Source: Actinomycetota bacterium | Lineage (GTDB): Bacteria; Margulisbacteria; Marinamargulisbacteria; GCA-2716485; GCA-002719695 | Reading direction: 5' to 3' | DNA: 24,338 bases | NCBI GenBank assembly: GCA_002697535.1 | Contig: NZWE01000033.1 | Span: 16,983 to 41,320 of the forward strand | In this document: piece by piece, positions 1 through 24,338 of the stretch | Numbering within the stretch: position 1 is the first letter of the stretch | Layout: each line of letters begins with the position of its first letter | Position numbers and translations under genes: made by a program | Notes under the pieces: generated by a model | What the model was told of the DNA's origin: nothing | The model's input: only the letters and a program-made list of their open reading frames with translations | Database searches by the model: none

Positions 1-155
1 GTTGCGTTTGCTTGGCATTGTGATAATAAGTGTGGATGTGCCAAATGATCCGCTAATACAACATCAGCTTGTTTTAAAATTTGCAGTCCTTTTACCGTGA
101 TTAAATCCGGATCTCCAGGCCCTGCTCCCACAATATAAATCATACCCTTTGTCAT
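1..155 (-). CDS. cobA: Uroporphyrinogen-III C-methyltransferase (SUMT, CobA/CysG-type); only the 5' part is present and the gene runs off the window start
   Basis: Absent from the ORF track because it is truncated. Reverse-strand translation from the ATG at 155..153 gives MTKGMIYIVGAGPGDPDLITVKGLQILKQADVVLADHLAHP. This carries the canonical SUMT N-terminal motifs VGAGPGDP-L-T and ADVVL-D. The gene starts 6 nt after the hemC stop, so it sits in a hemA-hemC-cobA operon. Confidence 0.8.
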   Translation of the reverse strand, partial: MTKGMIYIVGAGPGDPDLITVKGLQILKQADVVLADHLAHPHLLSQCQANA

Positions 156-161
156 GTTTGT

Positions 162-1067
162 TTACGTTATACTAGCTTTTATTTGATGACTCAAATCCCT
201 TATTTTTTCCTTTATTATAGGGGTATTACCATGAATAACGTGTTTATTAAACGTTTTACAGGCTTTATCTGACCAACAGGCTGTTAGACTAACACGATTT
301 GCTTGCTTTGTGGCATATACGCCTAACGGATAATCACAGCTTAAACCAATAGATTTAATTACCGCTTGTTCATACAAGGCTAATTCTTGTTGTAGCTTAT
401 CATTTAAAATCTCTAGAAAGGGGTTTAAATGGCTGTCTGAGCGTTTTTTTTGTATTACAACAACTCCTTGGCCAGGAGCAGGGATGATTTGGTTAGGATC
501 GCATATTAAACTTATTTCGTTTTCACGTTGTAGCCGTATTAAGCCTGCTGTGGCTAGCATAAGAGCATCAGCGTAGCCGTTTTGGCATTTTTGGATACGG
601 GTATCGATGTTACCTCGAATGGGTTTGATGGTAATATCAGGTCGATATTCTTTTAATAAAATCTGACGTCTTAAGCTTGATGTTGCTAGGGTGATTCCTG
701 TTGGCAGGTCTGCTAATGATGAATACGATTGGCCATTTGTCATAATGATACAATCGGTTACGGCTTCTGCAGGGCAAAAGGCGATAAGTTCGGTTTGATC
801 TTCGAGGGTTGTTGTTACATCTTTTAGGCAATGCACAGCACAATCAATGGACCCTTTTAGGAGTTCTTCTTCGATGGCTTTAATAAAAACGCCTTTTCCA
901 CCTAGTTCATGTAAGGGTTGTGTTTGATTATGATCCCCAGCCGTTGTAATGGGAATAAGCTCGATTTTTAGGTCAGGAAATTGTGTTTTAAGACGTGTTT
1001 GAATGGTAGTAGCTTGTTGTAAGGCTAATGTTGATTGACGGGTTCCTATTTTAAGTGTTTGAGACAT
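162..1067 (-). CDS. hemC: Hydroxymethylbilane synthase (porphobilinogen deaminase)
   Basis: 301-aa ORF. The N-terminus LKIGTRQSTLALQQA...ITTAGD matches the HemC signature (IGTRxSxLA...TxGD). A cofactor-attachment Cys context (GLSCDYPLGVYA) is present. Its start overlaps the hemA stop by 17 nt. Confidence 0.92.
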   Translation of the reverse strand: MSQTLKIGTRQSTLALQQATTIQTRLKTQFPDLKIELIPITTAGDHNQTQPLHELGGKGVFIKAIEEELLKGSIDCAVHCLKDVTTTLEDQTELIAFCPAEAVTDCIIMTNGQSYSSLADLPTGITLATSSLRRQILLKEYRPDITIKPIRGNIDTRIQKCQNGYADALMLATAGLIRLQRENEISLICDPNQIIPAPGQGVVVIQKKRSDSHLNPFLEILNDKLQQELALYEQAVIKSIGLSCDYPLGVYATKQANRVSLTACWSDKACKTFNKHVIHGNTPIIKEKIRDLSHQIKASIT

Positions 1068-2073
1068 GGGTTTGTTTGTATAAAAACCATTTCATAATAT
1101 TGGCTAATTCTTCATCAATGATGGCGTTTACTTTTGATAATTCTCCCATTTTTTTCTTAACGTTAATATTAGCAACTTCTTTTAAACCATCAACATTAAT
1201 TAAGGTTGTTTTTGCTTGGTTTTCTAGTTCAGGATTAATGTTACGTGGTAATCCTAAATCAATCATTAAATAAGGTTTTTGTGTGTCAAAGTGTTGTTGA
1301 TTAAATAATGGTTCTCGTACAGATGTTGCACAGATAATAATGTCAAAGTGTTTAATAGAATCTGTGATGGTTTCAAATGAAATGCTGTTAACATCATGAT
1401 CAGTTGTTAATGTATCAATGATGGCTGATGTTCGGTTACAAAGGGTAACATCAGGATGTCCTAAGGCATATAACTTTTTAAAACAACGTGTTCCCATGGT
1501 TCCCATACCAACAATACAAATTGATTTAGAAAAGTAATCTAGTTGTGTTTGACGAATGGCTTCAATGGCAATAGAACTTACCGAATAAGCACCTCGACTA
1601 ATGTCTGTTTCTGTTCGTACTCGTTTGCCAACACTAATAGCCGTTTGAAAACATTTGTTTAAAATAGCTCCTGTTAACCCTTGTTTTGCAGCATGTTCAT
1701 AGGTTTGTTTAATTTGAGTTAAAATTTCATTTTCTCCAAATACCATGGATTGGGTACCCGATACCACATCTAATAAATGATGAATTGTTTCTTCTTGGTC
1801 ATGGTTTTTAAGTAAAGATGTGACGGTGTTTTCAGATACTTTTTTTTGTTTTGCTAAGGTTTTAATTAACCAGGTTTTGGCATCATCTAAATTTTTGGCA
1901 ACCAGATAACATTCAACACGGTTACAGGTTGTTAAGATAATACATTCTTCAATTACGGTTGATGAGCGAATTTGATCATACAAAAGCTGCTTCCCGTCTT
2001 TATTTAAAAAGATCGGTTCAATGTTTTTGATGGCTGTTTGCGTATGATCTACGCCCAATAAGCCTAGTGCCAT
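1051..2073 (-). CDS. hemA: Glutamyl-tRNA reductase, short form (340 aa)
   Basis: The catalytic-Cys motif TTCNRVECY is present, as is a Rossmann NADPH motif (ICIVGMGTMGTR) and the GluTR-typical N-terminus (GVDHTQTAI). It is about 70-80 aa shorter than the roughly 420-aa enzymes I remember and ends just after the spinal helix. Confidence 0.88.
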   Translation of the reverse strand: MALGLLGVDHTQTAIKNIEPIFLNKDGKQLLYDQIRSSTVIEECIILTTCNRVECYLVAKNLDDAKTWLIKTLAKQKKVSENTVTSLLKNHDQEETIHHLLDVVSGTQSMVFGENEILTQIKQTYEHAAKQGLTGAILNKCFQTAISVGKRVRTETDISRGAYSVSSIAIEAIRQTQLDYFSKSICIVGMGTMGTRCFKKLYALGHPDVTLCNRTSAIIDTLTTDHDVNSISFETITDSIKHFDIIICATSVREPLFNQQHFDTQKPYLMIDLGLPRNINPELENQAKTTLINVDGLKEVANINVKKKMGELSKVNAIIDEELANIMKWFLYKQTHVSNT

Positions 2074-2079
2074 CAGTCG

Positions 2080-2108
2080 ATTGTACCTATTTAGCCCATC
2101 TTTTACAA
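2080..2108 (-). promoter_or_regulatory. Putative sigma70-type promoter of hemA; its geometry implies a leaderless transcript
   Basis: On the minus strand: -35 TTGTAA (2108..2103), a 17-nt spacer, -10 TACAAT (2085..2080), then 6 nt to the hemA ATG (2073). No Shine-Dalgarno lies in between. Confidence 0.4.
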
Positions 2109-2188
2109 TAGATCTCTAGTTATTGATAGGTTGTTTTTCTGTTTATTGTATCTTTTGTTTTTAATTTTCACTGGGTATACTAACGGTT

Positions 2189-3484
2189 ATGGATCGTCTT
2201 ACGTCACAAAAATTGTTTAAACAAGCTCAAGAATCCTTGGTTGGAGGCGTTAATAGTCCGGTTCGAGCATATCAAGCGGTTGAAGGAGATCCGGTTTTTA
2301 TTAAACAAGGATCAGGTTCTCATGTAACCTGTGAAGATAATCAGTCTTATATTGACTATGTATTATCTTATGGCCCACTTATTTTGGGGCATGCTCATCC
2401 TGCTGTTTTAGCTAGCTTAGCTAAGACGATGCAAGCAGGAACAACGTTTGGGGCACCTACTCAGTTGGAAACACAATTAGCAGAGACCATTAAATTATTT
2501 TATCCTTATGTTGATAAGGTTCGTTTTGTTAGTTCGGGGACCGAGGCTTCTATGAGTACGATTCGGGTGGCACGTGGTGTTACTAAGCGATCGATTGTTG
2601 TTAAATTTAAGGGTTGTTATCATGGACATGTTGATTCTTTGTTAGTGTCTGCGGGTTCGGGTTCAGCTACGTTGGGGGTTGCTGATAGTGCGGGTGTTTT
2701 ATTAGATTCTGTCTCTCATACGGCTGTTTTAGATTATAATAACTCTCAGCAAATACAGGACTTTTTTAAAGAACATGGTGATGATGTTGCTTGTGTTTTG
2801 TTAGAACCTGTTGCAGGTAATATGGGAGTCATTGTTCCTGATTTAGAATTTATTAAGATATGTCGAGAGTGTTGTGATAATTTTGGATCTTTATTGGTGT
2901 TTGATGAAGTGATGTGTGGGTTTCGTACACAACGATCAGGAACTCATGAATGGATTGGGGTTGAACCCGATATGGTGATTTTAGGTAAAGTTATTGGTGG
3001 GGGTTTGCCATGTGGAGCGTATGCTGCTAAAGCTGATATTATGGATCATGTTGCCCCGTTAGGGCCTGTTTATCAAGCGGGTACTTTGTCGGGCAATCCG
3101 TTAGCCATGGCGGCTGGTTTAGCCACATTAACGGCATTAAAAGATGGTTCTATATTTGAGACGGTAAATCGTTATACGGCCGATTTAGCTAATGGTATTC
3201 GTGAGAGTATTCAATCTTGTGGTATTCCTGCTTCTATCAGTCAAAAAGGGTCGATGTTTACGTTATTTTTTACGGAACAGTTACCACAGACGTTTACGGA
3301 TGTTCAAACCTGTGATTTTGATCGATTTAAACAGTTTTTTCATGCTATGTTAGATCAGGGAATCTTTTTACCTCCATCTCAATATGAAGCTTGTTTTACA
3401 TCAGGCGTTCATGATGATAAGGATTTAAGTAATACGTTGAACTCAATTAACTATGTATTAACAATGTTTAAAGATTCTGTATAA
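2189..3484 (+). CDS. hemL: Glutamate-1-semialdehyde 2,1-aminomutase
   Basis: 431-aa ORF with the GGVNSPVRAY signature, an aminotransferase class-III fold and the PLP-Lys context ILGKVIGGGLP. It is divergent from hemA. TATACT at 2176-2181 lies 7 nt upstream of the ATG, with no SD. Confidence 0.93.
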   Translation: MDRLTSQKLFKQAQESLVGGVNSPVRAYQAVEGDPVFIKQGSGSHVTCEDNQSYIDYVLSYGPLILGHAHPAVLASLAKTMQAGTTFGAPTQLETQLAETIKLFYPYVDKVRFVSSGTEASMSTIRVARGVTKRSIVVKFKGCYHGHVDSLLVSAGSGSATLGVADSAGVLLDSVSHTAVLDYNNSQQIQDFFKEHGDDVACVLLEPVAGNMGVIVPDLEFIKICRECCDNFGSLLVFDEVMCGFRTQRSGTHEWIGVEPDMVILGKVIGGGLPCGAYAAKADIMDHVAPLGPVYQAGTLSGNPLAMAAGLATLTALKDGSIFETVNRYTADLANGIRESIQSCGIPASISQKGSMFTLFFTEQLPQTFTDVQTCDFDRFKQFFHAMLDQGIFLPPSQYEACFTSGVHDDKDLSNTLNSINYVLTMFKDSV

Positions 3485-3504
3485 AGGGAATTTGATAGTA
3501 ACTC

Positions 3505-3533
3505 TTTAAAGTGTTGTAAAAGACTCTTATAAT
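3505..3533 (+). promoter_or_regulatory. Putative promoter of the TPR/FliFG-like/motAB operon
   Basis: -35-like TTTAAA (3505-3510), a 17-nt spacer and a perfect -10 TATAAT (3528-3533), about 20 nt upstream of the ATG at 3554. An alternative -10-like TAAATT (3541-3546) lies 7 nt upstream of the ATG. Confidence 0.3.
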
Positions 3534-3553
3534 AGTAGGGTAAATTATCAAAT

Positions 3554-4741
3554 ATGAATAAGATGAAAGTAAATGTTTTAGTTATTATTTTTTTGTTGGG
3601 CTTTTCAACAAGTTTATGGGCTGTTGCTGCAGAACCTGATGGAAGTCGTTCAGAATATGATGAAGCTGTTGAATTAGAGTCTCAAGATACTCAAAAAAAG
3701 GATGTTGTTGATACGCCAGAGACTAGTTTAGAACAACCTGTCGAATCGCTTGATACGTTTGATACGGATAATTCAAGCAAAACAGTTGTTAAAGATAATC
3801 GTTCTGATGATGCTACTGTTGATATGATGATGGCAGATGTTGAAGAAGTAAGTGTGGAACTTGATGATGATATTATAGAAGTTTTAGAAGAATATGAGGG
3901 TTTAATTAAACGAAAACAATTTACCAAAGCTAATGAAGTTCTAACTAGTATTCCGATTGGTGCTTTAAATAAAAATCAACGGCGGCAAAAGAAAATGCTT
4001 AATGTTTTTGAGAAAATTGCTGCTGATCAAGCTGAGAATGAGCGACAATTTGGTAAAGATGAATCGTTGGATCAATCTGTTATGAAAACAATAAAACGGT
4101 TACAACGTCAGGCAAAAGTTTATATTTTAGAAGGAAGAACGGTTTTACCGCGTGACTTGTTAATTCAATCTCTTTATTTAGATCGTAAAAATTATTTGTC
4201 GAAACAATTGTTAGATCGATGTTTACAGTTACCTTTAGGATCTTATCAAGTTGAAAATATTGAAAAGAAATATTGGAATAATTCTTTAATAGAATTAAGA
4301 AGTGGGTTTCCTTCAAAATCAGTTGATTCGTTACAAATGTTGGCTAATTTTGATCCTGAAAATCCAATGATTTTTGAACGTATGGGTTCAGCTTTTTATA
4401 TGTCTGGTCAGGTTAAAAAGGCTGTCGAGGCTTGGAAACGTGCTTTATATTTAAGTCCAGAACGAAATGATTTAAAAGAGTTTATTGTTAATGCTGAAAA
4501 AGAAGTGGAGCGACAAGAAAAACTATCAAAAGCTTATTTTGACAGTAAAAAGAAGAAAAGTGATACAGGATCAGTTCAATCTGATGTGCCTATGCAGGTG
4601 TTACGGGTTGTTAATGATTCCAATACAGCCTTTAGTTATGCTCAAGAAGTTCGTCAACAGTTGGGTAAAGGTGTTAATGTGGTTGTAGAAGAACTTGATA
4701 ATGGTAAATGGGCTGTTAAAGTTCCAATCAAAAAAAAATAA
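3554..4741 (+). CDS. Secreted protein with a signal peptide, a long acidic low-complexity region, helical/TPR-like repeats and a short C-terminal SPOR-like module
   Basis: The N-terminus MNKMKVNVLVIIFLLGFSTSLWAVAA is a signal peptide. Residues about 30-115 are D/E/S/T-rich. A TPR-like motif is present (MGSAFYMSGQVKKAVEAWKRALYLSPERND). The C-terminal sequence MQVLRVVNDSNTAFSYAQEVRQQLGKGVNVVVEELDNGKWAVKV resembles half of a SPOR beta-alpha-beta-beta unit. This is the first gene of a tightly packed operon. Confidence 0.75.
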   Translation: MNKMKVNVLVIIFLLGFSTSLWAVAAEPDGSRSEYDEAVELESQDTQKKDVVDTPETSLEQPVESLDTFDTDNSSKTVVKDNRSDDATVDMMMADVEEVSVELDDDIIEVLEEYEGLIKRKQFTKANEVLTSIPIGALNKNQRRQKKMLNVFEKIAADQAENERQFGKDESLDQSVMKTIKRLQRQAKVYILEGRTVLPRDLLIQSLYLDRKNYLSKQLLDRCLQLPLGSYQVENIEKKYWNNSLIELRSGFPSKSVDSLQMLANFDPENPMIFERMGSAFYMSGQVKKAVEAWKRALYLSPERNDLKEFIVNAEKEVERQEKLSKAYFDSKKKKSDTGSVQSDVPMQVLRVVNDSNTAFSYAQEVRQQLGKGVNVVVEELDNGKWAVKVPIKKK

Positions 4742-4750
4742 GGGGTTAGT

Positions 4751-6190
4751 ATGAAAAAAATAATTATTTTTATTCTTTGTTTATTATGTTTTTCACAGTG
4801 TTTATTTGCTGCATCAGATCGATATTTAATAGAAGATAATTTAACTGGGATTGCTCAGCAAACATTAGATGCTATGTTTGGAAAAAATAATTTTATTGTT
4901 CGTGTTCAAGTTCAGATGACAGATTCAAAATATAATGTTCGGTATACTAAAGAATCAAATCCGCAACAATCAAAATCAAAATCTAATAAAGAGGGGGAGC
5001 AAGTTTATATTTTACCTGGGGTTCCAGCTTTAAAAAATATTGCACCTGATTCTTTAAAACAGCTTCCTTATGATTCGGTTACAACGTTAACGGAACCTAA
5101 AATTAAACGTATTCTTGTTAAGGTTTTAGTGAATAAGTCTTACCCACGTAGTCAGGCAAAAAAAGCAGAAAAGGCTTTAAAAGATGTTTTAGCGATGAAA
5201 AGTGGTCGGGATAAAATTAAGATGGAATATACAAAATTTTATGAGGATCCTAACGAAAAATCTCAAAATATTACTATTTTACCAGGTCCAGAAAAAATTA
5301 TGTCATTAGGTAATTTGTTTAATGTTCTTATTATTTTATTATTTATTATTTTTATTTTTATTTATAGTCGCTATCAAAAGTTATTATTAGCAAAAGAAGA
5401 TTCATCAGATTCAGGGGGTCCTTCCATTAGTGTTAATCCTAACTTAGAACTTCCAGAAGGCTTAGGTGGAGGAAGTAATGGATCGGATATGAGTATTAAT
5501 ATGAATGCTGATGTTAAACGATATTTTGATTTTGTGACTCAAAATAATATTTCTGATTTTATTTTTCTTATTAAAAGTCAGAACTTAAAACCTGATTATA
5601 TTAGTTTAATTATATCGTTTTTAGCGCCTAATTTATCAGCTAAAATTTTAAATAGTTTGGAACCTAAGGTACAAGCTCAGGTTACAGTTTTATTAACTGA
5701 GCAACGGTTAGGAAAAAAAGATTTGTTGGATAAATTAGAGAAGAAGTTAAAATCTGATGTTGAATGTTTTGTTGGTGGAGATGATAAAGTAGCTGATCTT
5801 TCTGAATCATTATCTAATAAGCAACGAAAAGAAATTACACAATTTTCTAAAAAAATTAATCCAAAAGGGTATAAAAAGTTACGTCCGCATATGGTTTTGT
5901 TTGACGATATTCTTCTTTTAGATGATTCAGAGTTACAATTTGTTTTATCGGATTTAAACTTAGAACAACTTGCTACAGCTTTAGTTGGTGCTGATCAAGG
6001 GTTGTTTTCAAAAATTAATGATAATTTAACAAAAGGTGCCCGAGATATGGTTGGACAGTATTTAGAGCTAAAAAGTGAGTCTTCTAATGAATCTCATATT
6101 GAAAGTGCTCAAGATGCTATAATAAAAGTGTTAAGGAAGTTAGATGCTCAAGGAAAAATTAAATTGGCTGATAAATTAAAGACAGCATAA
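4751..6190 (+). CDS. Membrane-anchored FliG-like protein: signal/anchor, a periplasmic FliF/SctJ-like ring-building motif, one TM helix, then cytoplasmic FliG middle and C-terminal domains
   Basis: SD AAGGGG precedes the ATG. Residues 1-20 are hydrophobic leader. Residues 116-163 (PKIKRILVKVLVNKS...GRDKIKMEYTKF) resemble the end of the FliF periplasmic ring motif (IKRLSVAVVVN...RGD-V-V--F). The TM helix is at about 186-207. Residues about 257-472 align by eye with FliG-M and FliG-C. For example, MVLFDDILLLDDSELQFVLSDLNLEQLATALVGADQGLFSKINDNLTKGARDMV...AQDAIIKVLRKLDAQGKI compares with canonical MFVFEDILKLDDRSIQLVLREVD..DLALALKGAS.ELKEKIF.NMSKRAA...AQQKI...RRLEEAGEI. Confidence 0.8.
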   Translation: MKKIIIFILCLLCFSQCLFAASDRYLIEDNLTGIAQQTLDAMFGKNNFIVRVQVQMTDSKYNVRYTKESNPQQSKSKSNKEGEQVYILPGVPALKNIAPDSLKQLPYDSVTTLTEPKIKRILVKVLVNKSYPRSQAKKAEKALKDVLAMKSGRDKIKMEYTKFYEDPNEKSQNITILPGPEKIMSLGNLFNVLIILLFIIFIFIYSRYQKLLLAKEDSSDSGGPSISVNPNLELPEGLGGGSNGSDMSINMNADVKRYFDFVTQNNISDFIFLIKSQNLKPDYISLIISFLAPNLSAKILNSLEPKVQAQVTVLLTEQRLGKKDLLDKLEKKLKSDVECFVGGDDKVADLSESLSNKQRKEITQFSKKINPKGYKKLRPHMVLFDDILLLDDSELQFVLSDLNLEQLATALVGADQGLFSKINDNLTKGARDMVGQYLELKSESSNESHIESAQDAIIKVLRKLDAQGKIKLADKLKTA

Positions 6191-6199
6191 GGAGATAAT

Positions 6200-6979
6200 A
6201 TGAATTTAAATATTTTTGTAGGTCTTTTTATTGCTTCTTTAGCGATTTATTTAGGAGCTCCTGATGTTCGTAATGATATTACGGTTTATTTGCAGTTTAA
6301 TGCTTTTTTATTGGTTTTTCTGGGTACGTTTGGATCGACGTTAATTAGTACGTCTTTTGCTGATTTTCGTGGGTTATATGTTTTGTTTATTAGTTTGTTT
6401 TTTAGAAAGAAACGATTTTTGTCGCCAGTTGATGCTATTAAAATTATGGTGGATTTATCAGATCAAATTCAACATATTTCTCGACAATCTTTACCTGATA
6501 AAGTCGTTCATTTAAAGGATGCTTATTTGTCTAAAAGTATGGATATGGTTGCAGCAGGTTTGGATAAAGAGTTTGTTTTAGATGCGTTATATACGGATAT
6601 TGATGAACTTAGAAATAGACATTCTAAAAAGATTTCAGCTGTTCGTACTATGGGGTCTTTTGCTCCTATGTTTGGTATGGCTGGTACGGTTATTGGGGTT
6701 ATTCAGGTTTTAAAAAATGTTACTGATATTGAAAATATTGTTGCAGGGATGGCCTTAGCTTTGTTAACTACTTTATATGGTTTAATTTTTACATCTATTT
6801 TATTTCTTCCTTTAGCGAATAAGTTACAAGCTTTAAGTGAAGAAGAAGTGTTATCAAAACAAATTATTAGTCAAGGTACGGAAATGGTGTTAGATAAGGA
6901 AATACCGCTTAAAGTTGAAAAGTATTTAACTGCTTATTTGGAATCGAGTCAGCAAGATAATCTGTTTAAAAAGAAATAG
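6200..6979 (+). CDS. motA: Flagellar-type stator A subunit (MotA/PomA family ion channel)
   Basis: SD AAGGAG. Four predicted TM helices arranged 2 + long cytoplasmic loop + 2, which is the MotA topology. Conserved MotA_ExbB motifs are present: SFAPMFGMAGTVIGV in TM3 with its Pro, and ALLTTLYGLIFTSILFLPLANKL in TM4 with its Pro. Confidence 0.88.
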   Translation: MNLNIFVGLFIASLAIYLGAPDVRNDITVYLQFNAFLLVFLGTFGSTLISTSFADFRGLYVLFISLFFRKKRFLSPVDAIKIMVDLSDQIQHISRQSLPDKVVHLKDAYLSKSMDMVAAGLDKEFVLDALYTDIDELRNRHSKKISAVRTMGSFAPMFGMAGTVIGVIQVLKNVTDIENIVAGMALALLTTLYGLIFTSILFLPLANKLQALSEEEVLSKQIISQGTEMVLDKEIPLKVEKYLTAYLESSQQDNLFKKK

Positions 6980-6988
6980 GGGACCACA

Positions 6989-7684
6989 TTGCCAAAACGT
7001 AAGTTACAAGTTAACAAGCAATCTGGGGGTGATGGAGGTGCTAGTGAGGTTCAAACAATTTATGCTGATTTAGTTACTTTTGTTATGATGTTATTTATTT
7101 TGTTATTTGTTTTGTCTTATAATGACGAGAAATCACAGGACTTTATTACAGAACTACAAATTAAATTTGGTGAAGAAGTAGAAGATAAACAACAAACATT
7201 AACTACGGATGCGTTGTTGGTTAGTAAAATTAATCATTATATTAAAAAAGAAGATTTATCTGAGTATGCTCATGTTGTTGTTGATGAGTATCGGGTTAAA
7301 ATGATTTTAAATCCACCTATTTTGTTTGATAGTGGTAAGGTTGCGATTAAACAAGCTGGTAAAAAAGTTTTAGCGGGGGTTGGTGATATTTTTGATAATG
7401 TTGTTAATCCTTTGGAAATTGAGGGACATACGGATAATGTTCCTATTAATACAGAAGAGTATGCTTCCAATTGGGAATTATCATTTTTTAGAGCTTTTTC
7501 GGTTGTTAAATATTATATTTTTTCACGTGGCTATGATCCTGTTAGAATGACGGCGAAAGGATTTGGTGAATATCGTCCTATTGTTGATAATAGTACAGTT
7601 TTGAATCGTGCTCAAAATCGGCGTATTGAAATTAATGTTATTCGTATTACGGAAACAGATGATTTTGATGATGCGTCTTATTAG
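6989..7684 (+). CDS. motB: Flagellar-type stator B subunit (MotB; OmpA-like peptidoglycan-binding C-terminal domain)
   Basis: TTG start 5-6 nt after SD AGGGGA. There is a single TM helix with the invariant channel Asp in IYADLVTFVMMLF (D27, nt 7067-7069). The C-terminus has the OmpA_C signature EGHTDNVP...SNWELSFFRAFSVVKY...GFGEYRP...NRRIEINV. Confidence 0.9.
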   Translation: MPKRKLQVNKQSGGDGGASEVQTIYADLVTFVMMLFILLFVLSYNDEKSQDFITELQIKFGEEVEDKQQTLTTDALLVSKINHYIKKEDLSEYAHVVVDEYRVKMILNPPILFDSGKVAIKQAGKKVLAGVGDIFDNVVNPLEIEGHTDNVPINTEEYASNWELSFFRAFSVVKYYIFSRGYDPVRMTAKGFGEYRPIVDNSTVLNRAQNRRIEINVIRITETDDFDDASY

Positions 7685-7838
7685 TTATTAAGTTACTATT
7701 TATTAAATTTATAAGATTTTTTTATGATGTGTTGTTATGGCTTCAATATTATCATATAAATCTTTCAATTTTATGCTAGGAGCTATTATTATAATGCTTG
7801 GTTTTTACATTTTTATTTGGATTAACAGAGTGTTGGGT

Positions 7839-9182
7839 TTATCTAAAGATTGGGGAATTTAGAAAATCATCGTTAGTTTCAGTTTGGCTTAATAGTTTTA
7901 TTAGTTCTTCTGTTGCAGATTCAGAATCGATATTTTTTCGTAATAAATAGGCCTTTTTAAGAATATCATTGGGGATTAGTAATTCTTCTTTTCGTGTTCC
8001 AGAATTAATGATATCAATGGCTGGAAAGATACGTCGATTGGCTAAACGTCTTTCTAGATGCAGTTCCATATTACCTGTTCCTTTAAATTCTTCATAGATA
8101 ATGTCATCCATTCTGGATCCTGTATCTACTAATGCGGTTGATATAATGGTTAAACTACCTCCATTTTCAATGTTTCTTGCTCCTCCAAAAAATCGTTTTG
8201 GTTTATGAAGTGAACTTGGATCTAATCCTCCTGATAATGTTCTACCGGATGGTGGTACAACTAGGTTATAGGCTCTTGCTAAACGCGTGATACTATCTAG
8301 TAAGATCACAACATCTTTTTGAGCTTCAACAAGTCTTTTAGCACTTTCTAATACTAATTCAGATATTCTTACATGTTGCTCGGGGGGTTCATCAAAGGTT
8401 GAATAAATTACTTCACCATTTACAGATCGTTCCATATCGGTTACTTCTTCAGGTCGTTCATCAATTAATAATACTTTAATGATTACTTCAGGATGATTAA
8501 TGGAGATGCTATTAGCGATTTCTTTTAAAATACTAGTTTTTCCTGCTTTTGGGGGTGATACGATCATGGATCGTTGACCTTTTCCTATGGGGCTTAACAT
8601 ATCAATGATACGGCTTGAAATAGGAGTTTGGTCAGTTTCTAGTTTTAGTTGGGTATCAGGATAAATAGGTGTTAATTGTGAAAAATGAGTTCGTGTTTTT
8701 GTATTAGTCGGATCTTGTTCATTAATGGTTTCTATGTGTAATAATGAAAAGTATCGTTCATCTGCTTTTGGCGGACGAATTTCTCCCAGAATAATGTCTC
8801 CGGATGATAGGTTGAATCGACGAATTTGTGCTTGTGACATATAAATGTCGTAGGCACTTGGTAAATAATTTTCTGTTCTTAAAAATCCGTATCCATCAGG
8901 TAATATTTCTAATATCCCATAGGCAATAATAATTTCATCTGCTTCAACTTTTTTTGTTAAAATCTTTTGAAATAATTCTTCCTTATTTAATAATTCAGGG
9001 CTTTCTATTTTTTTTACTTCTGGTAATTCTAGTAATTTTTGTAATGATGTTGATTTTAAAGTATTTAAACTCGTCGATGGTTGTAATATGTTTTTTTTAG
9101 ATTTTGTTTCTTGTGTTTCTTGTGTTTCCTGTGTTTCTTTTAGGTTCTTTTTTTTATCATTACTCTGATTTTTTTTTGTCAT
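7839..9182 (-). CDS. rho: Transcription termination factor Rho with a Lys/Gln/Glu/Thr-rich N-terminal extension
   Basis: 447 aa. It has the Rho N-terminal/CSD region ([14 protein letters not shown], ...[19 protein letters not shown]), Walker A ([14 protein letters not shown]), Walker B ([11 protein letters not shown]) and the C-terminal RKEELL motif. An AAGG SD lies upstream of the ATG at 9182. Confidence 0.95.
9105..9140 (-). repeat. In-frame 9-bp tandem repeat (about 4 copies) inside the rho 5' region, encoding (K/Q)ET repeats
   Basis: The + strand reads tgtttcttg/tgtttcttg/tgtttcctg/tgtttcttt, which encodes [13 protein letters not shown] in Rho. It is flanked by an A9 run (9169-9177 on +) directly after the start codon and an A8 run (9148-9155). 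Confidence 0.85.
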
Positions 9183-9336
9183 TATTATATACCTTTTTTA
9201 TGATAATTCTTGGTCTTTTTTTTGGATTCTTATGATGTTTACACTGTTTTTTTTCTTCTTAAACATAAATTTTGTGTTTTGGGTTGTATTGTTTTTTGCT
9301 ATATTTTGCTTGATTTGGTATATTAACAATAGTTCT

Positions 9337-10017
9337 ATGGTTTATTCTTTGCTTTATATTGTTGCTTTTTTTACTTTATTTAATGCTTTTGGTTTAGCTA
9401 GTTTCGCTGAAGAAGGTGTGGTTGTATCTGATTCTGTTGTCACCTCTTCTGTTGTTGAGTTAGATATGTCTCATATGGATTTCTTCTCTAAAGACTTAAA
9501 GTCTTTAGAAACTACTTTAGAAGTCAAAAATTATGTGGATAGTCTTGATATTCTTGAAAAAGTTAGAGATAGAATCCAATTTCAGCAAAACCGTGTTATG
9601 TCTTCTTTTTTCCCTTTATCTTTAGAGGGATGGTCTTTAAAAAAGAAGGAAAGTATTATTGATAATGAGCTGGCTAATACAGATTATGGTGTTATTTTTA
9701 CACAAAGTTATTTTAATAAGCAGGGACATACTATCGAAATTAATGTTGTTAATGCTGAAGAATTAATTCGAGATTATAACGATTTATTTAATAACCCTGG
9801 GTTGGTTAGGGGGATGGGGAATACTCATATTATTGATCAAAAGGGATATAAGACAATTGAAACGGTTTTTGATGATGTTAAACACTATGAACAAAATATT
9901 GTTTTATCTAATACTGTTATTATGACTTTAATTGCTATTGGTATTGATGATGTTAGTATTTTGAATAATTTTATTGAATTTGTTGATATTGAAGCGTTAG
10001 ATTTATATTTAAATTAA
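9337..10017 (+). CDS. Secreted hypothetical protein
   Basis: The ORF is open from 9232. Starting at M36 (ATG 9337) gives a good signal peptide, MVYSLLYIVAFFTLFNAFGLASFA/EEG. The stretch 9183-9336 is needed as the divergent rho promoter/5' region. I recognise no family motif. Confidence 0.6.
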   Translation: MVYSLLYIVAFFTLFNAFGLASFAEEGVVVSDSVVTSSVVELDMSHMDFFSKDLKSLETTLEVKNYVDSLDILEKVRDRIQFQQNRVMSSFFPLSLEGWSLKKKESIIDNELANTDYGVIFTQSYFNKQGHTIEINVVNAEELIRDYNDLFNNPGLVRGMGNTHIIDQKGYKTIETVFDDVKHYEQNIVLSNTVIMTLIAIGIDDVSILNNFIEFVDIEALDLYLN

Positions 10018-10072
10018 AATGTAATATGGAGTCACTATCATTACTATGATAAAATCCGCAGTAATAGATTTT

Positions 10073-10148
10073 GCTCCTGTAGCTCAGTCGGTAGAGCGCA
10101 TCCATGGTAAGGATGAGGCCGTCGGTTCAAATCCGATCGGGAGCTCCA
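10073..10148 (+). tRNA. tRNA-Thr (anticodon GGT), with encoded CCA
   Basis: I folded the cloverleaf by hand. Acceptor GCTCCTG/CGGGAGC; D-arm GCTC-AGTCGGTA-GAGC; anticodon arm CATCC-ATGGTAA-GGATG with anticodon GGT at 10106-10108; variable loop AGGCC; T-arm GTCGG-TTCAAAT-CCGAT; discriminator T followed by CCA. It lies directly upstream of tuf, as thrT does with tufB in E. coli. Confidence 0.93.
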
Positions 10149-10185
10149 CTTAATAAAAAATATTTAAATAAGGAGAATATAATAA

Positions 10186-11388
10186 ATGGCAAAAGAAAAA
10201 TTCGAACGAAATAAACCACATGTAAATATCGGAACCGTAGGTCACGTTGATCACGGAAAAACAACGTTAACAGCCGCCATTACAAAGGTATTATCATCTG
10301 CTGGTGGTGCTGAATTTAAGGCATATGATCAGATTGATTCAGCTCCTGAAGAAAAAGAAAGAGGGATTACGATAGCAACAGCTCATGTTGAGTATGAAAC
10401 AGATAATAGGCATTATGCGCATGTTGATTGTCCAGGTCACGCTGATTATGTAAAAAACATGATTACAGGTGCGGCACAAATGGATGGGGGAATTTTAGTT
10501 GTAAGTGCAGCGGATGGTCCTATGCCACAAACAAGAGAGCATATTTTATTAGCAAGACAGGTAAATGTACCTTCATTGGTTGTTTTCTTAAATAAAACAG
10601 ATCAAGTAGATGATCCGGAATTAATTGAATTAGTAGAGATGGAATTAAGAGAGTTATTAACAAAGTATGAGTTTCCAGGAGACGATATACCATTTGTGCA
10701 AGGGTCTGCATTAAAAGCATTAGAAAGTAGTGATAATAGTAAAGATAATGCTGATGTAAAATGTATCTGGGATTTAATGGATCAAGTAGATCAGTATATA
10801 CCAATTCCAGAGCGAGCAACGGATAAGCCATTTTTGATGCCAGTAGAAGATGTATTTAGTATTACAGGGCGAGGAACTGTAGGAACAGGACGTGTAGAAA
10901 GAGGTGTGGTTAATGTTAATGATGAAGTCGATTTAGTAGGAATGGCAGAAGAGATACGAAAAGTAACGGTAACGGGTGTAGAGATGTTCCGTAAGTTATT
11001 AGATCAGGGAGAAGCTGGAGATAACGTTGGTATTTTATTAAGAGGGATAGAAAGAGAAGAATTATTAAGAGGACAGGTATTAGCTAAAGCAGGTTCAATT
11101 AAACCGCATACAAAATTTAAAGCAGAAGTTTATGTCTTGAAAAAGGAAGAGGGTGGAAGACACACTCCATTTTTCAAAGGATATAGACCACAGTTTTATA
11201 TTCGAACGACAGATGTAACTGGATCCGTGATATTACCAGATGGAGTAGAGATGGTAATGCCTGGTGATAATATTTCAATTGATGTTGAATTGATTATACC
11301 TGTAGCATGTGAAGAAGGATTACGATTTGCAATACGAGAAGGTGGCCGAACAGTTGGTGCTGGTGTTGTAACCAAGATTATTGCGTAA
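10186..11388 (+). CDS. tuf: Translation elongation factor Tu
   Basis: 400 aa with [10 protein letters not shown] (G1), DCPGH (G3), NKTD (G4, normally NKCD) and SAL (G5), plus full-length EF-Tu similarity. SD AAGGAG is at 10170-10175. Confidence 0.98.
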
Positions 11389-11414
11389 TTTAAAGCGTTT
11401 TTTTTAATTCGTGT

Positions 11415-11448
11415 AAAAAGGGTTTCGATTTCGAAACCCTTTTTTTTT
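11415..11448 (+). terminator. Rho-independent terminator of tRNA-Thr/tuf
   Basis: A-tract, then GGGTTTCGA (11420-11428), tt, TCGAAACCC (11431-11439), followed by a T9 run (11440-11448). It lies 27 nt after the tuf stop. Confidence 0.85.
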
Positions 11449-11568
11449 GATAGGATATTGCTTTATTATATGTGTGCTTTTAGCAATAACAATTAAAGAA
11501 TAGTTTAAATTTTGTTTAGGTTAAATGATGTTTGCCTAATATAAATTTTGGTTGTTTTCTTGTATAGT

Positions 11569-12924
11569 ATGATTATGAATTTAGATCAATTAAAGGATTC
11601 TTTAGTAGGTTCTGTACATAATGATTCAGAGTTTTTATCACATTATTCTGCTGATAAATCTTATCTAGATCCTGTGTTACCTTCATTGGTTATTGTGCCT
11701 GAATGTGAAGCTGATATTGAATATTTATTAGCGTATGCTAATGCTAATAACCAACCTGTTACGGTGAGGGGAGGGGGCTCTGGTAAATCGGGAGGTGCTA
11801 TTCCTGAACTAAATGGGATTGTGGTTTCATTTGAAAAAATGACTGCTATTTCAACCGTAGATATTGCTAATCGTTGTGTTGTGGTTCAACCAGGGGCTAT
11901 TTTAGATGATATTAAGCATGCTGTTGAAGAACAGGGGTTATGGTATCCTATTGATCCATCTAGTTCAGATTGGTGTACGATTGGGGGTAATGTTGCTGAA
12001 AATGCAGGGGGAGCTAATGCATTAAAATATGGAGTTACGGGGGATTATATTTTGGCTGTATCTGGTTTTTTTGGAAATGGAAAACCTTTTTCATTTGGAC
12101 GTAAATGTCATAAGGATGTGGCTGGATATGATATTAAATCGTTGCTTATTGGCAGTGAAGGAACGTTAGGGATTATTACAAGTATTACGTTAAAACTGAT
12201 TCCAAAACCTCGTTTTAGTCAATCATTTTGGTGTTCTTTTTCTTCTTTACAAGCGATTTGTCAATTTTTTCAAACACTTTCGGTATCATCGTATCAACTT
12301 TCGGCTGCTGAATGTATTCAACCGGCTTGTTTAGCCGCTGTTGCTTCGTATTTGGATGAGGATATTTCTTTTTTAAATGGCCCTGCGTTGTTATGTCGTT
12401 ATGAATCTGATTCTCAGGAGGGGCTTGATCAGTTTCGTGATGTTTTGCTTGAACAGTGTAATGTGTTTGATGCTTCCTGTCATATGGAATCTGATGATTT
12501 ATATTGGTTAGTGAGACGCTCTATTTCGGATGCTTTAGGAGATAGGTATCGGCATAAATTTTCTGAAGATATTACGGTTCCTTCAGGGGCTGTTAAGGAT
12601 TATTTGGATTATATTCCTACTTTGGCAATAAAGGGGACGGTGATTGTGTGTTATGGTCATTTAGGGGATGGTAATATTCACACTAATATTTTAAATGAAT
12701 CTTTGTCTGAAGAGGCTTGGGGAGTTGCTAAACGTAGCATGATTGATCAGATTATGGCTTATGCTGTTGAATTAGGGGGAACTTTAACAGGTGAACATGG
12801 TATAGGCTTAACTAAAAAGGATTATATGGATTCTTATTTTTCTGAGTATGAATTAGCTATTTTAAAAGGTGTTAAACGTGTTTTTGATCCCAATACTATT
12901 TTAAATCCATCAAAATTGTTTTAG
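11569..12924 (+). CDS. FAD-linked oxidase/dehydrogenase (GlcD / D-lactate dehydrogenase family)
   Basis: FAD_binding_4-type motifs are present (VTVRGGGSGKSGGAIP, DPSSSDWCTIGGNVAENAGGANALKYGVTGDYIL). So are C-terminal family motifs (GHLGDGNIHTNI, GTLTGEHGIGLTKK, KRVFDPNTILNPSK). The track start (TTG 11548) is unlikely. The real start is ATG 11569 or ATG 11575; the latter lies 6 nt after TATAGT at 11563-11568. Confidence 0.85.
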   Translation: MIMNLDQLKDSLVGSVHNDSEFLSHYSADKSYLDPVLPSLVIVPECEADIEYLLAYANANNQPVTVRGGGSGKSGGAIPELNGIVVSFEKMTAISTVDIANRCVVVQPGAILDDIKHAVEEQGLWYPIDPSSSDWCTIGGNVAENAGGANALKYGVTGDYILAVSGFFGNGKPFSFGRKCHKDVAGYDIKSLLIGSEGTLGIITSITLKLIPKPRFSQSFWCSFSSLQAICQFFQTLSVSSYQLSAAECIQPACLAAVASYLDEDISFLNGPALLCRYESDSQEGLDQFRDVLLEQCNVFDASCHMESDDLYWLVRRSISDALGDRYRHKFSEDITVPSGAVKDYLDYIPTLAIKGTVIVCYGHLGDGNIHTNILNESLSEEAWGVAKRSMIDQIMAYAVELGGTLTGEHGIGLTKKDYMDSYFSEYELAILKGVKRVFDPNTILNPSKLF

Positions 12925-13950
12925 TTATTCTGCCAATTCGAACATTTTTTCAATACAATGAATGGCTTTGTGTCGAGTTTCTGAGTCAATACTTATGTTT
13001 TGTGCTTCAGTTGGACTTTTTAAGACGGCTTCAATATTATCTAAAGAGTTGGCTTTCATGTATTTGCACATGGTACAGGTTCCTACGAATTTTTTGTTTG
13101 GAATTTCGGTTTGTAACCGGCTTGTTAGGCCACATTCAGTCAGTAAAAAATAGGAATCATGGCTAGTATCTTTTACATGATTAATAATTTGTGATGTGGA
13201 TCCTGTATAATCAGCACGATCAACAATGTCAGGGCTACATTCTGGATGGGCTAACACAGAAATGTTAGGGTGTTTTAGTCTTACATAATCAATCATTTCA
13301 GGATTATATTCTTCATGTACATAACAGGATCCGTCCCAATAGCGTATTGTTTTATGACAGTTTCTTCGTTTTAGTTCATTAATTAAATTTTTACCCATTA
13401 GTTTGTCAGGTAAAAAATAGATGTAGTTACTATCAATTTTTTCTGCAATATCGTATACATTGGATGATGTTACACAGACATCACATTCTGCTTTTACAGC
13501 TGCTGTTGTATTGATATAACACATAAAAACATAATTAGGGTATTTCTTTTTTAGTTGTTTGATATCGTGAGTTGTTATTGAATCAGCAAGGCTACAACCA
13601 TTAAAGGTTCCTGGAATATACACATTTTTGCTTGGGTTTAATAGTTTGGCTGTTTCTGCCATAAATTTTACAGCAGAAAAAATAATAGTGTCAGCTGTAG
13701 TGTTTTTGGCTTGTTTGCTAAGGCCATAGGAATCTCCTACATAATCAGCAACACAGCGAACGATTTCTGGTACAACATAAGAATGGGCTAAAATAATAGC
13801 ATTTTTTTCTTTTTTAAGGGTATTAATTCGATTGATTTTGGGGACTAATGTTTCACATATTTCTGGAGTATATAAACAAATATTTCCACCTAATGTTACT
13901 GATTTTAGTTCCTCATATAAGGTTTCAGTTGTCCATGTTATGTGTGACAT
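12925..13950 (-). CDS. nadA: Quinolinate synthase A
   Basis: NadA family similarity, with the three [4Fe-4S] Cys contexts NGCSLADS, GSCYVHEEY and GTCTMCKYM. I prefer the start at M11 of the track ORF (ATG 13950..13948), which overlaps the ferredoxin stop as TAATG. Confidence 0.9.
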   Translation of the reverse strand: MSHITWTTETLYEELKSVTLGGNICLYTPEICETLVPKINRINTLKKEKNAIILAHSYVVPEIVRCVADYVGDSYGLSKQAKNTTADTIIFSAVKFMAETAKLLNPSKNVYIPGTFNGCSLADSITTHDIKQLKKKYPNYVFMCYINTTAAVKAECDVCVTSSNVYDIAEKIDSNYIYFLPDKLMGKNLINELKRRNCHKTIRYWDGSCYVHEEYNPEMIDYVRLKHPNISVLAHPECSPDIVDRADYTGSTSQIINHVKDTSHDSYFLLTECGLTSRLQTEIPNKKFVGTCTMCKYMKANSLDNIEAVLKSPTEAQNISIDSETRHKAIHCIEKMFELAE

Positions 13951-14174
13951 TAATATTTCTCGATTGCTCCTACAGGACATGCGTCTATGGCTTCATTACA
14001 TAAGGATATGTCATTATTTGAATTAGGTTGATTATACACAAAGGCATGGTCATAATCATGGGTTAATTTGAAGTTTTTGGGAGCAATATCTGTGCAGGTA
14101 TCACAGGCGATGCATGCATCATGCACGTAAAAGGGGCCATTTTTATTGTCATCATAAATATATTTTTTGCTCAT
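13950..14174 (-). CDS. Small single-cluster ferredoxin (Cx2Cx2C...CP type)
   Basis: 74 aa containing CIACDTC, with the distal Cys in IDACPVGAI. It is translationally coupled to nadA. Confidence 0.8.
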   Translation of the reverse strand: MSKKYIYDDNKNGPFYVHDACIACDTCTDIAPKNFKLTHDYDHAFVYNQPNSNNDISLCNEAIDACPVGAIEKY

Positions 14175-14278
14175 TTTTCTTACTCAAGTAAGGATAGTTT
14201 AAAAGGTAGGGAAAATGAGTACAAGGGCTTTTATATATTTTTTTTAAAAAAGACAGTATTATTAAGATTAGTTTTTCT

Positions 14279-15796
14279 ATGATTGATTCATCATTTAAGT
14301 CTTTAGGGTCTAGTTTTTTACATGATTTAAGCATGAAATCATGGCAGCGTGGTATTGTTAATTTTTTTTCAGAATCGATTCCATTTTCATTTAGTTCAGG
14401 TAATGAATATGCTGATTTAGTTGTTAAGATGATTCAATTGTTTTCTGATCACTTAAACCAGTCTATTAATATTGTTGAATTTGGTTCGGGTAATGGTGTT
14501 TTTGCTAAGAAATGTATTCAAAAACTAAATGATTCGTCAGTATCCTTTCATTATTTAGTAACGGAAAATATACCTTCTTTAGTTGCTGATTTTGATTCTA
14601 TTCCTATTATTAGTCATTCTAATCATGTGGAATCTAAGTTAGTTGATATTCATAATGTTCAATTAGATCAACCATTTCATGTTGGTATTTTAACGTATTT
14701 ATTGGATACATTTCCTGTTAAAACTTTAGAATTAAGAGAGGGCCAATTATTTGAATGGATGGTGTCTGTTTCAGTTAAAGATGATGCTATTTTACAGTTT
14801 ATGTGTGATGGTGATCTTGTTACTTGGAAAAAAGCTGATATTGATGTTTTTTTATCTAATCCAATTGATGATAATATGTTGCCTGTTTTGTCTCGTATAC
14901 ATGATTGTTTGGATATTGTTTGGGAATCTCAACCTTGTTCAGCCTTAGTGTTAGATTCAACGGGAATTTTGGATGCTTGGTTACAAAAACAATCAAAAAC
15001 AGATCAGGGCTTTTTTAATTTTTCCTCAGCTTGGTGGGAAATGTTGGATTCGTTACAAACACAAATGGCAGATAATTTCATGTTACTTTGTTATGATTTT
15101 TCCTCTATTAATGTGAGCCAATCAAAAGATTATTTAGATAGTTTTGGTCGATTTGGTATTTGTTATTTTTATTCTATTCCATTTTTTTTGCTGCAAGAGT
15201 ATTGTGATCGCCATAACTTACAATTTATATCGTCTCAATTTCCAGATTCTGAAAATCAAATAGGCGTTATAACATACTTAAAAAGTATGACATTTAAACG
15301 TGATGTAACAGCACTTTTAGATACAACAGAACCTGGTCAAGATGTTTATGGTTATACATTAAAGATTCAAGAAGCTAATTCGCTTGATTTATGTTTGGAA
15401 TTTGTGAGGGAGGCTAAACAATCTTTAACACTTGATCAACAATCAGATTATGTTTTTTTATTTTCAATTGCTTCCAAATTGTATGAGTTTGGATGTTATG
15501 ATCAAGTGATACATTATACAGATTTTATTTTGTTTGATTATGGGGGATTTTCTTTAAATGCTATTCTTTTAAAATCTAAAGCATTACGAAAAACAGGGTT
15601 TATTAAAGATGCTTTATCTTTGGTAGATATGGGGCTTAAGCATGCATCTTCTTATGATTTGCTTTATTTAGAAAAGGCTTTTATTGCTCAGGAATTAAAT
15701 CAAATGGATGTTGTTAAAGAGTCTTTAACATTATATTTTGATACGGTTATGGTTAATCCTCAGTGGCAGTTGTTAGATTTATTAAAGTCATTGTAA
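14279..15796 (+). CDS. Putative class-I SAM-dependent methyltransferase (MidA/NDUFAF7-like, Methyltransf_28) fused to C-terminal TPR-like repeats
   Basis: Motif I is NIVEFGSGNGVFAKKCIQKL. It is followed by HYLVTENIPSL and ILTYLLDTFPV, which correspond to the MidA-family patterns -IvE-Sp-L- and -NE--DALPV-. Residues about 360-505 are helical repeats. The start codon is uncertain because there is no SD. Confidence 0.5.
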   Translation: MIDSSFKSLGSSFLHDLSMKSWQRGIVNFFSESIPFSFSSGNEYADLVVKMIQLFSDHLNQSINIVEFGSGNGVFAKKCIQKLNDSSVSFHYLVTENIPSLVADFDSIPIISHSNHVESKLVDIHNVQLDQPFHVGILTYLLDTFPVKTLELREGQLFEWMVSVSVKDDAILQFMCDGDLVTWKKADIDVFLSNPIDDNMLPVLSRIHDCLDIVWESQPCSALVLDSTGILDAWLQKQSKTDQGFFNFSSAWWEMLDSLQTQMADNFMLLCYDFSSINVSQSKDYLDSFGRFGICYFYSIPFFLLQEYCDRHNLQFISSQFPDSENQIGVITYLKSMTFKRDVTALLDTTEPGQDVYGYTLKIQEANSLDLCLEFVREAKQSLTLDQQSDYVFLFSIASKLYEFGCYDQVIHYTDFILFDYGGFSLNAILLKSKALRKTGFIKDALSLVDMGLKHASSYDLLYLEKAFIAQELNQMDVVKESLTLYFDTVMVNPQWQLLDLLKSL

Positions 15797-15866
15797 TTTT
15801 CTTTTAGGTTTTTTTTTGCTATGATAAATCTTACGTTTTAATTTATTTATTTTTGGAGGTTTCATT

Positions 15867-16493
15867 ATGTCTTATCAATTACCTGAGTTAGCTTATTCTT
15901 ACGATGCTTTAGAACCACATATTGATGCTAAAACAATGGAAATTCATTATACCAAACATCATGCAGGTTATGCTGCAAAATTAGCAGCGGCTGTTGAAGG
16001 GACTGATATATCTGGGCAACCCGTAGAAGAGTTATTAAAGAATTTAAATGAAGTTCCAGATACGATTCGTGCTGCTGTTCGTAATAATGGAGGGGGATAT
16101 GCTAATCATAATTTGTTTTGGTCTATTTTATCGCCTAATGGTGGTGGAGAACCAACCGGCGATTTAGCAACTGAAATATCGTCTTCTTTTGGTTCGTTTG
16201 ATGCGTTTAAAACGGAGTTTAGTAATGCAGCAGCTACTCGTTTTGGTAGTGGTTGGGCATGGCTTTGTGTCCATTCTGAGGGATCTTTAAAGATTTGTTC
16301 AACGGCTAATCAAGATAATCCTATTATGCCGGGGTGTTGTGAAGATCAAAGTATTCCAGTATTAGGTTTAGATGTTTGGGAACATGCTTATTATTTAAAT
16401 TATCAGAATCGTCGTCCTGATTATATTGCTGCTTTTTTTAATCTTGTTAATTGGGATCAAGTGGCTAAAAATATTGCTTTAGCGCGTAGCTAG
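15867..16493 (+). CDS. sodA: Fe/Mn superoxide dismutase (Mn-type features)
   Basis: SD GGAGG is at 15855-15859. Motifs include [51 protein letters not shown] and [19 protein letters not shown]. The NN-GG--NH--FW and STANQD contexts resemble SodA rather than SodB. Confidence 0.9.
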
Positions 16494-16520
16494 TTTTTTT
16501 TAAACTAGGTTTATTTTTAT
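16490..16520 (+). terminator. Weak candidate intrinsic terminator after sodA
   Basis: CTAGTTT (16490-16496), a ttttt loop, AAACTAG (16502-16508), then T-rich gtttattttt. The stem is short and AT-rich. Confidence 0.3.
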
Positions 16521-16563
16521 TGAGATTATGTACAACTCCTTGCTTATCGTATAGAATTTGTGT

Positions 16564-18411
16564 ATGGCTAGTCAATTTTTAAGTCAGGAACATGAGTTTC
16601 ATATTCCTGTGATGGGGACTGCATTTACGATTGATACACCTTTAAAGGTGGCTCGTTTTGGTATTTCGTCGGTTGTTTCCTTATGTGATGATGAGTTGTG
16701 TGAGGAAATGCGTCAGCATTATTCATCCTTATTTAAAATTGATTACGAAGCTATTACAGAAGATGATGATGATTTTCGTGGTAAGCGTATTACTGCTTAT
16801 TTAAATTTATTAGATCGTGTGGTTAATGACCAAATTGATCGTATTAAACAAGAATCATTTGATGATTCGAAATCTGATCTTGTTATGTATTTTAATTTAT
16901 TACCGGATACGTCACTTGTGAAACATGCTTATGTAGCTATGTTAAATGAAGATGATGAATTGATTAAAGAGAAATTACAAGCAGAATTAAGAGAGATGGT
17001 TAAACCAGGTTCGATTGATGTTAATATTATGACCAAGCTTGATCGAGATACTTATGATAAACAGGCTCAAAAAAGAGATTCTTATTATTCAGATGCTATT
17101 TCTGCTTTAAGAGGATTTGCAAATTCAACATTAAATGCATCGATTATTTTCTCTGCTGGATTTAATCGACGTTTATTTGCTTATTTAGAAAATTGTGCAG
17201 ATTTTTTTCCAGATAAACAAGGTCATATCAAGAAAAGAGTTGTATTAAAGGTTTCTGATTTTAGGTCTTCGTTAACGCAAGGTAAATTTTTAGCTAAAAA
17301 AGGGATTTGGGTATCTGAGTATCGTATTGAATCTGGGTTAAATTGTGGGGGACATGCCTTTGCAACAGATGGATATTTGATGGGTCCTATTTTAGAAGAG
17401 TTTAGAGTACAAAAGAAAGAGTTGGTATCATCCTTATTTCTTATTTATAACGAAACTTTAGCTAAATTAAATAAAGATACGCTTGAATCGATGCCTTTTG
17501 TTGATATTACGGTTCAGGGTGGTATAGGAACAGCTAGTGAGAACCGCTTTTTAATTGATCATTACCAGGTTAAGAGAACAGGGTGGGCAACCCCGTTTTT
17601 ATTGGTTCCAGATGTTACTTTGTTAGATGATGAAACACGTATGGTATTACTTAATGCAGAAGAAAAAGATTTGTATTTAAGTCCAGTTTCTCCTTTAGGG
17701 GTTCCATTTAATACGGTTCGAAATACGTTAAGTGAGCAACAAAAGTATGAACGATTTGAGAATGGTAGGCCTGGAAGTCCATGTCCAAAAGGGTATTTGG
17801 TTTCTAATACAGAGTTTTCTAAAAAGCCTGTTTGTACAGCATCCATTTTTTATCAGCGACGAAAAATTAAAGAGTTGGAATCATTAAATCTAGATCCTGA
17901 TATTTTAAAAGAATCTATTGCTTTGGTTGTTGCAAAATCGTGTTTATGTGAAGATTTAGCAGCGGGTGCTTTATTAAAAAATGATATTACGAACAAACGT
18001 CCTTTAAAGTCTGCTGTATGTCCTGGCCCTAATTTAGCTTATTTTTCTCGTTTGGCCTCTTTAAAAGATATGATTGGACATATCTATGGGCGATTAAATT
18101 TATTAAATGATAAATATAGACCTAATTTATTTATTAGTGAACTTAAAATGTATTTATCTTATTTCAAAACAGAAGTTTCTAAAGTGTCAGAGACGGCTAC
18201 TTCAATTGAATTAAAATATATTCAAGGCTTTAAAGATAATCTTTTAGATGGGATTTCTTATTATGATGAGCTTATTCCTAAGTTAGTTAATGAGACTCAT
18301 AAATATCGTGATAAGATGACATTAGAATTACATGATTTGAAATCGGATTTACAAGACTTAGTGGCACAGCATTCTGCTTTTTTTTTGCCAGTGGCGCAGA
18401 CAGTAGTTTAA
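16564..18411 (+). CDS. Conserved-looking hypothetical protein (615 aa); possibly a divergent FMN-dependent TIM-barrel oxidoreductase of the nitronate monooxygenase/FabK/PfaD type, with large insertions
   Basis: Three by-eye motif matches support this. HIPVMGTAFTIDTPLKVARFGISSVVSL compares with P-i-apMagvs---LaaAvsnAGglG. IESGLNCGGHAF compares with -EG-EAGGH-G. VQGGIGT...TGWATPFLLVPDVT compares with aGGI----------GvqmGT-FL-t-E. I prefer the ATG at 16564 over the TTG at 16558. TAGAAT (16552-16557) lies 6 nt upstream, and TGTACA sits 17 nt upstream of that. Confidence 0.65.
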   Translation: MASQFLSQEHEFHIPVMGTAFTIDTPLKVARFGISSVVSLCDDELCEEMRQHYSSLFKIDYEAITEDDDDFRGKRITAYLNLLDRVVNDQIDRIKQESFDDSKSDLVMYFNLLPDTSLVKHAYVAMLNEDDELIKEKLQAELREMVKPGSIDVNIMTKLDRDTYDKQAQKRDSYYSDAISALRGFANSTLNASIIFSAGFNRRLFAYLENCADFFPDKQGHIKKRVVLKVSDFRSSLTQGKFLAKKGIWVSEYRIESGLNCGGHAFATDGYLMGPILEEFRVQKKELVSSLFLIYNETLAKLNKDTLESMPFVDITVQGGIGTASENRFLIDHYQVKRTGWATPFLLVPDVTLLDDETRMVLLNAEEKDLYLSPVSPLGVPFNTVRNTLSEQQKYERFENGRPGSPCPKGYLVSNTEFSKKPVCTASIFYQRRKIKELESLNLDPDILKESIALVVAKSCLCEDLAAGALLKNDITNKRPLKSAVCPGPNLAYFSRLASLKDMIGHIYGRLNLLNDKYRPNLFISELKMYLSYFKTEVSKVSETATSIELKYIQGFKDNLLDGISYYDELIPKLVNETHKYRDKMTLELHDLKSDLQDLVAQHSAFFLPVAQTVV

Positions 18412-18421
18412 CTTAGTTGAT

Positions 18422-19948
18422 TTATCGTTTAAGGTTGGATTTTTTTTGAATCATTTTTAGCCGGGTTGTGTAGATAGAATCACCACTTAATATAGCTGAT
18501 CGTGCTAAAAGACGTCCATTTTCCCAATTTGATAACCCTAGTTCAGGTGCTAATAAGGCATATTGGCCATCAACCCAACGTGTCATGCCATTTCCTACAA
18601 AAGGCGCATTGATATGATTAAAAAAATGGGTTAGTTCTGTTTCATTTTGAGTAATTAAACTGGCAACAAATTGTGGTGAATAGGTGTTGTATAAGTTGAT
18701 TGCTTCATCGATCGATTCGACTACAATTAATGTTATTTCAGGTGTCTTTTCCCATTCCCATTCGGTACCTATTTTTGTTATATCGATAGTTTCAAATTGA
18801 TTTTCTTGTTGGGTTCCGGTTGCTCGTGTTACCTTAATTTTTAGCTTAAGTTTATCATTTGATATGTATGCTAATGAATTAGATTCTATATGTACTTTGT
18901 AGGATTCATTAAGATTTTTTCCAGCTTGCTCTAAAGCATTAAATGTTGTTGAGAGTAATGTCTCTTGATGTGATTTTAAGATACAGATTGTGTTAAGGGT
19001 ATTACATACTTTTCGATCTAAGGATCCTATGATGGCATCTTGTAATCGTTGAGGATTAGTTGATTCAGAGGTCATCATCCATGCACCACCTGTCCCATGT
19101 AAGCTTACCGGTACGCCATGTTGATAGGCTATACTGCCTAATACGCGTGTTGCATGCCCACTGCCTCTAGCAACTGCTAGGTTTAAGTTTTTGTTGGAAA
19201 ATAAGGCCCATGCGGTTGCTCTAGAAGTGTGGTCAAGGAGTCGAATACAATTTCGAGATAGATTTGCTTGATCTAAGGCTGGATATAAGGCTAGTTCCAT
19301 AATAGCTTTGGCGGTTTGTAGGGCATCTTGGCCAACTCGAAATACGACGGTATTACCACTTTTTAGCACACCTGTTGCATCGGCAATAACATTAGGACGT
19401 CCTTCAAATACAAACCCAACAACCCCTAGTGGATTTTTTAATAATTCTACGGACCATGTTTCATGGGGTATTGTTTGTATCTTGGATAAGCGTTTGAGGG
19501 GTTGGTTCTTAAATTGTTGAAGTCCTTCTATCATGTTGTTACGGCATGTGTCATTTGCTTCTAAGCGTGTTGTAGATTTCTTTTTTTCTTTTGCTACTTT
19601 TATATCATCATGATTAATCGTTTGTATTTTTTCCCAGATAGTATCATTGGCTAAATTAGTACTAAATTGGTCAAAAAATGTATTAATTTGTTCGTCTGTT
19701 GCGGATGCTAATTCATAAAATCCTTCTTTAGCTAGCTTAATTTCTTTTGCTACTAAGTCGGTTGCAAATTTAGGGATATGAATAGGTTCGTTTGAGTCAG
19801 GGATAAAAATTAGTTTATCATCTTCTTTAAAATCATTACTTAATTCTTGTGTAACGGTATATATTTGATTACCGTTATGAATAAGTTGCATGCCTTCTGT
19901 TAATGTTGTTAATTTTTTCATTGTAGATTTGTTGGTATATTTTAGCAT
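18422..19948 (-). CDS. proA: Divergent gamma-glutamyl-phosphate reductase-like aldehyde dehydrogenase (ProA family) with an N-terminal extension
   Basis: ProA-family blocks are present: PLGVVGFVFEGRPNVIADA, GNTVVFRVG, DRKVCNTLNTICIL (catalytic Cys context), SPQFVASLIT, and MTRWVDGQYALLAPELG compared with STRFTDGGQFGLGAEV. The ORF is open to 20086, but the first 46 codons look non-coding. I chose M47 (19948), which is downstream of TTGCTA-15 nt-TACAAT (20005..19979). M56 (19921) is also possible. Confidence 0.6.
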   Translation of the reverse strand: MLKYTNKSTMKKLTTLTEGMQLIHNGNQIYTVTQELSNDFKEDDKLIFIPDSNEPIHIPKFATDLVAKEIKLAKEGFYELASATDEQINTFFDQFSTNLANDTIWEKIQTINHDDIKVAKEKKKSTTRLEANDTCRNNMIEGLQQFKNQPLKRLSKIQTIPHETWSVELLKNPLGVVGFVFEGRPNVIADATGVLKSGNTVVFRVGQDALQTAKAIMELALYPALDQANLSRNCIRLLDHTSRATAWALFSNKNLNLAVARGSGHATRVLGSIAYQHGVPVSLHGTGGAWMMTSESTNPQRLQDAIIGSLDRKVCNTLNTICILKSHQETLLSTTFNALEQAGKNLNESYKVHIESNSLAYISNDKLKLKIKVTRATGTQQENQFETIDITKIGTEWEWEKTPEITLIVVESIDEAINLYNTYSPQFVASLITQNETELTHFFNHINAPFVGNGMTRWVDGQYALLAPELGLSNWENGRLLARSAILSGDSIYTTRLKMIQKKSNLKR

Positions 19949-20314
19949 AGCTGTTTGTTTTTCGATATAATAGTAATGATTGTAACGAAAAAATGGAATT
20001 AGCAAAAATGTTTGCAAAACAGGGTATAAAGATATTTCAAAACGCTTTAGAACGTTTAAAACTTGGTGGTTATTTATATATAACATCTTATCTTAAGTTT
20101 GAACACGATGATATGAAATTAGCTATTAATCTTAAATAAGATATTGATGCGAAGTCTCCATATAATTGTTGTTTTTCTGGAGTTGCAGGAATAGCGCAAT
20201 ATGCATCATTATTTCATAAACCCCTTTAAGTAGAGTTAGGAAATGAGCAATAGGATAAGGTATTATCGATTCATTTAGAATGTATACTCAGGTAGATGGG
20301 TTTTATTTATTATA

Positions 20315-21040
20315 TTAATTAGTTAGAAAAAATGACATTATTAAATCTGTAAGACTAATTAAAATAATTATTATTGTGGGCCATTTTTTAAATGAAATTA
20401 TTTTTATATTTTGATTTTTTAACCATTTGCTTGCGGCTGTAATCATGATTAATGTGCCGGACATTTCTAAACCATCTTCAAAAAACCAGCCAATGTTTTC
20501 TAATATGGAATTAGTATCTTTATATGAGTATGTTACGACTTCCATAATAGCTGATCCTGAAATGTAGACGAAGCCTGAAATAATTAAATATTTCATTAAA
20601 TAAGATGGGATTGTTGCTAAGAATCGAATAGAACTAAGTAGAAGAATTAATGCGAGTGATCCGTAAACCCACACCCAGATAGGAATATTAAATAGACCTA
20701 ATCCATAGATATTTAATGATGCATCATGAATAGCAAACCATTCGTCGCATGCTAAAAAAATAGCAATGTAACTGATAAGATGCCAATGTTTTTGGTGAAT
20801 TGTTACGTTTGATGCGATGGTTCTAAAATAACAACCTAGTAATATAAATAAGCCTGCAGAAAAAAGAGCAGTTATATTTTTTTCATAACCAAAGTAAAAA
20901 ATAGTTTTTAGTAGTGATTTGTTTTGTTCAGTATTATCTAGTCCAAAAGTTGTGATTACAGCTAAAATGTGACCGATACAAATGATTGTAAATAAGCTAA
21001 AACACCATTTTAATAGTGTAGATGATTTGATATTGATCAT
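20315..21040 (-). CDS. Polytopic integral membrane protein of unknown function (about 7 TM helices)
   Basis: 241 aa, highly hydrophobic with regularly spaced TM segments. Acidic motifs sit at TM ends (ACDEWFAIHD, FFEDGLEMSG). I recognise no family. Confidence 0.65.
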   Translation of the reverse strand: MINIKSSTLLKWCFSLFTIICIGHILAVITTFGLDNTEQNKSLLKTIFYFGYEKNITALFSAGLFILLGCYFRTIASNVTIHQKHWHLISYIAIFLACDEWFAIHDASLNIYGLGLFNIPIWVWVYGSLALILLLSSIRFLATIPSYLMKYLIISGFVYISGSAIMEVVTYSYKDTNSILENIGWFFEDGLEMSGTLIMITAASKWLKNQNIKIISFKKWPTIIIILISLTDLIMSFFLTN

Positions 21041-21412
21041 GAAATTTTAATTATATTCTTTTTTATTTAAAATTAACAGTTTGTATGGTTTTTTCTTGTT
21101 ATCCTACTTTTTTTATCCTCTTTTCTATACGTAGGATTGTGTTTACGCTTTATTTATTTTTTATTATACTTTATTTTTATTTTATAGATTATTTAAATTT
21201 ATTTTTTAGTTAAGTGTTATGTTAAATAAAATATACTATGTGATTATAAAAATTAAGATTTAGAATTATTTTACTATTTCTTAAAGTGGTGGTATTAGAA
21301 AAATTTGAATCGTTTTTATTTTAGATATTTTTTATGTTGGGAAATATTTAACGTTGTATTTTAAAATCTTTAAAAATATCTTAATGTAAGATCTATATTA
21401 CGGGAGTTTTTT

Positions 21413-23416
21413 ATGTGGAAAGAAAAAGTAAGTTTTAGTGGTATAAGACGTTGTATTCAAACGAAAACCCTATTAAAGCCTGATAATAAGGGTCATTTTA
21501 ATACAGGTATGGAGTCTAATCGTACTATAGCAGCAACAAATATTCAAAAAGTTGTTAGAGGAAACGTAGATAGAGATAATATTAGTATGATTAGAAAGAC
21601 TAACGTTGTTAGAGACTATTTAGCTAAAGAATTTAATACTAATATGTTTAACTTATCTAAGAATTTATTTGCTCTTGCTAATATCTATCAACAATTAGGA
21701 GATAGAAATAAATTTTTAGACTGTTTATTTGATATTCAACAGTATCTGCGTTTTTCTATCGACTCATTTTCTAACTCTGATGTACCTACTGCTTCCACCT
21801 CTATGTCTGCCGTACCAATTGTTTCATCTTCTATATCTTTGGATTTATTAAAATTAGTAGACACTTATTTAGATATGGATAACAGATCATATGCTGTATA
21901 TTTATTAAACAATTTAGCAAGCTTTCGTAGAAACGATAGAGGTATTAATTTTCTTTTGGAATTTAAAAACAAGTTAGAAGATGTATCTGAAGAGGACATT
22001 TATTTTGATGCAAAAATACATACTATAAAATCCCAATTATATTTTGACAAAAATAATAAAGAAACAAGTCTTGTATCAGAAGAATATAAAAAATATTTGG
22101 AGAGACATCCAGCGGTTAATCTTAAGTTTGCTGAAGTATATTGTAAATTAGAGAAGCCGTTAATTGCTAAATGTATATTATTTTTATTAAAAGATCATCC
22201 AGATGATACTGTACGGGCAGATGTTGTAAATTTTTGTGTTCAATTTTATTCTGCTGATCCTTCTTTTTTTAAAGAAATTTTAGAAGAAAAAAAAGAGTTT
22301 TTATTAGACTCTACACCCAGGTATGAAATGGTTATTTCTCCTATTAATAACATTATTACTGTTTTGTCTGATTGTTTGGAATCTGGGGATGCTGTAGCTG
22401 TTCGTACTTTGTTATGTTTTGTTGAGCCGCTTTCAAGGATGTTAGTGGATTTAAACAGCTCTTATGACTTAGATATGTGTTTTACGGGGTCTATGAAAAT
22501 GCGATTAGAGAAGGGTCTAAAGAATGTAATAGGTGTATATCCTTCAGATAAGCAACTGACTCAATCATGTAAGATAGCTATAAAAGATCAATTGAGGTCG
22601 CAACTTTTAATACTTAGATATTTAGCAAAAATTCCTGGTGATTATTCTGCGTTATCTTTTTTATCTATACCTGATGATTTAGCTGATCGGATAAATAAAA
22701 AAGAGAATATTATGCTAAATTGGAACTCTGATTCTAACATAATAAATTCATTGCGTGATACTATTAATACTATTGAATTAGACCCATATTCTTGTCTTAG
22801 GCATAGTTTAGTTGTTGCTACTGGAGTAATAGATGACTTTATATTTGATGAATATTTATTTTCTGATTCTGATACATTAATAGCTTTTATAAAATCATGT
22901 GCTCAAAAGAGATTTTTTAGTGACAGACAAAGGGCTATTTTGCATGAAATATATAAAATTAGTATAGGAGAAAATAAATCTAAAATAGATTTTCAATTAA
23001 TTGAAACTGTAAAAGATTGTAACGTAAATATGGAATTAGCAAAAATTTTTTCTAAAATACGAGGTAAAGATTATGGTTTGAGATTATTTGAAAATATAAG
23101 ATCAGATATCGAAAAAAAATCTAAGAGTTATGGTGTGTTAGATAATCTTTATTTATTATACCAATTAGCAGATACTTATTTGGATTGTGGTGAACCTAAA
23201 GAGGCACGTAAAATAATTGATAAAGCTGAAAGCATTGAATCTCGGCTAGATCATCCTGATTTTAAGGGTTTTTATGAGAAGAAAGCTTTGGTTTATTTAA
23301 AGATAGGACAGATTCAGAAGGCCACCGATTGTTTAAATTATTTAAAAAATTCTGCTAATGGGAATATTAATAGTAAGGTTTTGGAGATTTTAAACGCTTT
23401 TTTAGAAGGGGCTTAG
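21413..23416 (+). CDS. Large soluble helical-repeat/TPR protein with an N-terminal IQ (calmodulin-binding-type) motif; candidate host-targeting effector
   Basis: SD GGGAG (21402-21406) lies 6 nt upstream of the ATG. There is no signal peptide. Residues 44-57, IQKVVRGNVDRDNI, fit IQxxxRGxxxRxx[hydrophobic]. TPR-like repeats occur near both ends (for example LYQLADTYLDCGEPKEARKIIDKAESI and KALVYLKIGQIQKATDCLNYLKN). Codon usage differs from neighbouring + strand genes. Confidence 0.75.
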   Translation: MWKEKVSFSGIRRCIQTKTLLKPDNKGHFNTGMESNRTIAATNIQKVVRGNVDRDNISMIRKTNVVRDYLAKEFNTNMFNLSKNLFALANIYQQLGDRNKFLDCLFDIQQYLRFSIDSFSNSDVPTASTSMSAVPIVSSSISLDLLKLVDTYLDMDNRSYAVYLLNNLASFRRNDRGINFLLEFKNKLEDVSEEDIYFDAKIHTIKSQLYFDKNNKETSLVSEEYKKYLERHPAVNLKFAEVYCKLEKPLIAKCILFLLKDHPDDTVRADVVNFCVQFYSADPSFFKEILEEKKEFLLDSTPRYEMVISPINNIITVLSDCLESGDAVAVRTLLCFVEPLSRMLVDLNSSYDLDMCFTGSMKMRLEKGLKNVIGVYPSDKQLTQSCKIAIKDQLRSQLLILRYLAKIPGDYSALSFLSIPDDLADRINKKENIMLNWNSDSNIINSLRDTINTIELDPYSCLRHSLVVATGVIDDFIFDEYLFSDSDTLIAFIKSCAQKRFFSDRQRAILHEIYKISIGENKSKIDFQLIETVKDCNVNMELAKIFSKIRGKDYGLRLFENIRSDIEKKSKSYGVLDNLYLLYQLADTYLDCGEPKEARKIIDKAESIESRLDHPDFKGFYEKKALVYLKIGQIQKATDCLNYLKNSANGNINSKVLEILNAFLEGA

Positions 23417-24338: not shown

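What the first reader, a model, noticed from the sequence alone, without database searches (positions are those of the whole stretch)
3554..7684. Orphan 'mini rotor-stator' operon: secreted TPR protein + FliF/FliG-like fusion + MotA + MotB, set among housekeeping genes
Four same-strand genes (3554-4741, 4751-6190, 6200-6979, 6989-7684) are packed with identical 9-nt junctions. The last two form an unmistakable flagellar-type stator. MotA has four TM helices and the conserved TM3/TM4 proline motifs. MotB has the channel Asp in YADLVTF and an OmpA-like peptidoglycan anchor. The gene immediately upstream carries FliG middle and C-terminal domains, which form the rotor surface that stators act on, but here they are tethered directly to the membrane. 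No fliM/fliN, export-apparatus, rod, hook or flagellin gene occurs anywhere in the 24 kb. The flanking genes are hemL and rho. Stator-family motors coupled to non-flagellar partners are known: Tol-Pal, ExbBD-TonB, AglRQS gliding, GldLM and Zorya. I cannot name a described system in which a MotAB pair partners with a membrane-anchored FliG-MC protein and a secreted TPR protein. It could be a self-contained ion-driven power-transmission module with a non-flagellar output.
Basis: partly seen in the sequence, partly recalled or inferred. Interest (0 to 1): 0.88.

Follow-up and report, generated by a model that had tools for sequence, protein, structure and literature searches.

The report
Membrane-anchored FliG rotor plus MotAB stator
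This four-gene operon from a marine Marinamargulisbacteria genome most likely encodes the torque-making part of that group's rebuilt flagellar motor (a FliG rotor domain fused to its own FliF-like membrane ring, MotAB stators and a periplasmic TPR partner), not an orphan non-flagellar machine.

Summary
Four co-oriented ORFs with 9-nt junctions encode a signal-peptide TPR protein, a 479-aa FliF/FliG hybrid, MotA and MotB. The hybrid has a periplasmic domain like FliF RBM3/beta-collar, one TM helix, and FliG middle and C domains.

The reading "orphan, non-flagellar" does not hold at clade level. The window is from Marinamargulisbacteria. hemL-TPR-hybrid is conserved in 29 species. In relatives it lies beside flagellar genes:
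- L024: fliK, flhB-like, flgF, flgG, flgA, flgH, flgI, sigma, flgC, fliE, fliF.
- L007: the hybrid and motAB head an operon running fliK to flhA.

One single-cell genome carries both the hybrid and fliF. This clade keeps a full-length FliF. At the usual fliG position it has only a roughly 200-aa protein covering FliG_N and the start of FliG_M. So FliG is split, and this operon holds the only FliG_C seen.

Three features are unusual. The FliM-binding EHPQ motif is lost. All five canonical torque-helix charges are lost. MotA R90 and E98 are lost.

The nearest precedents are the Salmonella FliF-FliG deletion-fusion mutants and the Chlamydia FliF-FliG fusion. I rate it a new variant of a known kind and moderately interesting. 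Whether a filament exists, and how the two rings connect, remains unknown.

The parts
3505..3533 (+). sigma-70-like promoter candidate (TTTAAA-17-TATAAT) in the 69-nt hemL-TPR gap
   Evidence: this is the best-scoring site in 3400-7900, at 10 of 12 matches. Evidence is weak, because the region holds fewer such sites than shuffled sequence does.
3554..4741 (+). 395-aa protein with an N-terminal signal peptide, an acidic low-complexity stretch, a TPR-like helical region (about residues 200-310) and a conserved C-terminal beta-alpha-beta-beta module
   Evidence: TPR_2 E = 1e-4, MamA-like TPR E = 2.8e-7; conserved orthologues; the AF2 model and Foldseek give generic TPR matches; it sits directly upstream of the FliF/FliG hybrid in all 29 species loci, including those without motAB. 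SPOR is sub-threshold only.
4751..4822 (+). N-terminal hydrophobic segment of the 479-aa protein (signal peptide or TM1)
   Evidence: Read from the sequence (MKKIIIFILCLLCFSQCLFA/AS). models a helix from residue 2 to 43. Whether it is cleaved was not tested.
4823..5305 (+). Periplasmic FliF-RBM3-like ring-building domain. Its insertion (residues 67-107) carries the most conserved motif, YILPGVPALKNIAPD..LPYDSVTT, and is a candidate short beta-collar.
   Evidence: Foldseek hits to the FliF RBM3/collar and to SpoIIIAG; motif conservation. PF08345 scores above cut-off in relatives P0104 and P0103; a weak hhalign match to the clade's own FliF at residues 355-417.
5306..5404 (+). Transmembrane helix (residues 186-218)
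   Evidence: models a helix at 186-218. The sequence there is hydrophobic.
5405..5509 (+). Disordered cytoplasmic linker carrying the conserved motif SVNPNLELPEG
   Evidence: pLDDT below 50. P230, E233 and P235 are nearly invariant.
5510..6190 (+). FliG middle and C-terminal domains (the torque-ring part), with the EHPQ motif and the canonical torque-helix charges replaced
   Evidence: Searches support the domain assignment. K264, R281, D288, D289 and R297 are replaced by V, G, Q, Y and N.
6200..6979 (+). MotA-type stator A subunit (259 aa)
   Evidence: P173 and P222 are conserved, and R90 and E98 are replaced by Q and P.
6989..7684 (+). MotB-type stator B subunit (231 aa, TTG start) with channel Asp D27, a plug and an OmpA-like peptidoglycan-binding domain
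   Evidence: plus the sequence motif IYADLVTF.

Best explanation
The operon encodes the torque-generating module of a divergent, flagellum-derived motor that is typical of Marinamargulisbacteria.

**What is shown.** In this clade the classical three-domain FliG is split.
- A roughly 200-aa protein holding FliG_N and the first part of FliG_M is encoded right after a full-length fliF. That FliF keeps its FliG_N-binding tail.
- FliG_M and FliG_C sit on the 479-aa protein studied here.
- That protein is anchored in the membrane by one TM helix. Its periplasmic domain resembles the ring-forming RBM3/beta-collar part of FliF.

**What is inferred.**
- The 479-aa protein oligomerises through its RBM3-like domain. 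This places a ring of FliG_MC under the membrane, around or next to the FliF MS-ring.
- MotA5B2-type stators conduct ions through the conserved Asp and Pro channel. They are fixed to peptidoglycan by the OmpA-like domain and push on the FliG_C ring.
- Torque reaches the FliF/rod axis by one of two routes: periplasmic contact between the RBM3-like ring and FliF, or stacking of the short FliG's ARM_M on the ARM_C of the anchored FliG_MC, as between neighbouring FliG subunits in a normal C-ring.
- The secreted TPR protein always accompanies the 479-aa protein, even where motAB is absent. It is probably a periplasmic scaffold or anchor for that ring.
For: **Taxon and conservation.**
- 51 close homologues, all 470-500 aa; the named ones are Marinamargulisbacteria.
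- hemL-TPR-hybrid occurs in 29 GTDB species loci, and motAB follows in about 19 of them.

**Flagellar linkage.**
- L007: the hybrid, motA and motB are followed by fliK, flgE, fliM, fliN, fliO, fliP, fliQ, fliR, flhB and flhA.
- L024: TPR and the hybrid are followed within 1 kb by fliK-like, flhB_rel, flgF, flgG (263 bits, cut-off 252.75), flgA, flgH, flgI (364, cut-off 300), sigma, flgC, fliE and the fliF N-terminus.
- L025, L027 and L028 have flagellar genes on both sides within 10 kb.
- SAG AG-414-C22 carries both P0021 (the hybrid) and P0323 (FliF).
- Carnevali et al. 2019 Supplementary Data 2 lists FlhA, FlhB, FliOPQR, FliN, FliF, FlgC, FlgF, FlgH, FlgI, FlgE and FlgA in Marinamargulisbacteria SAGs. 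FliG is flagged only as 'check_length'.

**Split FliG.**
- In 18 clade contigs with readable sequence after fliF, a full-length fliF (515-591 aa) is followed by a 198-338-aa ORF (mostly 198-251 aa).
- That ORF scores Pfam FliG_N 29.4 (cut-off 25).
- Its profile aligns to Salmonella FliG residues 3-157 with E = 1.6e-9, including an EHPQ-like motif.
- No FliG_C is found there.

**Precedent.** Engineered FliF-FliG fusions are motile. This includes a deletion-fusion that lacks most of FliG_N (PMC7355467; PMC4768692).

**Stator integrity.** MotA P173 and P222 are invariant, and the MotB Asp, plug and OmpA domain are present.

**Shared synteny.** rho is next to the module both in L007 and in the window.
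Against: - **No direct link in this organism.** The window holds no other flagellar gene. The link rests on relatives with 30-80% identity.
- **No known docking route.** The 479-aa protein lacks FliG_N, so no known mechanism docks it to FliF.
- **Non-canonical interface.** The FliM-binding EHPQ motif is NLKP here. All five canonical torque-helix charges are lost, as are MotA R90 and E98. The replacements do not co-vary cleanly between the partners.
- **motAB not always adjacent.** 8 of 29 species loci keep TPR and the hybrid but have no motAB within 10 kb.
- **Non-flagellar paralogues.** Flagellated Riflemargulisbacteria have paralogues with the same architecture in non-flagellar neighbourhoods.
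- **Apparently incomplete regulon.** FliM, FliH, FliI, FliJ, FlgK, FlgL and FliD were not found in the three SAGs. The SAGs are incomplete, so this is weak evidence.
Confidence: 0.7

Rival explanations
1. This is the first reader's idea: an independent, non-flagellar rotor-stator machine. The 479-aa protein forms its own ring. MotAB turns that ring, and the output goes through the periplasmic RBM3-like domain and the TPR protein to something other than a flagellum. The clade's basal-body genes, with their truncated FliG, would then belong to a separate and possibly non-rotating structure.
For: - The protein has its own ring-building domain and TM helix and no FliG_N, so it needs no FliF.
- The operon is separate from the fliF cluster in marine members.
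- The canonical FliG-MotA charge pairs and the EHPQ motif are lost.
- The TPR protein and the hybrid form an invariant pair.
- Riflemargulisbacteria, which are reported to have normal FliG, carry paralogues P0199 and P0198. These lie beside giant surface proteins and SLH proteins, not flagellar genes.
Against: - In L007 the gene heads the flagellar operon. In L024 it abuts the rod, ring and fliF cluster.
- The clade's flagellar cluster lacks any FliG_C of its own. The basal body would then have no torque ring even though MotAB is kept.
- MotA and MotB are flagellar-type, not Tol/Exb-type: E = 1e-33 to 1e-44 against about 1e-6.
Confidence: 0.17
2. The module is a non-rotating remnant. The FliG_MC ring serves only as an assembly or scaffolding platform for a reduced, filament-less basal body used for secretion or envelope anchoring. 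MotAB is on its way to being lost.
For: - All canonical rotor-stator charges are lost.
- motAB is absent beside the hybrid in 8 of 29 species.
- Hook-filament junction, cap, FliM and ATPase genes were not detected in the SAGs.
- Sister Saganbacteria keep basal-body operons without the hybrid or motAB at the syntenic site.
Against: - All four ORFs are intact and conserved across 29 species at 30-80% identity.
- The MotA channel prolines and the MotB Asp and plug are invariant where motAB is present.
- The torque helix is strongly conserved within the clade, with a Q-[YF]-L-[ED]-L-K signature. That pattern argues for a selected interface, not decay.
Confidence: 0.1

Closest known systems
Canonical flagellar rotor-stator (FliF MS-ring, FliG, MotA5B2)
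   Same: It has the FliG_M and FliG_C folds, an RBM3-like ring domain, and MotA/MotB with the channel Pro and Asp residues, a plug and an OmpA anchor. In relatives the genes are linked to flagellar genes.
   Different: FliG is split, and its MC part is covalently anchored in the membrane on its own RBM3-like domain. It has no FliG_N and no EHPQ motif. None of the five conserved torque-helix charges is kept, nor are MotA R90 and E98. NCBIfam equivalog cut-offs for fliG, motA and motB are not reached.
Engineered or spontaneous Salmonella FliF-FliG fusions, including the deletion-fusion lacking most of FliG_N, and the Vibrio FliF-FliG fusion (PMC7355467, PMC4768692, PMC11481574)
   Same: FliG is joined covalently to the C-terminal, RBM3-bearing half of FliF, with the FliF-tail/FliG_N co-folded domain dispensed with. 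The laboratory fusions assemble and rotate.
   Different: This one is natural and conserved across a clade. RBM1 and RBM2 are also missing. It coexists with a separate full-length FliF and a separate FliG_N(M) protein.
Chlamydiaceae natural FliF-FliG fusion (Bergeron 2016, PMC4768692)
   Same: It is a natural protein in which a FliF-like periplasmic RBM and a TM helix are followed by a FliG-like cytoplasmic domain, in a lineage without a conventional flagellum.
   Different: The Chlamydia protein is about 330 aa. It keeps part of the SctJ-like domain, lacks the RBM3/SpoIIIAG-like domain and carries only a FliG_M-like region. No MotAB partner is described for it. The protein here keeps RBM3, FliG_M and FliG_C and is encoded with MotAB.
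SpoIIIAG (sporulation channel ring)
   Same: It has an RBM fold split by a beta insertion that builds a large ring. Foldseek matches 5wc3 at E = 6.5e-3.
   Different: There is no sequence family relationship beyond the fold, and the cytoplasmic part and context are different.
Periplasmic stator and rotor scaffolds of elaborated motors: PflA/PflB (TPR) in Campylobacter, MotX (Sel1/TPR-like) and MotY in Vibrio. This comparison comes from my own knowledge and was not tested.
   Same: These are secreted repeat proteins encoded with, or acting on, MotB-type stators.
   Different: No detectable homology was found; the matches are generic TPR only. Here the TPR protein tracks the FliF/FliG hybrid rather than MotB.

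Membership tests
FliG (flagellar rotor/switch protein) | FliG_M and FliG_C domains with the FliG fold | tested here: met
   Pfam scores are 27.8 (cut-off 25) and 70 (cut-off 23.3). Residues 259-473 align to T. maritima FliG_MC with E = 3e-22. Foldseek gives 1lkv at 1.6e-9, and 1qc7 and 8ucs_H at TM 0.85-0.95.
FliG (flagellar rotor/switch protein) | FliG_N domain that co-folds with the FliF C-terminal tail | tested here: not met
   The 479-aa protein has no FliG_N. In relatives FliG_N lies on a separate protein of about 200 aa encoded after fliF.
FliG (flagellar rotor/switch protein) | EHPQR motif of FliG_M (FliM binding) | tested here: not met
   Aligned to T. maritima SEHPQ, the window protein reads QNLKP.
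FliG (flagellar rotor/switch protein) | Conserved torque-helix charges (E. coli K264, R281, D288, D289, R297) | tested here: not met
   The window protein has V, G, Q, Y and N at these positions. Most of the 27 clade members carry similar uncharged residues; L034 keeps R..EE and three others keep one acidic residue.
FliG (flagellar rotor/switch protein) | Curated equivalog score (TIGR00207) | tested here: not met
   The score is 78.2 bits against a cut-off of 226.7.
FliG (flagellar rotor/switch protein) | Encoded with, or co-occurring with, flagellar basal-body genes | tested here: met
   This is met in relatives: L007, L024, L025, L027, L028 and SAG AG-414-C22. It is not met inside the 24-kb window itself.
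FliF (MS-ring protein) | RBM1 and RBM2 (PF01514 YscJ_FliF) | tested here: not met
   The 479-aa protein has no PF01514 hit. The clade's true FliF has it, with E = 1e-43 to 2.5e-48.
FliF (MS-ring protein) | RBM3 with a beta-collar insertion (PF08345) | tested here: inconclusive
   Structural support exists: Foldseek E about 3e-5 and TM about 0.5 to several FliF RBM3 chains. Sequence support is borderline: 17.6 bits here, against 29.8 and 24.8 (cut-off 23.8) in relatives P0104 and P0103. hhalign to the clade's FliF gives only 8.7% probability. The insertion is modelled with low confidence. Ring formation was not tested.
FliF (MS-ring protein) | C-terminal cytoplasmic FliG_N-binding tail | tested here: not met
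   It is replaced by a linker and FliG_MC.
Flagellar MotA/MotB stator | MotA_ExbB channel domain, TM3/TM4 prolines, and closest relatives being flagellar MotA/PomA | tested here: met
   PF01618 gives E = 1e-26. PDB MotA and PomA match at 3e-33 to 2e-27. TolQ and ExbB models match at only about 1e-6. P173 and P222 are invariant.
Flagellar MotA/MotB stator | MotA R90 and E98, which pair with FliG D288/D289 and R281 | tested here: not met
   They are Q91 and P99 in the window. Marine clade members have Q and a non-acidic residue at these positions. The pairing is described in PMC12505986 and PMC7564593.
Flagellar MotA/MotB stator | MotB channel Asp, plug and OmpA-like peptidoglycan-binding domain | tested here: met
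   MotB_plug scores 26.8 (cut-off 24) and OmpA scores 52 (cut-off 27.2). D27 lies in IYADLVTF. NCBIfam equivalog cut-offs are not reached, at 135 against 264.
Non-flagellar 5:2 motors (Tol-Pal, ExbBD-TonB, Zorya, GldLM, AglRQS) | A-subunit closest to TolQ, ExbB, ZorA or GldL, with their partner genes nearby | tested here: not met
   Flagellar models outscore the TolQ and ExbB models by about 100 bits. No tolA, tolB, pal, tonB or zorCD genes are in the window.
Chlamydiaceae FliF-FliG fusion | Partial SctJ-like RBM, a TM helix and a FliG_M-like domain, without RBM3 or FliG_C | tested here: not met
   The domain set differs: here it is RBM3-like plus FliG_M plus FliG_C. The Chlamydia description is from PMC4768692. 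No direct sequence comparison was done.

The most novel reading that the evidence does not exclude
Marinamargulisbacteria, abundant uncultured marine relatives of Cyanobacteria, run a flagellum-derived rotary motor with a two-ring rotor not described before. FliF with a truncated FliG_N(M) forms the axial ring. A second, self-anchoring RBM3-TM-FliG_MC ring takes the torque from MotAB through a charge-free interface. There is no FliM switch and possibly no external filament. The wider family of membrane-anchored FliG_MC paralogues, found beside giant surface proteins in Riflemargulisbacteria, would then be rotor modules re-used for non-flagellar outputs.
Probability: 0.25. Interest if true: 0.8.

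Novelty: new variant of a known kind. Interest (0 to 1): 0.58.

Why it matters
FliG is treated as a universal three-domain adaptor: N binds FliF, M binds FliM, and C meets the stator. This clade appears to have split FliG. It has hard-wired the torque domain to its own membrane ring and dropped the textbook charge pairs and the FliM-binding motif.

If the motor still turns, three questions become testable:
- Which features of the rotor-stator interface are really required.
- How torque passes from FliG to the rod when FliG_N is on another chain.
- How rotor modules can be detached and re-used during evolution.

The laboratory FliF-FliG deletion-fusions would gain a natural counterpart. The finding also corrects genome annotations that call these organisms either 'motile by polar flagella' or 'FliG-less'.

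Tried and rejected
1. A genome-contig scan with the single protein found nothing. The alignment-based scan worked.
2. **SPOR domain in the TPR protein.** The window protein has no hit. Two orthologues give only sub-threshold hits, E = 0.035 and 0.094. I rejected it as a claim.
3. **A 'Rosetta-stone' link** between the secreted TPR protein and the C-terminal TPR fused to the 625-665-aa relatives. BLASTP gives E = 2.8, and the fused TPR has no TM helix before it, so it is cytoplasmic. Rejected.
4. **'Split FliF' hypothesis**, in which the clade's FliF would lack RBM3 and the hybrid would supply it. Rejected, because FliF is 515-591 aa and has a PF08345-like C-terminal part and a FliG-binding-like tail.
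5. **Clean charge co-variation between MotA and FliG_C.** Not seen. L025, L027, L028 and L039 keep MotA E98, but FliG R281 is N there.
6. **Looking for Marinamargulisbacteria FliP** to read the export-gate cluster. The top 120 FliP hits could not be assigned to the clade. The two contexts I read were Saganbacteria-like.
The single-sequence model is of low quality, with pLDDT 61.
8. **Flagellin search.** This is uninformative for whole genomes.
9. **Literature search.** I found no description of this architecture in Margulisbacteria.

Full report
**1. Observation**

The window has about 32% G+C. It carries four co-oriented ORFs at exactly the stated coordinates. Each junction is 9 nt long. The junction sequences differ, but in each one the stop codon overlaps a Shine-Dalgarno-like GGAG or GGGG. 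The best sigma-70-like site in the region lies in the hemL-TPR gap at 3505-3533, which is weak evidence for a promoter.

- The 479-aa protein has FliG_C at 70 bits and FliG_M at 27.8 bits, both above Pfam cut-offs. It has a weak YscJ_FliF_C match.
- Residues 259-473 align with T. maritima FliG_MC at E = 3e-22.
- MotA matches PF01618 at 1e-26. Its nearest solved relatives are flagellar MotA and PomA at 3e-33, and it scores far better on flagellar models than on TolQ or ExbB models.
- MotB has the plug and OmpA domains and the channel Asp, D27, in IYADLVTF.
- The first protein has a signal peptide and TPR-like repeats. These fall below Pfam cut-offs but are consistent.

No other flagellar homologue lies in the 24 kb.

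**2. Anatomy of the 479-aa protein**

I built an AF2 model from 26 homologues (pLDDT 73.5). In order, it shows:
- an N-terminal hydrophobic helix;
- a beta-beta / insertion / beta-beta-alpha-beta domain at residues 25-185;
- a TM helix at 186-218;
- a disordered linker;
- the FliG_MC helices.

Foldseek matches the C-terminal half to FliG structures. These include FliG_C bound to MotAB (8ucs_H, TM 0.88). It matches the periplasmic half to the RBM3/beta-collar part of FliF in several MS-ring cryo-EM entries (E about 3e-5, TM about 0.5) and to SpoIIIAG.

Relatives reach the Pfam cut-off for the FliF C-terminal (RBM3) family: P0104 at 29.8 bits and P0103 at 24.8 bits. A profile-profile comparison with the clade's own FliF finds only a weak match in the RBM3 C-terminal beta-alpha-beta.

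The most conserved stretch of the family is YILPGVPALKNIAPD..LPYDSVTT. It lies in the low-confidence insertion, where FliF has its collar.

**3. Where it comes from and how conserved it is**

All 51 close homologues are 470-500 aa. The named ones are Candidatus Marinamargulisbacteria SAGs. An alignment-based scan of species-representative genomes found 29 loci.
- hemL-TPR-hybrid is present in essentially all of them.
- motA-motB follows in about 19.
- rho usually lies next to the module.
- Eight loci keep the TPR protein and the hybrid but have no motAB within 10 kb.

The invariant pair is therefore the TPR protein plus the hybrid.

**4. The 'orphan' claim fails at clade level**

- In L007, a Margulisiibacteriota MAG, a 480-aa protein of the same architecture is followed by motA and motB. 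The same operon then runs through fliK, flgE, fliM, fliN, fliO, fliP, fliQ, fliR, flhB and flhA, with rho and murC upstream.
- In L024, a lake MAG whose hybrid is 37% identical to the window's, hemL-TPR-hybrid is followed within 1 kb on the same strand by a flagellar cluster. It reads fliK-like, flhB-like, flgF, flgG, flgA, flgH, flgI, a FliA-like sigma factor, flgC, fliE-like and the start of fliF. flgG and flgI score above curated equivalog cut-offs.
- L025, L027 and L028 have flagellar genes on both sides within 10 kb.
- SAG AG-414-C22 carries both the hybrid (P0021) and a flgI...flgC-fliE-fliF cluster.
- Carnevali et al. 2019 (PMC6349859, Supplementary Data 2) list FlhA, FlhB, FliO, FliP, FliQ, FliR, FliN, FliF, FlgC, FlgF, FlgH, FlgI, FlgE and FlgA in Marinamargulisbacteria SAGs. 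FliG is flagged only as 'check_length'. FliM, FliH, FliI, FliJ, FlgK, FlgL and FliD are not found. [quoted passage not shown]

**5. FliG is split**

I scanned metagenomes with the clade's FliF N-terminus and recovered 27 contigs. They share one conserved cluster: fliK-like, flhB-like, flgF, flgG, flgA, flgH, flgI, x, sigma, x, flgC, fliE-like, fliF.
- FliF is full length, at 515-591 aa. It has a strong RBM1-2 match and a partial RBM3 match.
- Its C-terminal tail is of the '..P..A..ME.WL' type, resembling the FliG_N-binding tail. That resemblance is judged from my own knowledge.
- In each of the 18 contigs with readable sequence after fliF, fliF is followed by an ORF of 198-338 aa (mostly 198-251 aa), and then by unrelated genes.
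- That ORF reaches the Pfam FliG_N cut-off (29.4 bits). Its profile aligns to Salmonella FliG residues 3-157 at E = 1.6e-9, including the EHPQ-like 'EQKPQ'.
- It has no FliG_C.

So the clade has FliF plus FliG_N(M') at the classical position. FliG_M and FliG_C sit on the membrane-anchored hybrid encoded with motAB.

**6. A non-canonical interface**

Aligned with E. coli and T. maritima FliG, the window protein has V, G, Q, Y and N at K264, R281, D288, D289 and R297. The 'Q-[YF]' pair is a clade signature, and only L034 keeps R..EE.

MotA has Q and P at R90 and E98. Marine members share Q plus a non-acidic residue. P173 and P222 are invariant. The role of these charge pairs is described in PMC12505986 and PMC7564593. 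The replacements do not co-vary cleanly between the two partners.

I checked them only by confirming that the numbered residues fall where they should.

**7. Wider family**

A profile search of 1.84 billion representatives found 234 proteins below 1e-30. Beyond the core family these include:
- 625-665-aa versions with a cytoplasmic C-terminal TPR;
- paralogues in Riflemargulisbacteria, which are reported to have normal FliG and FliM. P0199 (549 aa) and P0198 (911 aa, with SLH and TPR) lie next to giant beta-propeller proteins, SLH proteins and a response regulator, without motAB.

Saganbacteria-like genomes have the murC-fliK...flhA operon without the hybrid or motAB.

**8. Interpretation**

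The best-supported reading, at about 0.7, is that the operon supplies the torque ring and stators of a rebuilt, flagellum-derived motor.
- Shown: the domain identities, the conservation, the flagellar linkage in relatives, and the split of FliG.
- Inferred: ring formation by the RBM3-like domain, rotation, the route by which torque reaches FliF and the rod, and a scaffold role for the TPR protein.

Two rivals remain: a truly independent rotor-stator machine (about 0.17) and a non-rotating remnant (about 0.1).

The precedents are the motile Salmonella FliF-FliG fusions, including a deletion-fusion without most of FliG_N, and the Chlamydia FliF-FliG fusion. I found no paper describing this arrangement.

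**9. Limits**

- The window's own genome could not be inspected beyond 24 kb.
- Completeness of the regulon (filament, FliM, ATPase) is unknown.
- The model of the collar insertion has low confidence.
- No multimer modelling was possible.

Noticed in passing
L002:11447-12874 and L001:11447-12649: In the P0043 lineage, from two long-read assemblies, MotA reads in frame into MotB, giving a 475-aa MotA+OmpA product. This is either a real MotA-MotB fusion, which would clash with 5:2 stoichiometry, or a homopolymer sequencing error.
   Followed up: partly
window 14279-15796 (+): This 505-aa ORF has a weak Methyltransf_28 match. It is homologous (about 22% by tblastn) to L052:12221-13813, a 530-aa protein with MT28 and TPR that directly follows the short fliG_N gene in L052. 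The link to the flagellar regulon may be conserved.
   Followed up: partly
L009:10001-11650 and L010:10001-12736: Riflemargulisbacteria GWD2_39_127 has membrane-anchored FliG_MC paralogues of 549 aa and 911 aa, the latter with SLH and TPR. They lie next to 3,500-3,700-aa beta-propeller giants, an SLH protein, a response regulator and a 225-aa FliG_C-only protein, with no motAB nearby.
   Followed up: partly
L042:10337-10984, L052:11583-12218 and 16 further loci: The short FliG_N(M) proteins contain a long acidic linker. Most end in an acidic tail closed by a hydrophobic or aromatic residue (..LFSF, ..FFS, ..IFSL, ..LDF), which could be a peptide ligand.
   Followed up: no
window 9232-10017 (+): This 261-aa hydrophobic-N-terminus protein has no family match. 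It is conserved beside rho in several relatives (L013, L014, L021, L022, L029, L030).
   Followed up: partly
L052:9321-9992, L041:3040-3645, L024:18418-19032: The clade's FliE-like protein is 200-223 aa, about twice the usual size. The FliE domain occupies only the C-terminal end.
   Followed up: no
L007:5307-6020: The MotB of this lineage, which carries the module inside the flagellar operon, has a LysM domain instead of the OmpA-like peptidoglycan-binding domain.
   Followed up: no
L011 and L069: Saganbacteria-like genomes carry rho/murC-fliK-flgE-fliM-fliN-fliOPQR-flhBA without the hybrid or motAB at the syntenic position. Published KO tables list no FliG for Saganbacteria, so what serves as their rotor is unclear.
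   Followed up: partly
L024, L026, L030-L033, L037, L038: Eight of 29 species loci keep hemL-TPR-hybrid but have no motAB within 10 kb. Whether motAB lies elsewhere or has been lost is unknown.
   Followed up: partly
window 5405-5509: The otherwise disordered cytoplasmic linker between the TM helix and FliG_M carries a nearly invariant short motif, SVNPNLELPEG, with P230, E233 and P235 conserved. It is a candidate docking peptide.
   Followed up: no
window 16558-18411 (+) and 21413-23416 (+): The 617-aa ORF has no family match at all. The 667-aa ORF has only a C-terminal TPR. Neither was examined further.
   Followed up: no

What the first reader, a model, noticed from the sequence alone, without database searches (positions are those of the whole stretch)
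4751..6190. FliG-MC domains covalently fused to a signal peptide, a FliF-like ring motif and a TM helix, with the FliM-binding and torque-helix signatures apparently altered
Canonical FliG is soluble and docks to the FliF C-terminus through its N-domain. In this protein the FliG N-domain is replaced. Residues 1-20 are a leader. Residues about 21-185 form a periplasmic segment ending in PKIKRILVKVLVNKS...GRDKIKMEYTKF, which resembles the end of the FliF/SctJ ring-building motif. One TM helix follows (about 186-207), then a Ser/Gly linker. By-eye alignment to FliG sequences from memory shows two differences. The FliG-M EHPQ motif, the FliM contact, reads NLKP (IKSQNLKPDYISLIISFL). The acidic pair of the torque helix (E. 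coli D288/D289) falls on Q-Y (DMVGQYLELK). This points to a rotor-like ring that needs neither FliF nor a FliM/FliN C-ring and that meets its stator through a modified interface. I recall a chlamydial FliF reported to carry a FliG-like C-terminus as a partial precedent, but that one has no adjacent MotAB.
Basis: partly seen in the sequence, partly recalled or inferred. Interest (0 to 1): 0.82.

Follow-up and report, generated by a model that had tools for sequence, protein, structure and literature searches.

The report
Membrane-anchored FliG rotor with own stator
A marine Margulisbacteria gene joins the ring-forming outer part of the flagellar base protein FliF, through one membrane helix, to the torque-receiving part of FliG, and sits beside its own MotAB stator, so it is either an unusual flagellar rotor or a small stand-alone rotary motor.

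Summary
ORF 4751-6190 (+, 479 aa) has five parts: a leader, a periplasmic domain, one TM helix, a Gly/Ser linker and FliG middle plus C-terminal domains.

- **Periplasmic domain.** It is more than a motif. The whole domain is a FliF RBM3/S-ring fold with a short collar insert.
- **Rotor-stator interface.** FliG-N is absent. EHPQ reads NLKP. All five canonical torque-helix charges are replaced (D288/D289 become Q436/Y437). The adjacent MotA has also lost its partner charges (R90 becomes Q91, E98 becomes P99). MotA varies together with the rotor across relatives.
- **Conservation.** About 50 full-length homologs exist, mostly Marinamargulisbacteria. The operon order is always TPR protein, fusion, MotA, MotB.

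Marinamargulisbacteria genomes encode FliF, FliM, FliN, the export gate, rod, L/P rings and hook. No canonical FliG was annotated in the four genomes surveyed.

Best reading (0.5): this is the lineage's membrane-anchored FliG, driving a flagellar-type motor. Rival (0.35): a free-standing rotor. Related fusions in Elusimicrobiota and other Margulisbacteria lie with MotAB, TPR proteins and giant ORFs, away from flagellar genes.

This is a new variant of a known kind.

The parts
3554..4741 (+). Secreted or membrane-anchored TPR protein (395 aa), the constant upstream partner of the fusion gene
   Evidence: It has an N-terminal hydrophobic leader and TPR_2/TPR_11 hits at residues 275-303. A homolog lies directly upstream of the fusion in all 28 related loci. 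TPR proteins also flank distant fusions in L036, L037, L040 and L041. The conserved C-terminal ~50 aa gives only a marginal SPOR hit in one ortholog.
4751..6190 (+). The fusion ORF (479 aa): leader, FliF-RBM3-like domain, TM helix, linker, FliG_M and FliG_C
4751..4813 (+). N-terminal hydrophobic leader (residues 1-21). It is a signal peptide or a signal anchor. A possible cleavage site is LFA/AS.
   Evidence: Read directly from the sequence. Cleavage was not tested.
4814..5245 (+). Periplasmic FliF RBM3/S-ring-like domain (residues 22-165). Secondary structure runs alpha-beta-beta, insert, beta-beta-alpha-beta.
   Evidence: The AF2 domain model has a core pLDDT above 90. Foldseek top hits are FliF S-ring structures 6scn, 6sd1, 7cg7 and 8z4g at E=3e-7 to 4e-6. 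Pfam YscJ_FliF_C matches 16 of 24 family members, best E=1.5e-7; this protein scores 22.1 bits against a cut-off of 23.8. hhalign and hmmsearch align it collinearly to E. coli FliF 238-268 and 367-434.
5006..5086 (+). Strongly conserved insert motif YILPGVPALKNIAPD...LPYDSVTT (residues 86-112), at the position of the FliF beta-collar loop
   Evidence: P89, G90, P92, P106, S109 and T111 are invariant. The motif resembles E. coli FliF 'GYPGGVPGALSNQPAP'. The monomer model has low pLDDT here.
5306..5368 (+). Single TM helix (residues 186-206), followed by RYQK
   Evidence: the positive residues on the C-terminal side fit an out-to-in topology
5432..5476 (+). Conserved cytoplasmic juxtamembrane motif VNPNLELPEG-GGG inside the Gly/Ser linker
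   Evidence: P230, E233 and P235 are nearly invariant. Function unknown.
5519..5770 (+). FliG middle domain (residues 257-340). NLKP (5582-5593) stands where EHPQ sits in canonical FliG.
5774..5779 (+). Gly-Gly hinge (G342, G343), conserved
   Evidence: Invariant in the family and aligned to the GG of E. coli and T. maritima FliG.
5855..6166 (+). FliG C-terminal domain (residues 369-472), including the MVLFDD hinge (5891-5908) and the torque helix TKGARDMVGQYLELKS (6029-6076)
   Evidence: Pfam FliG_C E=2.5e-19. Foldseek matches 1qc7 (rmsd 1.0 A, TM 0.85-0.95) and 8ucs_H, the FliG-C bound to MotAB (rmsd 1.1 A).
6056..6061 (+). Q436-Y437 at the positions of E. coli FliG D288-D289
   Evidence: the family pattern is Q(E)-Y/F
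6200..6979 (+). MotA-type stator A subunit (259 aa). Q91 (6470-6472) and P99 (6494-6496) stand at the positions of E. coli R90 and E98.
   Evidence: Pfam MotA_ExbB E=1e-26. The best PDB match is C. sporogenes MotA (8ucs, 6ysf) at E=3e-33.
6989..7684 (+). MotB-type stator B subunit (231 aa, TTG start). It has a plug, a TM helix with D27 (7067-7069, the E. coli D32 equivalent) and an OmpA-like peptidoglycan-binding domain.
   Evidence: MotB_plug E=3.9e-6 and OmpA E=9e-14. PDB 6ysf_A E=5e-33. The YADLVT motif is shown.

Best explanation
**What it is.** The protein is the FliG-type rotor subunit of an atypical flagellar-type motor of Marinamargulisbacteria, permanently anchored in the inner membrane. 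In canonical motors FliG-N grips the FliF C-terminal tail. Here that handshake is replaced by a covalent unit: a FliF S-ring (RBM3 plus short collar) domain and a TM helix.

**How it likely works.**
- The RBM3 domains oligomerise into, or join, the periplasmic S-ring. This step is inferred.
- That assembly lays out a 1:1 ring of FliG-MC under the membrane. This step is inferred.
- The MotA5B2-type stators encoded immediately downstream anchor to peptidoglycan and conduct ions through the conserved MotB Asp and MotA prolines. They push on the FliG-C torque helix. The domains are shown; rotation is inferred.
- The rotor-stator contact has been rebuilt on both sides. The canonical charge pairs are replaced by a conserved Q-Y/F-L-E-L-K helix on the rotor and a conserved Gln on MotA.
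- The always-adjacent periplasmic TPR protein is probably a scaffold for the stator or the ring. The TPR/SLR proteins of other flagellar motors work this way (from my own knowledge of those systems, not tested here).
For: - **Domain identities.** FliG-MC is shown. The FliF RBM3/S-ring domain is shown. Flagellar-type MotA and MotB are shown.
- **Hinges retained.** The Gly-Gly hinge and the MFxF-like hinge needed for FliG-C movement are invariant.
- **Operon.** Four genes are tightly packed with 9-nt gaps. The arrangement is conserved at 30-100% identity.
- **Co-variation of MotA with the torque helix.** In the marine clade the rotor has Q-Y/F and MotA has Q plus an uncharged residue. In L037 the rotor has E-E and MotA has R and E. 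In L031 the rotor has E-W and MotA has K and K. L027 and L003 are intermediate.
- **Flagellar genes in the lineage.**
  - SAG AAA071-K20 carries the fusion (L011). It also carries FliM (GGKG motif kept), FlhG, FliN, FliOPQR, FlhB and FlhA (L034).
  - Published KO tables list FliF, FlgC/F/G, FlgH/I/A and FlgE in three Marinamargulisbacteria SAGs. FliG appears only as 'check_length' or is absent (PMC6349859 Suppl. Data 2).
  - In the Trichoplax symbiont table that I infer to be Ruthmannia eludens, the only FliG is followed by the only flagellar-type MotA and MotB and preceded by a hypothetical gene. FliF, FliM, FliN, FliI, FlhA/B, FlgE and FlgH/I lie elsewhere (PMC6784892 supplement).
- **A flagellar-cluster relative.** One distant Margulisbacteria relative (P0111) sits directly upstream of motA-motB-fliK-flgE-fliM-fliN-fliPQR-flhBA.
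- **Fusions can work.** Engineered FliF-FliG fusions assemble rings; see PDB 8z4d/8z4g and the papers listed.
Against: - In all 28 related loci and the window (about 440 kb in total), no flagellar gene lies within 10 kb of the operon.
- The EHPQ FliM contact is lost, although FliM keeps its GGXG motif.
- If FliF also has an RBM3 domain, it is unclear how two RBM3 proteins would share one S-ring.
- Divergent members of the same fusion family sit with MotAB and TPR genes in plainly non-flagellar neighbourhoods (L032, L036, L037, L040, L041).
- Riflemargulisbacteria have fusions as well as a FliG annotated as 'reliable'.
- Filament, junction and cap genes were not annotated in the marine genomes. 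Their flagellar system may therefore not be a normal swimming organelle.
- The absence of a canonical FliG rests on other authors' annotation tables, not on my own genome scan.
Confidence: 0.5

Rival explanations
1. The operon encodes a free-standing, non-flagellar rotary module. The fusion self-assembles through RBM3 into its own membrane ring, a minimal MS-ring plus FliG ring. Its dedicated MotAB turns it, independently of FliF, FliM/FliN and type III export. It acts on the periplasmic TPR partner or, in other phyla, on giant surface proteins. It coexists with, or outlives, the flagellar system.
For: - The TPR + fusion + MotA + MotB combination recurs across very divergent subfamilies and phyla without nearby flagellar genes.
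  - 28 of 28 marine loci.
  - L040: TPR-TPR-fusion-MotA-MotB, followed by hydrogenase maturation genes.
  - L036, Endomicrobiales: a giant fn3 ORF, FecR, fusion, MotA, MotB, MotB, TPR.
  - L037: an ORF of more than 14,454 aa, TPR, fusion+TPR, FlbD, MotA, MotB.
  - L033: a 17,141-aa ORF near a fusion+TPR.
  - L041 and L032: MotA-MotB-fusion, with a response regulator in L041.
- The protein lacks FliG-N and EHPQ, the two contacts that tie FliG to FliF and FliM.
- The adjacent MotA co-varies with the rotor, as expected of a dedicated pair.
- The protein carries the FliF S-ring (RBM3) domain. From my own knowledge, not tested here, isolated RBM3 can drive FliF ring formation.
- Riflemargulisbacteria carry a fusion paralog (P0097/P0167) next to a CheY-like regulator, a FliG_C-only protein and a Kelch ORF of more than 3,700 aa. 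They also have a normally annotated FliG.
Against: - In Marinamargulisbacteria no other FliG is reported, and in the genome I infer to be R. eludens no other flagellar-type MotAB is annotated. Basal-body, rod, bushing and hook genes are kept, and these would need a torque source.
- One relative lies at the head of a flagellar gene cluster.
- No cargo or output element is identified in this window.
Confidence: 0.35
2. The operon is a non-rotating remnant or an envelope energiser. It would be left over from a degenerating flagellar system and kept for a Tol/Exb-like envelope-tethering or signalling role, with FliG-MC acting only as a stator docking platform.
For: - The lineage's flagellar gene set looks reduced. 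Published tables show no flagellin, FlgK/L, FliD, FliH, FliJ or FliE.
- The canonical charge pairs are lost on both sides.
- The operon has a housekeeping neighbourhood: hemL upstream and rho downstream.
Against: - The whole length is under strong purifying conservation, including the hinges that allow FliG-C rotation, the replaced torque-helix residues (Q436, K441 nearly invariant), the MotA prolines and the MotB Asp. This fits a working torque interface.
- The missing genes may be annotation misses. FliM was scored absent in the KO table, yet it is present in L034.
Confidence: 0.1
3. The fusion is an artefact: two genes joined by a sequencing or assembly frameshift. Alternatively, the C-terminal half is an MgtE-N/ARM-like domain rather than FliG.
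For: There is only a weak MgtE_N hit (E=0.031).
Against: - 51 independent full-length homologs of 467-500 aa come from SAGs, MAGs and metagenomes. A further 119 cluster representatives were found.
- FliG_C scores E=2.5e-19 and T. maritima FliG scores E=3e-22.
- All 13 best PDB fold matches of the full model are FliG, and none is MgtE.
Confidence: 0.01

Closest known systems
Canonical flagellar rotor pair FliF (MS-ring) + FliG (E. coli/Salmonella, T. maritima)
   Same: - The RBM3/S-ring fold.
- A TM helix just before the cytoplasmic part.
- FliG middle and C-terminal domains with the Gly-Gly and MFxF-type hinges.
- A torque helix facing a MotA/MotB stator with a plug, a conserved Asp and an OmpA-like domain.
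   Different: - One polypeptide instead of two.
- No RBM1/RBM2, no FliF C-terminal tail and no FliG-N.
- The beta-collar insert is about half as long.
- EHPQ is replaced, with a 2-residue insertion.
- None of the five canonical torque-helix charge positions, and neither MotA R90 nor E98, is conserved.
Chlamydiaceae FliF-FliG fusion (Bergeron 2016, PeerJ, PMC4768692)
   Same: It is a natural protein with an N-terminal leader, periplasmic RBM-type domain(s), a TM helix and a cytoplasmic FliG-like domain.
   Different: - As described in that paper, the chlamydial protein is about 330 aa.
- It keeps an SctJ-like RBM2 plus an unassigned RBM-like domain.
- It carries only a FliG-M-like region.
- It occurs in a non-flagellate with an injectisome.
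- This protein instead has the FliF-specific RBM3, both FliG-M and FliG-C, a dedicated MotAB and a TPR partner.
- I made no direct sequence comparison.
Engineered FliF-FliG fusions of Salmonella and Vibrio (PDB 8z4d/8z4g; papers listed)
   Same: FliF and FliG are linked covalently at 1:1, and the fusion assembles an S-ring.
   Different: Those are full-length FliF joined to full-length (or nearly full-length) FliG made in the laboratory. This one is natural, lacks RBM1-2 and FliG-N, and is conserved across a bacterial class.
Other 5:2 ion-driven motors with non-flagellar outputs (GldLM, ExbBD/TolQR, AglRQS, ZorAB)
   Same: In the rival reading, a MotA/MotB-family stator would drive something other than a flagellar filament.
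   Different: From my own knowledge, none of those systems uses a FliG torque ring or a FliF-type ring. Here the stator is of the flagellar MotAB type, not the Tol/Exb/Gld type (NCBIfam ranking).

Membership tests
FliG (flagellar motor switch protein) | FliG C-terminal domain (PF01706) with torque helix | tested here: met
   E=2.5e-19, 70 bits against a cut-off of 23.3. Foldseek rmsd is 1.0 A to 1qc7 and 1.1 A to 8ucs_H.
FliG (flagellar motor switch protein) | FliG middle domain (PF14841) | tested here: met
   27.8 bits against a cut-off of 25. It aligns to T. maritima FliG-M.
FliG (flagellar motor switch protein) | FliG N-terminal domain that binds the FliF C-terminus (PF14842) | tested here: not met
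   There is no FliG_N hit. Residues 1-256 are the leader, RBM3 domain, TM helix and linker.
FliG (flagellar motor switch protein) | EHPQ motif (FliM contact) | tested here: not met
   It reads QNLKPD with a 2-residue insertion. The family pattern is x-L-x-P/x-D/E-Y.
FliG (flagellar motor switch protein) | Charged torque-helix residues (E. coli K264, R281, D288, D289, R297) | tested here: not met
   The five positions read V, G429, Q436, Y437 and N. Charged residues exist only at neighbouring positions: K428, R431, D432, E439 and K441.
FliG (flagellar motor switch protein) | Gly-Gly hinge and MFxF-type hinge | tested here: met
   G342, G343, F384 and D386 are invariant in the family. MVLFDD spans residues 381-386.
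FliG (flagellar motor switch protein) | Score above the NCBIfam equivalog cut-off (TIGR00207) | tested here: not met
   78.2 bits against a cut-off of 226.7, matching profile positions 106-327 only.
FliF (MS-ring protein) | RBM3/beta-collar S-ring domain (PF08345) | tested here: met
   The 18 best Foldseek hits are FliF S-rings, E=3e-7 to 4e-6. Pfam matches 16 of 24 relatives, best E=1.5e-7; this protein scores 22.1 bits against 23.8. hhalign gives E=3.8e-4 to E. coli FliF 369-434.
FliF (MS-ring protein) | SctJ-like RBM1 and RBM2 (PF01514) | tested here: not met
   There is no hit, and the sequence has no room for them: the periplasmic part is about 165 residues.
FliF (MS-ring protein) | C-terminal cytoplasmic peptide that binds FliG-N | tested here: not met
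   After the TM helix come a Gly/Ser linker and FliG-MC.
FliF (MS-ring protein) | Assembly into a ring of about 33-35 subunits | not testable with these tools
   Only monomer models could be made. The collar-equivalent loop has low pLDDT, as expected if it orders only in a ring.
Flagellar stator MotA/MotB | MotA_ExbB channel domain with E. coli P173 and P222; MotB plug, TM Asp (D32) and OmpA-like domain | tested here: met
   (MotB D27 in YADLVT)
Flagellar stator MotA/MotB | MotA cytoplasmic-loop charges R90 and E98 | tested here: not met
   The positions read Q91 and P99. Q is present in 15 of 15 MotA genes of this family that sit next to the fusion.
Flagellar stator MotA/MotB | Score above the NCBIfam equivalog cut-offs | tested here: not met
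   MotA scores 150.6 bits against 340. MotB/MotS scores 134.8 bits against 264.
Chlamydiaceae FliF-FliG fusion | Architecture of RBM2 + RBM-like domain + TM + FliG-M only, about 330 aa | tested here: not met
   The architecture described in PMC4768692 differs from the one found here. No direct sequence comparison was made.

The most novel reading that the evidence does not exclude
The four-gene unit (periplasmic TPR protein, RBM3-TM-FliG-MC fusion, MotA, MotB) would be a self-sufficient ion-driven rotor, a flagellar motor core without a flagellum. It would need neither FliF, FliM/FliN nor type III export. It would be used in several phyla (Margulisbacteria, Elusimicrobiota and others), often beside giant surface proteins, to drive a still unknown envelope or surface process. 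It could also stand for the kind of rotor-stator pair from which, or alongside which, the flagellar motor evolved.
Probability: 0.35. Interest if true: 0.92.

Novelty: new variant of a known kind. Interest (0 to 1): 0.68.

Why it matters
- **Rotor design.** Flagellar motors are thought to need a non-covalent FliF-tail/FliG-N joint and conserved charge pairs between FliG and MotA. This lineage has replaced the joint with a covalent RBM3-TM link, and both sides of the charge interface with conserved uncharged residues. It is a natural experiment on what a rotor minimally needs and on how the rotor-stator contact can be rebuilt.
- **Ring stoichiometry.** The protein fixes the ratio of S-ring domain to FliG at 1:1 by construction. 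That bears on the MS-ring/C-ring symmetry question.
- **A possible new machine.** If the free-standing reading holds, it would be a new class of MotAB-driven machine. It would also be a candidate for a motor core that exists without a secretion system, which makes the 'motor first or export first' question about flagellar origins testable.
- **Annotation.** These proteins are currently labelled 'hypothetical' or 'FliG C-terminal domain-containing'. Automated pipelines therefore score FliG as odd or missing in these phyla.

Tried and rejected
- **Profile search of PDB sequences.** A profile of the periplasmic domain found no FliF, only chance hits with E above 0.8. Homology showed up only through Pfam on relatives, hhalign and fold comparison.
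- **Second homolog search.** A search with an alignment of distant fusions returned only 6 proteins, so it could not map taxonomy.
- **FlhA search.** The 120 best hits with a Margulisbacteria FlhA query showed no entry whose visible name read Marinamargulisbacteria. I first took this as a hint that flagellar genes were absent. Looking up hit P0190 then showed it is from Marinamargulisbacteria SAG AAA071-K20, inside a fliM-flhA cluster. I dropped the 'aflagellate lineage' idea.
- **Frameshift and MgtE alternatives.** Both were rejected.
- **SPOR domain in the TPR protein.** One of 7 orthologs hits marginally (E=5e-4, below the cut-off). I left this as a hint only.
- **Orthology by pairwise identity.** The window protein is about equally distant (22-29%) from all distant subfamilies. 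It cannot be assigned this way to the flagellar-cluster type (P0111) or the other types.
- **Literature.** Searches found no description of this fusion family. Terms covered FliG/MotAB/non-flagellar, FliF-FliG fusion, Margulisbacteria flagella, and giant genes in Omnitrophota. Only the Chlamydiaceae case turned up.
- **Promoter and terminator scan.** It gave nothing above chance. There were fewer promoter-like sites than in shuffled sequence.
Full report
**What is in the window**

The window has about 30% G+C and carries housekeeping genes: hemC and hemA (-), hemL (+), rho (-), tRNA-Thr and tuf (+). Between hemL and rho lie four + strand genes separated by 9-nt gaps, each with its own Shine-Dalgarno sequence:
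- a 395-aa TPR protein with an N-terminal leader (3554-4741);
- the 479-aa ORF of the finding (4751-6190);
- a MotA homolog (6200-6979);
- a MotB homolog with plug, TM Asp and OmpA-like domain (6989-7684).

The closest named relatives of the 479-aa protein come from Candidatus Marinamargulisbacteria single-cell genomes. The best is 80% identical, from SCGC AG-333-B06.

The cytoplasmic half is FliG.
- Pfam finds FliG_C (E=2.5e-19) and FliG_M above their cut-offs. MgtE_N scores only 0.031.
- T. maritima FliG-MC matches at E=3e-22 over residues 259-473.
- The 13 best PDB fold matches of the full AlphaFold model are all FliG. The C-domain superposes on 1qc7, and on the FliG-C bound to MotAB in 8ucs, at about 1 A rmsd.

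E. coli FliG taken from the genome record served as reference.
- EHPQ is opposite (Q)NLKP, with a 2-residue insertion.
- The five torque-helix charge positions K264, R281, D288, D289 and R297 read V, G429, Q436, Y437 and N.
- These are conserved replacements, not decay. Q436 and K441 are nearly invariant and position 437 is always Y or F.
- The Gly-Gly hinge and the MFxF-type hinge are invariant.
- There is no FliG-N domain.

- A model of residues 21-185 has a confident core of alpha-beta-beta, then a disordered insert, then beta-beta-alpha-beta.
- Its 18 best PDB matches are all the RBM3/collar S-ring of FliF (E=3e-7 to 4e-6, probability 1.0). SpoIIIAG and the SctJ protein PrgK follow.
- Pfam YscJ_FliF_C matches 16 of 24 family members (best E=1.5e-7). 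This protein falls just below threshold.
- Profile comparisons align the two halves collinearly to E. coli FliF 238-268 and 367-434.
- The insert between them carries the most conserved motif of the family, YILPGVPALKNIAPD...LPYDSVTT. It recalls the FliF loop GYPGGVPGALSNQPAP.
- RBM1 and RBM2 are absent.

The architecture is therefore: leader, FliF RBM3 with a short collar, TM helix, linker, FliG-MC. It is not an assembly artefact. 51 homologs of 467-500 aa share it, and an exhaustive profile search finds 119 cluster representatives.

**The stator has changed too**

The MotA here is closest to C. sporogenes MotA, the stator solved with FliG bound. It keeps the two essential prolines. The equivalents of E. 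coli R90 and E98 are Q91 and P99. Q is present in 15 of 15 MotA genes of this family that sit next to the fusion, and the E98 position is always uncharged.

Across more distant fusions the adjacent MotA varies with the rotor's torque helix:

| Locus | Rotor at D288/D289 | MotA at R90/E98 |
|---|---|---|
| Marine clade | Q, Y/F | Q, uncharged |
| L037 | E, E | R, E |
| L031 | E, W | K, K |
| L036 | Q, E | K, Q |

This co-variation is good evidence that the fusion and its neighbouring MotAB are a working pair with a rebuilt interface.

**Context in relatives**

- In all 28 related loci the TPR gene precedes the fusion.
- MotA and MotB follow in the marine clade.
- MotAB are not adjacent in six of the more divergent MAG loci, from lake, groundwater and other sources.
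- No flagellar gene occurs within 10 kb in about 440 kb of such loci.

**Why 'needs neither FliF nor FliM/FliN' is not established**

- SAG AAA071-K20 carries the fusion (L011). It also has a cluster of FliM (585 aa, GGKG motif kept, no CheY-binding N-terminus), FlhG, FliN, FliO, FliP, FliQ, FliR, FlhB and FlhA (L034).
- The KO table of Matheus Carnevali et al. (PMC6349859) covers three Marinamargulisbacteria SAGs. It lists FliF, FlgC/F/G, FlgH/I/A and FlgE, while FliG is only 'check_length' or absent. Their supplementary note calls Margulisbacteria motile by polar flagella.
- In the supplement of the Trichoplax paper (PMC6784892), one gene table appears to belong to the Margulisbacteria symbiont R. 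eludens. This identification is my inference; the other table carries the flagellin described for the Rickettsiales symbiont.
  - That table has a single FliG (peg.420), preceded by a hypothetical gene and followed by the only flagellar-type MotA and MotB.
  - FliF, FliM, FliN, FliI, FlhA/B, FlgE and FlgH/I are also listed.
  - No flagellin, FlgK or FliD is annotated.
- A distant Margulisbacteria fusion (P0111) lies directly upstream of motAB-fliK-flgE-fliM-fliN-fliPQR-flhBA.

The simplest reading is that this protein is the lineage's FliG and these are its flagellar stators.

**Why the free-standing reading stays alive**

The same fusion architecture occurs in very divergent forms. Several subfamilies are from Margulisbacteria and others from Elusimicrobiota/Endomicrobiales. 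They sit next to MotAB and TPR proteins in non-flagellar neighbourhoods:
- L040: TPR-TPR-fusion-MotA-MotB, then hydrogenase maturation genes.
- L036: a giant fn3 ORF, FecR, fusion, MotA, two MotB genes and a TPR protein.
- L037: an ORF of more than 14,454 aa, TPR, fusion+TPR, FlbD, MotA, MotB.
- L033: a 17,141-aa ORF near a fusion+TPR.
- L032 and L041: MotA-MotB-fusion, with a response regulator in L041.
- L038: in Riflemargulisbacteria, a CheY-like regulator, the fusion, a FliG_C-only protein and a Kelch ORF of more than 3,700 aa. FliG is scored 'reliable' in three of the five Riflemargulisbacteria genomes of the KO table.

Pairwise identities do not say which subfamily the window protein is orthologous to.

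**Comparison with what is known**

The only natural precedent I found is the Chlamydiaceae FliF-FliG protein. It has RBM2 plus an RBM-like domain and only a FliG-M-like region, is about 330 aa, and has no MotAB (PMC4768692). Engineered full-length FliF-FliG fusions form rings. No paper in the searchable library describes the present family.

The protein fails several defining features of FliG: FliG-N, EHPQ, the charge ridge and the equivalog score. It also fails several defining features of FliF: RBM1-2 and the C-terminal tail. I therefore file it as a new variant of the flagellar rotor kind, not as a plain member of either family.

**Verdict**

| Reading | Probability |
|---|---|
| Membrane-anchored FliG of an atypical flagellar-type motor with a co-evolved, uncharged rotor-stator interface and a TPR accessory | 0.5 |
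| Autonomous TPR-fusion-MotAB rotor | 0.35 |
| Non-rotating remnant | 0.1 |
| Artefact | about 0.01 |

Interest is 0.68. A whole-genome inventory of fliG, motAB and the FliF domains in complete Marinamargulisbacteria genomes would settle the main question.

Noticed in passing
L033 1-20087; L037 1-16306; L036 1-16646; L038 9216-21650: Distant members of the same RBM3-TM-FliG-MC fusion family lie beside giant ORFs together with TPR proteins and, in L036 and L037, MotAB. The giant ORFs are 17,141 aa, more than 14,454 aa, more than 2,988 aa (fn3/CarboxypepD_reg) and more than 3,722 aa (Kelch). No flagellar genes are nearby. Two preprints on giant genes do not mention FliG or MotA. This may be a non-flagellar MotAB/FliG machine linked to giant surface proteins.
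   Followed up: partly
L002 11447-12874 versus L001 11447-12875: In one assembly MotA and MotB are called as a single 475-aa ORF with MotA_ExbB and OmpA domains. In a near-identical contig from another sample the region is split. It is either a real MotA-MotB fusion or a long-read frameshift. I did not resolve it.
   Followed up: no
L034 2360-5671: FliM of Marinamargulisbacteria SAG AAA071-K20 is 585 aa. It has a long acidic C-terminal extension, a retained GGKG motif and no recognisable CheY-binding N-terminus. A ParA/MinD-type FlhG gene sits between fliM and fliN. The published KO table scored FliM as absent in this genome.
   Followed up: partly
L038 9216-12330; L041 11710-14024: CheY-like single-domain response regulators lie next to fusion genes, with a HAMP-HisKA kinase in L041. 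In L038 a 225-aa FliG_C-only protein lies directly downstream of the fusion. This hints that some of these rotors are controlled by phosphorylation.
   Followed up: no
PMC6349859 Supplementary Data 2: All Saganbacteria genomes in that table lack KO hits for FliG and FliM. They do have FliF, FliN, the export gate, rod, L/P rings and hook. They might carry the same kind of fusion in place of FliG. I did not test this.
   Followed up: no
window 4543-4741 (C-terminal ~65 residues of the TPR protein): The C-terminal segment is conserved among TPR-partner orthologs (...MQVLRVVNDSNTAFSYAQEVRQQL...NGKWAVKVP). It gives a marginal SPOR-domain hit in one ortholog only (E=5e-4, below the cut-off). It may bind peptidoglycan.
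   Followed up: partly
L012, L013, L014, L022 (record titles): Several MAGs carrying this Marinamargulisbacteria-type operon are deposited as 'Rickettsiales bacterium' or 'Actinomycetota bacterium'. These are probably taxonomic mislabels.
   Followed up: no
window 21413-23416 (+), 9232-10017 (+), 20315-21040 (-): Three ORFs have no clear family. One is a 667-aa protein with a single C-terminal TPR region. One is a 261-aa protein with N-terminal hydrophobic segments, between rho and tRNA-Thr. One is a 241-aa multi-pass membrane protein. I found no link to the operon.
   Followed up: no
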